A DNA stretch of 64,000 nucleotides, taken from assembly GCA_965214095.1 (NCBI GenBank), contig OZ243938.1:4192001-4256000 (forward strand), given 5' to 3'. Below, piece by piece: positions 1-64,000 of the stretch. A program made the translations under genes and the position numbers. Every line of letters starts with the position of its first letter. The stretch's first letter is position 1. The notes under the pieces are model-generated. The model did no database searches. It was not told where the DNA came from and saw only the letters and a list, made by a program, of their open reading frames with translations. Source of the stretch: Candidatus Poribacteria bacterium (GTDB lineage Bacteria > Poribacteria > WGA-4E > WGA-3G).

Positions 1-1805
1 AAATTACCTAGAATTGCCCCACGTCCAACACCCCACATGACGTTTGTAAAAAGTGGGTCGTCCAGGGGAATGTATGATCCTTCTTCAAGTTTTGCTAAGG
101 GAGAAAATGGTGAACGAAATAGCGGTTGACCGCTCTCATTTCGCCTGAAAGTAAACCCACTATCCGAAGGTACACCTTGTGCTTTAATGTCAATATTTGG
201 ACTGAATCCTAAAGCAGGTTCAAAGTTGGCACCTAACATAAATGCATCAGGTGCTGATAGAATATCAAGAAATAGGTTTGATGTTCCTGGTGTATTAAAG
301 GCACGGTTATATGTCAACCTAATGTTATGATCATCGTTTGGTTGGAATGCAAGTGCTGCTCTTGGTGAAAGGACGACATCGTTAAGGTGGTTGTGTGTAT
401 CTGCTCTACCAGCTGCAATCAGTTTAAGTTGTGGCAGGATTTTGGTTTCCGATTGAAGATAAACACCTATCTCATTAATGTTGTCGTTATCTTCGTTAAC
501 ACCGTTAATTGTGCCATCTGTATCGGGACGAGTGAGTAGGACATCTAATCCATAGGTAAAACGTTGGATATCAGCGATGCCATAACTGTGCTGAATCTGA
601 CCGACATATTGATTAGAATAATCAATGGTTGGTAGACCTGATCGTAGGATATAAGTTTCCCCCGCATCACTCATATTTACAAAGATCTGAGCGAAAAGAT
701 CTTTATAGATAAAACGAGTTTGACCATAAGTATAAAGCCATCCTTTTGCTTGACCAGCACCGATTCCAGTCAACTCAATGCCTGACGCATCTGTTCCGCC
801 GATGGAGAGAATCGCTGTCGTATCATCGTTGGGTTTATAGTCAATTCTACCTTCTAAACGAGTATAGGATGTATCAAACAAAGGTTCAAGTTTACCTTCA
901 AGATCCTCTTTTGCTCGACCTTCTTCCCAATCATTTCCACGTGTATAATTGGTAGTCAACTTATATCCGATTATGTCATTGATAACACCCGCATGTCTGA
1001 GTGAACCTGTGAGGATTTGACGTTCTCCACCACCAATACTCACAGTTGTTCCCTGTGATGTGAAAGGAGATCGAGTTAGTATATGCATCACACCGTTGGC
1101 ACTGTTTGGTCCGTATAATGCTGCACCAGGTCCAGAAACGACTTCAATTTGTTCTATGTCCTCGTTTATCGTAGGTATCATTGTGTATGCATTGACACGT
1201 AGTGATGGCACACTTGCGATACGATTGTCTACAAGGGATAGTAGGTTACCAGAAAAAACATTGTTGAAACCTCGGACAACAACATACGAGGTTCCAATAC
1301 CTGAAGTGACAATATCCACAGCACGCAATGATTTCATGTGTTCAGTAACACTCATTGCAACACGGTCTTGTATCTGTGAATCATCTAAAAGAGCTACCGA
1401 TGCGGGAGCTTCAAGTACTTTCTCTTTACGGCGCGATGCTGACACGGATACCTTATCCAGTTCAATGACATCAGACGAAAGTGTAATATCCAGAGATTTT
1501 GTTACATCTTCAGTAATCTCTACATTTGTCATTATACTATCAGTATACCCGGATGCATTTGCAGTAATTGTGTAAACACCCGCTGTCAAATCTGACAACT
1601 CAATTGTACCACTATCATCAGTCATCCCTTTTGTTGAATCACCTGTTTGTGGTTTGACGGTAACAGATACATTCTTTACTTGATTGCCAGTTTGTGCATC
1701 AGTCACTGTGATATTCAACTTAGCGGCTTGTGTAGTTATTGTTGAAGCACATAAAATAACGCAGCAGACAAAAACCATTAAACTAACTATTCTCAATCGA
1801 TCCAT
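1..1805 (-). CDS. TonB-dependent receptor with N-terminal carboxypeptidase-regulatory-like domain (runs off the window edge)
   Basis: Manual translation from the ATG at 1805 (SD GAAGGAG): signal peptide MDRLRIVSLMVFVCCVIL..., then plug motifs VSVSASRRKEKVLEAPASV, VRGFNNVFSGNLLSLVDNR and IEQIEVVSGPGAALYGPNSANGVMHILT. Absent from the ORF track because the stop lies outside the window. Confidence 0.9.
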   Translation of the reverse strand, partial: MDRLRIVSLMVFVCCVILCASTITTQAAKLNITVTDAQTGNQVKNVSVTVKPQTGDSTKGMTDDSGTIELSDLTAGVYTITANASGYTDSIMTNVEITEDVTKSLDITLSSDVIELDKVSVSASRRKEKVLEAPASVALLDDSQIQDRVAMSVTEHMKSLRAVDIVTSGIGTSYVVVRGFNNVFSGNLLSLVDNRIASVPSLRVNAYTMIPTINEDIEQIEVVSGPGAALYGPNSANGVMHILTRSPFTSQGTTVSIGGGERQILTGSLRHAGVINDIIGYKLTTNYTRGNDWEEGRAKEDLEGKLEPLFDTSYTRLEGRIDYKPNDDTTAILSIGGTDASGIELTGIGAGQAKGWLYTYGQTRFIYKDLFAQIFVNMSDAGETYILRSGLPTIDYSNQYVGQIQHSYGIADIQRFTYGLDVLLTRPDTDGTINGVNEDNDNINEIGVYLQSETKILPQLKLIAAGRADTHNHLNDVVLSPRAALAFQPNDDHNIRLTYNRAFNTPGTSNLFLDILSAPDAFMLGANFEPALGFSPNIDIKAQGVPSDSGFTFRRNESGQPLFRSPFSPLAKLEEGSYIPLDDPLFTNVMWGVGRGAILGN

Positions 1806-2006
1806 TCGATTATCTCCTTCGTTGAGTAACATTGGTGGTTGCTATCTGATTAGCAATAAGACCTTAGCCAATATTGAGTTAACAAAGTAACATAAATTAT
1901 CTATAGGAATTGATATTTACAACAATTCAATTGTAATGCAATAGTATTGCAAATCTGAATAGAAAAAGCAAATTTATTTCAAAGAACATATACAAAGTTT
2001 CAATTA

Positions 2007-2140
2007 TAGTGAAATGCAAAAATATGTACACACTCTCCGGTAGATGCGGTTTCCTAATTGCATCTATGTGACTGAATAAACATAGATTCGGTTAGGAAAC
2101 CGAACCTACCGTAGTGTGTAAATAATTATGGTTTTTACTA
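2007..2140. repeat. MITE-like element enclosing an inverted REP pair (REPIN)
   Basis: Imperfect ~28-bp terminal inverted repeats (TAGTGAAATGCAAAAATATGTACACACT / AGTGTGTAAATAATTATGGTTTTTACTA) surround CGGTAGATGCGGTTTCCTAATTGCATC and GATTCGGTTAGGAAACCGAACCTACCG. The left ~100 bp recurs at 23587. Confidence 0.75.
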
Positions 2141-2167
2141 CAAACGAAATTCTTTAAAATACAACAA

Positions 2168-3118
2168 TCATAGAAATTGTGCAATTTCCGCATGGGTTGG
2201 CAATGCAGGTATAACACCTACTTTCTGAGTTGCAAGTGCCCCTGCAGCATTCGCATACCGCATGATGTCATCAAGTTCATCATTTGTCAATGAGGATAAT
2301 TCGGTATGTTTGATCAGTTGTGATAGCATCGCAGCAACAAAAGCGTCACCTGCCCCAAGTGTATCCACGACTTCAACGGCATATCCATCTACATATCCAT
2401 CTACATTGCCATTTGTGTAATAGCAACCGCGTTCCCCTAAAGTGACAACAAGCAACTTCACGCCGAGTCCAAGTATCTGTTCAATACCAGCTGCCAATTC
2501 AGTATCACCTGTTATAAATTCCCATTCTTCCTCAGAAATCTTTACGACATCAGCATGCGGCATTACTTCCCAAATCCAATGTTTTGCATCGTTTGCATTA
2601 TCCCAAAGCATCAATCGCAAATTTGGATCATAGGAGATAAACGTATCGGTATCCTTTGCAGTCTGAATTGCCTTGAGTGTTGCCTCGCGCGTCGGGGAGT
2701 GGCTAAGACTGACAGACCCATAATGGAACAGGTCTGCGGATTTGATGTAATCTGTATCTATCTCATCTGGTGAGAGTTGTATATCTGCACCTGGATGACG
2801 ATAGAATGTAATATCTTTCATACCATCCGAACGTGTTGCGACGAATGCTAATGTTGTTCGGGAAGTCTCTCCTGCAATGAGATATTTAGTATCAACACTG
2901 TTCTGCTGGAGAGTTTCAGATAGGAAATCGCCAAATGGGTCAGCACCGACTTTTCCGATGAAACCTGCATCTATATCAAGTTTTGCCAAACCCACTGCAA
3001 CATTTGCTGGTGCACCCCCTGGTGCTTTGACAAATCCTGGTGCTTCAGCAAGGGTTACATCAGGCGTTGTGGATACGAAATCGATGAGAAGTTCACCGAT
3101 ACATAATGCTTTCGGCAT
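2168..3118 (-). CDS. PfkB-family carbohydrate kinase (fructokinase-like)
   Basis: GGAPANVA, YDPNLR and DTLGAGDAF motifs. Confidence 0.92.
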   Translation of the reverse strand: MPKALCIGELLIDFVSTTPDVTLAEAPGFVKAPGGAPANVAVGLAKLDIDAGFIGKVGADPFGDFLSETLQQNSVDTKYLIAGETSRTTLAFVATRSDGMKDITFYRHPGADIQLSPDEIDTDYIKSADLFHYGSVSLSHSPTREATLKAIQTAKDTDTFISYDPNLRLMLWDNANDAKHWIWEVMPHADVVKISEEEWEFITGDTELAAGIEQILGLGVKLLVVTLGERGCYYTNGNVDGYVDGYAVEVVDTLGAGDAFVAAMLSQLIKHTELSSLTNDELDDIMRYANAAGALATQKVGVIPALPTHAEIAQFL

Positions 3119-3172
3119 AAAGATTATTCCTCTAAAATGTTAACATAAGGATTGTGCGAATTGAGAGTCTGA

Positions 3173-5104
3173 TTACTTGTCCGACATTCTATCTTTTCGT
3201 AACTTGCCTCTGGGTACATCCCACAAAAGTACTGTGCCATCTGTACTGCAACTAGCAATCGTGTGACCATCGGGACTAAAGACGACTTGATTGACGATTG
3301 AACCATGTCCTATGAAATTCACTATTGGATCTCTGTCAGACACATCCCATACAGTCACTGTTCCGTCTTTATTAGCACTTGCGATTGTCCGACCATCTGG
3401 ACTGAAACTGACATTTTCAACCCACCCACCTGTTGCCCCTTTGAGTGTTTTCGTGATTCCAAACATTCCAACAGGATGTAGGTGTACCTCATTGTGACCA
3501 CCGGTCACTATTGTTCTACCATTTGGTGCAAAACTCACACCAGATCCCAGATTATGTCCAATGATTCTTGAACGTCTTCCAGTGACAGCATTCCATAATT
3601 TTAACTTGTTCGTATCAGTTACGATTTTTCGTCCATTTGGGGAAAAACTAAGGCTGCCAACAAACTTGTCATTCTGTAGTGTTTTTAGGTGTTCACCAGT
3701 GTTAGCATCCCACAAGAACACATTAGTGTCAAGACCACCGCTTGCGATTATTCGACCATCAGGGGAAAAACGCACACTTAAAACTATGTTCTCATGTCCT
3801 TTGAGAGTTCTTCTAAGTCTTCCAGTTTCTACATCCCACAAACGCACCGTTTTATCCGAACTACCAGTCGCAAGTATTTTGCTATCTGGAGAAAAATGGA
3901 CGCTTTCGACTCTGGAGACATGTCGATCAAAGGTGGTGCTCAGACTTCCAGTAGTTGCATCCCATATCCGTATCATTCGATCGTCGCTACCGGTTGCGAT
4001 TTTTAGACCATCTGGCGAAAAATGGACGCTATGAACTCTGCCGGTATACCCTTTTAATGTCTTACGAAGTTCCCCCGTTTCAATATCCCAAAAATGAATC
4101 TCGTTTTCGCTTGCACTTGCAAGGGTTTTCCCATCCGGTGAAAAACGAATGTTCTTAACATTCCCATTTGGTGGTTCAAGAGAGTTTATGAGTTCCCCCG
4201 TTTCAATATCCCAAAAACGCACCTCACGATAGTTAGCACTTGCTAAGGTTTTTCCATCTGGCGAGAAACTTACGCTTTCGATCCCAGCAGAAGAGGAATG
4301 CGCATTTAACGTTTTGATTTGTTTGCCTGTTGTAACATTCCAAAAACGCACACTATTATCTTTACAAGCACTCACGAGAGTCTTCCCATCTGGAGAAAAA
4401 CTGATGCTCGTTACTTCACCTTTATGTTCCTTAATCGTATGTAGGGTTGTGCCAGTAAGAACATCCCATAAATACAACGTGGTGCTTCCTGTATAGTTTT
4501 CGCTTTCGGTTCCAGTGGCTAGTATGCGACCATCTGGCGAAAATCTGATACAAGTATAAGGCTTGGTGTGTCTCTTTGATCCTTTGAGATGTTCTCCTGT
4601 TGCGGTATTCCACAAATTCAGGTGTCCATCATAACCACCAGTAGCGAGTATTGTTCCGTCCGGGGAGAAACTCATAGCAGTAACCATTAATGAATGTCCA
4701 TCCAAGGTGTGTAAGAGTTCTCCAGTAGTAGTGTTCCATAAATGTATAGAACCATTATAATTACCTGATGCGACTCTGGTGCCATCCTGCGAAATGCTTC
4801 CACTATAAACAAAATCGGTATGTTTCGTAAACAGTGACAGTTCTTGAAGAGTCTCGGCATCATATAGCCAGACACCGATAGAAGAAAAAATAGCGAGGCG
4901 AGTTCCATCTCCCGAATATTCAATTCCTTGTATTCCGCCTTTACCGAGGCGTGCTTTGGCTCCCCCAGGCAAACTGAACTGGGTTGCCGGTGAATAATTG
5001 GTTTCTAACGGTTTTGGAAGACGCGGGTTCTGTTGACAGGCAGAAATACCTACAAGAATCAGGAATCCAAAAAATATAACGATTTTCTTTGTATGGGTGA
5101 ACAT
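3173..5104 (-). CDS. WD40-repeat beta-propeller lipoprotein
   Basis: Many GH...FSPDG...WD repeats; lipobox-like GISAC after a hydrophobic stretch. Start moved to MFTHTKK (5104) to avoid overlap with the upstream gene. Confidence 0.9.
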   Translation of the reverse strand: MFTHTKKIVIFFGFLILVGISACQQNPRLPKPLETNYSPATQFSLPGGAKARLGKGGIQGIEYSGDGTRLAIFSSIGVWLYDAETLQELSLFTKHTDFVYSGSISQDGTRVASGNYNGSIHLWNTTTGELLHTLDGHSLMVTAMSFSPDGTILATGGYDGHLNLWNTATGEHLKGSKRHTKPYTCIRFSPDGRILATGTESENYTGSTTLYLWDVLTGTTLHTIKEHKGEVTSISFSPDGKTLVSACKDNSVRFWNVTTGKQIKTLNAHSSSAGIESVSFSPDGKTLASANYREVRFWDIETGELINSLEPPNGNVKNIRFSPDGKTLASASENEIHFWDIETGELRKTLKGYTGRVHSVHFSPDGLKIATGSDDRMIRIWDATTGSLSTTFDRHVSRVESVHFSPDSKILATGSSDKTVRLWDVETGRLRRTLKGHENIVLSVRFSPDGRIIASGGLDTNVFLWDANTGEHLKTLQNDKFVGSLSFSPNGRKIVTDTNKLKLWNAVTGRRSRIIGHNLGSGVSFAPNGRTIVTGGHNEVHLHPVGMFGITKTLKGATGGWVENVSFSPDGRTIASANKDGTVTVWDVSDRDPIVNFIGHGSIVNQVVFSPDGHTIASCSTDGTVLLWDVPRGKLRKDRMSDK

Positions 5105-5132
5105 AGTATTCCTTTTATGCCAATGGACAATT

Positions 5133-6215
5133 TCAAAATGTAGTACGTAACGTTTGAGCGTGACCTGTTTGTGCAGATCGGTATCCTGCATCAAATATCT
5201 CAATAACATGCCGTGCGTGTTCAGCAGTCACGATGGATGGTTTGTCATCGCGAATCCAATCAACAAGTTGCATGATGTCTTCAAAAACATGTGCTTCCTG
5301 TATACTTCTATGTGGACCAATTACGTGTGGCAATTCCCTTTTTGGTGCATCAATCGGATTTCCGTTGATTGTGCTTCCCTCAATGGAACCAGTAGTGCCA
5401 TTTATTGCCAATCCACCTCGGATAGCGTGTCCTGCTGCTGCGCCATATATGAAACCGAAGAACGCTTCACCGAAATCAAGCAATATAAAGGTGTTATCGT
5501 CCATGTCGCACGGTAGCATTTCACCGCGGAATTCACGTTCCTTCACGCGCACCCCAGAGAAAGCAGTTACCCTTTTGACAGGACCGAGGATACCTGTCAT
5601 CGTATGTAATCCGTAAACGGTCATATCGTATAGAGGGCCACCACCCGGTTTTCGGAAATACCATGCAGGATTGATATTAGAAAGGACATCATCCCCTTGT
5701 CGGACAGATTCGCTTTCGTGGTATCTACCGAAGGATGAACCTGTTGCTGCCCATGTTAACGTACCGATTGCCCCATCTTCAATTAGTCTTTTTATCTCTT
5801 GATGAATAGGTCGTAGCATCTGACCTGGTGATGCGACTAATTTGACTCCCTTTCGTGCGGCAGATTCAATCAAATCATCTGCTTCATCAACAGTGGTTGT
5901 CATTGTTTTATTGAAATGTGCATGTAGACCGTGTTCTATGGCGAGTTTTCCTTGCTCATAATGAAGTCCAATAGGTGATGCAATAGAGACTGCGTCTATA
6001 TGTCCATCTGCTAATAGTTCTTCAAAAGTTTGGTATGCATGCGGCACATTGAATTTTTCGGCTGCAGCTTGTGCTCTACCGGGAATAGGATCGCAGACAG
6101 CGGTGACCTTTAGTCTGTCTTGCACATCGTCCTGTGTGAGATGCGGGAGGATTCCCCTCACGGATATACTGCCTACACCAATTACACCGATACGTACTAT
6201 GTTGTTAGTTGCCAA
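5133..6215 (-). CDS. Gfo/Idh/MocA family oxidoreductase
   Basis: RIGVIGVGSI Rossmann motif, DAVSIASPIGLH and GGGPLYDMTVY. Probable TTG start after GAGGA. Confidence 0.88.
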   Translation of the reverse strand: MATNNIVRIGVIGVGSISVRGILPHLTQDDVQDRLKVTAVCDPIPGRAQAAAEKFNVPHAYQTFEELLADGHIDAVSIASPIGLHYEQGKLAIEHGLHAHFNKTMTTTVDEADDLIESAARKGVKLVASPGQMLRPIHQEIKRLIEDGAIGTLTWAATGSSFGRYHESESVRQGDDVLSNINPAWYFRKPGGGPLYDMTVYGLHTMTGILGPVKRVTAFSGVRVKEREFRGEMLPCDMDDNTFILLDFGEAFFGFIYGAAAGHAIRGGLAINGTTGSIEGSTINGNPIDAPKRELPHVIGPHRSIQEAHVFEDIMQLVDWIRDDKPSIVTAEHARHVIEIFDAGYRSAQTGHAQTLRTTF

Positions 6216-7101
6216 GATATTTCCTCCACGAAGTTTCATGTTGCCACCCAACAGTGTTTTTGAGTTTATCGCAATTGAAAAACGATTGATATCCTTCTAA
6301 CGATTTGACTTTTGGGAGGAATTCAGGTTTAAATCGTTCAACGAGTTCAAGTGATGGTTCTAAAGCAACTGTATCATCTGCATTTAATAGATAAACATCG
6401 TGGGGTGGTAGTGTGTCTGCTTTTTCCATTATCATACGATGTGCACTTGCTACATCTTCACTTCCAACCCAACACCAGAGCCATGGTGTCCATCCGCTTG
6501 TTGGTTTGGCATTTTCTGCAATCTGCTTTCTTCGTTCTTCTGGCGTGATTCCTGCAGGACGGGTCATATAGGTTCGGATACCGTAGGCACGTGTATAACT
6601 GGCAAGTAAATCTTCACCACAACGTTTGGAGAAGCTGTAAGAATCCTCGGGATAGCAAGGGTGTTCTTCATCAAGGGGAAGGTAGTCTATTGGAATGTGT
6701 GTTTTGCTGATACGGAAACCGTGTCCAAATGCGCAGTTGCTACCGGACATGACGATAGTCTTCACATCTGCTTCAATTGCGGCTTGTAGTAGATAATATG
6801 TTCCGAGCATGTTGGTTTTGAATGTTGCATCAAATTGAACACCTTGCTCCTCAGCACGTGGTCGTAAATCGGGGTGGTCAACAGGGTTTGGTTGTGCACC
6901 GAGGTGTTGAATTGCATCTACACCTTCAACGGCACGTTGACAGTCTTCAAAGTTGTTTAAGTCACCTTGAATAAAGGGGATGTTTGCGAATTCATCGGGA
7001 GGTTGTCTGCGTGACATGAGGACGAGTGTGTGTCGCTCTGCTAAATCTCGAATAACATAGGGACCGAGGCGACCACTTGCACCAGTGATTAGAACTTTCA
7101 T
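6205..7101 (-). CDS. NAD-dependent epimerase/dehydratase (extended SDR)
   Basis: ITGASGRLG and YSFSK (YxxxK) motifs. Confidence 0.88.
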   Translation of the reverse strand: MKVLITGASGRLGPYVIRDLAERHTLVLMSRRQPPDEFANIPFIQGDLNNFEDCQRAVEGVDAIQHLGAQPNPVDHPDLRPRAEEQGVQFDATFKTNMLGTYYLLQAAIEADVKTIVMSGSNCAFGHGFRISKTHIPIDYLPLDEEHPCYPEDSYSFSKRCGEDLLASYTRAYGIRTYMTRPAGITPEERRKQIAENAKPTSGWTPWLWCWVGSEDVASAHRMIMEKADTLPPHDVYLLNADDTVALEPSLELVERFKPEFLPKVKSLEGYQSFFNCDKLKNTVGWQHETSWRKYLGN

Positions 7102-7228
7102 ATAATACCTTTCTTGTCTGACGAAAAATATCGGAGTCAGATTAGGGATTAGTGTGTAGATTTGAATGGTATTATAGCAGTGGTAAATTTTTTGTCAAGT
7201 GAATGGAATTTATGCATTTATTCAAAGA

Positions 7229-7882
7229 TTATACTGAACGTTCAATTGACCAATGCCTATCAGTGCTTTGGACTACTGTTGCACCCGGCATGTCCATCCT
7301 GGATAGCATCTGATTGACTTCGGCAATGGTGAATGCTGCGAGGAAGGAATCGTAATAGAGTTTCTGCTGGTAGGGGGTGTCATCAGCGGCATAACGATCA
7401 ACGAATGCTTGGGCATCTGCTGGCGTTTCGGGGCGAATGAGATCGCGAATTAACACGACACCATTGGGTTTTACAACTCTACCCATTTCTTGTAGTGCTT
7501 TCTCAGCATCATGAATGTGATGTACGATGCTATTGGAGATGAGTCCGTCAAATCCGTTGTCTGGGTAGGGCAAGACTTTTGCATCAATTATTTCAAGTGT
7601 AATGCGATCCGTTAGATTGGCATCTTCAACGTGTCGTTTTGCAATTTTCAACATCTCTTTTGATAGATCAATTGCAGTGATTTGTATTTTTGGACATTTT
7701 TGTGCAAGTAGGATAGGGATTTGTGCTGGACCTGTGCCGACATCAAGGTAGTGTCCTGCATCTGCCCCGAGTTCAATAACCCGATTGACGAATGCTTCGT
7801 CTACTTCACCGTGCTCCATTGCATCGTATTCTGCTGCGGCTTCCACTGTGTCCATTACTTCTTGTTCAACTATTCGTTTCAT
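7229..7882 (-). CDS. Class I SAM-dependent methyltransferase
   Basis: LDVGTGPA motif I, AIDLS motif and SIVHHIHD. Confidence 0.9.
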   Translation of the reverse strand: MKRIVEQEVMDTVEAAAEYDAMEHGEVDEAFVNRVIELGADAGHYLDVGTGPAQIPILLAQKCPKIQITAIDLSKEMLKIAKRHVEDANLTDRITLEIIDAKVLPYPDNGFDGLISNSIVHHIHDAEKALQEMGRVVKPNGVVLIRDLIRPETPADAQAFVDRYAADDTPYQQKLYYDSFLAAFTIAEVNQMLSRMDMPGATVVQSTDRHWSIERSV

Positions 7883-8152
7883 GTTCTATCTTTCTAATGA
7901 GTTCAGTTACAGTGACAGCGTTTTGCTGAATCTGGTCTGGTTGAAATCGGGTATACATCCCGATGGCCATTGCATCATTCGGTTTGATATTCTCAAGCGC
8001 GAATCTAAATGCCTCGTTTGGTTCGTTTCTACCTGCTGCCAATACCTTTATGGCGATTATTGGCGTTGGTATGGCTTGTATTGTTGAGATTGCAATATCG
8101 CGGTCAGCGGATAGATACATTTCTCTGTGTTTGGTATGATTATATAACGCAC

Positions 8153-9640
8153 CATAGGCGTCAATTTAAGGATGCACCAAGACCGATAAGTGTCAACTTT
8201 TAATCAGAGGAAGTATAAATTATGAAATAAAACTTCTGTAAAAATGAAAACACCTCATATATAATGTAGATATAGATTTATTATGGTCTACAAAGAGGTG
8301 TTTCCTAATGAATACATTATCACAAGTTCCCAAAGAAATGCAACATATTCTTACAACTATAGCCAATGATGCAGCTCTCAATACAGGTTTTGTCAAAAGA
8401 AGTTGTAAACTCAACGGTAGTCGTTTTGCTCAAATACTCATTTGGACTTGGTTAGAAAACCCAGATGCCACCTATACACAACTTGCGCAAACCGCTGGTG
8501 TGCTGGGGATTTCAATCTCACGACAAGCCATTGAACAACGATTTACATCTGAAGCAGCAGAGACCCTGAAAGTTATCCTTGATGCTACTGCGTCCAAGGT
8601 TATTTCTGCCGACCCGCAAACGCTTCCGCTCCTTGAAAAGTTCACTGGTGTCTATTTACAAGATAGTTCTTGGATTACACTCCCTGATGTGCTCCACGAA
8701 ACTTGGGAAGGTGGAAGCAAAAAGAATAAACCGAACACAGCTGCCGTGAAACTCCACCTGCGTTTTGATAGTGCCACAGGCACTTTTGAACACTTTGAAC
8801 TGACCAATGGTATCACCGCTGATAGTGCTATTGAAAAGCAGATTGACATGCTACCCGCCGGCAGTTTGCGCCTCGCAGACCTCGGCTATTATTCACTTGA
8901 TACCTTCAAAAGACTTTCCGATGCAAACGTCTTTTGGATATCACGCTACAAAGTCCAGTGTTTTCTCTATGATGAAACAGGTGACCCTTTTTGTTTGCTA
9001 AAATGGCTCAAGAAGGGTTCTAATAACTTCAAGGACAAACAAATCTTTATAGGTAAAAACAAGCGTCTCAAAGCACGATTAGTTGTTCAAAGACTTTCAG
9101 AAACAGAAACCCAACAGCGTATTAAGGAGATAAAACATCGTGCAAAGCGGAAGTATACGAAACCTTCACCCAAACGACTTCAGCTCGCAAGATGGAATAT
9201 CTACATTACTAATATAAAAGTAGACCATCTGACTGCTGAACAGATTTGTGCTGTCGCACGCATCCGATGGCAGGTTGAGTTGATGTTCAAGTGCTTCAAA
9301 AGCATTGGAAAAGTTGATACCTCCCGTAGCGACAAGCCATATAGAATCTTATGTGAGTTATATGCAAAACTCATCGTCGCAATTATGCGGCACTGGATCA
9401 TGTTAAGGGTCGGTTGGCGATGTCTAAAACATAGTCTAACAAAAACAGCAGAACTTATTAGCACCTTCGCACGCACACTTGCAATAGGTTTCCGCAAGTC
9501 TATAATGTCTTTTCGGCAAACTTTTGATGAAATAAAACACGCTTTCCAAAATGGGTGCTACATTGAGAGACGTGCTAATAGAGACACAACATTAGAACAC
9601 CTTGAAAATGCAGCAAAAAATCACTAAATTGACGCCTATG
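8153..9640 (+). mobile_element. IS4-family insertion sequence (1488 bp)
   Basis: Perfect 16-bp TIRs CATAGGCGTCAATTTA (8153-8168) / TAAATTGACGCCTATG (9625-9640). Flanking 20-bp direct repeat GGTATGATTATATAACGCAC at 8133-8152 and 9641-9660. Confidence 0.95.
8308..9627 (+). CDS. IS4-family DDE transposase
   Basis: LQDSS, RLADLGY and RWQVELMFKCFK (DDE triad with a YREK-like motif). The stop codon lies inside the right TIR. Confidence 0.93.
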   Translation: MNTLSQVPKEMQHILTTIANDAALNTGFVKRSCKLNGSRFAQILIWTWLENPDATYTQLAQTAGVLGISISRQAIEQRFTSEAAETLKVILDATASKVISADPQTLPLLEKFTGVYLQDSSWITLPDVLHETWEGGSKKNKPNTAAVKLHLRFDSATGTFEHFELTNGITADSAIEKQIDMLPAGSLRLADLGYYSLDTFKRLSDANVFWISRYKVQCFLYDETGDPFCLLKWLKKGSNNFKDKQIFIGKNKRLKARLVVQRLSETETQQRIKEIKHRAKRKYTKPSPKRLQLARWNIYITNIKVDHLTAEQICAVARIRWQVELMFKCFKSIGKVDTSRSDKPYRILCELYAKLIVAIMRHWIMLRVGWRCLKHSLTKTAELISTFARTLAIGFRKSIMSFRQTFDEIKHAFQNGCYIERRANRDTTLEHLENAAKNH

Positions 9641-10225
9641 GGTATGATTATATAACGCACATACATAAAAGTCAACATCAAATCCTTCAGTATAGCAATG
9701 CTTTAATATATGTGGGTCGTGTGTTCCGATTCCAACTGCACAACCGAGTTCACGAATGCGTTTTAGGTTGTCATGAATTGTATGGAGTTTTCCTTCAGCA
9801 AACAACATGTCGGTTGTGCCACCGTGATGATAGATAGCAATGGGATTATATCGTTCGATGATTTGTAGATAATCGTTAAGACTGTTATATTCTGATGACT
9901 TTGGGGTTTGGGCAATCCACTGAATTTTACCACCAGTATTCCAATATTCATTGAGTGTACGCATAATATGCTTATCTGCACGAGCAAGCACGGTGTTGAT
10001 GCCATTCTGTTCTGCTTGTGTAAGGTCTGAAATTATTTGGTTTGTGGTATAGTAATCCTCCATTGCTTTTGAAGCAGCAATGGAATGGTGAGATATACCA
10101 CTATATGGATTCCCACCGATAATCAGACGGGTGATATGATGTGATGCGATTTGAATAGTTGGCAGTTTCACTGGTGGTTTTCCTCAATCTGTTGAAGGTG
10201 GATCAATTCCTATCCAAGTGTTTGT

Positions 10226-11485
10226 TCATTGTTGTGAATTTTTTGGTGTTGCTATGAGATACACATAATCCTCACCTACAGTTAGGCTCTTGGGGTGGTT
10301 TTCCTGTAATGATGTTAGTGATAGAAATTCGGGTCTATATGTAAAGAATTCATCCTCAACTGATGACAACCATAATATTGAAAGAAAACCTTTTGCATTT
10401 AGGACATAAAGCAGATTACCTGAAATTTGAAAATCAGTGATAGAACCCATAAATTGTTTATCTTTAGAATTTATCGTTCCGTTGGAGGATACAAGTTTAA
10501 ACTGCTGTAGATTCGTTGTTTCTTCTCTTTCATTAGTATCATCTGATTTTCTGATTGTGGAAGTTAGTTCTGTCTGTGATGAGAGATAGTCAAGATAATC
10601 TCTGTGAATATTGACAAGAGTGGCACCAGTCCGTGTGAGGTGTGGTCGGTCACCTCTTGCAATATAACCTGCATTGTATACCGTAATATGATCTGTTGAT
10701 GTATTCAGTTTTGCCACTCCGACAAATGCAGATGAAGAGCGAACAGAGACATCTTTGCTGTTTTTGATTTGCAAAAAATAACGATCTGTCAGTAAACCTT
10801 GTGTCAACTCATGAGGATAACTTGATTGGCTTGTCAATGGATATTTAACCTGTTCAACCATCTGGCTAGCGTTTTTCGGATATATAAACCTCCAACGATC
10901 AGACAATTTTGCTGTTCTAATGTGTTTAGGTTGTTCATCTCCTCTTGTAAAGACATACAGCGTATTGTTTTCACCCATTACATAGAGAAATGTGTCCCAA
11001 ACATCAAAATCGATGATTGGATTGCGATTAGTTAGATGTTTGGTAACATGAAGAATAGGTTGTGATGGTTCTGATATATCAATGAAATGAAGTTCGTTTT
11101 TTGATCCAACGACAAGAAGACTTTTAAAAACAACAACCTTACCAATTCGATTTTCAAATTCTAAAGATTTCAGGTAGACAGGTTGTTTTGGCGTTGATAC
11201 ATCAATTGTATGTAAGTGGTTTTCAGTAGTAAAGTATGCGTGATTTTCATCAATAACGACATTGTTGTCTGGATTGATGGGATATGGAATTCGAATAGAA
11301 GTAGTGAGTGTTGGATTTTCAATATCTGTTGTATCTACCACAGTGAAAATAGTTTCTTGCGGTTTATCTTCTATAACTGTTTCGGGAGTCTGCTGAAGGA
11401 CACTCAAGCTGCAACCAATATTTAGGATTGCAGTTAACGTTATGAAGGTATAGGTAAGAATTGAAATTGCATTGGTTCTTCGCAC
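10226..11485 (-). CDS. Putative lipoprotein with LVIVD-like beta-propeller repeats
   Basis: Lipobox-like NIGC; repeats LHTIDVSTPKQP and LHFIDISEPSQP. Confidence 0.6.
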   Translation of the reverse strand: MRRTNAISILTYTFITLTAILNIGCSLSVLQQTPETVIEDKPQETIFTVVDTTDIENPTLTTSIRIPYPINPDNNVVIDENHAYFTTENHLHTIDVSTPKQPVYLKSLEFENRIGKVVVFKSLLVVGSKNELHFIDISEPSQPILHVTKHLTNRNPIIDFDVWDTFLYVMGENNTLYVFTRGDEQPKHIRTAKLSDRWRFIYPKNASQMVEQVKYPLTSQSSYPHELTQGLLTDRYFLQIKNSKDVSVRSSSAFVGVAKLNTSTDHITVYNAGYIARGDRPHLTRTGATLVNIHRDYLDYLSSQTELTSTIRKSDDTNEREETTNLQQFKLVSSNGTINSKDKQFMGSITDFQISGNLLYVLNAKGFLSILWLSSVEDEFFTYRPEFLSLTSLQENHPKSLTVGEDYVYLIATPKNSQQ

Positions 11486-11734
11486 TGTTTTGATCTCCTC
11501 ATCGTATTCTGTATTGTCTATGTATGAGCAATATTTGTGCCAGTTTTATGTAGTCCGAAATCGTGGATTTATTGACATTTCAATAACCTAATTGTACATA
11601 TAGGGGCAAACGAAAATAAAAAATGTACATTTTTGTGCAAAAATTCAATAATAGCATATAATGAATATCGTGTTTTAGCAGTTCAAAAAATACTGAGTGT
11701 ATCTTGAAAGAACACGGAACACAAAAAAATGTTC

Positions 11735-11821
11735 GAGGCGCAATAAATTGCGCGACTGCGAGCCTGTGTTCTCGACACTTTGTGGGATTCAGAATATCGG
11801 GGTTAGAAACCCTTCCGACAA
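11735..11821. repeat. Degenerate REP-like hairpins
   Basis: GCGCAATAAATTGCGCGACTGC and CGGGGTTAGAAACCCTTCCGACA resemble reverse-complemented GTAG-foot hairpins seen elsewhere in the window. Confidence 0.45.
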
Positions 11822-11930
11822 GAGGTAGAATGCTATAAGAATAATTCTGTTGATTTCAAATCGTATTTCAAATAGAATATGGTATTATATATGGATTGTT
11901 AAATAGTCATTGAAAAGGACTGAAACACGC

Positions 11931-12386
11931 ATGAATATCCTCGTTCTACACGGACCCAATTTACATCTATTGGGTAGACGACAACCAGAGATTTACGGAG
12001 TCCAAACATTACAGGACATCAATAAAATCCTCGATCAGTTTGTTGCAGCATCTCCGCACGATGTTGTGTTGAAAATAGTGCAATCTAACCATGAAGGTGA
12101 GATCGTATCCATAATCGGAGACCATATAGATTGGGCGGATGGCATTCTGATTAACCCAGCTGCATATACGCATACAAGCATTGCTATCCGTGATGCGCTT
12201 TCAACTGTCGGTGTGCCAGTGATAGAGATTCACCTATCCAATATATATGCCCGTGAAGAATTTCGGCATCATTCGTATATATCGGGGGTTGCGGAAGGTG
12301 TTGTTGGGGGATTTGGTGCGTATAGTTACATCCTTGCCCTTCAAGCGATGATACATATTCTTGGTCCGACTGTGGACGATAATTGA
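11931..12386 (+). CDS. aroQ: Type II 3-dehydroquinate dehydratase
   Basis: HGPNLHLLGRRQPEIYG, QSNHEG, INPAAYTHTSIAIRDA and EIHLSNIYAREEFRH motifs. Confidence 0.97.
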   Translation: MNILVLHGPNLHLLGRRQPEIYGVQTLQDINKILDQFVAASPHDVVLKIVQSNHEGEIVSIIGDHIDWADGILINPAAYTHTSIAIRDALSTVGVPVIEIHLSNIYAREEFRHHSYISGVAEGVVGGFGAYSYILALQAMIHILGPTVDDN

Positions 12387-12399
12387 AAAGGAATTGCAT

Positions 12400-13545
12400 T
12401 TGAAAGAAAAGCCGTTTATACCTTTTAGCCGACCGTGGATAGATGAAACCGAAATAGAAGCCGTTAGCCAAGTTCTTGAATCAAAATGGATTAGTACAGG
12501 AGCACGTGTGCGTGAGTTTGAACGTGCTTTTGCTGAATATCTCGGTGTCAAGCATGCCATTGCAGTGAGTTCATGCACTGCAGCGTTACATCTCAGTCTT
12601 GTAGTTACGGGTATTGGTGTAGGTGACGAAGTTATCACAACGCCTTATACCTTCACTGCTACTGCTGAGGCGATCCGATATGTTGGTGCAAAACCTGTTT
12701 TCGTGGACATCAATCCAGAAACTTTGAATATTGATATAGAGAAGATTGAGTCAGCGGTAACGCCTCGGACAAAAGCGATTATTCCTGTTCATATTGCAGG
12801 ACTCCCTTGTGATATGGATGCGTTGCAAAAAATATGTGAAAAACATAATCTGGTGTTGATAGACGATGCTGCCCATGCTATTCCGACGAGATATAATGGC
12901 AGTTTTATAGGAAATATCGGGGATCTGTCATCATTCAGTTTTTATGCGAATAAAAATATGACTACTGGTGAAGGCGGGATGATTACGACAAATGATGATG
13001 CGCATGCTGAAACACTCAGAACGATGCGATTACACGGTATAGACAAAGATGCTTGGGCACGTCAGTCAAAACGAAGTATTTGGCGATACGACATTACCTC
13101 TGAAGGTTACAAATACAATATGACCGATATTCAAGCTGCTATGGGTCTGTGTCAATTGATGAAGCTCAACAAACAGCATGAACGTCGTCAGAAGTTTTCG
13201 GAAATCTATAACACAGAATTGCGAAAATACTCTCAAATTAAGACACCGTATTATCCGGAAAATGCAAATGAACATGCGTGGCATCTGTATATAATCCAAC
13301 TACAATCAGGCAATCGTGATGATTTTGTTGAATCCTTGCGTGAAGAAAAGATAGAATGTAGTGTCCATTATATCCCATTACATCTTTTTGATTTTTATCA
13401 GAAGCAATATGGGTATAATGTTGGTGATTTTCCGAATGCAGAGGCAGTATTTGAACGTGTTGTTAGTCTCCCCTTGCATCCTGGTTTAACTGAGTCTGAT
13501 GTGTTTCTTGTGATAGAGACTATAGGTAAAGTTTTGGATTCATAG
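12400..13545 (+). CDS. DegT/DnrJ/EryC1/StrS PLP-dependent aminotransferase
   Basis: SSCTAALH, DDAAHA and SFYANKNMTTGEGG (PLP lysine) motifs. Probable TTG start. Confidence 0.93.
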   Translation: MKEKPFIPFSRPWIDETEIEAVSQVLESKWISTGARVREFERAFAEYLGVKHAIAVSSCTAALHLSLVVTGIGVGDEVITTPYTFTATAEAIRYVGAKPVFVDINPETLNIDIEKIESAVTPRTKAIIPVHIAGLPCDMDALQKICEKHNLVLIDDAAHAIPTRYNGSFIGNIGDLSSFSFYANKNMTTGEGGMITTNDDAHAETLRTMRLHGIDKDAWARQSKRSIWRYDITSEGYKYNMTDIQAAMGLCQLMKLNKQHERRQKFSEIYNTELRKYSQIKTPYYPENANEHAWHLYIIQLQSGNRDDFVESLREEKIECSVHYIPLHLFDFYQKQYGYNVGDFPNAEAVFERVVSLPLHPGLTESDVFLVIETIGKVLDS

Positions 13546-13571
13546 TTGAATTTAGATAGTACATTTCTGTT

Positions 13572-14090
13572 ATGTCAAATGCTAAACTCTATCAAATCAT
13601 TCCCAGTGAAGTATGTTTTTCTTGTGATGTATGTTGTCGGTTTTTGGAGTCAGACAGTCCACTCGCACCAATCTTCACAAAAGATGAGAAACAATGCCTG
13701 TTATCACAAGGAACAGATGCCTCTTTATTCCGCCATAGAGAGGATGGAATCAGTTCACAAATTGCGTTAAAACCGTATAAAGACTATTATATCTGTCCAT
13801 TCTTTGAAACAGAAACAAATAAGTGTTCTATCTACGCTTATCGTCCACTTGATTGCCAACTTTATCCTTTCGCGCTGATGTATAATGAAGACCGAAGTAG
13901 TGTTGTGTTGGGTGTTGATATGCTTTGCCCTCATTCGGAAGCGTATTTTGAGACAGACGTGTTTCAACAGCATTTGCAATTAATCATAGACTACATTGAG
14001 ACAGATAAGGTGAAGCAGATAATTGCAACACACTGGAGTCTTATAGGAACCTATCAAGACACAGTGAAGGTATTTCATACGCTCAATTAA
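13572..14090 (+). CDS. YkgJ-family cysteine-cluster (CxxCxxCC) protein
   Basis: CFSCDVCC, CPFF and CSIYAYRPLDCQLYPF motifs. Confidence 0.85.
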   Translation: MSNAKLYQIIPSEVCFSCDVCCRFLESDSPLAPIFTKDEKQCLLSQGTDASLFRHREDGISSQIALKPYKDYYICPFFETETNKCSIYAYRPLDCQLYPFALMYNEDRSSVVLGVDMLCPHSEAYFETDVFQQHLQLIIDYIETDKVKQIIATHWSLIGTYQDTVKVFHTLN

Positions 14091-14099
14091 GATTCCTGT

Positions 14100-15014
14100 A
14101 TGGAACTACACCCATTAACCCTTAAATCAAAATCTGTTTTCGATTCGTTTGCTTCCAGAATAGGGACGCAGCTTGCGAGTTATGCTTTTGCTCCACATTA
14201 TATATGGAGTCAGCATTTTGAGTATTATTGGACTATAATAGCGGATCATTTCTGTGTTTTTGCAGAATATGGAGAAGACTATTTTTTACCAATTCTACCA
14301 ATTGGACAACCTTTTTCTTATGAAGTTGCAATAGCGGCATTCAACTATTGCTTGGAATCAAATAAGAATCCACAGATTGCACGTATTGAGAATGTGCCAG
14401 AGTCGTTTCTTTTGGATTTTAGAAGCGAGAAGTATCATATTGTTCAGAAAGAGACAGAATATATTTATAGAACTGAAAATCTTGTAAATTTGAGTGGGAG
14501 TGGATATAAGAGCAAAAGAAATGCTTATAATGCTTTTGTCGCACGTTATCCTTCAGCAAAACTGACACCCTTTCATAAGGATGATATGGAGACGTGCTTT
14601 GAATTGTATGATTGCTGGCACAGATCACGTGCTGAATGTTGTGACGACGAGATTTATCTTGCAATGCTTGCTGATTCTGGAAGTGCCCATAGAATAGGGA
14701 TAACACATGCACAGGACCTTGGTCTGATTGGTAGCGTTGTCCGTATTGAAGGTGAAATCAAAGCATATACTTTTGGTTATCCATTGAACTCGGATATGTT
14801 TTGTGTGCTTTTTGAAATATCCGATCTAAGTATCCATGGACTCGCGCAGTTTATCTACCGTGAATTCTGTAGAGTCTTAATGCAAAAATATAAGTGGGTA
14901 AACGCGATGGACGATTCTGGCTTAGAAAACCTGAAACGAGTGAAACAATCCTATCACCCTGCAGACTTGCTTCCATCCTATACCGTATATGAAAACCGCA
15001 TTGATATTTCTTAA
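14100..15014 (+). CDS. DUF2156 protein (MprF C-terminal-like tRNA-dependent aminoacyltransferase fold)
   Basis: EYIYRTENLVNLSGSGYKSKRN and WVNAMDDSGLENLKRVKQSYHP are typical of stand-alone DUF2156 proteins. Confidence 0.85.
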   Translation: MELHPLTLKSKSVFDSFASRIGTQLASYAFAPHYIWSQHFEYYWTIIADHFCVFAEYGEDYFLPILPIGQPFSYEVAIAAFNYCLESNKNPQIARIENVPESFLLDFRSEKYHIVQKETEYIYRTENLVNLSGSGYKSKRNAYNAFVARYPSAKLTPFHKDDMETCFELYDCWHRSRAECCDDEIYLAMLADSGSAHRIGITHAQDLGLIGSVVRIEGEIKAYTFGYPLNSDMFCVLFEISDLSIHGLAQFIYREFCRVLMQKYKWVNAMDDSGLENLKRVKQSYHPADLLPSYTVYENRIDIS

Positions 15015-15711
15015 TGGATATTATAATACACGTCATCTGGACTTTTATCGGCAAGAAGTCGTGTGTGCTGTGAAAAACAGTTACCCGCTTATTTGTGCTG
15101 ATGGTGGTATTCGTATCTTTGATCTTTTGAATAATGATGAAGGAAAACCTATCATCCCTGATGTGCTAATTGGTGATATGGATTCAGTTAAAGGAAATCA
15201 AGTTGAAGCAAAGCAGATTATTGAAGAATGGGTTGGACAAATTGATAAAGATATGACGGATGGACAGTTAGCGGTGAAATATGCTTTGGATACATATAGT
15301 TGCAGCCATATTATCCTGTATGGTGGGTTACCGAAACCGGGAGGATATGAAACGGATCATTTTCTTGGGAATCTGAAGTTAATGCGGTTTGGACATTTTC
15401 ATACTAAGGAAAAACATGAGGACTACAAAGTTGAAATGCGTGATCCGTATCAGACGATTCATTATGTGTTATCAGGATTAGATTTAATGCGTAAGAATAA
15501 GGGACTGCAAAGAGTATCGCTTATAGCCGAAGAACCGCATGTAGTTGTAAAGAGTAGTGAAAATCTACGATGGGATTTGACGTCCCTTCATATACATCCT
15601 GACTTGTCAAACGCACTTCGCAATGAATTTGTAGAAGGTGCGGAACATGTGAAGATAGAATTAACGGAAGAGTCCGCACCTGTCTATGTGATTCACAATT
15701 GGTATGATTAG
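14989..15711 (+). CDS. thiN: Thiamine diphosphokinase-like protein
   Basis: ICADGG, IGDMDS, KDMTDG and DHFLGNL motifs. Confidence 0.75.
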   Translation: MKTALIFLNGYYNTRHLDFYRQEVVCAVKNSYPLICADGGIRIFDLLNNDEGKPIIPDVLIGDMDSVKGNQVEAKQIIEEWVGQIDKDMTDGQLAVKYALDTYSCSHIILYGGLPKPGGYETDHFLGNLKLMRFGHFHTKEKHEDYKVEMRDPYQTIHYVLSGLDLMRKNKGLQRVSLIAEEPHVVVKSSENLRWDLTSLHIHPDLSNALRNEFVEGAEHVKIELTEESAPVYVIHNWYD

Positions 15712-16670
15712 GAGTCGATTAGGATATTCTTGAGTGTCTGGATATCGATATTCCCTCCACTCATAATCATGACCACATTTTGTCCCTTTAATTCATCAGC
15801 AAGTTTAAATGCTGCTGCGAGTGCAGCAACCCCAGCCCCTTCTGCTAAATTATGAGTATATCGTAGTGCTGATAGTATTGCTTCTTGGATTTCATCTTCA
15901 CTGACTAATATAATGTCGTGGACTCCACTTTTGATGATTGAGAACGGTATTGGGAAAGGTACACGTGTTGCCAGACCGTCTGCGATAGTATCACATGTAT
16001 CGGTTTCAACATACTTTCCTGTTTTCCAAGTGCGGTAAATTGCGGGAGCATTCTCAGCCTGAACACCGATGATATTTACTGTGGGATTTATTGCCTTTGC
16101 GACGGTAATTGCCCCGCTTATACCACTCCCACCACCGATAGGAACAATAATCGTATCAACATTGGGTAGGTCTTCAAAGATTTCAAGAGAATATGTGCCT
16201 ACACCGTGTACGAGTTCAGGTTCCATACATGGGTGAATGTAGTATAAACCACGTTCATCTTTTATTTTTTCACACAATGCGCGTGCTTCATCAAAATCAT
16301 CTCCATGTTCAATTAATTCTGCACCATAAGCCTGCATTGCAGAGTTTTTTTCTGGATTATTTCCGTGTGGAACAACGATAGTCGCTTTTACGCCGAACAG
16401 TGCTGCAGCATAAGCGATAGACTGCCCGTGATTGCCGCGTGTTGCAGTAATTACACCTTGTTTTTTGTTTGCAGCAGGTAATTTAGACATAAAATTAATT
16501 CCGCCACGCACTTTGAAACTTCTTGTAGGGAGATGATTCTCATGTTTGATGTATGCTTCAAATCCCAGTTTATCAGATAATTCATGATAGTATCGTAATG
16601 GTGAAGGTTTTAGGTAATTGTATACAATTTGTCTTGCTGTAACAATTCCGTGTAATGAAACAGTATGCAT
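15708..16670 (-). CDS. PLP-dependent threonine/serine dehydratase family protein
   Basis: SFKVRG PLP lysine, TRGNHGQ, PIGGGSG and SGGNID motifs; no ACT domain. Confidence 0.88.
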   Translation of the reverse strand: MHTVSLHGIVTARQIVYNYLKPSPLRYYHELSDKLGFEAYIKHENHLPTRSFKVRGGINFMSKLPAANKKQGVITATRGNHGQSIAYAAALFGVKATIVVPHGNNPEKNSAMQAYGAELIEHGDDFDEARALCEKIKDERGLYYIHPCMEPELVHGVGTYSLEIFEDLPNVDTIIVPIGGGSGISGAITVAKAINPTVNIIGVQAENAPAIYRTWKTGKYVETDTCDTIADGLATRVPFPIPFSIIKSGVHDIILVSEDEIQEAILSALRYTHNLAEGAGVAALAAAFKLADELKGQNVVMIMSGGNIDIQTLKNILIDS

Positions 16671-16686
16671 TTTTCTCCTATTTGTT

Positions 16687-16728
16687 GTTATTTGTTAGTT
16701 GTTATTTGTTAGTTGTTATTTGTTAGTT
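16687..16728. repeat. Tandem repeat, 3 x 14 bp (GTTATTTGTTAGTT)
   Basis: Read directly; lies just upstream of the RBS of the minus-strand dehydratase. Confidence 0.9.
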
Positions 16729-16854
16729 GAAGAGTTTAGTTTACAGTCATTATGTTATAATATTTTTGAAATTAAAAACAGATATATTATACCATAATCC
16801 TTACCAAATTGGTAATCATTTTTATGTTTCGGACACTTCTATTAAATTATTGTA

Positions 16855-16884
16855 TTGACAGTGACCACTTTATCAAGATATAAT
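16855..16884 (+). promoter_or_regulatory. Sigma70-type promoter
   Basis: TTGACA-N18-TATAAT, 33 bp upstream of the ATG at 16918. Confidence 0.75.
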
Positions 16885-16917
16885 GTCTATAGATTACATT
16901 GAGAAAGCATACACATA

Positions 16918-19227
16918 ATGCGTTTCACATATTTTTTACCAGTATGGGTAATAGTTCTTAGCATACTTATTGCGGTTGGTATTACTGTATATGGGTATAT
17001 CAGAATTGAGCGACCAATACAGAGTGTGCTAAGGTATTCACTAATAGTATTACGTTTTGTAGCAATTGCTATTCTGCTTTGTTGCCTATTAGCCCCTGTT
17101 ATCATAGAAAAGAAAGATGTTACACCGCCAACGCATCTCTCCATTTTGGTAGATACGTCTCGGAGTATGCAGCTTGAAGATAACTCTCTTGGCAAATCAG
17201 ATATTTCGCGAATAGATCAAGTAAGCAACCTTCTTTTTAATGAATCAAGTCAATTTGTTCAGAATCTAAAGAGTGAATACAATGTGCATCTTTACAGTTT
17301 TGATTCAACTCTAAGGGAAGAGATAACGGGTGTAGATAAGTTAGCACCAGAAGGGTCGCTTACGAATATATTATCTGCGATTGAAGAAACGGCACAGAAA
17401 TGGCGCGGTCAACCGAATGCAGGTATCATCATAATTACAGATGGTGCACATAACGCTTCAACATTATCTGTTGGAGATATTGCAGCATTGAAGACACCAA
17501 TCTATACAGTTGGAGTCGGTTCACCACAACCACCAAAAGATATACTGATTCAGAATGTTGATGTTCTACCTATTGCTTATACTGGACATGAAACGGTCAT
17601 CCGCATAAATGTTGTGCAGACAGGATATGACGAGGAGTCAGTCCGTGTTTCTCTTCGCGAGTTTGGATCAAATCGGCTTGTTGATGCATCCATTCTAAAT
17701 TTCCCTGAGTCTGATGTTGAGCAGTCTGTAATGTTAAATGGACAACGATTGATGAAAGGAACACAACACCTCGTTGAACTCAAACTAACACCACAGACAG
17801 AAGGGAATTTCCAATATAAAATCATACTGCCAACATTAGACGGAGAACTTACGGATACTAACAATGAAAAGACCTTTTCACTGAAGGTGGTGAAGGCAAA
17901 ACTAAATGTGTTGTATTTTGAAGGCAGACCGCGCTGGGAATACACATTTCTCAAGCGGACATTGGAACGTGATCCTGATATTGAACCGATATTTACTATA
18001 CTGACTAAGAAAACAGATCCAGAATCGTTACTCGTGGGAAACGATGGCTATTATCCCCAAACCAATGATACAGACCTTTCTCGCTTTCCAGAGACTCAAG
18101 ATGAACTCTTAAAATATGATGTGTTGATATTAGGGGATTTAACCGCTGAACATCTCAAAACGGCACAACAACAATTAATAGTTGACTTTGTAGAACAATA
18201 TGGAAAATCAGTTATATTTCTGCCATCACATAATGCATTAGGTGTAGACGGGTTTAGGAACACAAGACTTGCACAGATACTTCCTATACAAATTCCGTCT
18301 GATGGCTGTTTAGAACAGGAAGTAGAATTCTCTGTTGAGTTAACACAGCCTGGCATGTTTCACCCAATTCTACAACTCTCCGATACTTTAGACAGCAACA
18401 GAAAGATGTGGCAGAATCTACCGTCGCTTACCCGTTCATATCGCAGATTCCAACTTAGGGCGGGGGCAACAACTTTGATTACAAAACAGAACGGTGAACC
18501 GATTCTGATTTTTCAACGCGTGGGTCTTGGCAAAAGTCTATTATTTGCGGCTGAAGGAATATGGAATTGGCACTTTGGTGTGAACGCATATAAAGATACT
18601 ACATACCAATCCGTATATCCACGTTTTTGGGCACAAACACTGAGATGGATGTCACAACAGTCGGATGGAAATCGGATTTATCTTACAACATCCTCACCGA
18701 CTTATGCACAAGGCGATACGGTCTCAATCAACATAAGGGCATATTCACTTACTATGCATCCGCAGGATGATGCAGAAATTCGGTTAACGGTTACTACACC
18801 AGACGGTACTACATTTCCACTGAAAACACACACGGAGTCAACGGACGCACAAGCGGGTACTGTTGGGAATTATACCGCACAGTTAAAAGTTGATGAAATA
18901 GGTGCATACAAGATACGTGCTGTTGGTCAATCAGGTAATATATCGTTAGGAGAAGATGAGATTGAGTTTTTTGTTCATCCGCAACTTATTGAATTAGAAG
19001 CACCTCAACTGAACGTTTCGTTACTTACAGAACTAACTGAAAAGACGGGTGGTGTATATGTCAATATAGAGGATGCCCATTCTATCATAGACAAAATCAG
19101 CGATATTCAGGAACCTGTCTTTGTTGATACAGAACGTGACCTGTGGGCACATCCCTTTATTTTAATTGCAGTCGTAGGGTTGTTGGGTGCGGAATGGTTT
19201 ATACGAAAACGTATCGGTTTAATATAA
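16918..19227 (+). CDS. Membrane vWA-domain protein with glutamine-amidotransferase-like domain
   Basis: Two N-terminal TM segments, MIDAS DTSRS and ITDG, EGRPRWEYTFLKR, and a C-terminal TM followed by EWFIRKR. Confidence 0.8.
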   Translation: MRFTYFLPVWVIVLSILIAVGITVYGYIRIERPIQSVLRYSLIVLRFVAIAILLCCLLAPVIIEKKDVTPPTHLSILVDTSRSMQLEDNSLGKSDISRIDQVSNLLFNESSQFVQNLKSEYNVHLYSFDSTLREEITGVDKLAPEGSLTNILSAIEETAQKWRGQPNAGIIIITDGAHNASTLSVGDIAALKTPIYTVGVGSPQPPKDILIQNVDVLPIAYTGHETVIRINVVQTGYDEESVRVSLREFGSNRLVDASILNFPESDVEQSVMLNGQRLMKGTQHLVELKLTPQTEGNFQYKIILPTLDGELTDTNNEKTFSLKVVKAKLNVLYFEGRPRWEYTFLKRTLERDPDIEPIFTILTKKTDPESLLVGNDGYYPQTNDTDLSRFPETQDELLKYDVLILGDLTAEHLKTAQQQLIVDFVEQYGKSVIFLPSHNALGVDGFRNTRLAQILPIQIPSDGCLEQEVEFSVELTQPGMFHPILQLSDTLDSNRKMWQNLPSLTRSYRRFQLRAGATTLITKQNGEPILIFQRVGLGKSLLFAAEGIWNWHFGVNAYKDTTYQSVYPRFWAQTLRWMSQQSDGNRIYLTTSSPTYAQGDTVSINIRAYSLTMHPQDDAEIRLTVTTPDGTTFPLKTHTESTDAQAGTVGNYTAQLKVDEIGAYKIRAVGQSGNISLGEDEIEFFVHPQLIELEAPQLNVSLLTELTEKTGGVYVNIEDAHSIIDKISDIQEPVFVDTERDLWAHPFILIAVVGLLGAEWFIRKRIGLI

Positions 19228-19241
19228 AATTGTAATTTGTT

Positions 19242-19922
19242 ATGCTCAATAGATGTTTTTCCAGAATAAAATTAATCGTCTGCTGTCTTTTCCTATTCTT
19301 TTCTATAATAGGTACAAAAGACGCAGGGGAACTCTTTACAATTGCACAAGTTCAGTATGGCGGTGGCGGAGATTGGTATGGTGATCCATCTGCAATTGGC
19401 AATTGGCTCAAGTTGTTACGTGATCGGACAGATATTGAAACGGCAGATGACCGCGTAATACTTAAACTAACTGATCATGTGCTTTATCAATATCCCCTGC
19501 TATATCTTGTAGGACATGGTAATGTTCGGTTGACAGAAAACGAAGTGTCTGCATTACGACAATATCTTACAAACGGAGGCTTCCTTTTTGTAAATGATGA
19601 TTACGGATTAGACGAAAGTTTCCGTAGGGAGATAGGACGGGTATTTCCGGATCAGGAGTTGCAGCCAATTCCTAATAACCATCATATTTATCACTGTTTT
19701 TATGATTTACCGGGACTTCCAAAAATCCATGAACACGATTCAGAACCTGCGCAAGGTTTTGGTCTATTTCATGATGGTAGGATGGTGGTTTTCTATGCAT
19801 ACAGTGCGGATATTGGTGATGGCTTGGAAGATACGAGAGTACATCCTGATGACACGCCAGAAGTGCGTGAACTTGCGTCAAGAATGGCTGTGAACATCGC
19901 TGTATATGTGTTGACTCAATAA
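19242..19922 (+). CDS. DUF4159 domain protein
   Basis: YGGGGDWY, LRQYLTNGGFLFVNDD and DIGDGLE motifs. Confidence 0.85.
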   Translation: MLNRCFSRIKLIVCCLFLFFSIIGTKDAGELFTIAQVQYGGGGDWYGDPSAIGNWLKLLRDRTDIETADDRVILKLTDHVLYQYPLLYLVGHGNVRLTENEVSALRQYLTNGGFLFVNDDYGLDESFRREIGRVFPDQELQPIPNNHHIYHCFYDLPGLPKIHEHDSEPAQGFGLFHDGRMVVFYAYSADIGDGLEDTRVHPDDTPEVRELASRMAVNIAVYVLTQ

Positions 19923-19965
19923 CTTTATCAAATGTTTATAGGTCAATATGAACAAAGGGAGAACA

Positions 19966-22900
19966 ATGTCAAATCAAAACATTAACTTGATATACCAATC
20001 AATAATTAGCAAACTCAGTGTCATTCGCCGTACATGGCGATGGCTAATCTTTTCAGATTGCCTGCTGAAATGGTTCAGCACGGTTGCTATTGTAATGACA
20101 GGAGTTCTTCTGGTTTTATATCTGCCACTTCCGCGTCTTTTCCGCAGTGGAATAGTGATAGTCTCATTAGGTTTATTGATTTATTTTACATTTCGCATTC
20201 TTGTCGTACCGCAATTACGTAAATTTTCACATACAAAAGTTGCTGCGTATCTTGAAAAATCGTATCCAAACATAGAAAATAGGATACTCAGTGCAGTTCA
20301 ACTTAAACCTACACTTGAGAACAACCGATTAGGGTATGCTCAGGAATTTGTTGAACAGTTGATAGAGCAGACACAAGATGATGTAGGGAAAATTGAACAG
20401 AAAAAGATATTTCAAACTGAATATAGGCAAATAAAACGAAATGCTGGAATTGCTGTAATTTCTATAGGAATTTTAGCACTCACTAATTTCCTTTTGCCTT
20501 CTGCCTTAAAGGGATTTTCGCAAACATTGGAGTCTTTACCAAAAACACCTATGGAAGGATTTACGGTACAGATAGAAGATGTAAGTCCTGGGAACGTCAA
20601 GATTAAGCGTGGTGAAGATGTTTCTATCAGTGCGAAAGTTAGTGGACACCTTGATGCCTCTGTTTATGTGTATTACCGATTAGTACAAGGCGATGAAGTT
20701 GAGGACAATCAAGTTCTTATGCAAGACTCAGCAGATACTGAACAGAATGTTGAAATGGCAGAGAATCAATTACCCCATCTTGTTGATAACGGTTCGTGGC
20801 AATCCATTCTGATGAACCGAGAGCCGACAGAGATTCCTTATACAACTACGATTGAGAACATTGATCGTTCCTTACAATACTATATTTCAACAAAAGATAT
20901 AGCATCTGAGCATTATCAAATTGCGGTAAGTCATGAACCGATTGTCAAGACCTTCCAACTGCAGCTTAACTATCCAGCATATACCCAAGTTCCGTCACAA
21001 ACTCTTGAAGCGAATACTGGAGATGCGGAAGTACTCTTTGGGACTGAGGTTGTGTTTACAGGTGAAAGCAATAAGCTGCTGTCCGAAGCGCATCTAATCT
21101 TTGAAGATGCAGAACTGATTAAGTTGAAAGTTAATGCAGAAACGGGAATGGAAGGAAGTTTTATTGCGGAGCAGGCAGGTACATACCATATTCAGATTCA
21201 GGATAACGAAGGATTAACAAACATTGATCCTCTTGTTTATACACTGAATGTCTACAAGGATTCACCCCCACAAGTTGAAATTGTTGAACCCGGCAAAGAC
21301 CTTGTTTTAGATAATGATATGCTTGTTAAACTCAAAGTTGAAGCAACTGATGACTATGGTATACAAGCACTCCAATTGGTGCATCGACTCCAAAAAGAGA
21401 ATGTAGATGATAGAATTGTAACACTGAAGCAAATTCCAACAAACACATCCCCACCACAGACATCACAGTTCATTGCATATACTTGGGATATTGACCCAAT
21501 TGGACTATTTCCTGGAGATATACTTTCCTATTATGTGCAGGCACTTGACACTGATGATGTTTCCGGACCAAATATCGGTAAATCACGTACATTCACGTTA
21601 CGATATCCAACATTGGACGAATTATATGAAGACCTCGCGACAGAACAAGAGGCAGAACAGTACGGATTAGACGAGTTATTTGATGAACAGTCTGAAGCAA
21701 CAGGGATTGTTGATGAACTCCTTGACAAGATCCGTAAGTTCCAAGAGTTTTCGCATTCAGATAAGAAACTGTTGCAGCAGGTTGTTGAATCCCAGGAAGA
21801 GATAGAGAAGAAAGCGAATGAACTTATCACTGGTATGGAACAGACAACTGCGGATATAGAGAAAAATCAACTCTTTGAACCAGAAACCATTCAGAAATAT
21901 CAGGAACTTCAAGAATTGATGAAGGAAGCACTTACAGAAGAGCATCAAGAACTCTTGAACAAATTGAACGAAGCGTTAGCACAACAGCAGTTGACTGAAC
22001 AAGAACGTTCAATGACAGAAGCGAATTTCGATCAAGAGCAGTTCCAACAGCAACTTGAACGTATGAAATCCTTATATCAACAATTGATAATGCAGCAGAA
22101 ACTTGAAGCAGCAGCCAAGCAGGCACAAGACCTCGCGGACCAGCAAAAGGAATTGATGGATTCGTTAGTTAATTCAGAGGCAACGGAATCTGAAACAACT
22201 GATACACAACAAAATGAAGACTCAGAACAAGGGCTACAAGCAGATACTTCATTAGAACAATCTGAACTCAATGATGTTGCACAAAAGGAAGATCGAATCA
22301 ATCAGGAATCTGATAAACTCAGTGAAAAGTTGGATACACTTGGTAACGAGATGTCAGAAATGGCAGAATCTCAAGATAATCCTGCACCACAAATCCAGAA
22401 AATTGCGGACGAAGTAAAGCGACTCAATGAATATACGAAAGATCAGAATCTATCGGAAAACCTACAAAATACGAGCGAGAATTTGCGGAATTCGCAGCCA
22501 CAGGATGCCCTCAGTACAGGTAGGGAAGCTGAACAAACAATGACAGAATTAGCACAAGGATTAGATAATGCATTGGAGTTTATGGAAGGTTCAAATGCGG
22601 ATCAGACATTAACTGCAATGCGAGAAGCGGTAAAGAGTGGTTTGTATCTTTCACATCTGCATGAGAATGTCATCAATCAGACGAGGGAGCTTGTCACAAC
22701 GAACATGCAGGAATATATACCGAGTGAAATTCTACGATTGCAGCAGCTTGCTGGTAAGGAGCTTAGTGCAGCAAACAGCATCGGTCAAATTGCGAATAAA
22801 CTATGGGACCTTGGTAAACAACAGATGGAGGTAGACCCCAAAATAGTTTGGCGACTGAATGAATCCAGTGATGCGTTGGAACGTGCTGCGCGTGCCTTGG

Positions 22901-23577
22901 AAGATCGTCAGACCAATCTTGCGCTCCCAATCCAAAGACAAGGACTTGCTGATCTCAATCAAGCAGTTTTTGACCTACTCAATGCGATGGCACAGATGAA
23001 CCAACAGATGGGTGCGGGTGGATTGCAGGATATGTTGGAGCAGCTGCAACAACTTGCGCAAAGTCAAGAGCAGTTGAATCAGATGGCACAGAACCTGAGT
23101 CAACAGATGCGTGAACAAGGGAGGACTCCGGGACTCCAACAGCGACTTGAACGGCTTGCCGGACAACAACAACTAATTCGCGAAGCAACTGAACGGCTGG
23201 CAGAGTTAGTTGAAGAAGCTGCAGAAATGCTTGGAAGTCTAAAGGATGTAGCTGAGGAAATGGGTGATGTTGAGAGAAAACTTGAGCAAGGCACACTCAA
23301 TGATGATGTTATTGAACAGCAAGAAAGAATAGTTACAAGAATGTTAGATAGTTTAAAATCATTACAAAAACGTGATGTCGGTAAAAAACGGAAAGCCGAA
23401 GTTGCCAAGAGACCGACAACTCCTCCTCAAGATGTGCCTCCGTTACATCCTGAGTTATTAGAAATCGTTCGCGAACTTGAAACTAATCCAAATGCTAAGG
23501 AATTGGAAAATATACCTTTCCAATATCGTGAACAACTCAGACAGTATTTTAAGGCACTCTCACAGAAGATACAGTAG
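19966..23577 (+). CDS. DUF4175-like large membrane-anchored coiled-coil protein
   Basis: N-terminal TMs, NRILSAVQL, Ig-like middle region (YPAYT, DDYGI), long Q/E-rich coiled coil and terminal PFQYREQLRQYF. Confidence 0.7.
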   Translation: MSNQNINLIYQSIISKLSVIRRTWRWLIFSDCLLKWFSTVAIVMTGVLLVLYLPLPRLFRSGIVIVSLGLLIYFTFRILVVPQLRKFSHTKVAAYLEKSYPNIENRILSAVQLKPTLENNRLGYAQEFVEQLIEQTQDDVGKIEQKKIFQTEYRQIKRNAGIAVISIGILALTNFLLPSALKGFSQTLESLPKTPMEGFTVQIEDVSPGNVKIKRGEDVSISAKVSGHLDASVYVYYRLVQGDEVEDNQVLMQDSADTEQNVEMAENQLPHLVDNGSWQSILMNREPTEIPYTTTIENIDRSLQYYISTKDIASEHYQIAVSHEPIVKTFQLQLNYPAYTQVPSQTLEANTGDAEVLFGTEVVFTGESNKLLSEAHLIFEDAELIKLKVNAETGMEGSFIAEQAGTYHIQIQDNEGLTNIDPLVYTLNVYKDSPPQVEIVEPGKDLVLDNDMLVKLKVEATDDYGIQALQLVHRLQKENVDDRIVTLKQIPTNTSPPQTSQFIAYTWDIDPIGLFPGDILSYYVQALDTDDVSGPNIGKSRTFTLRYPTLDELYEDLATEQEAEQYGLDELFDEQSEATGIVDELLDKIRKFQEFSHSDKKLLQQVVESQEEIEKKANELITGMEQTTADIEKNQLFEPETIQKYQELQELMKEALTEEHQELLNKLNEALAQQQLTEQERSMTEANFDQEQFQQQLERMKSLYQQLIMQQKLEAAAKQAQDLADQQKELMDSLVNSEATESETTDTQQNEDSEQGLQADTSLEQSELNDVAQKEDRINQESDKLSEKLDTLGNEMSEMAESQDNPAPQIQKIADEVKRLNEYTKDQNLSENLQNTSENLRNSQPQDALSTGREAEQTMTELAQGLDNALEFMEGSNADQTLTAMREAVKSGLYLSHLHENVINQTRELVTTNMQEYIPSEILRLQQLAGKELSAANSIGQIANKLWDLGKQQMEVDPKIVWRLNESSDALERAARALEDRQTNLALPIQRQGLADLNQAVFDLLNAMAQMNQQMGAGGLQDMLEQLQQLAQSQEQLNQMAQNLSQQMREQGRTPGLQQRLERLAGQQQLIREATERLAELVEEAAEMLGSLKDVAEEMGDVERKLEQGTLNDDVIEQQERIVTRMLDSLKSLQKRDVGKKRKAEVAKRPTTPPQDVPPLHPELLEIVRELETNPNAKELENIPFQYREQLRQYFKALSQKIQ

Positions 23578-23586
23578 TTACTATTA

Positions 23587-23830
23587 TAGTGAAATGTAAA
23601 AATACGTTCACACTCCTCGGTAGATGCGGTTTCCTAATTGCATCTATGAGACAGAACAAACACCGGTTCGGTTAGGAAACCGAACCGATTTTGCGCTAAA
23701 ACCTTTCATAATCAGTTTCCTTGTAGTTTCCGGTTCGGTTAGGAAACCGAACCTACCGGCTTGGGTATTTAGTAGGAGTTAAGAAAATCCTAAAACTAAA
23801 TAACCCTATTAAAGAACCTACTGGAGCGTC
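23587..23830. repeat. Composite MITE/REP mosaic
   Basis: Begins with a near copy of 2007-2105, contains two GGTTCGGTTAGGAAACCGAACC hairpins, an inverted repeat GGGTATTTAGT...ACTAAATAACCC and a GAACCTAC remnant. Confidence 0.75.
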
Positions 23831-23840
23831 CATTCGGACA

Positions 23841-23926
23841 TTGTAGGTCGGGTAGAGACACGACACCCGACTTTATTGATGATAAATGGCTGCATGTCGG
23901 GTTTCGTTCCTCTACCCGACCTACAA
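23841..23926. repeat. REPIN-type inverted REP pair (second REP family)
   Basis: Perfect 17-bp arms TTGTAGGTCGGGTAGAG / CTCTACCCGACCTACAA, each half having an internal GTCGGGT...ACCCGAC hairpin. Confidence 0.8.
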
Positions 23927-24015
23927 GATTAGTATAGACAGAACACTACTTTATTGCACAATCTCTTGGAAAATGCTAAAATGTTGAAAATCAAATAATA
24001 GAGTTAAGGAGATCT

Positions 24016-25035
24016 ATGCAAACAAATGTCAGCATCGTAGAAGATGCATTTTATATAAATGGTGAAATTACCTATTCAGGACGTAACTACGAAGGACACA
24101 AGATAGAAGGACTGTTGCTTAATAGTCGTATGGTGCAAGGCATCTTTGATGATAGAAATCCGGAAACAATACACCGTTGGGAATATCCGGATACGGGTAA
24201 ATGGGATGCAGAACGCAACACCCGTGAATTTTTGTCGGCAATGCCAGCGTGGCATGCACACGGAGTATTAGCATTCACAATAAACTTACAAGGTGGAAGT
24301 CCAGAAGGATATTCAAAATCGCAGCCGTGGCATAATTCGGGAATAGAAGCCGATGGAAGTCTAAATCCCGATTATCTTTCTCGTCTCAAACGTATCATTG
24401 ACTTTGCTGATGAACTTGGTATGGTGGTTATTCTTGGTTACTTTTATTTTGGACAAGACCATCGACTGAAAGATGAAGATGCAGTAAAACGCGCAACTGA
24501 TAATGCTACTAACTGGCTTTTTGATAACGGATATACCAACGTTATTGTTGAAGTAAATAACGAATGTAACGTTAGGTATTCACATGAAATACTACAACCA
24601 GAAAGAGTGCATGAATTGATTGAACGTGTTAAATCCATAAACCGAGATGGCAGAAGATATTTGGTTGGGACAAGTTATGGTGGTGGACGTGTGCCATTTG
24701 AAAATGTGGTGCGTGCATCTGACTTTATACTTGTTCACGGCAACGGTGTCAGAGATCCGAATCGTATCATGGAAATGGTTCAGCAGACACGGCATGTCCC
24801 TGGTTACCGTCCGATGCCGATACTGTTCAATGAAGATGACCATTTTGACTTTGATAAACCGATGAATAACTGTATGGCTGCTATCAGTCAATACGCTTCT
24901 TGGGGATATTTTGATCCGGGTGAAAATGATTACCATCATGGGTATCAATCCGTTCCTGTGCAGTGGCAAATAAACACTCCGAGGAAACGTGCCTTTTTTC
25001 AAAAGATACGCGACATCACAGGACACGGTAAATAG
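24016..25035 (+). CDS. Conserved protein with probable glycoside-hydrolase TIM-barrel fold
   Basis: EVNNE acid/base-like motif, PILFNEDD nucleophile-like motif and ADELGMVV. Confidence 0.6.
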   Translation: MQTNVSIVEDAFYINGEITYSGRNYEGHKIEGLLLNSRMVQGIFDDRNPETIHRWEYPDTGKWDAERNTREFLSAMPAWHAHGVLAFTINLQGGSPEGYSKSQPWHNSGIEADGSLNPDYLSRLKRIIDFADELGMVVILGYFYFGQDHRLKDEDAVKRATDNATNWLFDNGYTNVIVEVNNECNVRYSHEILQPERVHELIERVKSINRDGRRYLVGTSYGGGRVPFENVVRASDFILVHGNGVRDPNRIMEMVQQTRHVPGYRPMPILFNEDDHFDFDKPMNNCMAAISQYASWGYFDPGENDYHHGYQSVPVQWQINTPRKRAFFQKIRDITGHGK

Positions 25036-25048
25036 AAAGGAAATATAA

Positions 25049-25831
25049 ATGTTACCAGGAATAGAACCATATCATGTTGCCATAGCAATCGGAGTGATTA
25101 TTATGATAGCAACGAGCGTTCGGATTCTCAAAGAATACGAGCGCGCAGTCATATTCAGATTAGGACGATTTACCAACACACGCGGTCCAGGGTTAGTTCT
25201 GATGATACCTTTTTGGATTGAACGGATGCAGCGCATTAGTCTAAGAGTGATCGTAAACGATGTTACCCCACAAGATGTAATCACTAAAGATAACGTATCT
25301 GTCAATGTTAATGCTGTTCTGACCTTTCGGGTGACGGAACCTGATAGAGCAGTCATTGAAGTGGAAGATTTCGGTTTTGCTATTAGTCAAACCGCGCAAA
25401 CAACGCTTCGAAGTGCGCTTGGTCGTGCTGAACTTGACGATCTGTTATCTGAACGTGAAAAACTCAATCAGGATTTAGGAGAAATAATTAAGAAGCAGTG
25501 TGAACCGTGGGGTGTTGAAGTTCTTTCAATGGAGATAAAACACGTTGATCTACCAATTGAGATGCAACGTCTGATGGCAAAGCAGGCAGAGGCGGAGAGA
25601 GAACGGAGAGCAAAAGTAGTTCATGCAGAAGGTGAATTTGAGTCTGCACAAGTTCTTACCAATGCTGCAGAAATCCTTAGCGAAACTCCTACCGCTATTC
25701 AACTTCGATTTCTTCAGGCATTAGTTGAAGTAAGTGCGGAGAAAAATTCAACAGTTATCTTCCCAATTCCAATTGATCTGTTGAGTCCCTTCATTAAGCA
25801 GCAAACTATAGAAACAACGAAAGAGGAATAG
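25049..25831 (+). CDS. SPFH/stomatin (slipin) family protein
   Basis: [19 protein letters not shown] and [11 protein letters not shown] motifs. Confidence 0.95.
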
Positions 25832-25835
25832 TTGC

Positions 25836-26897
25836 TTAAAGCCAATCTTCATCATAGAAGGGAGTACTCGGATAACTGTAGGTATTTCCTTCAAAGTTTC
25901 GGAGTTGGATTTCATCGTCATCAAAAGCAACGACGGGATCAGGGATTAAGGCGATTTTTCCGCCGCCACCGGGGGCATCAATGACATAATGCGGTACACC
26001 AAGTCCGGAGATATGTCCGCGTAATGCAGAAACGATATCTAATCCTGTTTTGACTGCTGTTCTGAAATGGTCAGTTCCCACGACAAGATCTGCTTGATAG
26101 ATATAGTAAGGTTTAACACGTATCCGCAGTAAGCCTTTCATCAGTTCTACCATAACTTGCGGATCGTCATTTACGCCTTTGAGTAAAACTGCTTGGTTTC
26201 CGAGTGGAATACCTGCATCGGCTAACATACCACACGCTTTTTCCGTTTCAGGTGTGATTTCGCGTGGATGATTGAAGTGGGTATTGATATAGAATGGGTG
26301 GTTTCGTTTTAAGATATTACACAATTCGGGTGTAATACGTTGGGGTAGGGTTACCGGGACACGTGATCCAATTCGAATAATTTCTATATGTTCGATAGCA
26401 CGGAGTCCGCTAACTATCATATCAATTTTCTTATCAGTTAGCATCAACGGATCACCGCCTGAAATAATTACATCACGAATTTCAGGGTGTTCCTGAATAT
26501 AAGCAAGACCTATTTCAATATTGTTTTCAGAGATTGAATGAGGATCTCCTACCTTCCTTTTTCGCGTGCAGAAACGACAATAGATCGGACACATGTAATT
26601 CACATAGAAGAGAACACGGTCGGGATATCGATGCGTGACGTTAGGCACATCACTATCATCCTCTTCATGAAGTGGATCTTCAACACCTGTGCTGATGAGC
26701 TCTTTCGTATCTGGAACCACTTGCTTCCAAATCGCGTCACCGGGTTTCTCAATTAGACTGAGATAATATGGATTTATTCGGATAGGAAATTCTTTGTGTA
26801 TTCGACGCATCTCTTCAATGTCTACATCATCGAATATAGCGGCAAGTTTTTCTGGTGTGTTGACGGTATCCCTAACAAGTTGTTTCCATACTTCCAT
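25836..26897 (-). CDS. KamA-family radical SAM aminomutase (lysine 2,3-aminomutase-like)
   Basis: THRYPDRV, CPIYCRFCTR, SGGDPL and DAPGGGGK (PLP lysine) motifs. Confidence 0.92.
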   Translation of the reverse strand: MEVWKQLVRDTVNTPEKLAAIFDDVDIEEMRRIHKEFPIRINPYYLSLIEKPGDAIWKQVVPDTKELISTGVEDPLHEEDDSDVPNVTHRYPDRVLFYVNYMCPIYCRFCTRKRKVGDPHSISENNIEIGLAYIQEHPEIRDVIISGGDPLMLTDKKIDMIVSGLRAIEHIEIIRIGSRVPVTLPQRITPELCNILKRNHPFYINTHFNHPREITPETEKACGMLADAGIPLGNQAVLLKGVNDDPQVMVELMKGLLRIRVKPYYIYQADLVVGTDHFRTAVKTGLDIVSALRGHISGLGVPHYVIDAPGGGGKIALIPDPVVAFDDDEIQLRNFEGNTYSYPSTPFYDEDWL

Positions 26898-26937
26898 ATT
26901 GGCTGATCCTTTCAATAACTAATAACATTGACAATAA

Positions 26938-27471
26938 TCAGTTCTGTTCTTCTGTAGATGTGTAAGTAACTTCGGTCATTATGTCACCTTCACGCAGTTT
27001 ATCAACAACATCAATTCCTTCAATGACGCGTCCGAATGTAGTATAACTGCCGTTTAAATGTGCATATCCGTTAGTATCTTCGTTTAAACAGATATAGAAT
27101 TGACTTCCCGCAGAATCTGGTGAAGGCTTGCGTGCCATAGCAATAACACCTTTCTCGTGTGGTGGCATTTTCTTTTTAAGTTCTGGATTCTGGAATTCTC
27201 CTGGGATCGTCCAACCAGGTCCACCAGTGCCAGTACCGTCGGGGTCCCCTCCTTGTATGACAAAACCCTTTACATAGCGGTGAAATGTCAAACCGTCATA
27301 GAATCCTGCTTCAACTAATTTTACAAAATTCTTAACAGTGGCAGGTGCACAGTCGGGGTAAAGTTCAATTATTATGTTTCCTTTATCTGTTTTAAACGTT
27401 ACAATTGATAATTGATTATCGGCACTTGAATAAGTGGTGGATAGAAGATTACTCAATAGACTTATGTGCAT
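26938..27471 (-). CDS. Cyclophilin-type peptidyl-prolyl isomerase
   Basis: FYDGLTFHR, IQGGDPDGTGTGGPG, AGSQFYI and YTTFGRV motifs. Confidence 0.95.
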   Translation of the reverse strand: MHISLLSNLLSTTYSSADNQLSIVTFKTDKGNIIIELYPDCAPATVKNFVKLVEAGFYDGLTFHRYVKGFVIQGGDPDGTGTGGPGWTIPGEFQNPELKKKMPPHEKGVIAMARKPSPDSAGSQFYICLNEDTNGYAHLNGSYTTFGRVIEGIDVVDKLREGDIMTEVTYTSTEEQN

Positions 27472-27520
27472 TTTTCCTCGTAGAAGTTATTTGTTTTTTT
27501 CTTATGATTAAACTATTCAG

Positions 27521-27552
27521 ATATTGAGATAGGTAGACTACTATCTCAATAT
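27521..27552. promoter_or_regulatory. Perfect 12-bp-arm inverted repeat in a divergent intergenic region (possible operator or RNA hairpin)
   Basis: ATATTGAGATAG-GTAGACTA-CTATCTCAATAT. Confidence 0.45.
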
Positions 27553-27750
27553 TCAATTACTCATGATACATGTTTTTGGGCATAAAGTCAAGTGAAATAT
27601 CAGTTGGTCACTTAAGATTATCTTGACATCATACTCTTTATTATGTTACCTTAATTCAATGATTATTGACTTGATAGCAGTACAAAATTTTCTAACAATA
27701 TATTTCAAATGGTCAGGAATAATTTCCAGCAGTAAAGTTACTATATCCCG

Positions 27751-27950
27751 GTCAATAACCCCGTGCTAAAGCATCGGGGCTTGTGCGAAGCGCATGCCAA
27801 ACGTTCACTCCACAAGTTAAACTATTTTCTACAGTCATATATCGGGTGTTCTGAACGTGGCAGTCCAATGTATGTTTCGGATGCTCCCCAAGTCCGATTC
27901 CTCTACGAATACCCGATCTGGATGGGGCAATATATACTCTTCGGAGGTTT
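27751..27950 (+). ncRNA. Putative omega-RNA scaffold
   Basis: Structured leader directly 5' of the PLMP protein: end hairpin, long-range stem ATCGGGTGTTC/GAATACCCGAT, CGGATGCTCCCCAAGTCCG hairpin whose loop can pair with the downstream TGGGG, and a terminal CTC-TTCG-GAG hairpin. The 3' end is approximate. Confidence 0.75.
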
Positions 27951-27954
27951 ACAC

Positions 27955-28962
27955 ATCTTAGTTCCAGTAATAGACAAAAATCAACACCCTCTCATGCCTA
28001 CAAAACCCTCACGGGCGAGGCGTTGGATACAAACAGGGAAAGCGACACCCTTTTGGAATAATGGTATATTTTGCGTCCGACTAAATGTTGATCCATCAGA
28101 CACTGAACTCCAAGACATAGTGGTTGGTGTGGATCCTGGTAGTAAGAAAGAAGGCTTTAGTGTGAAATCAGAGAAACATACTTATCTGAATGTGCAAGCG
28201 GACGCACATAACAAGGTTGGTAAAAAGGTTGAAAAAAGACGTGAACTTCGTAGATGTAGGCGTTCACGGAAGTGTCCTAATCGGAAAAATAGGACAAACA
28301 AACTTGCTAACAGAGAACGTCTACCTGCTGGCACGCGTGCGAGATGGGATTGGAAGTTAAGGGTCCTTAATTGGTTATCTAAACTCTATCCTATTAGTCA
28401 TGTATGTGTAGAAGACATCAAAGCACGGACTATCAAATGCGCTAAAAAGTGGAATCAATCTTTTAGTCCATTGGAAGTTGGTAAGCAGTGGTTCTATACT
28501 GAAATCAAGAAGCGATGGCACCTGCTAACACTCCAAGGATACGAAACAAAGGAAATCCGTGATAGGCTTGGGTTGAAAAAGTCTAAACAGAAGTTAGCAG
28601 AAACCTTTGACACACATTGTGTGGATAGTTGGTGTCTTGCTTATCATACTGTCGGCGGTGATAGCATACCAGATACGACAGATATATTCTGTATATCACC
28701 CATACCGATAGCCAGACGCAATCTACACAGAGAACAACCGAAAAAAGGGGGTATCCGTTCACGATATGGTGGCACTTTGCTAAAAGAAGGATTGGTCAAG
28801 AACACACTTGTCAAGCATATCAAATATGGATTGACAAGATTAGCAGGTGTCAACGCAAAAGGATTGTTTTCAATCTATAGCATTGATGGGGAACGATTGA
28901 CAACGGGTGCAAAACAAAGAGATTTCAAGGTGTTAACTAAACTAAACTTTCAATATAGATAG
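27955..28962 (+). CDS. isrB: IsrB RNA-guided nickase (IscB relative lacking HNH)
   Basis: PLMP motif (VPVIDKNQHPLMPTKPSRARRW), RuvC-I GVDPGSK, Arg-rich bridge helix RRELRRCRRSRK, RuvC-II CVEDIKA and RuvC-III THCVDSW, with no HNH insertion; ~335 aa. The start is uncertain (ATC after GGAGG). Confidence 0.88.
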   Translation: MLVPVIDKNQHPLMPTKPSRARRWIQTGKATPFWNNGIFCVRLNVDPSDTELQDIVVGVDPGSKKEGFSVKSEKHTYLNVQADAHNKVGKKVEKRRELRRCRRSRKCPNRKNRTNKLANRERLPAGTRARWDWKLRVLNWLSKLYPISHVCVEDIKARTIKCAKKWNQSFSPLEVGKQWFYTEIKKRWHLLTLQGYETKEIRDRLGLKKSKQKLAETFDTHCVDSWCLAYHTVGGDSIPDTTDIFCISPIPIARRNLHREQPKKGGIRSRYGGTLLKEGLVKNTLVKHIKYGLTRLAGVNAKGLFSIYSIDGERLTTGAKQRDFKVLTKLNFQYR

Positions 28963-29051
28963 GAACGGGCATTTCTCCCCGTGCTAAAGCAGCGGGGTCT
29001 CCTGCCCGATGATTAGATGAACTACTTACTTTTATCAGAAGGAGTTGAAAA

Positions 29052-30395
29052 ATGAAACAGTTCTGTGTTTTGAAAGAACAGACATTTAGGGGAATAAAAC
29101 ACCCTACATTTTGTGCTTATTTTGGGTTTGCTGTGCTCATAAGCACGCTATTTCTTGCTGCATGCGGTGGAAAACTGGGAACGATTGAATCCCAGGATGT
29201 AGAAACTCAACTCCACCAAGCAGAACAGGAAGTAAGATCAGCGCGTGATGCAAATGCTCATTCTCTTGCCTTTGAAGAATTTGAAAAGGCAGAAACCTAT
29301 CTTGAGCAAGCGAAGGATGCATATAAAGAAAAGAATGGGGTAGATGCCCTCAAATATGCTAATCAAGCAATCGCGCATGCAAAGATAGCAAAACGAAAAG
29401 CAAATCAGAATACGACAAATGCTGAATATAACGCAAAAATACTTGAAAAAGACGCTCTGATCACTAAACTCAAAAAAGACCTAAGTTCCAATGAAAGAAA
29501 ACACAATGAATTAGAAACAGAGGTCCAACAACTTCGTGATACAGAGAAAGCACTCCAGAATAACATTAACACATTAGAAAACCGAAATCAGGAATTGGTG
29601 AATGATCAAAGAGAACTCCAACGAAAAGTATCGGAAGTTAATGAGTCTTTAGAATCAATTCGGGCAAGAGCCACCCGTTATGAGAACGAAGTCAAGACCT
29701 ATGGCAACCAGGTGAATGAACTCAAACGGAAGATTGATGTCACTGACACTATGATGAAATCTGCGAATAAGCAAAAACGTGCAGCAATTGCAGAAGCAGA
29801 AGCAGTCAGAAAACAGATACGTGAACAAGCAAAGATCTTCACTGATAAACTTGTAGCAGCAAATAAGAAGAATATTGCTACTGAGCATGCAGAATATTTA
29901 CGTAAAGCGGCTGCGGAAGCACGGGCTTTTGAAAAAGAACTTCACAGTAACGAACCTAAACGTACTGGTAGGACAACACTTTCTACACAACAGATCAATA
30001 CGGGGAAAACTGCACTCAATCAATGGGAGAGTGCTTGGAATAGCAAGAATCTTGACGCACATTTTGCTCATTACACTCCTGATATGGCAGCAAACAAGAT
30101 TGTTACGATAGAAAGTAAAGAGAATCAAAATAAACTTGATCGTGGACAACTGGAAACTGATCTCCGTAAGATGAATACTCAGAAATGGGAAAAATTTGAT
30201 AGTACCACTGAGGTAGAACAGGAAAGTGTCATCGGCACTTTTAAATATAGACGATTAGTTTCAGCTGCTGAAACCGAGGATGATACAGCATTGTATGATA
30301 TCTGGTTCCGTGAAATATGGATACATCAGGTGCAGGGAAAATGGAAAGCATATCGTGAGATATGGCAAATCTATAAGAATGTACCTAAATTCTAA
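29052..30395 (+). CDS. Lipoprotein: DUF4398-like helical domain, long coiled coil and C-terminal NTF2-like domain
   Basis: Lipobox LAAC; AEQEVRSARDANAHSLA...AETYLEQAK; heptad region; WESAWNSKNLDAHFAHY...WKAYREIW. Confidence 0.6.
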   Translation: MKQFCVLKEQTFRGIKHPTFCAYFGFAVLISTLFLAACGGKLGTIESQDVETQLHQAEQEVRSARDANAHSLAFEEFEKAETYLEQAKDAYKEKNGVDALKYANQAIAHAKIAKRKANQNTTNAEYNAKILEKDALITKLKKDLSSNERKHNELETEVQQLRDTEKALQNNINTLENRNQELVNDQRELQRKVSEVNESLESIRARATRYENEVKTYGNQVNELKRKIDVTDTMMKSANKQKRAAIAEAEAVRKQIREQAKIFTDKLVAANKKNIATEHAEYLRKAAAEARAFEKELHSNEPKRTGRTTLSTQQINTGKTALNQWESAWNSKNLDAHFAHYTPDMAANKIVTIESKENQNKLDRGQLETDLRKMNTQKWEKFDSTTEVEQESVIGTFKYRRLVSAAETEDDTALYDIWFREIWIHQVQGKWKAYREIWQIYKNVPKF

Positions 30396-30407
30396 GGAGT
30401 CATGTAA

Positions 30408-31808
30408 ATGAATAATTTTCAGAACAATTCAAAAATTTCCAAAGCAGATATCATCAAATGGGGTTCAATTCCTGCAATAGTTATCATTATCGCATTAGCA
30501 GGTGTTTTACTTACACGTTCAAGTGAAACTTCTTCTGGTTTTTTGGCAAAATGGAAAAGTGCAATGGAATCTGGCAGTCTTGAAAGTTATGATGCTCTTT
30601 GGTCAAAGAACGCACGCGAGCAAATAGATTCAGGTTATCAAGACACAACGCGACTTTTTGCTGAAAACTTCGTTATTGAAGTGAATATTGCAAATGCTGT
30701 TGATAGAACAAGAAAAGTAGCACAATTTCCAAACTATCTACAGATTGAGGAAATACCTATACTCATCCATGCAATCGGTGAGCCGAGACTTCAATCAAGG
30801 ACATTAACTATCGCAAAAGAAGGATTCATCAGGCAACATTGGAAACTGATTAGTGATGAGGTCGTTAGAGAGGAGATCGGGGGTGATCTTTCTGCTTTTG
30901 AAGCGGAAAGATCGGATGATACGCCATCTCAGGCTACCAGTCCTGCTGCAGGTATAGTCATGGAATGGAAAACAGCCCTTGAAAATGGGGATCAAAAGAA
31001 ATACACATCTCTTTGGGACAAAAGTGCACGTAAGAAGCGACAGAATAGTTATCAACTTGCACTTGACCTAATGTCTGACTCAGCAGATGTTGATATTAGT
31101 CATGCATCCTATAAGCTGCTTTCGAATGCAAAAACTCGACATGTGGTTGATAACATTAGCGTCACTACTTACAGTAATGGGACTCCTATTGAACCTCACT
31201 CCCGCACTCTAACTGTTGAGAAGAAAGGGTTTTTCGTTAGACGTTGGAAAATAATCGATGATGAAGTTGATGGTGATTATCTTTCTGACCAACCGATTCC
31301 TCAAGAAGAGAATCCGATCGTTGAACCTATACCTGAAGAGACATCCTCTGGTATCTATGAAGGAAATGCTCCGATTGATACACAGCTCAAAGTCAGTCAA
31401 ATACTTGGGAAATGGCAACAAGCGTGGGAAGATAAAGATATGGATACCTATATGTCTATCTATGCAGAAAGGGCATTAATCACACGTGTATCTGTCCGAA
31501 ATGGAAAGGAATCACATTCATATCTTACCAAGAAGCAACTGCATCAGAAAATGAAGCGGTTGAATGTTCATTATTCGGAAATTCAGGTTAAGATTTCTAA
31601 TCTTCAAATCAATGGTGATAGAGCAGTCGCAGATGTAGAGTTTTTACAAGAATTCAAGGGGATCCCCGCATCAGGTTCTCGTCCTGCATATTCCGATATA
31701 GGCACAAAAAAGTTGGATTTAATGATAGATCCTTCTGATGGTTATTGGAAGATATACGGTGAGACGTGGAGCCGTTACGAAGATGTGCCAAAATTTCCTA
31801 AGAACTAA
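30408..31808 (+). CDS. Membrane-anchored protein with three NTF2-like repeats
   Basis: One N-terminal TM, then three WxxA(W/M/L)E...Y...WK(I/L) units. Confidence 0.6.
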   Translation: MNNFQNNSKISKADIIKWGSIPAIVIIIALAGVLLTRSSETSSGFLAKWKSAMESGSLESYDALWSKNAREQIDSGYQDTTRLFAENFVIEVNIANAVDRTRKVAQFPNYLQIEEIPILIHAIGEPRLQSRTLTIAKEGFIRQHWKLISDEVVREEIGGDLSAFEAERSDDTPSQATSPAAGIVMEWKTALENGDQKKYTSLWDKSARKKRQNSYQLALDLMSDSADVDISHASYKLLSNAKTRHVVDNISVTTYSNGTPIEPHSRTLTVEKKGFFVRRWKIIDDEVDGDYLSDQPIPQEENPIVEPIPEETSSGIYEGNAPIDTQLKVSQILGKWQQAWEDKDMDTYMSIYAERALITRVSVRNGKESHSYLTKKQLHQKMKRLNVHYSEIQVKISNLQINGDRAVADVEFLQEFKGIPASGSRPAYSDIGTKKLDLMIDPSDGYWKIYGETWSRYEDVPKFPKN

Positions 31809-31868
31809 TATCTGACTGAATAACAGAGATTTACCCGATTTTAGTTCCAACAGCATGAGTTTGTCAAA

Positions 31869-32282
31869 ATGCACACAGAGTATCGCACGAAACGGAAGAT
31901 TGAGTTCACCGATACCGATATGGCAGGTATCGTCCATTTTTCAAGGTTCTTTGTGTTTATGGAGACAGCAGAACACGAATTCCTACGGAGTTTAGGTACA
32001 AGTGTAGCAACTGAATTGAACGGTGATAAAATAGGATGGCCTAGGCTTGCCGCATCTTGTGAATATCATAGTCCATTGAGATTTGAAGATGAGGTGGACA
32101 TACACCTTTGGGTTTCCAAGAAAGGCACCAAGTCACTGACATATCAATTTTCATTTACACTTGAAGGTAAGGATATTGCACGTGGAGAGTTAACGACTGT
32201 TTGCTGTGTAACAAATCCTGGAGAAACATTACGCGCAATTCCTATTCCTGAATTCATCGCATCCCAAATTACACCAAAATAA
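31869..32282 (+). CDS. Acyl-CoA thioesterase (4HBT/YbgC hot-dog fold)
   Basis: FTDTDMAGIVHFSRFFVFMETAE motif. Confidence 0.9.
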   Translation: MHTEYRTKRKIEFTDTDMAGIVHFSRFFVFMETAEHEFLRSLGTSVATELNGDKIGWPRLAASCEYHSPLRFEDEVDIHLWVSKKGTKSLTYQFSFTLEGKDIARGELTTVCCVTNPGETLRAIPIPEFIASQITPK

Positions 32283-32286
32283 AACA

Positions 32287-32694
32287 ATGAAATATATTTA
32301 TCATCAAGAAGATGCCGAAGTGGTTTGCATTGAAGGCGATGCACCACGAACGCTCTATACACTCATAGAACCCAACACTCAGAAAGACACACGGTTTGCA
32401 ATGGGACTTGAGGAAATTGATCCACACAGTGAGATTCCGATGCATTCTCATAGCCACTCAGAGGAGATTATATTTGTGTTTGGTGGGAAAGGACAGGCAT
32501 ACATTGATGATGAGGTGACAGACCTGACACCAGGTACAGTGATATATCTTCCACCGAATGTTGAGCATCGTTTTGTTAACACAGGAGATGAACCGCTCTG
32601 GATTACATGGACACTTTCCCCACCCGGATTCGAGAATCAGATTCGGAAAATTGCTGATGGGTCGGCGGGGATGGAAGTATTCAGTGAATCTTGA
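32287..32694 (+). CDS. Cupin domain protein
   Basis: HSHSHSEEIIFV...PPNVEHRFVNTG cupin motifs. Confidence 0.9.
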   Translation: MKYIYHQEDAEVVCIEGDAPRTLYTLIEPNTQKDTRFAMGLEEIDPHSEIPMHSHSHSEEIIFVFGGKGQAYIDDEVTDLTPGTVIYLPPNVEHRFVNTGDEPLWITWTLSPPGFENQIRKIADGSAGMEVFSES

Positions 32695-32699
32695 TAGGA

Positions 32700-34799
32700 T
32701 TATACTGAACCACTAACAGATGAAGGTGCAACATCATAGTGTGAAAATTCCAATGTAAATGCCCCGCGTCCTTGCGTCATAGAACGAAGACGGGTTGTAT
32801 ATTGGAATGTTTCTGCTAATGGTATGATGGCATTGATGACATTATTTGCGTCTTGGGTAGTTGTCTCGTTGATTTGTGCGCGTCTGGCATTTAGGTCACC
32901 GATGACCTTACCAAGGTGTTCATCTGGCACAGTTATGTGAATTTGCATTATTGGTTCAAGCAGTAGTGGATTTGCTTGTCTGACAGCCTTTTCAAAAGCC
33001 AATACTGCGGCTGCTTCATAGGCGATCTCAGAAGAGTCGGTAGCATGTGTGGAACCACCGATCAATGTCACCTTAATATCTTGTAGTGTGTAACCCATGA
33101 GTGCACCTGTTCCCATTGCCCCTTCAAGTGCATTTTCTATAGCGTGAACATACTGACGTGGTATCTGAGTTTCATCGGTTCTGTCCTCAAATTGAAAACC
33201 TTCCTCCCGTTCCAAAGGTTCAACACGAACTTCAACATCACCAAAAATACCTTCCTCATCAGTCTTATGAATATGTGTTCCGCGTCCTTTTGCTGTAGTG
33301 CTTATTGTCTCACGGTATGCTACCTGTAGTTTACTAACTCGTGCATTTACGCCAAACTCTCTTATCATCCGGTCAGTAAGTATCTCTAAGTGAAGTTCAC
33401 CCATACCAGAGATAATACGTTGTCCAGTTTCCTTGTCAATACCAACTGTAAAAGTAGGATCTTCATCCATTAGTTTTTCAAGTGTTTCTTCTAAATCGTC
33501 CGTATCACTTGCACGTTCAGGTTCAATCGCAATAGATATGACTGGAGGCGGAAACTCAATGGATTCAAGTAACAGTGGGTGCTGCAGATCGCTCAGAGTG
33601 TGTCCAGTTTTTGTGGTTCGCATCCCTACAAGTGCAACGATGTCACCTGCATAAGCTGCATCACAAGTTTCTTCTTTATTTGCATGCATCTGTAGAATAC
33701 GATTAACTCTCTCACGTTTTTCAGTCGCTACATTGTAGACGACTTCACCTCGTTTGAGCGTTCCTGAATAGACACGGCAGTAGACCAACTTATCCACTGT
33801 GTCATGACTTGCCACTTTAAATGCTAATGCAGAGAATGGCTCTGTGTCGTCCGCATGACGAACAACTCTTTCAACCTGTTGTGTTTCTTCTTTTTTAGAC
33901 GATTTTCTTTTTGACTGTTTTGACACCTCACCTTCAATTGGCGGTACATCAATTGGAGAAGGTAGATAATTAATAACTGCATTCAGAAGTGGTTGGACTC
34001 CTTGGTTTTTTAGAGAGCTGCCGCATAGGACTGGAATAAAACTTCCTTTGAGTGTTGCACTTCGTATTCCATCAATTAGTTCTTCGTTTGAAATCTCTAT
34101 GCCCTCAATATATTTCTCAAGTAGTTCATCATCTTCAGAGGCAACATTTTCAACGAGTGATTCGCGGGCAGTATTCGCTGCTTCTTGGAATTCAGATGGA
34201 ATATCTTTTTCTTCGAAGGTCTTTCCTTGATCAGTATCGTCCCAATAAATGGCTTTCATCGTAATCAGATCAACAACACCTGTGAAATCACGTCCTTCAC
34301 CGATTGGTATTTGCAGTGGGACAGGATTTGTGCCGAATCGGTCTTGCATCATCTCAAGGACACGCGAGAAATTTGCACCAACACGATCCATCTTATTGAC
34401 GAATGCAAGACGGGGTATGTTGTACCGTTCTGCTTGATTCCACACCGTTTCTGATTGGGGTTCAACACCACCGACAGCACAGAAAAGTGCGATCGCTCCA
34501 TCTAATACTCGGAGGGATCGTTCTACCTCTACGGTAAAATCTACGTGTCCGGGTGTGTCAATTAGATGGATAGCATGGTCTTGCCAAAAGCAGGTTGTCG
34601 CTGCAGCAGTGATTGTTACACCGCGTTCGCGTTCCTGCACCATCCAATCCATTTCTGCGGTGCCTTCATCTACTGTGCCGATTTTATGTTTTTTTCCTGT
34701 ATAGAAAAGGATGCGTTCGGTGGTTGTTGTTTTTCCAGCATCAATGTGTGCTGCAATTCCGATATTGCGCACCTTTTCAATTGGATATTCGCGTGCCAT
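32700..34799 (-). CDS. fusA: Elongation factor G paralogue (stand-alone)
   Basis: [34 protein letters not shown] and LRSMTQGR motifs; not flanked by rpsL/rpsG/tuf. Confidence 0.92.
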
Positions 34800-34828
34800 T
34801 TGTTTCCTTATTTAGAATAAGAAGAATT

Positions 34829-35830
34829 CTAAGTGTCTTTATTCCATTGTAGAACAACACCAAGCAGACCAGGATTCCATTCCATTAGCATTTGATATGC
34901 CTTCGGTGCTTCGTGTCCAAGAACTTTGTGACTTATCAGTGGATTGACATTAAACCTATTATGTGAAATTAGAGAGATCATCAAACGACAATCATCATCG
35001 CTTGTCCAAAAATTTGGTGATGATTCTTGACGGGGACGAATAGAATTGTGTGCTCCATATAAGATCAATCCCTTTTTATGTACATCCCGATAGAAGTTGA
35101 CCATTGGAGTTTCACCACGGGTGCTTGCTAATAGAACAACCCTTGCACCCCATCCTGCAACTTTCATTGCAGTGGAAATACCTTCTGGATGACCAGTTGC
35201 CTCAATTACTATTGTTGGTCCTTTTCCCATTGTCGCATCGTTTAACTGATGAGAAAAATCTTTATCTTCTGGGTTTAGAATATAGTCTGATCCAATTGAT
35301 TTTGAAAGTTCAAGACGACTGTCTGTTAAATCCGCTGCTATCAAGGGAAATGCACCACTCAGTTTAGCGAGTTGTAAAGCAAGCAATCCGATGAGTCCTT
35401 GTCCAAGTATCAATGTAGGTTCTCCGAGCTCAATTCTTGCCTTCCGTATTCCTTGCAATGCAATTGCACTGAGATTGAAAAAGACAACTTCTTCGGAGGA
35501 AACATCTGAAGATTCTACCTTAAGTAATCTACTTGGAGATGTGATAGCGTGACTGGTATGACCGATGGTAGATGCGACACGGTCATCTATTGCTATACCA
35601 CTAACATTTTTCCCTACGTCTACAACTTTTCCAATATTGCTATATCCTGGACGGGTAGGATAATTTCCCATTGCATTTGGTAATCCTAACAAAAACGCTC
35701 GTTCCGTCCCAGGACTTATGAGTGTACACTCAGATTCAATCAATACTTCATCATCTTTGATGGCATGTATTTCAAATTCTTCAATATCTACTTTGGCGCG
35801 ACTTGGCCATACAACACGTTGTCCTATCAT
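34829..35830 (-). CDS. MDR (zinc-binding alcohol dehydrogenase superfamily) oxidoreductase
   Basis: ISPGTE, PGYSNIG, GQGLIG and IEATG motifs. Confidence 0.88.
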   Translation of the reverse strand: MIGQRVVWPSRAKVDIEEFEIHAIKDDEVLIESECTLISPGTERAFLLGLPNAMGNYPTRPGYSNIGKVVDVGKNVSGIAIDDRVASTIGHTSHAITSPSRLLKVESSDVSSEEVVFFNLSAIALQGIRKARIELGEPTLILGQGLIGLLALQLAKLSGAFPLIAADLTDSRLELSKSIGSDYILNPEDKDFSHQLNDATMGKGPTIVIEATGHPEGISTAMKVAGWGARVVLLASTRGETPMVNFYRDVHKKGLILYGAHNSIRPRQESSPNFWTSDDDCRLMISLISHNRFNVNPLISHKVLGHEAPKAYQMLMEWNPGLLGVVLQWNKDT

Positions 35831-35959
35831 GAATCTCAACCTCTTAACATAAGAAGGATAATCGTTTTGAAGTATATCACAAAAACCAATATCCTTCAAG
35901 TTTAATTATGCTAATTCTATAGATGAATTTGCATTTTGAACAAGTAATGTAAGAGGACA

Positions 35960-36056
35960 ATGAAATGCGTCCTACGAAGGTGTTTTCCACAGGCCGGTAG
36001 TTCGGTTAGGAAACCGAACCTACCGGTACTGGAAGGCCGTTAAATTGACACCTGTA
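35960..36056. repeat. REP hairpin plus an orphan IS4-like terminus
   Basis: CCGGTAGTTCGGTTAGGAAACCGAACCTACCGG at 35994-36026; TAAATTGACACCTGTA at 36041-36056 matches the IS4 TIR at 13 of 16 positions. Confidence 0.65.
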
Positions 36057-36064
36057 GTGACTGT

Positions 36065-37669
36065 TTATCTATCGTCCGATTGAATTCTTAGTGTTTCATA
36101 ATTCGCACGTTGACGTAGATCTTTGAAGTAGATGAGAGCTAACTTTTCATTATTTTCTTTGAGTTTGTCAACAACCTTCGAAAAATCATCTAAGGTTTTA
36201 ATCTCTGTATAATCTACCTCTTTGATGAGATAACCAGGTCTGATACCACTTCTTGCGGCAGGACTTCTTTGTTCAACTTCTACGACAATGACGCCAGTTT
36301 CATCTTGGTGTCCGTAACGTTTTGCAAGTTGAGGAGTTAAGTTTTGCACACGCATTCCCGATAAAGTTACATGACTGTCAATAACTTGTTCAGGTGAATC
36401 AAAACTTGCTAATGCTTCTTCAGTCCGTTTGTCAAGTTTTACGGTTAAGAGAATTTCTTTTCCTTCTCTTAGGACTTTCACTTTAACTTTAGAACCGACT
36501 CCAGCAGATGCAACAGTTCGCATGAGATGTGAAGTGTCTTTGATTGTTTGCCCATTAAATTCAAGGACTACATCGCGCCGTTGTATACCCGCTTTTTCAG
36601 CAGGACTATTTTTACCGACTACTACTACAATAGCACCTCGTGGTTCATCAAGATTCAGTTTTTCTGCCATATCGTGATCAACAACGTCCATTCTTATACC
36701 GAGCCAACCACGGATAATTTTTCCATGTTCAATAAGTTGTGGCAGCAGATCACTCGCAAGATTACTTGGGATTGCAAAACCTATACCTACATTACCTGCG
36801 GCATATCCATTTGTAGCAATTAGGGTATTTATACCGACCAATTCACCACGGATATTAATTAATGCCCCACCACTATTCCCTTGATTTATCGGTGTGTCAG
36901 TCTGAATGAAGTTGCTATATTTAATATTGGATCGGTATCTATCCTTCGCACTCACAATACCGCGCGTTACTGTCTGAGAGAGATTAAAAGGAGTGCCAAT
37001 TGCAACAACCCATTCACCGACTTCAAGTGAATCTGAATTCCCGAAGGGGAGTGGAGATAATCCTTTTTCGTCTATTTTAAGAACTGCTAAATCAGTTCCG
37101 TAACCTTCCGTTTCAGCTGGATCAGTTCCAATTAACTCCGCATCGTATTGTTTTCCATTTGATAAGGTTATCATTATTTCATCAGCCTTATCAATAACAT
37201 GGTTGTTTGTAAGTATAAATCCATCATCACTAACGATTACACCCGAACCGATTCCGATGGCTTGCCTGGTAGGTGGTTGATTGTTTGGATTTCCTTCCTC
37301 AAAATCTCTTTGATTCGGATTCAATTCAAATCTGTCAAAGAATCTTCTGAATTCTTCTGTATCAAAACCATCTGGAGGGATAATTTGATACCTTGAATTT
37401 GTCCGTTCAATTGTTTGTTTTCTAATCGTTGTTATCTGGACAACAGATGGACTTGTGTGTTTTACTAAATTTATAAATGCGCGGTTCGCACGGTCAAGAT
37501 ATTGGAAATCTTCCGATTCCACGAATTTTTTGTGCGTATCACCAATTGCTGCCGGTATAACAAATTTATCGCCATCATGACTAATAATGAATCCGGCTGC
37601 AACAGCAAGTGCAGATATAATTAAAATAAGTGCTACTTTTCGGTGTAGTAAGTTTCTGAAATTTAACAT
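36065..37669 (-). CDS. degP: DegP/HtrA serine protease with two PDZ domains
   Basis: GSGVIV, TNNHV, DLAVLK and INQGNSGG catalytic motifs; RGWLGI PDZ start. Confidence 0.93.
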   Translation of the reverse strand: MLNFRNLLHRKVALILIISALAVAAGFIISHDGDKFVIPAAIGDTHKKFVESEDFQYLDRANRAFINLVKHTSPSVVQITTIRKQTIERTNSRYQIIPPDGFDTEEFRRFFDRFELNPNQRDFEEGNPNNQPPTRQAIGIGSGVIVSDDGFILTNNHVIDKADEIMITLSNGKQYDAELIGTDPAETEGYGTDLAVLKIDEKGLSPLPFGNSDSLEVGEWVVAIGTPFNLSQTVTRGIVSAKDRYRSNIKYSNFIQTDTPINQGNSGGALINIRGELVGINTLIATNGYAAGNVGIGFAIPSNLASDLLPQLIEHGKIIRGWLGIRMDVVDHDMAEKLNLDEPRGAIVVVVGKNSPAEKAGIQRRDVVLEFNGQTIKDTSHLMRTVASAGVGSKVKVKVLREGKEILLTVKLDKRTEEALASFDSPEQVIDSHVTLSGMRVQNLTPQLAKRYGHQDETGVIVVEVEQRSPAARSGIRPGYLIKEVDYTEIKTLDDFSKVVDKLKENNEKLALIYFKDLRQRANYETLRIQSDDR

Positions 37670-37807
37670 GATTTTTTCCTCCAGTAAATTTAATCACAAA
37701 AAAGACTATATCATTTGTGTTTTCGCACTAAAAACACACCAATAATTTAAAATAGTTGCAAAAAAATCTATAATTCACCTCTCATAGTCCGTGAAGCCCA
37801 AGTCTTA

Positions 37808-37920
37808 TGAAGATTAAGAAATAAATTAGGTAATTTCCTTGAGAAGTCCGGAGCGGTTAGGAAACCGCTCCTACCGGGTTTGAGAAAATGAGAATTACCC
37901 GTTTAATAAATTAATCTTCA
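37808..37920. mobile_element. 113-bp MITE carrying a REP, nested in the IS605 left-end hairpin
   Basis: TIR TGAAGATTAA/TTAATCTTCA, TTA on both flanks, internal GGAGCGGTTAGGAAACCGCTCCTACCGG. Confidence 0.75.
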
Positions 37921-37967
37921 TTAGACTTGGGATATGAGAACTTTTCTTTGCTTTAGCCCAAATATAT

Positions 37968-37996
37968 TTGACTATTAACTAAATATATGTTATTAT
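37968..37996 (+). promoter_or_regulatory. Probable tnpA promoter
   Basis: TTGACT-N17-TATTAT with an extended TG. Confidence 0.6.
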
Positions 37997-38029
37997 ATAT
38001 AATATATATCTAATAAATGAATATATAGA

Positions 38030-38446
38030 ATGTTAGAACTTAAAGAAAAACCCTCTACCTACAAATCAACTCATTCTTTAGTCTATAGTTGTGATTACCA
38101 TGTGATTTGGTGCACAAAATATCGTCGTCCTGTGCTTGTCTCTCCTATTGCTGAACGGCTCAAAACACTGATCTATGAACAGCAAGAGGTTTATGGGTAT
38201 GAAGTGCACGCCTGTGAAGTGATGGATGACCATGTTCATATTCTGATGAGTAGTAGTCCCCAACTCGCTCCTGCATCTGTCGTTGGCAGGATCAAAGGTT
38301 GGACTTCTCGTGTGTTGCGTGATGAGTATCCCTCTCTGAAATCTCGTATTCCCTCGCTTTGGACGCGTTCTAAATTTATCGCCTCCACAGGGGGTATCGC
38401 TTTAGAAGTGCTTCGCAAGTATGTAGAGAACCAGCGAGGTAAATAA
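38030..38446 (+). CDS. tnpA: IS200/IS605 Y1 HUH transposase
   Basis: YHVIWCTKYRR, HUH motif DHVHIL and catalytic Tyr in KYVENQ. Confidence 0.96.
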   Translation: MLELKEKPSTYKSTHSLVYSCDYHVIWCTKYRRPVLVSPIAERLKTLIYEQQEVYGYEVHACEVMDDHVHILMSSSPQLAPASVVGRIKGWTSRVLRDEYPSLKSRIPSLWTRSKFIASTGGIALEVLRKYVENQRGK

Positions 38447-39708
38447 TGGTTTTAACGTTCAAATACCGCTTGTATCCGACACCTACGCAAGAAACCGAGT
38501 TATATCAATATCTTTCGCATTTGTGTGAGTTACACAACTCAGCGCGACTGAATCGTATGCGTGCGTATGAAGAAGAGAAACGTTCTGTAAGTTATGCTGA
38601 ACAGTGTCGGCTTCTGACACAAGCACGTGCAAAGTATGAAGACTTCGACATTGTGCCGCAAGAGTTTCAGAAACACGCACTTCAACGTGTGAACAAAGCT
38701 TTTGCGAACTTTTTCCGTCGTGTCAAACAAGGCGGTGAAAAACCGGGATTCCCACGCTATCGCAAACGTATCCGTTCTCTCACCTGGAGTCTACGTAAGA
38801 ACAAAGCAGGCATTCGTCAAAATCCTATTCGTCCAACGAAGCACCGTTTAGATAGACTGATTGTGCCCAAACTCGGTGAAATCAAGATGCGGATGTCCCG
38901 TCCCATCCAAGGTGACCCGAAAGAGGTTACTATCGTGAAAAAAGCCTCCGGGTGGTATGCACATATCTCCTGCGACATCGGTGATACGCCGAAAGTGGAA
39001 CCGACCCGTGCTGTTGCCGTTGATGTCGGCACGAACCACTATTTGACGACATCTGCGGGTGAAAAAGTTGGAAACCCGCGTTGGTATCGCAAAGCGGAGG
39101 GGTTACTCCGCAAGCACGCTAAAGACCTTTCTCGTAAAAAGTTAGGTTCTCACCGTAGAAAGAAACAACACCACAAACTCGCTTTACATCAGGAGCGCAC
39201 TGTAAACAGACGCAGAGACTTTATCGGTAAACTCGTTTACAAACTCTACCATCATAAGAAAAATAATGTCTTGGTAACCGAAAATCTAAATACTGCCAAT
39301 ATGGTTCAGAACAAATACCTCAGCAAGAGTATCAGCGATGCGTCTTGGGCACACTTCTTTGAGTGGTGTGGGAACATAGCCGAAAGAGACGGTTTCCATT
39401 TCCACCAAGTTGATCCGAAGAACACCTCGCAAACTTGCTCTTGCTGCGGGCAGAAAGCACCGAAAAAGTTATCGCTATCGGTGCGGACATTCAACTGCGG
39501 ATATTGTGGACACTCGCTTGACCGAGACCACAACGCTGCAGTAAACATACTTTTTCGGGCAGCTGCTGCCCGTCGTGGAGAGCGGTGGGTTACCACCCTC
39601 TATGAAACGAGAAACAAGAACGAAGCAACAAAGGCTATGGAGAAGAAAATCATTCAGTTATCGCTGTTTGAACCTCTTAACAATCCCAATGCCTTTAGGC
39701 TTGGGTAG
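38446..39708 (+). CDS. tnpB: TnpB RNA-guided endonuclease
   Basis: TFKYRLYPT HTH, RuvC-I AVDVG, RuvC-II VTENL, zinc finger CSCCG/CGYCG and RuvC-III DRDHNAAVNI; TAATG coupling to tnpA. Confidence 0.96.
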   Translation: MVLTFKYRLYPTPTQETELYQYLSHLCELHNSARLNRMRAYEEEKRSVSYAEQCRLLTQARAKYEDFDIVPQEFQKHALQRVNKAFANFFRRVKQGGEKPGFPRYRKRIRSLTWSLRKNKAGIRQNPIRPTKHRLDRLIVPKLGEIKMRMSRPIQGDPKEVTIVKKASGWYAHISCDIGDTPKVEPTRAVAVDVGTNHYLTTSAGEKVGNPRWYRKAEGLLRKHAKDLSRKKLGSHRRKKQHHKLALHQERTVNRRRDFIGKLVYKLYHHKKNNVLVTENLNTANMVQNKYLSKSISDASWAHFFEWCGNIAERDGFHFHQVDPKNTSQTCSCCGQKAPKKLSLSVRTFNCGYCGHSLDRDHNAAVNILFRAAAARRGERWVTTLYETRNKNEATKAMEKKIIQLSLFEPLNNPNAFRLG

Positions 39709-40060
39709 TTGAATCTCCTCTTGATATTCTATCTACATGTTCTTGAACTATATGTTTAGGACAGGATTTAATAAATAGCCAGGCCCCCGGTACAAGTATC
39801 ACGAATGCTCCAATGCAAATATCATCAAATCGACCAATTATAGGGATGAAATCGAAATCAAACGGAAAGACTAAATAGGCTATTGCAAAGATAACAGCAA
39901 GCACCTCAAAGACGACGAGTATGGCTTTACGATAGACAGGCACACGTTCATCTTTGAAAAGACGCATCGTCAACCGGATGAAGTTTGGTAGATTGAGTAA
40001 GATACGAAGAAAGCGGAAGATTCCTCGTCCTTTACCACCAAAGAAAAATGGATTTATCAT
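39695..40060 (-). CDS. DUF1232/YkvA-family membrane protein (3' end extended into the IS)
   Basis: RLFKDERVP, YLVFPFDFDFIPIIGRFDD motifs. Confidence 0.8.
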   Translation of the reverse strand: MINPFFFGGKGRGIFRFLRILLNLPNFIRLTMRLFKDERVPVYRKAILVVFEVLAVIFAIAYLVFPFDFDFIPIIGRFDDICIGAFVILVPGAWLFIKSCPKHIVQEHVDRISRGDSTTQA

Positions 40061-40125
40061 ATATTTATTTTATCAAAAATAGTATGTGTAGTGCAAATTA
40101 TTTTCCTCTATACGTCAATTAGAAT

Positions 40126-40154
40126 TTGACACCAACACATATAATTAGTATACT
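40126..40154 (+). promoter_or_regulatory. Sigma70-type promoter
   Basis: TTGACA-N17-TATACT upstream of the ATG at 40191. Confidence 0.7.
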
Positions 40155-40190
40155 ACCTCAAGATTTATTTCAATATACTAAGGAGACATT

Positions 40191-40979
40191 ATGGCAACAA
40201 AACTCACAGGACAACCTGCAGCACAACTTTATACGGTCAGGGAATTTACTAAAACTGAATCTGATATTGCAGAGACTATGAATAAGGTGAAAACACTCGG
40301 TTACGATGCAGTTCAATGTTCAGCATTGGGACCGATTGAACCTGCGGCACTCAAGAAAATAGTTGATGATGAAGGTCTCACGATTTGTGCGACTCACACC
40401 AGTTATAACCGGATGCGTGATGAACCACAAGCAGTTATTGATGATCACCAATTGTGGGGATGCAAACATGCAGCAATCGGAGGACTTCCCGGTGAATACC
40501 GAAGCACAGAAGGATATTCTAAGTTTGCTAAAGAAGCATCTGAAGTTGCAGCGCGCCTTGCAGAAGGGGGAATTACCTTTTCCTACCACAATCACAGTTT
40601 TGAGTTGGAACGTTATGATGATGGACGCACTGGTTTACAAATCTTGTATGAGGATAGTAATCCAGAATACTTCAATAGCGAAATTGATACATATTGGATA
40701 CAACATGGTGGTGGGGACCCTGCGGATTGGATTCGTAAGTTAAAGGGACGTGCCCATATTGTGCATCTTAAGGATATGGCTGTGGTTGGGAATTCACAAC
40801 GTTATGCTGAAGTTGGTGAGGGAAATCTGAATTGGATTGCAATTCTGAACGCATGTATATACGCTGAAGTTGAATGGTATATCATTGAACAAGATTCTTG
40901 TTATGAACGCGATCCGTTTGAGAGCTTAGGTATTAGTCTTAAGAATCTGCAATCAATGATACCTTCAGAGTTTAAATAG
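40191..40979 (+). CDS. Sugar phosphate isomerase/epimerase (xylose-isomerase-like TIM barrel)
   Basis: QLYTVR, YHNHSFE, EIDTYW, HLKD and IIEQD motifs. Confidence 0.9.
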   Translation: MATKLTGQPAAQLYTVREFTKTESDIAETMNKVKTLGYDAVQCSALGPIEPAALKKIVDDEGLTICATHTSYNRMRDEPQAVIDDHQLWGCKHAAIGGLPGEYRSTEGYSKFAKEASEVAARLAEGGITFSYHNHSFELERYDDGRTGLQILYEDSNPEYFNSEIDTYWIQHGGGDPADWIRKLKGRAHIVHLKDMAVVGNSQRYAEVGEGNLNWIAILNACIYAEVEWYIIEQDSCYERDPFESLGISLKNLQSMIPSEFK

Positions 40980-41071
40980 ATCACACAAATGCTTTGGCAG
41001 GATATTGTGTTTTTCAGTGTTCTGCCATATTTCTTAGATAGATGAATTGAGCGTCAACAATCTATTTTTAC

Positions 41072-41100
41072 TTGACTTTTCAACGCAATTATGATAAAAT
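41072..41100 (+). promoter_or_regulatory. tRNA/hom operon promoter
   Basis: TTGACT-N17-TAAAAT with an extended TG. Confidence 0.7.
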
Positions 41101-41123
41101 AATTGGGTGACATTCTTAATTTT

Positions 41124-41197
41124 CGGGGCGTGGCGCAGCCCGGAAGCGCGCTTGAATGGGGTTCAAGAGGTCGCTGGTTCGAATCCAGTCGCCCCGA
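41124..41197 (+). tRNA. tRNA-Pro (GGG), CCA not encoded
   Basis: Acceptor stem CGGGGCG/CGCCCCG, anticodon arm CTTGA-ATGGGGT-TCAAG and T-arm GGTTCGAATCC. Confidence 0.96.
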
Positions 41198-41248
41198 TTT
41201 TTTGTTGTATTATTGGGTAAATATGTTAACATAAAGGCAGTTATAGTC

Positions 41249-42571
41249 GTGGAAAAAACTTGTATCAATGTAGGCATTTTAGGATGGGGAACAGTCGGTA
41301 CCGGTGTATCAAAAATACTGGTTAACCAGAATACCCTTATATCTAAGAATAATAATATACAATTAAACCTAAAGAAAGTAGTAAAACGGACACTTCCTGC
41401 CATACGTGAAGGGATAGATCTTCCGTCTGACTGTCTAACCACTGACCCAAACGAAGTCGTTGATAACCCGGAAATTGATATTGTCGTTGAACTTATCGGT
41501 GGTGTTTCAGATGCATATTCACTCATGAAACGTGCAATCCAGAACGGAAAACATATTGTGACTGCAAACAAGGCACTGTTAGCTGAGCAAGGCAGTGACC
41601 TATTCCAATTAGCACAGAAACATCGGGTGAGTCTTAATTTTGAAGCGAGTACCGCAGGTGGTATTCCGATTATAAAAACGCTTCAAGAGAGTTTCACTGC
41701 CAATCAGATACAATCGCTCTGTGGGATCGTCAACGGGACTTGTAACTACATTCTAACAGAAATGAGTGAAGTAGGCGTTGAATATATGGATGTCTTATCG
41801 GCAGCACAAGAAAAAGGTTATGCAGAAGCGGATCCGACGATGGATGTTGAAGGAATTGATGCAGCTCAAAAGTTGTCGTTGCTTATTGCGCTTGCTTATG
41901 GTGTGAATATTTCAGTTGAACAATTTTATGTTGAAGGAATTACAGACATTTCACAGAAAGAGATTCAATATGCCCGCGAACTGGGGTATGCAATAAAACT
42001 ACTTGCAATTGCTAAGTTAACTGATGACAATCGTGTTGAAGCAAGGGTGCATCCCACGCTATTGCCAGAACGGAGTTTATTGGCGAATGTTGGTGGTCCC
42101 TTTAATGCAGTCTGTGTAATAGGTTCAGCGGTTGGTCCGACGCTTTTTTATGGACAAGGTGCGGGTGAAATGCCCACAGCCAGTGCAGTTGTTGCAGATA
42201 TTATTGATGCTGCAAAAGCAATTCAATCAGGTGTAAATGCTCCGATCTCACAAGCTTGGCTTGAGAAATCGCACACTGAAATCAGTGTTTGCTCTATTGA
42301 AGATATTGAAACGCGCTACTACTTACGTTTTGTGGTAATTGATCGGCCGGGGGTTTTAGCAAGCATCTGTAGCATCTTAGGGAACTGTAATATTAGTATC
42401 GCCTCAGTAATTCAAAAGGAACCGCACTGTACCGAAACTGTTTCACTTATGATGTTGACGCATAAAGCCAGAGAAGAGGACATGCAAACTGCACTTAAAC
42501 AGATTTATACACTTGAAGTTGTTAAAGGTGATGCAAAACTGATTAGAATTGAAGAAGAAGTAGCATTTTAA
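41249..42571 (+). CDS. hom: Homoserine dehydrogenase with ACT domain
   Basis: GWGTVGTG, VTANKA, FEASTAGGIP, NGTCNYIL and GYAEADP motifs; C-terminal DRPGVLA. GTG start chosen because the longer ORF overlaps the tRNA. Confidence 0.96.
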   Translation: MEKTCINVGILGWGTVGTGVSKILVNQNTLISKNNNIQLNLKKVVKRTLPAIREGIDLPSDCLTTDPNEVVDNPEIDIVVELIGGVSDAYSLMKRAIQNGKHIVTANKALLAEQGSDLFQLAQKHRVSLNFEASTAGGIPIIKTLQESFTANQIQSLCGIVNGTCNYILTEMSEVGVEYMDVLSAAQEKGYAEADPTMDVEGIDAAQKLSLLIALAYGVNISVEQFYVEGITDISQKEIQYARELGYAIKLLAIAKLTDDNRVEARVHPTLLPERSLLANVGGPFNAVCVIGSAVGPTLFYGQGAGEMPTASAVVADIIDAAKAIQSGVNAPISQAWLEKSHTEISVCSIEDIETRYYLRFVVIDRPGVLASICSILGNCNISIASVIQKEPHCTETVSLMMLTHKAREEDMQTALKQIYTLEVVKGDAKLIRIEEEVAF

Positions 42572-42587
42572 ATGCAATAGTCAAACA

Positions 42588-43163
42588 ATGAAACACGCGT
42601 TGGTTTTTGACGTAAGAAACATACATGATGGGGTTTTTAATTCACATGATGTGGATATCCCTGTTTCACATTTTGATTTTGAATTAGAAGAGGTGCAATT
42701 TACCAGTTCTGTCCGCGGCAATGTTGTGTTGTTGCGTCATGGAGAGGCTGATGTTTATGTGAAGTCTGAGGTAATTACTGATATTGAGATGCAATGTGGT
42801 AAATGCCTTGAGACGTTCATAACCGATATTGAAGCAACTTTTGAAGTTCAGTTCACACCGAGTGACAAGTCTGATCAGATTGAATCTGAGTATATTGAAG
42901 AGGGAGAACGTTACTATGATGGTGAATCACTGGACATTTCTGAAGATACACGAAGGGCATTAATCTTACAAATTCCTATCTGGGCACTCTGTTCAGAAAT
43001 GTGTGAAGGTTTATGTTTTCAGTGTGGTGTAAATCTTAATGAGGAGAAATGCACCTGTGAAGAATCAGGTGTGTTTGAAACTGATTCTTCTGAAGTGACT
43101 TCACCTTTTGCAGAACTATCACAATTGTTAGAAGCAGGAAAATTGGAAAGCAAATCTAAGTAA
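42588..43163 (+). CDS. YceD/DUF177 family protein
   Basis: CGKCL and [18 protein letters not shown] motifs; immediately upstream of rpmF. Confidence 0.9.
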
Positions 43164-43191
43164 AAGAAACATAAGGAGAATTACCCGAATA

Positions 43192-43383
43192 ATGGCACAT
43201 CCGAAACGTAAAACATCAAAATCCAAGAAAAGAATGAGACGGAGTCATCATGCACTCTCAAGTCAGGTGATAACAGACTGTTCATACTGCGGAGAAATGA
43301 TGGTTTCACACAGAGTCTGTACCCATTGTGGACACTACAAAGGACGGTCAGTGTTTAAATCAACAGAAGAACAGGATAGTTAA
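43192..43383 (+). CDS. rpmF: 50S ribosomal protein L32
   Basis: [19 protein letters not shown] and a CxxC...HRVCxxCG zinc ribbon. Confidence 0.97.
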
Positions 43384-43470
43384 GATTAATTTGTCTCAAC
43401 TCATGCCGTGTTACACAGATACTATTTTTTATGTATTGTCGTATTAATCAGCTGAAAAGGATTCTTTACA

Positions 43471-44460
43471 ATGAATCGATATGCAACAATCACAGGGACG
43501 GGTTCTTATCTGCCTGAAACCGTATTATCAAATTCTGATCTTGAAAAAATGGTGGATACCAGTGATGAATGGATTCGCCAACGTACTGGAATTGTTGAAC
43601 GAAGAATTGCAGAAGATGACATCGCTACTTCAGACTTAAGTGTGTGTGCTGCTCGCTTAGCAATCAAGAGAGCACAAGTAGATCCTCTTGACATACAGAT
43701 GATCCTTGTTGCTACAGTGACACCTGATACTTTTTTCCCTTCAACTGCTTGTTATGTTCAAAAAGGGATAGGTGCGAAAAATGCCTCCGCAATGGATATA
43801 TCCGCTGCGTGTGCAGGTTTCTTGTATGGACTTGATTTAGCAAATGGATTGATTGTTTCTGGACAGTATGATACCATTCTCGTTGTTGGCGCAGAAGTCT
43901 TTAATAACATAGTTGATTGGAATGATCGCAATACTTGTGTTTTATTTGGTGATGGTGCGGGGGCTGCTGTAGTTCAAAGTACAGATGAAGAAAAAGGTAT
44001 TATCGCTTCCTATATTGGATCTGATGGTGACTATGCAGACATCGACCTACTTGGCATTCCAGCTGGCGGGTCAAGAATGCCCGTAACAACAGATGCAATA
44101 GATAACAATCTCAATAAAATAAAGATGAATGGGAGAGAAGTCTTTAAATTGGGTGTAAGGTTGATGCCAGAAGCCGCTGAGAGGGTACTAAAGAAAGCCA
44201 ATGTAAGTGTGGATGAAGTGGACATGTTAATTCCTCATCAAGCGAACTTACGTATCATTGAAGCAGTTGGTCATAGGCTTGGTGTGCCGCGCGAAAAGGT
44301 ATATGTCAACGTTGATAAATACGGTAATACCTCTGCGGCAACCGTTATCATCGCATTGGATGAAGCAATTCGGGAAGGTAGCGTTAAACCTGACGATTTA
44401 ATACTTCTGGTTACTTTCGGGGCAGGTTTGACATGGGGAAGCACGCTCCTTCGTTTGTAA
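43471..44460 (+). CDS. fabH: Beta-ketoacyl-ACP synthase III
   Basis: AACAGF, PHQAN, GNTSAA and FGAGLTWG motifs. Confidence 0.97.
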   Translation: MNRYATITGTGSYLPETVLSNSDLEKMVDTSDEWIRQRTGIVERRIAEDDIATSDLSVCAARLAIKRAQVDPLDIQMILVATVTPDTFFPSTACYVQKGIGAKNASAMDISAACAGFLYGLDLANGLIVSGQYDTILVVGAEVFNNIVDWNDRNTCVLFGDGAGAAVVQSTDEEKGIIASYIGSDGDYADIDLLGIPAGGSRMPVTTDAIDNNLNKIKMNGREVFKLGVRLMPEAAERVLKKANVSVDEVDMLIPHQANLRIIEAVGHRLGVPREKVYVNVDKYGNTSAATVIIALDEAIREGSVKPDDLILLVTFGAGLTWGSTLLRL

Positions 44461-44533
44461 TGGTTGACGGATAGAATGAAATATCCTCTAAAAATAATCA
44501 CCCACTATTTTATAGTATAATTTAGCACAGATA

Positions 44534-45472
44534 ATGACACATCTTGCATTTATTTTTCCAGGACAAGGTTCACAAAAAGTTGGGATGGGTGCTGAATTAT
44601 CAAAGACCTATCCGGTTGCATCTAAAGTTTTTGATGAAGCAGATGAGTTTTTGGGTAGGTCAATAAGTGAACTCTGTTTTGAAGGACCGGAATCAGAATT
44701 AAAACAGACTGAAAACACGCAACTCGCGATTTTAACTTGTAGTGTAGCAACATTAAGAGTATTGACTGGAGAAGGAATTTGCCCAAGAGTTGTTGCAGGA
44801 CATAGTTTAGGAGAGTATTCCGCACTTGTAGCCGCGGGTGTTCTTGACTTTACGGATGCATTAAGATTAGTCAAGGCACGTGCACAATTCATGGCAGAAG
44901 CTGGAGAACAAGAGAATGGCACAATGGCAGCTATACTTGGCATGCCGCCTGAACAACTCCAAGATATAATCAATCAGGTTGATGGCGTAGTAGAGATTGC
45001 CAACTACAACTGCCCTGGACAATTAGTAATTTCAGGTGAAACTGAGGCAGTTAACGAAGCAGTTGCACTTGCCTCAGAGGAAATTGGAGCAAGGAGATGT
45101 CGTCCATTACAAGTGAGCGGTGCGTTTCATTCGCCATTGATGGAATCTGCGCAAGAAAAATATAGGTCTGTGATTGAATCGGTGGCGTTTAAACCATTAC
45201 GAACTGATATTGTGATGAACGTAACAGGCGCGTATGTAACTGATATAGATGACATCAAAGGTTTGCTATTGCAGCAGATAATTGAGCCAGTGCAATGGGA
45301 AAAAACACTAAACTCGATTGAAGAACATGAAATCACAGATTTTATTGAAGTTGGTCCGGGAATAGTTCTATCAGGATTAGTAAAGCGAACCCTACCTGAT
45401 AGTTCAGTATTGAATGTTGAAGATGTTAAAACACTTTCGCGCATTACAGATGAATATGGAAATGGTGCATAA
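44534..45472 (+). CDS. fabD: Malonyl-CoA:ACP transacylase
   Basis: FPGQGSQ, GHSLGEY and SGAFHS motifs. Confidence 0.97.
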   Translation: MTHLAFIFPGQGSQKVGMGAELSKTYPVASKVFDEADEFLGRSISELCFEGPESELKQTENTQLAILTCSVATLRVLTGEGICPRVVAGHSLGEYSALVAAGVLDFTDALRLVKARAQFMAEAGEQENGTMAAILGMPPEQLQDIINQVDGVVEIANYNCPGQLVISGETEAVNEAVALASEEIGARRCRPLQVSGAFHSPLMESAQEKYRSVIESVAFKPLRTDIVMNVTGAYVTDIDDIKGLLLQQIIEPVQWEKTLNSIEEHEITDFIEVGPGIVLSGLVKRTLPDSSVLNVEDVKTLSRITDEYGNGA

Positions 45473-46249
45473 ATGGATCAAAAAACTGACCAATGTGTAT
45501 TTAACGCAGATATGCTTAGTGGGAAAACCGCGATTGTAACTGGTGCATCTCGCGGTATTGGTGCTGCAATTGCACACAGATTATGTGAAGTAGGGGCAAA
45601 TGTCGTTATCTGTTCACGTTCAACAGAGAGTGTTTCTCAAACTGCAACGGCATTGGAAGGTGAGGGGTACACCGTACACGCAATTGCTGCAGACATATCA
45701 AAAAAGGAAGACGTTGATACACTTGTTGATGAGACGATCAACCAGTTTTCGCAAGTTGATATCCTTGTAAATAATGCAGGCATAACACGCGATATGTTAC
45801 TGATGCGGCTGAAAGATGAAGACTGGGATGCAGTGTTACAGACAAATCTCACTGGCACAATGTATTGTACACGTGCTGTACTTCGTCCGATGATACGCCA
45901 GAAAAATGGACGTATCATCAATATCTCGTCAGTCATCGGATTGATGGGAAATCCTGGACAAGCAAGTTATGCCGCAGCAAAAGCAGGTATTCTTGGACTT
46001 ACAAAGACTACAGCAAAAGAAGTAGGTACTCGCGGTATCACCGTAAACGCAATTGCTCCTGGATTTATTACAACAGACATGACAGCGAAAATACCTGAAG
46101 AATTTCAGAATAGGCTTTTAGAACTCATACCCTTACAAAACTTTGGCACACCGGAGGACGTTGCAGACACTGTTTGCTTTTTAGCTTCCGATGCAGCACG
46201 TTATATCACTGGACAAACCATTCAGGTTGACGGTGGTATGGTGATGTAA
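45473..46249 (+). CDS. fabG: 3-oxoacyl-ACP reductase
   Basis: TGASRGIG, NNAGITRD and YAAAK motifs; located in the fab operon. Confidence 0.96.
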   Translation: MDQKTDQCVFNADMLSGKTAIVTGASRGIGAAIAHRLCEVGANVVICSRSTESVSQTATALEGEGYTVHAIAADISKKEDVDTLVDETINQFSQVDILVNNAGITRDMLLMRLKDEDWDAVLQTNLTGTMYCTRAVLRPMIRQKNGRIINISSVIGLMGNPGQASYAAAKAGILGLTKTTAKEVGTRGITVNAIAPGFITTDMTAKIPEEFQNRLLELIPLQNFGTPEDVADTVCFLASDAARYITGQTIQVDGGMVM

Positions 46250-46285
46250 CGTTTATTTTAATTTAATAACTTCTGTGGAGATACG

Positions 46286-46307
46286 ATATATATATATATA
46301 TATATAT
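46286..46307. repeat. (AT)11 microsatellite
   Basis: Read directly, between fabG and acpP. Confidence 0.9.
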
Positions 46308-46346
46308 TGTGATATCCACTCTTAAAATAGGAGATGTAAAAACAAA

Positions 46347-46580
46347 ATGGCAACAAACGAAGAACGGCTTATTGAAATTATTTCTAACCAACTCGGTGTT
46401 GGATCAGATAACGTTACACCAGATGCGTCTTTTATGGAAGACTTGGGTGCTGACTCACTTGATACCGTTGAATTAGTTATGGCACTTGAAGAAGAATTTG
46501 ACCTTGAAATTCCGGACAGTGATGCTGAAAAGATACAAACTGTTCAGGATGCGCTTGATTACTTAGATGAGCATGTATAA
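46347..46580 (+). CDS. acpP: Acyl carrier protein
   Basis: [20 protein letters not shown] motif. Confidence 0.98.
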
Positions 46581-46663
46581 TTTAGCATTAGCGTATTAAA
46601 TGTTGAGGGTAAGTAATGTCTAATTACTGCCCTCCTAACCTACTTTCAAAAAGGATCGATCTC

Positions 46664-47902
46664 GTGGAGCGAGTAGTAATAACAGGAATTGGTGTTGTCA
46701 ATGCGATTGGCAATACGAAAGAAGAATATTGGGATGCGCTTGCTAACGGTAAAAACGGTATCGGGCCTTTAACCGGTTTTGATGCAAGCGAATATCGTAC
46801 TCAGGTCGCCGCACAAGTCAAGGATTTTCAGGCGGAAAAGTATCTGGATAAGAAATCCGCATCGCGTTTTCCGCTCTTCATCCAATATGCCCTCGCTGCT
46901 TCCATGATGGCACATGATGACTCTGGTTTGGATATGACCAAAGTTGATCCTTATCGTGCGGGGGTGCAAATCGGGTCTGGTGTCGGTGGGATAGGTGTAC
47001 TTGAGGAGAACGCTAAAATCCTAATTGAAAAAGGACCTAAACGCGTTAGTCCGTTTCTTGTGCCGTTTATGATAATTAATATGGCATCAGGACAAGTTTC
47101 TATCCATTTCGACCTCAGAGGTCCGAATTCTGCATCTGTTACCGCTTGTGCAACCTCTAACCATTCCATCGGTGAATCCTTGCGGTTGATACAACATGGA
47201 TATGCAGATGTTATGTTTACCGGTGGGGCAGAATCCGCGATTACACCTTTAGCTTTTGCTGGTTTCTGTTCAATGCGCGCAATGTCTGAACGGAACGATG
47301 ATCCTGCTACAGCATCCCGTCCATTTGACAAAGAGCGGGACGGATTTGTGATGGGTGAAGGTGCTGGTGTGTTAATCCTTGAATCACTATCACACGCTAA
47401 GGAACGTGGAGCACACATCTATGCTGAAATTGTAGGTTTCGGTATGACTTCGGATGCTCATGATATGGTTAGTCCGCCAACAAATGGTGAAGGTGCTGCC
47501 AAAGCGATGGAATTTGCATTAAGTGATGCCAAACTTACAACAGAAACTGTTGATTATATCAATGTACATGGCACATCCACACCACAAGGTGATATAGCAG
47601 AGACAAACGCTATAAAATCGCTCTTCCGAGAGAGGGCATACGAAGTTCCAATTAGTTCTACAAAATCTATGGTGGGACATCTCCTCGGTGCTGCAGGTGC
47701 AGTTGAACTTATTGGATGTATAGGAGCAATGCAAAAAAGTTTTATTCCTCCTACGATCAATTACCAAGTACCAGATGAGGACTGTGATTTAGATTGTGTT
47801 CCGAACGAGAGTCGTGATGCAAGGGTTGAGGTAGCGATCTCCAATGCATTCGGTTTCGGTGGACATAACACATGTTTAGTTGTCCGTAATTTTTCCGATT
47901 AG
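46664..47902 (+). CDS. fabF: Beta-ketoacyl-ACP synthase II
   Basis: [27 protein letters not shown] and FGFGGHN motifs. GTG start after AAGGA. Confidence 0.97.
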
Positions 47903-47942
47903 TTGATAGATTTTCATAACCCTCCACCACATCTTAATTCCT

Positions 47943-48452
47943 GTGCATACAACATATATCGGCTTCGGTAGCAACATTGATGATAGACTTTCCTTTATCA
48001 GAAATGCGCTTCGTCTCTTATCTCAGGTAGATGGCATTATCGTAAAAGAGATCTCTTCTCTATATGAAACAGATCCTGTTGGTTACGAAGAACAGGAGAA
48101 GTTTCTAAATGGTGTTGTTGCAGTAGAAACGCACCTTTCCCCACACACATTGCTAAAGACTCTAAAAGATATTGAAACGAATGTTGGTAGACAACACCGG
48201 GCGCGTTGGAGACCAAGGGAGATAGATATGGATGTGTTGATCTATGGAGAGATGTGTCTCCATACACCTGAACTTATTATTCCACATCCAGAGATGCATA
48301 ACCGCCGTTTTGTGCTTGTTCCATTAGTGGAGATTGCACCTGACCTTGTGCATCCTGTGCTAAACGAGACTATCCAATTTCTGCTTAATCGTCTTGAGGA
48401 TGATTATTCACTAGAAAAAATCAAAGAACATGATTTCATTTCAGATTTATAG
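47943..48452 (+). CDS. folK: 2-amino-4-hydroxy-6-hydroxymethyldihydropteridine diphosphokinase
   Basis: [22 protein letters not shown] and [15 protein letters not shown] motifs. Confidence 0.95.
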
Positions 48453-48510
48453 CATAGACTTCCATACAATTTTCTGATATAATTCTCTAAGCACTTAGAG
48501 GAGAATAGAT

Positions 48511-50106
48511 ATGCGCTGGTTTGAAACACGTGGCCCCATATATCCTGAGGATAACTATTTTGTTTCCCGTACGAAAGAGGTAGAGGATTTTGCAGCTCGT
48601 TTGGAAATGGGTCGGTATATTGTCCTTTTTGCCCCGCGTCAAACAGGGAAAACCACTTTATTCCGTAATGCCCTTGATAATCTTGAAGAAAAAGAGAATG
48701 GTTATATCCCAATACAACTAAATTTTGAAATGTATGTGGATATTTCCGAATCCTCCTTTTACAAATATTTTAACGATGATCTTCCTGCGAAAATAAAGAG
48801 TGTTCTTGAAAATAGAGGAAATGAATTATCTGAAGAATTAACTAATTTTTTGAATACATCTAAGTTTACCGATCATACAACAATGGGAAGATTCTTTGAA
48901 AAACTGGGACACTTGTTGAGTGATCAACGGTTAGTCATAATTATTGACGAATTTGATGCTATCCCACCTGATGCTCTAAGAGGATTTCTACACACCCTCC
49001 GTCAAATCTATCTCTCTGGAAAAGAGAGGTGTCCATACAGTGTTGGTATCGTTGGTGTCAAAAACATAACACAACTCAATTATGACCGTTCAATATCCCC
49101 TTTCAATATTCAAGATGAATTTAGATTGTCTAATTTCTTACTGGAACAAGTTCAGGAATTGTTATCACAATATACTGAAGAAATTGGACAACCTTTTGAA
49201 TCAGAGGTTATTTCTTCTATCCACAAACAGACCGCAGGTCAACCCGTTCTTGTCAACCGATTTGCTCAAATACTTACCGAAGAAATGGATATCCCGAAAA
49301 CTGAATCGATTACAATGGAACACTTTTCTGAAGCACACATAAAACTACTACGCGAAAGAAATACAAATATAGATCATCTGATAACAAATATCCGAAGAGA
49401 TAGAAGATTTGAAAAACTTCTTATGAAGATTGCTTCTTATGATGATGGTGTCGAATTTAACTTGGACAGTGACCTAATTAGTGAACTTGCGATTTATGGA
49501 GTTATTTCTGAAGGTGCTGATGGAAGTTGTGAAATTGTAAATCCCATTTATCAGTATCGCATTATTAGAGCCTTTAAACCGATCGTAAACGGACTTGAGC
49601 AGGATTATCTACCACAAGACAAACCGATAGATTTCGATGATTTTCTCACAGCGGATGGACATATTCAGATGGATGCTGTCATGGATAACTTTCGAGATTT
49701 TATTGCTCGTGCTGGTTACAAGATTTTGCAGGTTCCAGACACCCCACAAGAATATGTGGGACAACACCTTCTCTTTGCATATTTGAGTCAGTTTGTGCTT
49801 ATAATTGGTGGTATGATGTATCTTGAAGTGCCGACAGGACGTGGAAGAATGGACTTGCTGATACTACATAATAACCGAAAATACATTGTTGAAACGAAAA
49901 TATGGGGTGGAGTCAACCGATATCAATCTGGGAAATCACAACTTGCTGCCTATGTGAAATCTGAGAAGGCGGTGGCAGGATATTATGTTGTGTTTGATCA
50001 TCGGAATACTCCTGAACCAAAAGATGAAACAGAAAATATAGATGGATTGTCTATACGGAGTTATGTTATTCCTGTGATACAGGAAATACCAACATCTGTA
50101 ACGTAG
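48511..50106 (+). CDS. AAA-like (STAND-type) ATPase with C-terminal PD-(D/E)XK nuclease-like domain, copy 1
   Basis: Walker A APRQTGKTT, Walker B IIIDEFD, TAGQP and GRGRMDLL...IVETK. Confidence 0.82.
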   Translation: MRWFETRGPIYPEDNYFVSRTKEVEDFAARLEMGRYIVLFAPRQTGKTTLFRNALDNLEEKENGYIPIQLNFEMYVDISESSFYKYFNDDLPAKIKSVLENRGNELSEELTNFLNTSKFTDHTTMGRFFEKLGHLLSDQRLVIIIDEFDAIPPDALRGFLHTLRQIYLSGKERCPYSVGIVGVKNITQLNYDRSISPFNIQDEFRLSNFLLEQVQELLSQYTEEIGQPFESEVISSIHKQTAGQPVLVNRFAQILTEEMDIPKTESITMEHFSEAHIKLLRERNTNIDHLITNIRRDRRFEKLLMKIASYDDGVEFNLDSDLISELAIYGVISEGADGSCEIVNPIYQYRIIRAFKPIVNGLEQDYLPQDKPIDFDDFLTADGHIQMDAVMDNFRDFIARAGYKILQVPDTPQEYVGQHLLFAYLSQFVLIIGGMMYLEVPTGRGRMDLLILHNNRKYIVETKIWGGVNRYQSGKSQLAAYVKSEKAVAGYYVVFDHRNTPEPKDETENIDGLSIRSYVIPVIQEIPTSVT

Positions 50107-50184
50107 TGCTGAAGACAGGGATATGTTATAGATTTCCATACAATTATTAATTCTAATTCTCTAAGCATTTAGAGGAGAATAGAT

Positions 50185-51780
50185 ATGCGCTGGTTTGAAA
50201 CACGTGGTCCTATTTATCCTGAGGATAACTATTTTGTTTCCCGCACGAAAGAGGTAGAGGATTTTGCAGCTCGTTTGGAAATGGGTCGGTACATTGTCCT
50301 TTTTGCCCCGCGTCAAACAGGGAAAACTACCTTATTCCGTAATGCTCTTGACAGTCTTGAAGAAAAAGAGACTGGTTACATCCCAATACAACTCAATTTT
50401 GAATCTTACGTTGATATTTCAGAATCCTCCTTTTACAAATATTTTAACGATGATCTTCTTACTAAAATAAAGATTGTTCTTGAAAATAGAGGAAATGAAT
50501 TATCTAAAGAATTAACTAATTTTTTGAATACATCTAAGTTTACCGATCATACAACAATGGGAAAGTTTTTTGAAAGACTGGGTCATTTGTTGAGTAATCA
50601 ACGACTTGTTATAATTATTGACGAATTTGATGCTATCCCACCTGATGCTCTAAGAGGATTTCTACATACCCTCCGTCAAATCTATCTCTCCGGAAGAGAA
50701 CGTTGCCCGTACAGTGTTGGTATCGTTGGTGTCAAAAACATAACACAACTCAATTATGACCGTTCAATATCCCCTTTCAATATTCAAGATGAATTTAGAT
50801 TGTCTAATTTCTCACTGGAACAAGTTCAGGAATTGTTATCACAATATACTGAAGAAGTTGGACAACCTTTTGAATCAGAAGTTATCTCTTCTATCCACAA
50901 ACAGACTGCAGGTCAACCTGTTCTTGTCAACCGATTTGCTCAAATACTTACCGAAGAAATGGATATCCCGAAAACTGAATCGATTACAATGGAACACTTT
51001 TCTGAAGCACATTTAAAACTGCTACGCGAAAGAAATACAAATGTAGATCATCTGATAACAAATATCCGAAGAGATAGAAGATTTGAAAAACTTCTTATGA
51101 AGATTGCTTCTACCGATGAACGTGTAGAATTTAGTTTATACAATGAACTCATAAGTGAACTCGCTACTTATGGTGTGGTCGTTGAAGGAACTGATAAATC
51201 GTGTGAAATCGTCAACCCAATCTATCATTATTGCATTATACAAACCTTTAGACCCGCAATAAATGGTCTTGAACAAGATTACCTGCCGGAAGAAACTAAA
51301 GACGGATTTCAAGATTTTCTCACAGCGGATGGACATATTCAGATGGATGCTGTCATGGATAACTTTCGAGATTTTATTGCTCGTGCTGGTTACAAGATTT
51401 TGCAGGTTCCAGACACCCCACAAGAATATGTGGGACAACACCTTCTCTTTGCATATTTGAGTCAGTTTGTGCTTATAATTGGTGGTATGATGTATCTTGA
51501 AGTGCCGACAGGACGTGGAAGAATGGACTTGCTGATACTACATAATAACCGAAAATACATTGTTGAAACGAAAATATGGGGTGGAGTCAACCGATATCAA
51601 TCTGGGAAATCACAACTTGCTGCCTATGTGAAATCTGAGAAGGCGGTGGCAGGATATTATGTTGTGTTTGATCATCGGAATACTCCTGAACCAAAAGATG
51701 AAACAGAAAATATAGATGGATTGTCTATACGGAGTTATGTTATTCCTGTGATACAGGAAATACCAACATCTGTAACGTAG
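50185..51780 (+). CDS. AAA-like (STAND-type) ATPase with C-terminal PD-(D/E)XK nuclease-like domain, copy 2
   Basis: Same length and motifs as copy 1. Confidence 0.82.
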   Translation: MRWFETRGPIYPEDNYFVSRTKEVEDFAARLEMGRYIVLFAPRQTGKTTLFRNALDSLEEKETGYIPIQLNFESYVDISESSFYKYFNDDLLTKIKIVLENRGNELSKELTNFLNTSKFTDHTTMGKFFERLGHLLSNQRLVIIIDEFDAIPPDALRGFLHTLRQIYLSGRERCPYSVGIVGVKNITQLNYDRSISPFNIQDEFRLSNFSLEQVQELLSQYTEEVGQPFESEVISSIHKQTAGQPVLVNRFAQILTEEMDIPKTESITMEHFSEAHLKLLRERNTNVDHLITNIRRDRRFEKLLMKIASTDERVEFSLYNELISELATYGVVVEGTDKSCEIVNPIYHYCIIQTFRPAINGLEQDYLPEETKDGFQDFLTADGHIQMDAVMDNFRDFIARAGYKILQVPDTPQEYVGQHLLFAYLSQFVLIIGGMMYLEVPTGRGRMDLLILHNNRKYIVETKIWGGVNRYQSGKSQLAAYVKSEKAVAGYYVVFDHRNTPEPKDETENIDGLSIRSYVIPVIQEIPTSVT

Positions 51781-51798
51781 TGTTAGAGAAAATGCCAC

Positions 51799-51827
51799 TT
51801 GATATTTCTACCACATATTGATATAAT
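51799..51827 (+). promoter_or_regulatory. Sigma70-type promoter
   Basis: TTGATA-N17-TATAAT with an extended TG. Confidence 0.65.
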
Positions 51828-51892
51828 TTCAAGTATAGGTTGGATCAAAATAACTTTCAAGACTGAATTTGATTAAATACAGGAGAATAGTA

Positions 51893-52546
51893 ATGAAAAA
51901 GTTAATAGTAATCACAACAATTGCTCTAATCTTTGCATCAGGGATTGCAATTGCCACAAACACCCCATTCGTTAAAGGCGAGTATCTTGAAGCACGTTCA
52001 GCAAGCGTCTATGTTGGTGCATGTCATTTCGGTGCTGAATATGTAGAGGGTGGTAGAGAAGCTACACTTGTATGGAATATACATCAAGGTAATTGGAACA
52101 ACGTTACATTAGATGGATTGACCGTTGTTGCAGTTATCAGTGCTGAAGATAACTTAGCCATTGATACGAAAACTCGCAAAAGTGTACTTTATATTGACAG
52201 AAATGCCACACCAGAACAGCATGCAGCACTTTCCAATATGCTAACCACGAAACATGCAGATGTGTTAGGGAATGTAGTTGCTACACAAATCGCACCTATA
52301 TTATACTCAAAAAAGGGAACAAAATATGATGTTACGGTTGGGAAAGTTTTGACACTTTCTGTGAACCGCTATCCTTGCGCGAAATGCACACAGCCTCATC
52401 AAATCTGGTATGAAACTCTTACAAAAGTCAAGGATGCTATTGTAGGAAAATCTGAAGTCTATCAATATAAAGATACGTATCTTCCGGTTAACTGGCAACA
52501 AGGGGACGCAGCCAATAACGTTTTTGTCGGTAGTTTTTCTATGTAA
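51893..52546 (+). CDS. Secreted DUF1326-like protein
   Basis: Signal peptide; GEYLEARSASVYVGACHFGAE; LYIDRNATPEQ. Confidence 0.65.
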   Translation: MKKLIVITTIALIFASGIAIATNTPFVKGEYLEARSASVYVGACHFGAEYVEGGREATLVWNIHQGNWNNVTLDGLTVVAVISAEDNLAIDTKTRKSVLYIDRNATPEQHAALSNMLTTKHADVLGNVVATQIAPILYSKKGTKYDVTVGKVLTLSVNRYPCAKCTQPHQIWYETLTKVKDAIVGKSEVYQYKDTYLPVNWQQGDAANNVFVGSFSM

Positions 52547-52553
52547 TTTATAG

Positions 52554-52600
52554 ATGCTTGTAGTTGCTAATCACTGGTAACTACAAGCATTCTTCTTTTG
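52554..52600 (+). terminator. Intrinsic terminator
   Basis: ATGCTTGTAGTT...AACTACAAGCAT stem followed by TCTTCTTTT. Confidence 0.7.
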
Positions 52601-52647
52601 CTTACATCAGAATTGATGGTTAGTAAATAATCTGAATAGGAGCAAGA

Positions 52648-53505
52648 ATGGGTACAGACACAACATCCGAAGAACGACAATTCGGACTAACTCCTGAAGA
52701 AAAATCATCTTGGGAGGAGAACGGATATTTTGTCCGCAATGATGTTTTTACAAAAAAAGAAAATGACATTATCGCAAATATCGCAGATGAAATTGCTGAA
52801 CGAAAAAGAACTTTTCCAGAATATCATATATTTGAAAATGCTTTAGTATTAGATGGTAAAGTTGAAGAATCTGGTATCTATGCGATGCATAATATCCAAT
52901 ATGTAAGTTGTAACTGTCAAGAATTCCTTGAACGCACACGCGACACACGTCTTACGGATCCAGTAGTTGATATTCTCGGTCCAGATATACTCGGACTCAA
53001 CAATCTTTATATTTGGAAACCACCAAAAATTGGGTTAGGTTTCCCGTGGCATCAAGATAAATGGTATTTCAACCATCAATATAAAACGGGAACTACTGTT
53101 GCTACATGGACTGCTATTGATGATGCAGATGTAGAAAATGGGTGTCTATATGTTATACCTGGAAGTCATAAGCATGAAGTCTATGATCATTTAAAGATGG
53201 ATGGTTCACAACAAGGAGAGTTCAGACAAGCAGCAGGGGTTCGCGATGAAGATGGTGTTCCAGTGGAAGCACCTGCTGGTGCTGTCATCTGGTTTAATAG
53301 CCAAGTCCTACATAAAAGCACAGATAACGACAGTGATCGCTTCAGACGTTCAAATGTTGCACACTATATTGACGCACGAACTGAATGGATACGTCCTGAA
53401 GCAATAAATATCAAACGTCCTCCCATGTGGATACGCGGGAAAACCTATCCCGGTATGGAAAAAGAAGTTCAATGGGATGTAATTCCAATTATTGAATCTG
53501 ATTAG
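52648..53505 (+). CDS. Phytanoyl-CoA dioxygenase (PhyH) family Fe(II)/2OG oxygenase
   Basis: PWHQD...LHKS...RR facial triad and NGCLYVIPGSHK. Confidence 0.92.
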   Translation: MGTDTTSEERQFGLTPEEKSSWEENGYFVRNDVFTKKENDIIANIADEIAERKRTFPEYHIFENALVLDGKVEESGIYAMHNIQYVSCNCQEFLERTRDTRLTDPVVDILGPDILGLNNLYIWKPPKIGLGFPWHQDKWYFNHQYKTGTTVATWTAIDDADVENGCLYVIPGSHKHEVYDHLKMDGSQQGEFRQAAGVRDEDGVPVEAPAGAVIWFNSQVLHKSTDNDSDRFRRSNVAHYIDARTEWIRPEAINIKRPPMWIRGKTYPGMEKEVQWDVIPIIESD

Positions 53506-53527
53506 CAGTAAGTAAGGTTGATCAATT

Positions 53528-54505
53528 ATGAATTTAGTACCAAAAGAGTTTATCCGTGTTTTACCAGATATTCTTAGAGACTTTATTGGTGAAATTTTCC
53601 AGAATGCAGGTGTTTCACAAGCAGATGCTGTCCACATATCAAACCTACTTGTTCAAACGGATCTGCGCGGTGTGTTTAGTCATGGCACGCGTCAGACCCC
53701 CGGTTATGTTGGAATGATGCTTGATGGAAAGGTTAATCCAAAACCAAATGTGCAATGCCTTGATGAATCACCGACAACTGCAGTCTTTGATGGTGATGGG
53801 GGAATGGGACACTTTGCCTCTTATCAAGCAGCAGAGGCAGCAGTCAATAAGGCAAAAGAGATGGGAATGGGAGCGGCAACGAGCCGAAATCACTTCCATT
53901 TTGGTAGTGCTGGCAAGTATACGCGACTCGCTCTTGAAGTGGATTGTGTTGGGTTTGCGGTGTCTTGTCATCGATTTAGACATGGTTCTGGTGGAACAAT
54001 CATCAATGCGACTGGAGCGTCTCCAATGAGTTTTGCCATTCCAGCAGGAAATCAACCACCCATAGTCGTTGATATGGCAATAGGTATTGATGCAAGACTA
54101 CCATTAGACCAGGCTTTTGAAAATAGTCCGGCGGCTTTTTTTAAGATGTTGGGTTTAAGTCATGTAAGTCATGCGCTTGGCGGTTTTATGGCAGGAATAT
54201 GGTTGTTTGACAAACCCCCAGATCCACCAACAATCTGGGAAGGTGCTAATCAAGGTGCATTCATTGCTGCATTTGATATTTCACGGTTCCGACCAATTGA
54301 TGAGTTTAAGGCTGAGATTGACCAACATATCCAAGATGCACGACAGATGCAACCTGCCCCGGGTTATGACAGAGCTGACCTACCGGGAGGCTTAGAATGG
54401 GAACGTGAACAGGAATGGACTGAAATCGGTATTCCCATAGGAACTGATCACCAACAACAGTTGAAAAATGTTGCTGAACGGGTTGGTGTTCCTGTACCAT
54501 TCTAA
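53528..54505 (+). CDS. Ldh_2 (malate/L-lactate/sulfolactate dehydrogenase) family oxidoreductase
   Basis: DLRGVFSHG, DGDGGMG, RNHFHFG and VVDMA motifs. Confidence 0.88.
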   Translation: MNLVPKEFIRVLPDILRDFIGEIFQNAGVSQADAVHISNLLVQTDLRGVFSHGTRQTPGYVGMMLDGKVNPKPNVQCLDESPTTAVFDGDGGMGHFASYQAAEAAVNKAKEMGMGAATSRNHFHFGSAGKYTRLALEVDCVGFAVSCHRFRHGSGGTIINATGASPMSFAIPAGNQPPIVVDMAIGIDARLPLDQAFENSPAAFFKMLGLSHVSHALGGFMAGIWLFDKPPDPPTIWEGANQGAFIAAFDISRFRPIDEFKAEIDQHIQDARQMQPAPGYDRADLPGGLEWEREQEWTEIGIPIGTDHQQQLKNVAERVGVPVPF

Positions 54506-54536
54506 TCCAAACAACAAGTATATCAGAGGAGATTTA

Positions 54537-55400
54537 ATGGACACAGATACTTCATCAGAAGAGAGAAAGTATAGGCTAACCCCTGAAGAACAGTCATCTT
54601 GGGAGGAAAACGGTTATTTTATTCGTTATGATGTTTTTAAGAAAGAAGAAAATGATGTGTTACGTCAAATCGCTGATGAAATAGCTGAAAGAAAACGTCC
54701 TTTCCCAGCAGCAAATGTGCACCATAATGCCTTAGTTAGAGATGGTAAAGTTGAGGCATCTGGTATCCACGCGATGCATTGTATTCACCATATCAACCAT
54801 TATTCTCCTGAATTCCTGACACGAACACGGGATCCGCGTCTAACAGATCCTGTTGTGGACTTAATAGGTGAAAATATACTGGGGCTCAATAATCTGTATA
54901 TATGGAAACCACCAGAAATCGGATTAGGCTTCCCGTGGCATCAAGACAAATGGTATTTTAACCGAAACTATATTACAGAAAGCACTGTCGGTACGTGGTC
55001 AGCTTTTGATGCAGCAGATCGTGATAATGGGTGTTTATATGTTATCCCCGGTAGTCATAAATATGGCGTACTTGAACATGAAGACCTTGATGGAGCACAA
55101 CAGAATGAGTTTAAGGTAGCGCGCGATGCAAGAGACGAAGATGGTGTCGCGGTTGAAGTGCCACCGGGAGCGGTTGTGTGGTTCAACAATTCTATCCTAC
55201 ACAAAAGCACTGATAACAAAAGCAAGCGTTTCAGACGTTGTAGTGTCGCACATTATATCGGTGCAGATTCTGAACGACTCCCCAAAAAACAAGCAATTAA
55301 AGTCCGACCTGTAATGTGGGTGCGCGGTGATACACATTCAGAAAAAATGGAACCAGTCCACCACGATGTCTTACCTTTCCCTGAAGATTTGGAGGACTAA
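54537..55400 (+). CDS. PhyH family dioxygenase, paralogue 2
   Basis: PWHQDKWY and LHKS motifs; start MDTDT after GAGGAG. Confidence 0.92.
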   Translation: MDTDTSSEERKYRLTPEEQSSWEENGYFIRYDVFKKEENDVLRQIADEIAERKRPFPAANVHHNALVRDGKVEASGIHAMHCIHHINHYSPEFLTRTRDPRLTDPVVDLIGENILGLNNLYIWKPPEIGLGFPWHQDKWYFNRNYITESTVGTWSAFDAADRDNGCLYVIPGSHKYGVLEHEDLDGAQQNEFKVARDARDEDGVAVEVPPGAVVWFNNSILHKSTDNKSKRFRRCSVAHYIGADSERLPKKQAIKVRPVMWVRGDTHSEKMEPVHHDVLPFPEDLED

Positions 55401-56254
55401 TGGAACACCACAAATCAATGCCAAGTGAATTTGCTATGACACCCGATGAACTTTCTTTTTGGGATGAAAACGGATACATTGTCCGATATGACGTTTTCAC
55501 AGAAGAAGAAAACGATGTTCTCCGTCAGATTGCTGATGACATCGCTAATGGAAAAAGACCTTTCCCCGCAGATAATATAAACCAAAATGCATTAGTTAGA
55601 GATGGTAAAGTTGAAGCATCCGGTATCCAGGCGATGCACAAAATCCATCATGTAAGTGTTTATATCCCTGAATTTCTTGCGCGTGTTCGCGACCCGAGAC
55701 TAACCGACCCCATTGTTGATTTACTCGGACCAAATATACTCGGACTCGGCAATCTGTATATCTGGAAATCTCCAAAGATTGGTTTGGGTTTCCCGTGGCA
55801 TCAAGATAAATGGTATTTTAACTGGCAATATAAAACCGAGATGACAGTCGGGACGTGGACTGCAATTGATGCTGCCGACAAAGACAATGGATGTTTATAT
55901 GTTATACCGGGTAGTCACAAGTTAGGTATACTCAAACATGAGGACTTAGAGGGTCCACAGCAAAATGAGTTCAAAATTGCTCGTGATGCAAAGGACGAAG
56001 ATGGAGTTGCAGTTGAAGTGCCACCGGGTGCGGTTATTTGGTTCAACAACCAACTATTACACAAAAGCACTGATAATCACAGCCTACGTTTTAGGCGGTG
56101 TAACGTCGCACATTATATCAGTGCAAACGCAGAACGTATACCTAAGAAAGAGGGGGCTAATATACGTCCTGTGATGTGGGTCCGTGGTGATACTTACTCA
56201 GAAAAGATGGAACCAGTAATTCGTGACACTTTACCGATTCCAGATGCTGAATAA
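55400..56254 (+). CDS. PhyH family dioxygenase, paralogue 3
   Basis: PWHQDKWY and LHKS motifs; TAATG translational coupling. Confidence 0.92.
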   Translation: MEHHKSMPSEFAMTPDELSFWDENGYIVRYDVFTEEENDVLRQIADDIANGKRPFPADNINQNALVRDGKVEASGIQAMHKIHHVSVYIPEFLARVRDPRLTDPIVDLLGPNILGLGNLYIWKSPKIGLGFPWHQDKWYFNWQYKTEMTVGTWTAIDAADKDNGCLYVIPGSHKLGILKHEDLEGPQQNEFKIARDAKDEDGVAVEVPPGAVIWFNNQLLHKSTDNHSLRFRRCNVAHYISANAERIPKKEGANIRPVMWVRGDTYSEKMEPVIRDTLPIPDAE

Positions 56255-56340
56255 ACAGCAAAGCTATATGTTTTTTGCACTACTCCCAAGAAATAATACC
56301 ATTTCTAAATAATACCTTCTCACTATCACAATAGTTGTAA

Positions 56341-56468
56341 TCGTGCAACTCATACTACCTCTTACATTAATAGTAGTAGGCACGCTCCGCGTGCCGTCTA
56401 TCTGTCGTGCAACTTATACCACCTCTTACATTAATAGTAGTAGGCACGCTCCGCGTGCCGTCTATCTT
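56341..56468. repeat. Tandem 2 x 64-bp unit carrying a GTAG-REP
   Basis: TCGTGCAACTyATACyACCTCTTACATTAATAGTAGTAGGCACGCTCCGCGTGCCGTCTATCT repeated; hairpin GGCACGC-TCC-GCGTGCC with a GTAG foot. Confidence 0.88.
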
Positions 56469-56639
56469 CTGAATAACACCTTGAAACTTCAAACTCTTAT
56501 CCTGGAAATCTACTAATCCTGCAAATCCTGGTTCAGACAAATCTAATCAAAATCTACCATAATCCTATTAAGCATCTACACTTTTTCTTTGACATTGACA
56601 ACTCACATCAATATACTTGCAAGTACTTGGATATGCTTA

Positions 56640-56752
56640 TACCATTTCTATAAATGTTTATCCCATTAACAATTTGTTAAGAATGTCTTGTAGGATGGCA
56701 CAAACTGGCAGTTTGTGCTACAAAAATGCAGCGTTCTCTATTAGAAATGGTA
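56640..56752 (+). mobile_element. 113-bp MITE with internal REP (copy 1)
   Basis: TIR TACCATTTCTA/TAGAAATGGTA, TTA on both flanks, internal GCACAAACTGGCAGTTTGTGCTAC. Confidence 0.85.
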
Positions 56753-56797
56753 TTATTATGATTTCATCACATTAGAAAGAAATATCTGGAGGATTAT

Positions 56798-58549
56798 ATG
56801 CCTAAATTCCCTATAAGAATAATCGTAGTTGTTATATTACATTTCATTATACTCAGTCCAGTTGTATCTACAAAAGCACAGAAACCTGATTTTCCTGAAG
56901 GGATGCCAATTGTAGAACGTCCCTTTACAGACGATCCAGAAAAATTTACTTTTGCAATCATTGGAGACAAAACAGGTGGTGGATTGAATAAATGGCACAT
57001 TTTTGACCGATCCATAGATGAGATCAACACCCTGAAACCTGACTTTGCTATCATGGTTGGGGATCTTATCCAAGGGGATACATCTGACAAGGGACAATTG
57101 GATACAGAATGGAAGGAATTTTGGGAGCATCAATCTAAATTAAACATCCCATTTCTGCCATTACCTGGGAATCATGACATTACGAATCGTGTTATGTATG
57201 ACTACTGGGTAAAACACATTGGTCGCACCTATTCTGCATTTACATATAAGAACTGTCTTTTTCTTTTACTCAATACAGAGGAATGGCATACGAATAGTGG
57301 TGAATGGACAAATTGGTTTGGAGAGGAACAGATTAAATATGTTCATACGCAACTACAATTATACACTGATGTGCGACATACATTTGTCATGTTACATAGA
57401 CCGCTATGGCTGCAGAAACACTCAGGCTGGGATGAGATTGAAGAAGTACTCGGTGAAAGACCATACACTGTATTTGCAGGACACTATCACAACCTAACAC
57501 TCCATAACCGTAATGATCGTAGATATTTTGTACTCGGTGCAACGGGGGGTGGTTTCACACCACAGGAAGTCAAAGAATATGGTGCATTTGACCACTATAG
57601 TCTTGTCACTGTGGATAATGATGATGTCAATATCGCAATCATAGAACCGGGTAACATACATCCTGCCGACATAGCGACCTCAATGTTCAGAGACAAGGTA
57701 TCCAAGCTACTCAATTTTAAACCTAATTTCAAACTAACAAACTATCAATCTATTTCCAGTGGAAACCTTGAGATAACATTTGAAAACACTCTTGAAAAAC
57801 CGATACAGTTTGATTTAGTGTTTACCCCTAATGAAAAGTGGCAGATCACACCAAACAAACTATCAATTGACACGAAACCCGGTCAAACTTCAAAAACAAA
57901 CGTTACTCTTACGGTGTCATCTGACGATTTCATTCCTTTTCCAATCTACAAATATTCAGTTTTATATGGTGGTGAACAACTGCTAAGTGGAACAAGATTG
58001 TTTCACCCGATTGAAAGAGAACACATGCGTGTGCTAAAAAACTGGATGTTACTCGGTCCATTTGAGCTTGGTTTAAAGAAGGCACCAACCAACACAAAGG
58101 ATGCTCCGCAACAGTTTTTTGAGATACCGATTGAAGAAGTAGACCTTGATGAAGTCTATCAAGGAAAATCAGGAGAAATCGGATGGCAAAAACACATTTC
58201 TGAAATAGAACGGATCAAATTAGATAAACTATTTGGTAATGCTGAGATGGCTTACGGTTATGGGGTTACCTATATCAAGAGTCCATCAGAAAAACGAGTA
58301 TTTGCACAAATGGGTTGGGGGAGTAACCTCGGTAAATTATTTCTTAACGGCGAAGAGATTCATGACGCTGCGATCCCCGGTGAAAATCTGTATTCGTGGT
58401 GGGCACATTTTGAAATGACATTGAAGGAAGGTTGGAACACATTGACAGTTCTGTCTGCAGATTATAATGGATGGTGGGATTTTCGCATGGAGATTGCTGA
58501 TCCTGCTGATGAGTTAATGTTTAGTTCTCAACCAAAAGAAACTGAATAA
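56798..58549 (+). CDS. Secreted calcineurin-like metallophosphoesterase with C-terminal beta-sandwich domains
   Basis: Signal peptide; IIGD, VGDLI, PGNHD, LHRP and FAGHYH motifs. Confidence 0.88.
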   Translation: MPKFPIRIIVVVILHFIILSPVVSTKAQKPDFPEGMPIVERPFTDDPEKFTFAIIGDKTGGGLNKWHIFDRSIDEINTLKPDFAIMVGDLIQGDTSDKGQLDTEWKEFWEHQSKLNIPFLPLPGNHDITNRVMYDYWVKHIGRTYSAFTYKNCLFLLLNTEEWHTNSGEWTNWFGEEQIKYVHTQLQLYTDVRHTFVMLHRPLWLQKHSGWDEIEEVLGERPYTVFAGHYHNLTLHNRNDRRYFVLGATGGGFTPQEVKEYGAFDHYSLVTVDNDDVNIAIIEPGNIHPADIATSMFRDKVSKLLNFKPNFKLTNYQSISSGNLEITFENTLEKPIQFDLVFTPNEKWQITPNKLSIDTKPGQTSKTNVTLTVSSDDFIPFPIYKYSVLYGGEQLLSGTRLFHPIEREHMRVLKNWMLLGPFELGLKKAPTNTKDAPQQFFEIPIEEVDLDEVYQGKSGEIGWQKHISEIERIKLDKLFGNAEMAYGYGVTYIKSPSEKRVFAQMGWGSNLGKLFLNGEEIHDAAIPGENLYSWWAHFEMTLKEGWNTLTVLSADYNGWWDFRMEIADPADELMFSSQPKETE

Positions 58550-58591
58550 TATCGTTGGTGTTCCTGTCTGAACCATTATTTACCAAACGTT

Positions 58592-58635
58592 GCGGTGTGA
58601 AAGCCAAAGTCTTTAGATTTGGGCTTTCACACCGC
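58592..58635. repeat. Long hairpin between convergent genes with an IS605-like CTTTAG loop
   Basis: GCGGTGTGAAAGCC-AAAGTCTTTAGATTTG-GGCTTTCACACCGC. Confidence 0.6.
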
Positions 58636-58649
58636 CAAAAACCTTATTA

Positions 58650-58761
58650 TACCGTTTCTAATAGAAAACTTCGCATTTTTGTAGCACAAACTGCCAGTTT
58701 GTGTGCTCCTTCAAGACATTCTTAACAAATATTAATGGGATAAACATTCATAGAAATGGTA
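58650..58761 (-). mobile_element. 112-bp MITE with internal REP (copy 2, inverted)
   Basis: Reverse complement of 56640-56752 with some substitutions; TACCGTTTCTA/TAGAAATGGTA termini and TTA on both flanks. Confidence 0.85.
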
Positions 58762-58785
58762 TTACACAAAATTATGAAAGACTCT

Positions 58786-59862
58786 TTAGTATTCAAAAGG
58801 AAAGGTAACAGGCGCACCGTTGTTGGCACAGGAACGTCCCATAGCAACGTCAATTTCTCTGTCTTTACGTCCATTATATGCACCATATTCCGGTTCCGTG
58901 TCATTGCGGACAGCATTTGCAATGCTCATAAGTTCAGAGGCAACTGTGATTTCTCCATCACTCAGTGGATAATACTGCAATGGGTTTTCCCATACAACTT
59001 CTGGGTCTGTATCAGCAACAAGTGCAGCAGTTGTTTCATAACCATCAACATTATTCGTTTTACGTGTAATCGTTACAGGACGTTGTGCATCAGCAGCCTC
59101 ATTTAGAATTACAGCATCGTCGCGAAAACACATACCGCGTTCAGCATAAAACTTCGTTCCATTAAAACCGCGTAGTGGAGACCCGTAAGAAAGGCTGGAA
59201 AAGTTGAATATACCAACTGCACCATCTGCAAATTCAATGACTGTATGTAACCAATCCTCTTTCTTTCGGATTGGTTGTCCCTTTCGCCATTCGTGTTCTT
59301 GAACGCTATACGATTTGTTGAAACCGTATACTTGTGTAGGTTCATTGTCAAAACCTACGTAACTGCGGATCAGTCCAATGCCGTGATAGCCGTGACCACG
59401 AAAGTCATTGTAAGCAACGTTTACCTTACCGAATACACCATTGAGGATCATCTCTCGTTTAATTCGCTCAGATGGACGACGATAATAGTTCTCGTTAACC
59501 TCCAACTTTGTGCCGTGTTCTTTGGCTGCTTCAATCATCATGTCTGCACGTTTAAGGTCGGTGTTAATCGGTGTTTCAGTACAATAACTTATCCCGTGTT
59601 GGGAACAGAGAAGTCCGGGCACGTGATTATTGCTTGGTGTTATCACGATGGAGCATACATCTGGATTTTCCTTTTTCAACATCTCTTCGGTATCAGTATA
59701 GGCTGGAACATCATACTTTGATCCCTGTTCTGTGACTTTTACTTCGTGAACATCACAGACGGCAACAAGTTGTAAATCTTGAGATAATTTAGAAATAAGT
59801 GGTAGATATGTATTCGTTCCACGGTTACCAGTTCCGATATGTGCAATTTTGACTTTATCCAT
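58786..59862 (-). CDS. Gfo/Idh/MocA family oxidoreductase
   Basis: KIAHIGTGNRG, VAVCD, CTETP (EKP-like) and ENYY motifs. Confidence 0.85.
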   Translation of the reverse strand: MDKVKIAHIGTGNRGTNTYLPLISKLSQDLQLVAVCDVHEVKVTEQGSKYDVPAYTDTEEMLKKENPDVCSIVITPSNNHVPGLLCSQHGISYCTETPINTDLKRADMMIEAAKEHGTKLEVNENYYRRPSERIKREMILNGVFGKVNVAYNDFRGHGYHGIGLIRSYVGFDNEPTQVYGFNKSYSVQEHEWRKGQPIRKKEDWLHTVIEFADGAVGIFNFSSLSYGSPLRGFNGTKFYAERGMCFRDDAVILNEAADAQRPVTITRKTNNVDGYETTAALVADTDPEVVWENPLQYYPLSDGEITVASELMSIANAVRNDTEPEYGAYNGRKDREIDVAMGRSCANNGAPVTFPFEY

Positions 59863-59998
59863 CTTATTCTCCTCCAAAGGACTCTACTTGTCAGTAAAAA
59901 CTATTAGACATAGTCACTATTAGCTGCTAATATACCTGTGAGACTATTTTAGCAATTGTTAATCTGAAAAGCAACTGTTTACGTAAAGGAATCACAGC

Positions 59999-61186
59999 AT
60001 GGCAGGTCCATTGGATGGAATAAAGGTATTAGATTTAACAAGAGTTCTTGCTGGACCTTATGCAACGATGATTCTCGGTGATCTCGGAGCCGATGTCATA
60101 AAAATTGAACAACCAGAGACGGGAGATGAATCAAGAAACTTTGGCCCCTTTAAAAACGGATTTAGTCTCTATTTCATGAGTGTAAACCGTGGCAAACGCA
60201 GTGTAACACTAAATCTGAAAACAGAACGTGGTAAAACCATATTCAAACAACTTGTTCAACAGAACGACATAATAGTTGAAAACTTCCGTCCAGGAACTAT
60301 GAAAAAACTGGGTTTGGATTACGATACGCTTTCCGTTGAAAATCCGAAATTGATATATGCTTCCTGTTCAGGCTTTGGACAAACCGGACCTTATGCTGAA
60401 AAGGGTGCGTATGATATGATTATCCAAGGAATGGGTGGAATTATCAGTATAACAGGAGAACCTGATGCATCTCCTGTCAGAGTTGGTACATCTATCAGTG
60501 ATATTACTGCTGCACTCTTTACAACAATCGGTATTCTGTCCGCACTCCATCATCGCAACTCAACAGGTAAAGGTCAGTATATTGATGTTGCAATGTTAGA
60601 CAGTCTTGTAGCCGTATTGGAGAATGCGATTGTGCGTTATGCTGCGACGGGTGATAATCCGCAACCGCTTGGTAGCAGACACCCTGTAATAACGCCATTT
60701 GAAGCATTCAAATCTGCAGATGGACATATTATCATCGCCATCGGAAACGATGTTCTGTGGTCAAAATTCTGTGAATTTGTTGAACGGAAAGACCTGATTA
60801 CAGACCCGCGTTTCAGCACGAATAACAAACGCACCGATAATCACGATGAACTACATCCAATTCTCTCAGAGATTATGTGTCGGAGGACAACAGATGTGTG
60901 GATTGAAGCACTTGAAAATATAGGGGTACCCTGCGGTCCTATCAATACTATTGATAAAGTAGTCAATCATCCACAGGTGCAGGCAAGAGAGATGATAACA
61001 GAGGTGGTACACCAACTCACAGGCTCAGTAGAAGTGCCGGGTGTTCCGATAAAACTTTCTGATACACCCGGAAATGTAGATGCACCAGCACCTAATCTCG
61101 GTGAGCATACTGACGAAGTGTTAATTAAGGACTTGAATTTGACAAGAAATGAAGTAGAATTATTGAGACTTGAAGGGATTGTATAA
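59999..61186 (+). CDS. CaiB/BaiF family III CoA-transferase
   Basis: PLDGIKVLDL, LGADVIKIE, NRGKRS, ENFRPG and APNLGEHT motifs. Confidence 0.95.
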   Translation: MAGPLDGIKVLDLTRVLAGPYATMILGDLGADVIKIEQPETGDESRNFGPFKNGFSLYFMSVNRGKRSVTLNLKTERGKTIFKQLVQQNDIIVENFRPGTMKKLGLDYDTLSVENPKLIYASCSGFGQTGPYAEKGAYDMIIQGMGGIISITGEPDASPVRVGTSISDITAALFTTIGILSALHHRNSTGKGQYIDVAMLDSLVAVLENAIVRYAATGDNPQPLGSRHPVITPFEAFKSADGHIIIAIGNDVLWSKFCEFVERKDLITDPRFSTNNKRTDNHDELHPILSEIMCRRTTDVWIEALENIGVPCGPINTIDKVVNHPQVQAREMITEVVHQLTGSVEVPGVPIKLSDTPGNVDAPAPNLGEHTDEVLIKDLNLTRNEVELLRLEGIV

Positions 61187-61244
61187 TCAAACAGTCATCC
61201 TTTTTTGGGATGCTTTAATATATATATATACAAGCGAGAAGATT

Positions 61245-63500
61245 ATGTCAAATGAAAATGTTCAAGTATTAGAAGGAACAACACTACTCACTCTTGAGGG
61301 TAACCTGTCGGCACAAATGGTTGAAGACCTTAACAACTATGTGACTCAGACTATTGAGACAAGTGCAGAAAACCGCCACGCTATGTGGAATCGGAACTAT
61401 AATTCTCACGATGCTTATGCAGAATCTGTTGAACCGAACAGACAACGATTCATAAAGCAGATTGGGTGCTATGATGACCGATTACCTATAGATGAACTTA
61501 CATTCATAGGAACAACAAAAGCAACAGCACACATTGGAAAAGGTGAGAACTTTACCATATCACGAGTTCGCTGGCAGGTGTTTGACGAAGTTGAAGGGGA
61601 AGGACTGCTCTTAGAACCCATGAAAAATGTTCCTGTCGTTGCACAGATAGTGGCTTTACCCGATGCGGATTGGACTCCTGAGATGATTACTGGTATTACA
61701 GCAGAACTACCATCCTCCGCACAGTTCGCAAGACATTTAGCACATGCAGGATGCCGTGTTGTAATTCCTGTTCTTATCAATCGTGAGGATACATACTCAG
61801 GAAACCCCAAAATCGGTACCAATACCAATCAGCCGCATCGTGAGTTCATCTACCGAATGGCATACCAAATGGGGCGACACATCATTGGCTATGAAGTTCA
61901 AAAAGTCTTATCTCTCGTTGACTGGATGTCATCGTTTAATGCCCCTATCGGAGTTATTGGATACGGAGAAGGTGGATTGGTCGCATTTCATAGTGCAGCT
62001 GTGGATACTCGGATAAAGTCAACGGTCGTCAGTGGATACTTTCAATCACGGCAAGATGTTTGGCGTGAGCCCATCTACAGAAATGTGTGGGGGTTGTTAC
62101 ACGAATTTGGTGATGCAGAGATTGCAAGTCTCATTGCACCGCGAAACCTAATCATAGAAACGAGTCGGGGACCAGAGGTGATGGGTCCACCCGCAGCACG
62201 AGATGGTCATAGGGGTGCAGCTCCAGGGCAACTTGTCTCTCCACCAAAGAAATCGGCTGAAAATGAATACAATCGTGCCTGCACAGTTTTTCAGGAACTT
62301 GATTGTGCTGATAATATAAATCTTATCAATCCAGATGATGATTCACCAGGTTCCGAAGAGACATTGACCACATTCTTGGCAAGCATCACCAAGGATGAAT
62401 TTCATATTGACAAACGCAGGACTCTTTCCGCGATCGTTGAAGAGTCCTTTGATCACGATGCACGTCAACAACGGCAATTTATCCAACTCGTTAATCTAAC
62501 ACAACGGTTTCTGCGAGAAGCCGAAACACGTCGTGGGACATTCTTCTGGAATAAAACAGATACATCCTCATTAGACAAGTGGGAAGAAACTTGTGTAGAA
62601 ATGAAGAACTATTTCTGGGATGAGGTCATTGGTAGATGTCCCCCACCTGATGTACCAGCGAATCCGAGAACGCGTCTAATTTATGATGAACCTAAATTCA
62701 AAGGTTATGAAGTTGTTTTAGATGTCTATAAAGATGTCTTTGCTTACGGGATTTTGCTACTGCCAAACGATCTTAAGCAGGATGAAAGACGACCAGTTGT
62801 CGTTTGCCAACACGGATTAGGAGGTAGAGCACAAGATACAGCCGACCCGAGCATCAATTCGGTTTATCATTCTTATGCCGCACAGTTAGCAGATCGGGGT
62901 TTCATTACCTACGCGCCACAAAATCCATATATTGGTGGTGATGCTTTTCGTGTAATACAACGCAAAGCAAATCCGATCAAATGGTCGCTTTTCTCGTTGA
63001 TCATTCGTCAACATGAACGTACACTTGACTGGTTAGCAGAACTGCCTTATGTTGATGAAGACCGAATCGGTTTTTATGGATTATCTTATGGTGGTAAGAC
63101 TGCCATGCGAGTACCAGCCGTCCTTGAAAGATATGCATGTTCTATTTGCTCTGCCGATTTCAACGAATGGATTGTGAAGAATGCTACTTTTGATTCACGG
63201 TATAGTTACATGTTCACGGGTGAGTATGAGATGCCAGAGTTCGATTTAGGTAACACATTCAACTATGCGGAGATGGCAGGACTCATTGCACCACGTCCGT
63301 TTATGGTGGAGCGAGGACATGATGATGGTGTGGCTCCCGATGAGTGGGTGGCGCATGAATTCGCAAGAGTACGTAGACTCTATGTGCGTCTCGGTATTGC
63401 GGATAAGACTGAAATTGAGTTTTTTGATGGTGGACATCAGATTAATTCCGACAAGACATTCCAATTTTTGCATAGACATCTTAATTTTCCACAACCATAG
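61245..63500 (+). CDS. Tandem alpha/beta-hydrolase (dienelactone-hydrolase-like) protein
   Basis: Two hydrolase modules: GYGEGG (no Ser) and GLSYGG, followed by ERGHDD and FDGGH. Confidence 0.75.
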   Translation: MSNENVQVLEGTTLLTLEGNLSAQMVEDLNNYVTQTIETSAENRHAMWNRNYNSHDAYAESVEPNRQRFIKQIGCYDDRLPIDELTFIGTTKATAHIGKGENFTISRVRWQVFDEVEGEGLLLEPMKNVPVVAQIVALPDADWTPEMITGITAELPSSAQFARHLAHAGCRVVIPVLINREDTYSGNPKIGTNTNQPHREFIYRMAYQMGRHIIGYEVQKVLSLVDWMSSFNAPIGVIGYGEGGLVAFHSAAVDTRIKSTVVSGYFQSRQDVWREPIYRNVWGLLHEFGDAEIASLIAPRNLIIETSRGPEVMGPPAARDGHRGAAPGQLVSPPKKSAENEYNRACTVFQELDCADNINLINPDDDSPGSEETLTTFLASITKDEFHIDKRRTLSAIVEESFDHDARQQRQFIQLVNLTQRFLREAETRRGTFFWNKTDTSSLDKWEETCVEMKNYFWDEVIGRCPPPDVPANPRTRLIYDEPKFKGYEVVLDVYKDVFAYGILLLPNDLKQDERRPVVVCQHGLGGRAQDTADPSINSVYHSYAAQLADRGFITYAPQNPYIGGDAFRVIQRKANPIKWSLFSLIIRQHERTLDWLAELPYVDEDRIGFYGLSYGGKTAMRVPAVLERYACSICSADFNEWIVKNATFDSRYSYMFTGEYEMPEFDLGNTFNYAEMAGLIAPRPFMVERGHDDGVAPDEWVAHEFARVRRLYVRLGIADKTEIEFFDGGHQINSDKTFQFLHRHLNFPQP

Positions 63501-63510
63501 AAAGAGTTAG

Positions 63511-64000
63511 ATGATATATTCTATTTTCGTAACTGCGGGGTTGGAAAACCTTGCCAGACAAGAGATCACCGCACGTTACGGTGATACTAAACAATTCAAA
63601 ATTATCCTGCGGAAACCGCAACGTATTGTATTTCAATACACGGGAAATCCGAAAGATTTACTGTCTCTTAGGACAGCTGAGTGTCTATTTCTCGTCATTA
63701 AACACATTCCCAAGATGACCCGTTCGCGCCGTTCACTTACTGCTATCCGTAGTTTTCTCAACAGAAACAACTTTACTCATGCAATAAATGTCTGTCGTCA
63801 GGTTGGAATTCGTGTTCGGAAACGGATTTCATTTCGTGTCATTAGTCGCATGTCGGGATTACGAAATTTTCAAAAAAAGGATCTTCAGCAGATTGTAGAG
63901 AGATCGTTGGTTGATAAAGGCTGGTATCTGTCTCATTCGGACTCAGGATTAGATGTTTGGACTGAGGTGCATGGGGATGATGCGTATATCAGCATTCGCC
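63511..64000 (+). CDS. THUMP-domain RNA methyltransferase (RlmL/Trm14-like), partial
   Basis: Manual translation MIYSIFVTAGLENLARQEI...LLSLRTAE...SFRVISRMSG is open to the window end. Confidence 0.6.
   Translation, partial: MIYSIFVTAGLENLARQEITARYGDTKQFKIILRKPQRIVFQYTGNPKDLLSLRTAECLFLVIKHIPKMTRSRRSLTAIRSFLNRNNFTHAINVCRQVGIRVRKRISFRVISRMSGLRNFQKKDLQQIVERSLVDKGWYLSHSDSGLDVWTEVHGDDAYISIR

Follow-up and report, generated by a model that had tools for sequence, protein, structure and literature searches.

Is the stretch between positions 27751 and 29016 a complete IsrB element of the OMEGA kind, with ends, RNA and target that can be read from its sequence, and does it belong to a family that still moves? 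We address this question in the window, by which we mean the whole stretch of 64,000 nucleotides that was analysed. A preliminary description had claimed such an element with readable boundaries, and we recovered each of its features where it had been placed; the same unit recurs five times in the genome, each time between unrelated flanks. We hold it very probable that 27751-29016 is a complete non-autonomous element of the IS200/IS605 superfamily, of the ISC1/IsrB (OMEGA) type, including the mobilisation in trans and the homing that we propose below. The element is intact and recently mobile, and its type has already been described: such small transposons encode IsrB, a Cas9 relative that nicks the non-target strand of DNA under RNA guidance, along with its guide RNA.

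Ends, copies and empty sites

The element is 1266 nt long in the window, and its five genomic copies measure 1266-1270 nt with 93-100% identity. Its ends and target are:

27759..27779, unstranded: subterminal hairpin on the IsrB-proximal side, which serves as the RE hairpin when read on the minus strand and as SL1 in the RNA; all five copies end here.
28966..29016, unstranded: distal end, LE of the minus strand; its architecture recurs, with covarying stems, in other element families of the genome.
29017..29020, plus strand: ATGA, the host target tetranucleotide and predicted TAM, outside the element; at four of the five insertion sites, relatives with the empty allele have it.

All five copies start with GTCA (27751-27754 in the window), and the final G of the 3' end adjoins ATGA directly in four. 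The exception, copy L004, reads GATTAG-AGGAG-ATGA and has no direct contact with ATGA. The hairpins near both ends are imperfect, and terminal inverted repeats are absent.

Related genomes, in which the preliminary description proposed to look for the empty allele, provided empty sites for four of the five copies. In G021, a genome of the same genus, the site of the window copy reads ...gctatatcccG/atgaactactt (the slash marks the junction), joining window position 27750 to 29017. This is exactly the empty site that had been predicted, ...CTATATCCCG/ATGAACTAC. The site of copy L005 is also empty in G021, again exactly, and by eye in G001 and G005. That of copy L003 is empty in all five relatives searched (...TAA/ATGAGAA), the left and right BLAST blocks abutting exactly in three of them, and ATGA is present at the L002 site in G024. 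The empty site of L004 was not recovered: divergence of the orthologous intergenic regions is too great in G005 and G001, G021 has a rearrangement at this place, and this copy stays ambiguous. Insertion occurred without target-site duplication, directly 5' of a host ATGA, with N/ATGA empty alleles for four of the five copies. G021 itself gave no IsrB match at E<=1e-20. The element reached its five genomic sites after the split from the nearest sampled relative.

Read contigs from four DNA contig runs break at the ends of the element, and the word depth rises by a factor of 3.4-4 from the flanks to the interior, in line with a repeat of about four copies. No contig in these four runs joins 27750 to 29017, a result that is uninformative on the absence of an empty allele.

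The two bracketing hairpins, CCCCGTGCTAAAGCATCGGGG (27759-27779) and CCCCGTGCTAAAGCAGCGGGG (28977-28997), had been called near-identical; they agree at 20 of 21 positions and rank first among the direct repeats in this region. On the minus strand of the proximal hairpin, CAAG (27780-27783) lies 5' of the foot and TTAT-TGAC lies 3' of it. The distal end has an outer stem, CGGGCA/TGCCCG (28966-28971 with 29003-29008), around the inner hairpin. TCTC at 28998-29001, which is GAGA on the minus strand, follows that hairpin, and 15 nt then lead to the last element base, 29016. The IS608 rule, applied earlier to predict TGAC from CAAG and TCAT from GAGA, fits both ends of the element and also two other element families of the same genome, in which the end sequences covary: GAAG goes with TCAC, and the hairpin stems covary between families. 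Among the 3' ends of relatives the rule fits 22 of the 28 that were parsed and fails for 6, the remaining 52 of 80 loci being left unparsed by the regular expression. By eye, and uncounted, the unparsed ends mostly read G/ATGA or G/GTGA.

The pairing register of IS608 is G1:C2, G2:C1 and G4:C4, as deduced from TTAC/AAAG and TCAA/GAAT. The layout of our element resembles that reported for IS608 of Helicobacter pylori (He et al. 2011, PMC3201880): the guide tetranucleotide stands 5' of the foot of a bulged hairpin, the LE cleavage site lies outside the element at 19 nt from the foot (the distance between TCAT and the foot here), and the RE site lies inside. The two differ in the distance between the foot and the end of the RE cleavage site (8 nt here, 10 nt in that account) and in the third guide base, which is G here (GAGA) and A in IS608.

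An ISC1/IsrB type with a 5'-GTCA end and an N/ATGA target has been known since 2016, when ISC1-1_MA of Microcystis aeruginosa was reported (Kapitonov et al. 2016, PMC4810608). As that report describes it, ISC1-1_MA is likewise a non-autonomous member of the IS200/IS605 superfamily that encodes only an HNH-less Cas9 homologue, has subterminal hairpins, makes no target duplication and shares its ends with antisense TnpB-only elements. The ends of the present element are also common to antisense TnpB-only elements of the genome. Compared by description, the two differ in phylum, ours being Candidatus Poribacteria, and in the 3' terminus (...TTAG versus ...CG).

The IsrB protein and its start codon

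The gene was located as follows:

27955..28962, plus strand: isrB gene, with 334 homologous aa from 27958 and the stop TAG at 28960-28962 (Pfam, phmmer, profile and fold).

The open reading frame, 399 aa from stop to stop (27763-28962, plus strand), becomes homologous to IsrB at 27958. It had been read as a protein of about 335 aa with a PLMP domain, a split RuvC and no HNH, a reading that its domains bear out. At E<=1, Pfam gives RRXRR (PF14239, E 2.9e-35) alone and no HNH family, and E152 and H220 are spaced by only ~67 residues between RuvC-II and RuvC-III. The N-terminal PLMP domain carries HPLMP at residues 10-14, with P14 invariant in 37 of 37 sequences. Of the catalytic RuvC residues, D59, E152 and D223 never vary and H220 is kept in 34 of the 37; the Arg-rich bridge helix is nearly invariant at R94-R104.

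A comparison with IscB and IsrB by HMM and structure, as suggested beforehand, ranked DtIsrB (8dmb) best both by sequence and by predicted fold. It is the closest solved relative in phmmer (E 7.6e-37), and the profile aligns with its positions 3-347 of 357, through the TI domain (E 2.5e-90). The AF2 model (pLDDT 87.8, pTM 0.83) has 8dmb_P as its top Foldseek match over the whole length (E 3.1e-27, TM 0.81/0.83). IscB structures superpose less well (TMt 0.40-0.68), and Foldseek also retrieves RuvC resolvases. The protein is IsrB: it keeps the full RuvC catalytic set, lacks HNH and has a predicted fold like that of DtIsrB.

With DtIsrB it has in common the domain order, the RuvC D/E/H/D set and the arginine for TAM G3: R313, the counterpart of DtIsrB R323, is kept in 34 of 37 sequences and stands in the C-terminal TAM-interacting domain, which is modelled with beta strands at 283-333. 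Identity between the two is 29%. Thr316 replaces Q326, which in the account of Hirano et al. (PMC9581776) reads TAM A4 in DtIsrB, so the fourth TAM base may be recognised differently here. The same account gives the TAM of DtIsrB as NTGA/TTGA and that of orthologues as NTG.

The canonical start position is also unlike that of DtIsrB. All five copies have ATC there (27955-27957), a codon found in only 1 of 80 related loci, against ATG in 72. An in-frame ATG lies upstream at 27922, and a Shine-Dalgarno-like GGAGG (27943-27947) lies 7 nt upstream of ATC. ATC can initiate translation in bacteria, at a low level. With ATC in every copy, translation may be weak or begin elsewhere. Scanning 27400-29100 for promoters and terminators gave chance-level results (6 upstream promoter sites versus 5.0 +/- 2.2 expected).

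The omega RNA

The predicted RNA has the following parts:

27731..27750, plus strand: predicted 20-nt guide, AGTAAAGTTACTATATCCCG, the host flank directly 5' of the element.
27751..27957, plus strand: omega-RNA scaffold, ~205 nt long, running from the first element base to the start-codon position (HEARO match and helix conservation).
27751..27829, plus strand: guide-adaptor region, with S1 formed by 27751-27757 and 27823-27829 (helices 1-5, compensatory change in 13 of 25 pairs).
27852..27867, plus strand: internal hairpin; its loop TGGC (27858-27861) and the SL2 loop GCCA together form the adaptor pseudoknot (helix 6).
27877..27897, plus strand: internal hairpin; its loop CCCC (27886-27889) and GGGG at 27924-27927 together form the nexus pseudoknot (helices 11 and 12).
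27937..27946, plus strand: terminal hairpin CUC-UUCG-GAG, the SL7 equivalent, which bears the Shine-Dalgarno-like motif (stem changes in the alignment).

A search with omega-RNA models, also proposed in the preliminary description, had a divided outcome. Across 27000-29500 the sole Rfam match is HEARO (RF02033) at 27751-27984; it starts exactly at the first element base and covers the full model, 1-211. Its score of 27.6 bits (E 0.0036) lies under the gathering score of 83, so the RNA is HEARO-like and not a member by the Rfam criterion.

In an alignment of 31 relatives, 91.8% of cells were paired versus 81.4% in shuffles, and none of 500 shuffles reached the observed value; a slid control gave 30-44%. 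The structure has 12 helices including two pseudoknots, and 24 of its 55 pairs show compensatory change. S1 encloses SL1 (27759-27779) and SL2 (27780-27816, loop GCCA at 27796-27799). Helix 6 is paired in 98.4% of cells, and one pair there covaries (GC:18 / AU:13). Helices 11 and 12 are paired in 100% and 99.2%; the nexus pseudoknot is so nearly invariant that it counts as conserved, without covariation support of its own. The stems equivalent to SL7 vary among relatives with loops of the GNRA/UUCG type (CCC-GAAA-GGG, CUC-GAAA-GAG), in differing loop registers and with the pairs left uncounted. Judged by these sequence comparisons, the first ~205 nt of the element form a conserved structure that contains two pseudoknots, which agrees with the ~200 nt of structured RNA noted ahead of IsrB in the preliminary description.

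The first scaffold helix begins at the first element base, and the 5' flank differs in each of the five copies. In DtIsrB, a 20-nt guide sits directly 5' of the scaffold (PMC9581776). By analogy, the host flank at 27731-27750 would be the guide of the window copy.

We also looked for standalone omega RNAs and rejected them: an nhmmer profile of the scaffold finds only the five full copies in the genome. Its remaining matches, all at E>=0.012, span at most 65 profile positions and fall in the common transposon end or in short stretches of the interior.

Like the DtIsrB RNA as described (PMC9581776), the scaffold runs from the transposon end, has an adaptor and a nexus pseudoknot and finishes in a terminal hairpin with a Shine-Dalgarno motif. 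The core of the IsrB omega RNA is present, with S1-S4, SL1, SL2, SL4, SL5 and SL7 and an end at the start of the ORF (helix names were mapped by order and partners). The preliminary description had suggested a compact variant. The scaffold is indeed shorter than that of DtIsrB (~205 versus 262 nt), but it is just the conserved core, its shortness being due to the absence of the peripheral SL3, SL6 and SL8. The wiring of the pseudoknots differs from DtIsrB, which belongs to group B1, and corresponds to group A (PMC9581776). Going by the text and figure legends of that source, it resembles BbIsrB, CsIsrB and K2IsrB (group A; A2 without SL3) in the pairing of SL2 with the first of the inner hairpins and of the second one with the stretch that precedes SL7, and in the lack of SL6 and SL8. 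The TAM reported there for BbIsrB is NTGG, versus a natural target of ATGA here.

Mobilisation, alternative readings and significance

How might such an element move? The window contains one candidate source of transposase:

38030..38446, plus strand: Y1 transposase gene tnpA, in an IS605 copy ~9 kb downstream of the IsrB element (PF01797, E 2.7e-36).
38446-39708, plus strand: tnpB following that tnpA in the same IS605 copy.

The genome has five PF01797 loci, four of which belong to one IS605 family of four copies. The end hairpins of the other three copies are of the same type as those on the minus strand of the IsrB element (CCC/GGG stem, TTTA loop), and their guide and cleavage tetranucleotides are GAAG with TCAC and CAAT with TGAA. 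In the window copy the LE hairpin is split by an insertion of ~111 nt. We had considered GGAGCGG...CCGCTCC upstream of tnpA as the IS605 LE hairpin; comparison of the four copies places it inside this insertion. No tnpA in the genome lies within an element that has exactly the ends of the IsrB element. From hairpin type only, the IS605 TnpA appears to be the best candidate for its mobilisation in trans.

The genome also holds non-coding elements of 407 nt with the same ends. We rejected these as standalone omega RNAs: what they have in common with the IsrB element is limited to roughly 35 nt at the start and 60 nt at the end. On the 5' side they look like the ends of TnpB-only elements.

We propose that a Y1 TnpA acting in trans would move the minus strand of the element as single-stranded DNA, finding its cleavage sites by tetranucleotide pairing at the two hairpin feet, GAGA with TCAT and CAAG with TGAC. 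Transcription entering from the host flank would give rise to the omega RNA, with its 5' 20 nt as guide. IsrB and this RNA would then recognise the rejoined empty site, a guide match followed by ATGA, and nick it, and the nick would favour recombinational restoration of the element, as Meers et al. (2023, PMC10055086) have it in their model of homing and retention. In the ISGst families of Geobacillus stearothermophilus described there, the nuclease targets the donor joint with the TAM of TnpA, and IscB, TnpB and non-coding PATE-like families share LE and RE types and presumably one TnpA, much as the families do here. The IscB of that system has an HNH domain and makes double-strand breaks, whereas the present protein is an HNH-less predicted nickase, so retention would need a step from nick to break.

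The element may instead be a passive passenger of TnpA, with IsrB unmade or made in negligible amounts owing to the ATC start and with nuclease and guide functions vestigial in this genome. The rarity of ATC among related loci fits this, as does the spread of the 407-nt elements, which implies that mobility does not need coding capacity. However, all five ORFs are intact and keep every catalytic residue, dN/dS is 0.17 between two subfamilies that both have ATC (dN 0.035, dS 0.208 against the 93% copy), and initiation has both a well-placed GGAGG and an in-frame ATG to draw on; we regard the passenger reading as unlikely. Far less probable still, to the point of being hardly credible, is a domesticated RNA-guided protein that serves the host, for example as a regulator, in place of a mobile-element function. 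The window copy does lie 35 nt upstream of a host gene that starts at 29052 in the same orientation, but five copies at unrelated sites, a nearest relative without the insertions, and intact catalytic residues and transposon ends argue against such a role. We saw no copy that is conserved at an orthologous site across many species with decayed ends or a dead RuvC, as domestication would predict.

A related question is whether the RNA belongs to a class of compact IsrB omega RNAs that is new and distinct from described scaffolds. Its length and the HEARO score far under the gathering score point that way, whereas every core helix and both pseudoknots are present, the wiring fits group A, and the HEARO model, itself of 211 positions, is matched end to end. 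According to Hirano et al. (PMC9581776), SL3, SL6 and SL8 are peripheral and are absent or degenerate in other orthologues. Since the literature already has such losses of stem-loops, we do not consider this a new RNA class, and we give the idea of one slightly less credence than the passive passenger. More speculatively, the Poribacteria IsrB clade could be a naturally minimal nickase (334 aa, a core-only RNA of ~205 nt and a threonine that relaxes the TAM to an NTG type), whose translation is deliberately throttled here by an ATC inside a protein-bound Shine-Dalgarno hairpin, setting a low protein-to-RNA ratio. This proposal, although more plausible than the alternatives above, is tentative and probably does not hold in full.

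Taken together, these results place a known type of element in a new setting. The novelty lies in the host lineage, Candidatus Poribacteria, in the ATC that all copies have where a start is usually ATG, and in the threonine at the position of the DtIsrB glutamine for TAM base 4. The literature matches listed include none that links Poribacteria with IsrB, IscB, HEARO, RRXRR or IS605; a search with TnpB gave none and one with IS200 a single unrelated match. The IsrB family occurs in 73 of the 151 sampled genomes of the order, some of which have at least 14 scored matches, and is thus abundant in a phylum of uncultured sponge symbionts. Our understanding of how such elements work is unchanged by these findings. 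They provide a clean and fully delimited natural OMEGA element, whose ends, target, empty alleles, RNA structure and candidate transposase are readable from genomes alone. Tool builders could reasonably test so small a protein together with its core-only scaffold. The IsrB, TnpB, non-coding and IS605 families that live side by side in this genome, with one hairpin type between them, offer transposon biologists a natural system in which to study mobilisation in trans.

Boundaries, copies and empty sites

ORF, Pfam, Rfam and repeat scans recovered the open reading frame, hairpins, structured RNA and boundary that the preliminary description had assigned to an IsrB OMEGA element. The top direct repeat within 27300-29500 was CCCCGTGCTAAAGCATCGGGG at 27759-27779, repeated with one change at 28977-28997.

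27751-29016, 1266 nt: IsrB element, inserted at N|ATGA, the ATGA being host sequence
27763-28962, plus strand: IsrB open reading frame, 399 aa, stop to stop

Five full copies of the element are present in G000, the genome to which the window belongs (5.25 Mb, 4 contigs). Four are 99.1-100% identical across 1270 nt and the fifth (L005) is 93% identical across 1260 nt. All five begin with GTCA and have unrelated left flanks. The right ends read ...GATTAG|ATGA in three copies, ...CTTTG|ATGA in L005 and ...GATTAG-AGGAG-ATGA in a further copy, L004. Contigs from runs containing the sequence break at the element ends. Within the element, word depth is 3.4-4x the flank value, a ratio that fits about four near-identical copies.

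Forty relatives were searched for an empty allele of the window locus. The two flanks, ~89% identical in the same-genus genome G021, abut there and read ...cagtaaagctgctatatcccG|atgaactacttactttt, joining window 27750 to 29017 without a duplication, which is the empty site that had been predicted. At the L003 copy, all five relatives searched read ...(t/c)taa|ATGAgaa, with the left and right 300-nt BLAST blocks meeting exactly in three of them (G021, G001, G005). The L005 empty site is exact in G021 (...ggaaacaga|ATGAataaca); judged by eye, G001 and G005 have the same junction. The place orthologous to the L002 copy reads ...aagataaata-ATGA-gaatagaaca in G024, and the regions orthologous to L004 are rearranged or too diverged to read a junction. 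Empty alleles at four of the five copies thus identify ATGA as host sequence and 27751-29016 as the element proper. Since G021 lacks an IsrB match at E<=1e-20, the insertions postdate the split from it. Taken together, these results show a structurally complete and recently mobile element whose insertion at N|ATGA makes no duplication.

In L004 (G000:C1:1931291-1932561, minus strand), five extra bases, AGGAG, lie between GATTAG and ATGA and repeat the five host bases directly left of the element. This looks like a 5-bp target duplication, and the orthologous sites in G005 and G001 are nearer the length that such a duplication gives, but they are too diverged to decide. However, a target duplication is not the expected product of Y1 transposition; alternatively, the element inserted beside AGGA in a natively repeated AGGAG-AGGAG.

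The IsrB protein and its predicted omega RNA

The sole Pfam match of the ORF at E<=1 was RRXRR (PF14239, E 2.9e-35, residues 67-222), and HNH families gave none. The best relative of solved structure was the fusion chain of the characterised DtIsrB (8dmb_P, E 7.6e-37, query residues 2-275), whereas sequence matches to IscBs were confined to the PLMP and RuvC-I part. An AlphaFold2 model (mean pLDDT 87.8, pTM 0.83) also had 8dmb_P as its top PDB match (E 3.1e-27, TM 0.81/0.83, 29% identity), with IscBs next and RuvC resolvases distant. We aligned the window IsrB with 36 near-full-length representatives, 33-54% identical: P14, D59, G61, E152, D223 and R254 are invariant, H220 is kept in 34 of the 37 sequences, and the alignment profile matches 8dmb over positions 3-347 of 357, TAM-interacting domain included (E 2.5e-90). 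Only ~67 residues separate E152 from H220, so an HNH domain has no room. The Pfam scan, the sequence match and the predicted fold all uphold the identification as an IsrB without an HNH domain. These comparisons indicate that the RuvC catalytic residues are intact. The family is large: in a library-wide search, representatives of 1495 clusters match at E<=1e-3, of 623 at E<=1e-10 and of 184 at E<=1e-30.

A permissive Rfam scan of 27000-29500 gave one match, HEARO (RF02033), at 27751-27984 on the plus strand. The omega RNA proposed earlier thus has a match to the whole model (1-211) that starts exactly at the left boundary, but its 27.6 bits (E 0.0036) fall below the gathering score of 83. We aligned 31 non-identical sequences from the element start to 33 nt inside the ORF (relatives of 61-94% protein identity). 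RNAalifold alone found 35 pairs, 22 with compensatory change. A fuller structure with two pseudoknots was written by hand, partly from the window sequence.

Scaffold features, in element positions (window position = element position + 27750)
1-7 with 73-79: S1
9-29: SL1
30-66: SL2, containing an inner hairpin
82-84 with 168-170: S2
91-97 with 161-167: S3
102-117: hairpin A
120-122 with 154-156: S4
127-147: hairpin B
46-49 (GCCA) with 108-111 (TGGC): adaptor pseudoknot
136-139 (CCCC) with 174-177 (GGGG): nexus pseudoknot
187-196: terminal hairpin; stem and loop change together in the alignment, and it is excluded from the pair count because its register shifts

In this structure 91.8% of 1674 cells pair, against 81.4 +/- 0.5% in shuffles (none of 500 as high as observed) and 30-44% in slid controls; the contrast with the slid controls is favoured by the partial derivation from the window sequence, of which the compensatory counts are independent. 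Both-sided changes occur in 24 of 55 scaffold pairs. One adaptor-pseudoknot pair is GC in 18 sequences and AU in 13, and the nexus pseudoknot is almost invariant. This covariation indicates a conserved RNA scaffold that starts at the element's first base.

As described in the main text of PMC9581776, the DtIsrB RNA has a 20-nt guide and a 262-nt scaffold (S1-S4, SL1-SL8), SL3, SL6 and SL8 are peripheral and absent from other orthologues, and in group A RNAs the partner of SL2 is SL4 and that of SL5 is the stretch preceding SL7. Matched by order and partners to that description, the RNA here has the core and the group-A wiring without SL3, SL6 and SL8, which leaves ~205 nt of scaffold ahead of the ORF. 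The suspected compact variant is therefore shorter than the DtIsrB RNA (~205 versus 262 nt), but of a kind of variation already known among orthologues. Our comparisons of RNA size and termini draw on main texts; the supplementary figures of Kapitonov et al. and Fig. 4a and Extended Data Fig. 7 of Hirano et al. may bear on both. We found no standalone omega RNAs of the IsrB family in G000, where the scaffold sequence profile finds only the five copies.

Of the 31 aligned sequences, 28 have ATG directly ahead of the first conserved residue and two, both from G000, have ATC; the related locus L056 has an ATG one codon earlier. ATC stands at 27955-27957 and its equivalents in all five G000 copies. 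Among 80 further related loci, 72 have ATG and one ATC. Within a CUC-UUCG-GAG hairpin, GGAGG precedes the ATC by 7 nt, and an in-frame ATG at 27922 lies within the structured RNA. The two ATC-bearing subfamilies differ by 67 nt and 21 aa (dN 0.035, dS 0.208, dN/dS 0.17), which indicates purifying selection on the otherwise intact ORFs. IsrB is thus probably still made, translated from the ATC or from the ATG at 27922.

In DtIsrB, R323 reads TAM base G3 and Q326 reads A4 (main text of PMC9581776). We carried over this numbering through a fusion-chain offset derived here from the PLMP prolines. R313 of the window IsrB aligns with R323 and is kept in 34 of 37 sequences, whereas the equivalent of Q326 is Thr316 (codon 28903-28905). 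In the 37 aligned sequences this position is most often Q (23), followed by R (9), K (2) and T (1); of 80 related Poribacteria loci (L071-L150), 53 were parsed, and these have T (42), Q (10) or R (1). Q326R relaxes the fourth TAM position, and several orthologues need only NTG (Hirano et al., PMC9581776, main text). By this alignment, the window IsrB may read the fourth base of its predicted ATGA TAM differently.

Transposon ends and resident elements

On the minus strand, the distal end reads TCAT|CTAATCATCGGGCAG-GAGA-(CCCCGCTGC TTTA GCACGGGG) and the proximal end CAAG-(CCCCGATGC TTTA GCACGGGG)-TTAT-TGAC|. From TTAC/AAAG and TCAA/GAAT we deduced a register in which G1 pairs with C2, G2 with C1 and G4 with C4, the third base staying unpaired. 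Under this register GAGA gives TC-T (TCAT observed) and CAAG gives TGAC (TGAC observed). In IS608, as described in PMC3201880, four bases 5' of each hairpin foot read the cleavage sites (G_L = AAAG), the left-end (LE) site lying 19 nt 5' of the foot, outside the element, and the right-end (RE) site 10 nt 3' of the foot, inside it. The LE distance is likewise 19 nt here; at the RE, foot and site end are 8 nt apart.

Other G000 ends (L011-L013) have GAAG, abutting TCAC (GTGA on the plus strand); the resident IS605 has GAAG with TCAC at 14 nt and CAAT with TGAA. We parsed the 3' ends of 28 of 80 related loci, leaving 52 outside the count. The rule is obeyed in 22 (TCTC, TTTC or TATC with ATGA, 19; CTTC with GTGA, 3) and broken in six (GCTC or CCTC with ATGA, 5; TCTC with GTGA, 1). 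Spacing across the 28 is 14 nt (15 loci), 15 nt (9) or 16 nt (4). The IS608 rule invoked in the preliminary description thus holds at both ends and in other G000 families, although it is not absolute at the base adjoining the hairpin foot.

Further elements in G000
38030-38446: tnpA of the window IS605 (PF01797, E 2.7e-36)
38446-39708: tnpB of the window IS605
G000:C1:959174-959580: 407-nt non-coding element
G000:C1:3279134-3279540: 407-nt non-coding element
G000:C1:781028-781434: 407-nt non-coding element
G000:C1:5082160-5082566: 407-nt non-coding element

G000 holds four ~1.8-kb IS605 copies (tnpA and tnpB, 98% alike) and one partial tnpA. The IS605 hairpins, CCCAAGTC-TTTA-GACTTGGG and CCCAA(T)GCC-TTTA-GGCTTGGG, share their loop and CCC/GGG stems with those of the IsrB minus strand, and the former is the reverse complement of the SL1 hairpin in several related IsrB elements. 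G000 also has antisense-encoded TnpB-only elements with ends of the same type, the four 407-nt elements, which have only both ends in common with the IsrB element and target ATGA, and ~330-nt elements with GTGA targets. This set mirrors the shared ends, antisense TnpB, PATE-like derivatives and single TnpA described in the main texts of Kapitonov et al. 2016 (PMC4810608) and Meers et al. 2023 (PMC10055086). The matching hairpins and the mirrored pattern make the IS605 TnpA the likely trans-mobiliser of the IsrB element.

The TnpB-only elements, at C1:325900-327290 and about ten further loci, encode 378-382 aa antisense to the IsrB orientation and have GTCATAG... ends; going by published work on both nucleases, they and the IsrB elements would take guides from the same flank. 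In the window IS605 (~37770-39714, a full copy), ~111 inserted nt (about 37807-37917) with their own hairpin, GGAGCGG...CCGCTCC, interrupt the LE hairpin, which in the three remaining copies reads CCCAAGTC-TTTA-GACTTGGG; a similar hairpin motif lies in another IS605 copy's flank. This copy may be immobile yet still encode TnpA. The 3' outer hairpin of the 407-nt elements has a mismatched internal loop, TTCCT opposite TCTCC, which in two of them has turned into perfect pairing, one in each direction (GGGCATTCCTCCC...GGGAGGAATGCCC and GGGCAGGAGACCC...GGGTCTCCTGCCC), as if by hairpin-mismatch repair. At C1:959174 the change (GGGCATTCCTCCC...GGGAGGAATGCCC) replaces the guide tetranucleotide; the related IsrB locus L077 has the same paired form.

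Distribution and proposed cycle

Among the best 80 related records, 79 are titled Candidatus or uncultured Poribacteria and one 'uncultured bacterium'. IsrB matches at E<=1e-20 occur in 73 of 151 sampled genomes of the order (G000 included) and in 7 of 17 genera: 10 of 37 genomes of the window's own genus, 50 of 60 of a sister genus, and at least 14 matches per genome in some.

A lipoprotein-like host ORF (29052-30395) begins 35 nt downstream of the element in the same direction, cut off by it from its former upstream region; for expression the ORF may now rely on read-through out of the element.

In the cycle that we propose, the tetranucleotide pairings would direct TnpA to excise and insert the minus strand in single-stranded form. 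Transcription reading in, at the window copy speculatively from the promoter of the 29052-30395 gene, would yield an omega RNA with 20 nt of host flank at its 5' end; a promoter scan upstream of the element stayed at chance level. IsrB and this RNA would recognise the rejoined site with ATGA as TAM and nick the non-target strand, which DtIsrB does 8-11 nt upstream of the TAM (PMC9581776, main text), and the nick would promote recombinational re-copying of the element, following the model in the main text of PMC10055086.

The original description of OMEGA systems is reportedly that of Altae-Tran et al. 2021. Going by the main texts, published work already covers ISC1 elements that start with 5'-GTCA and target N|ATGA (PMC4810608), the structure and biochemistry of IsrB (PMC9581776) and the retention model (PMC10055086); the abundance of IsrB in Poribacteria, the ATC start and the threonine at the A4-reading position are apparently new.
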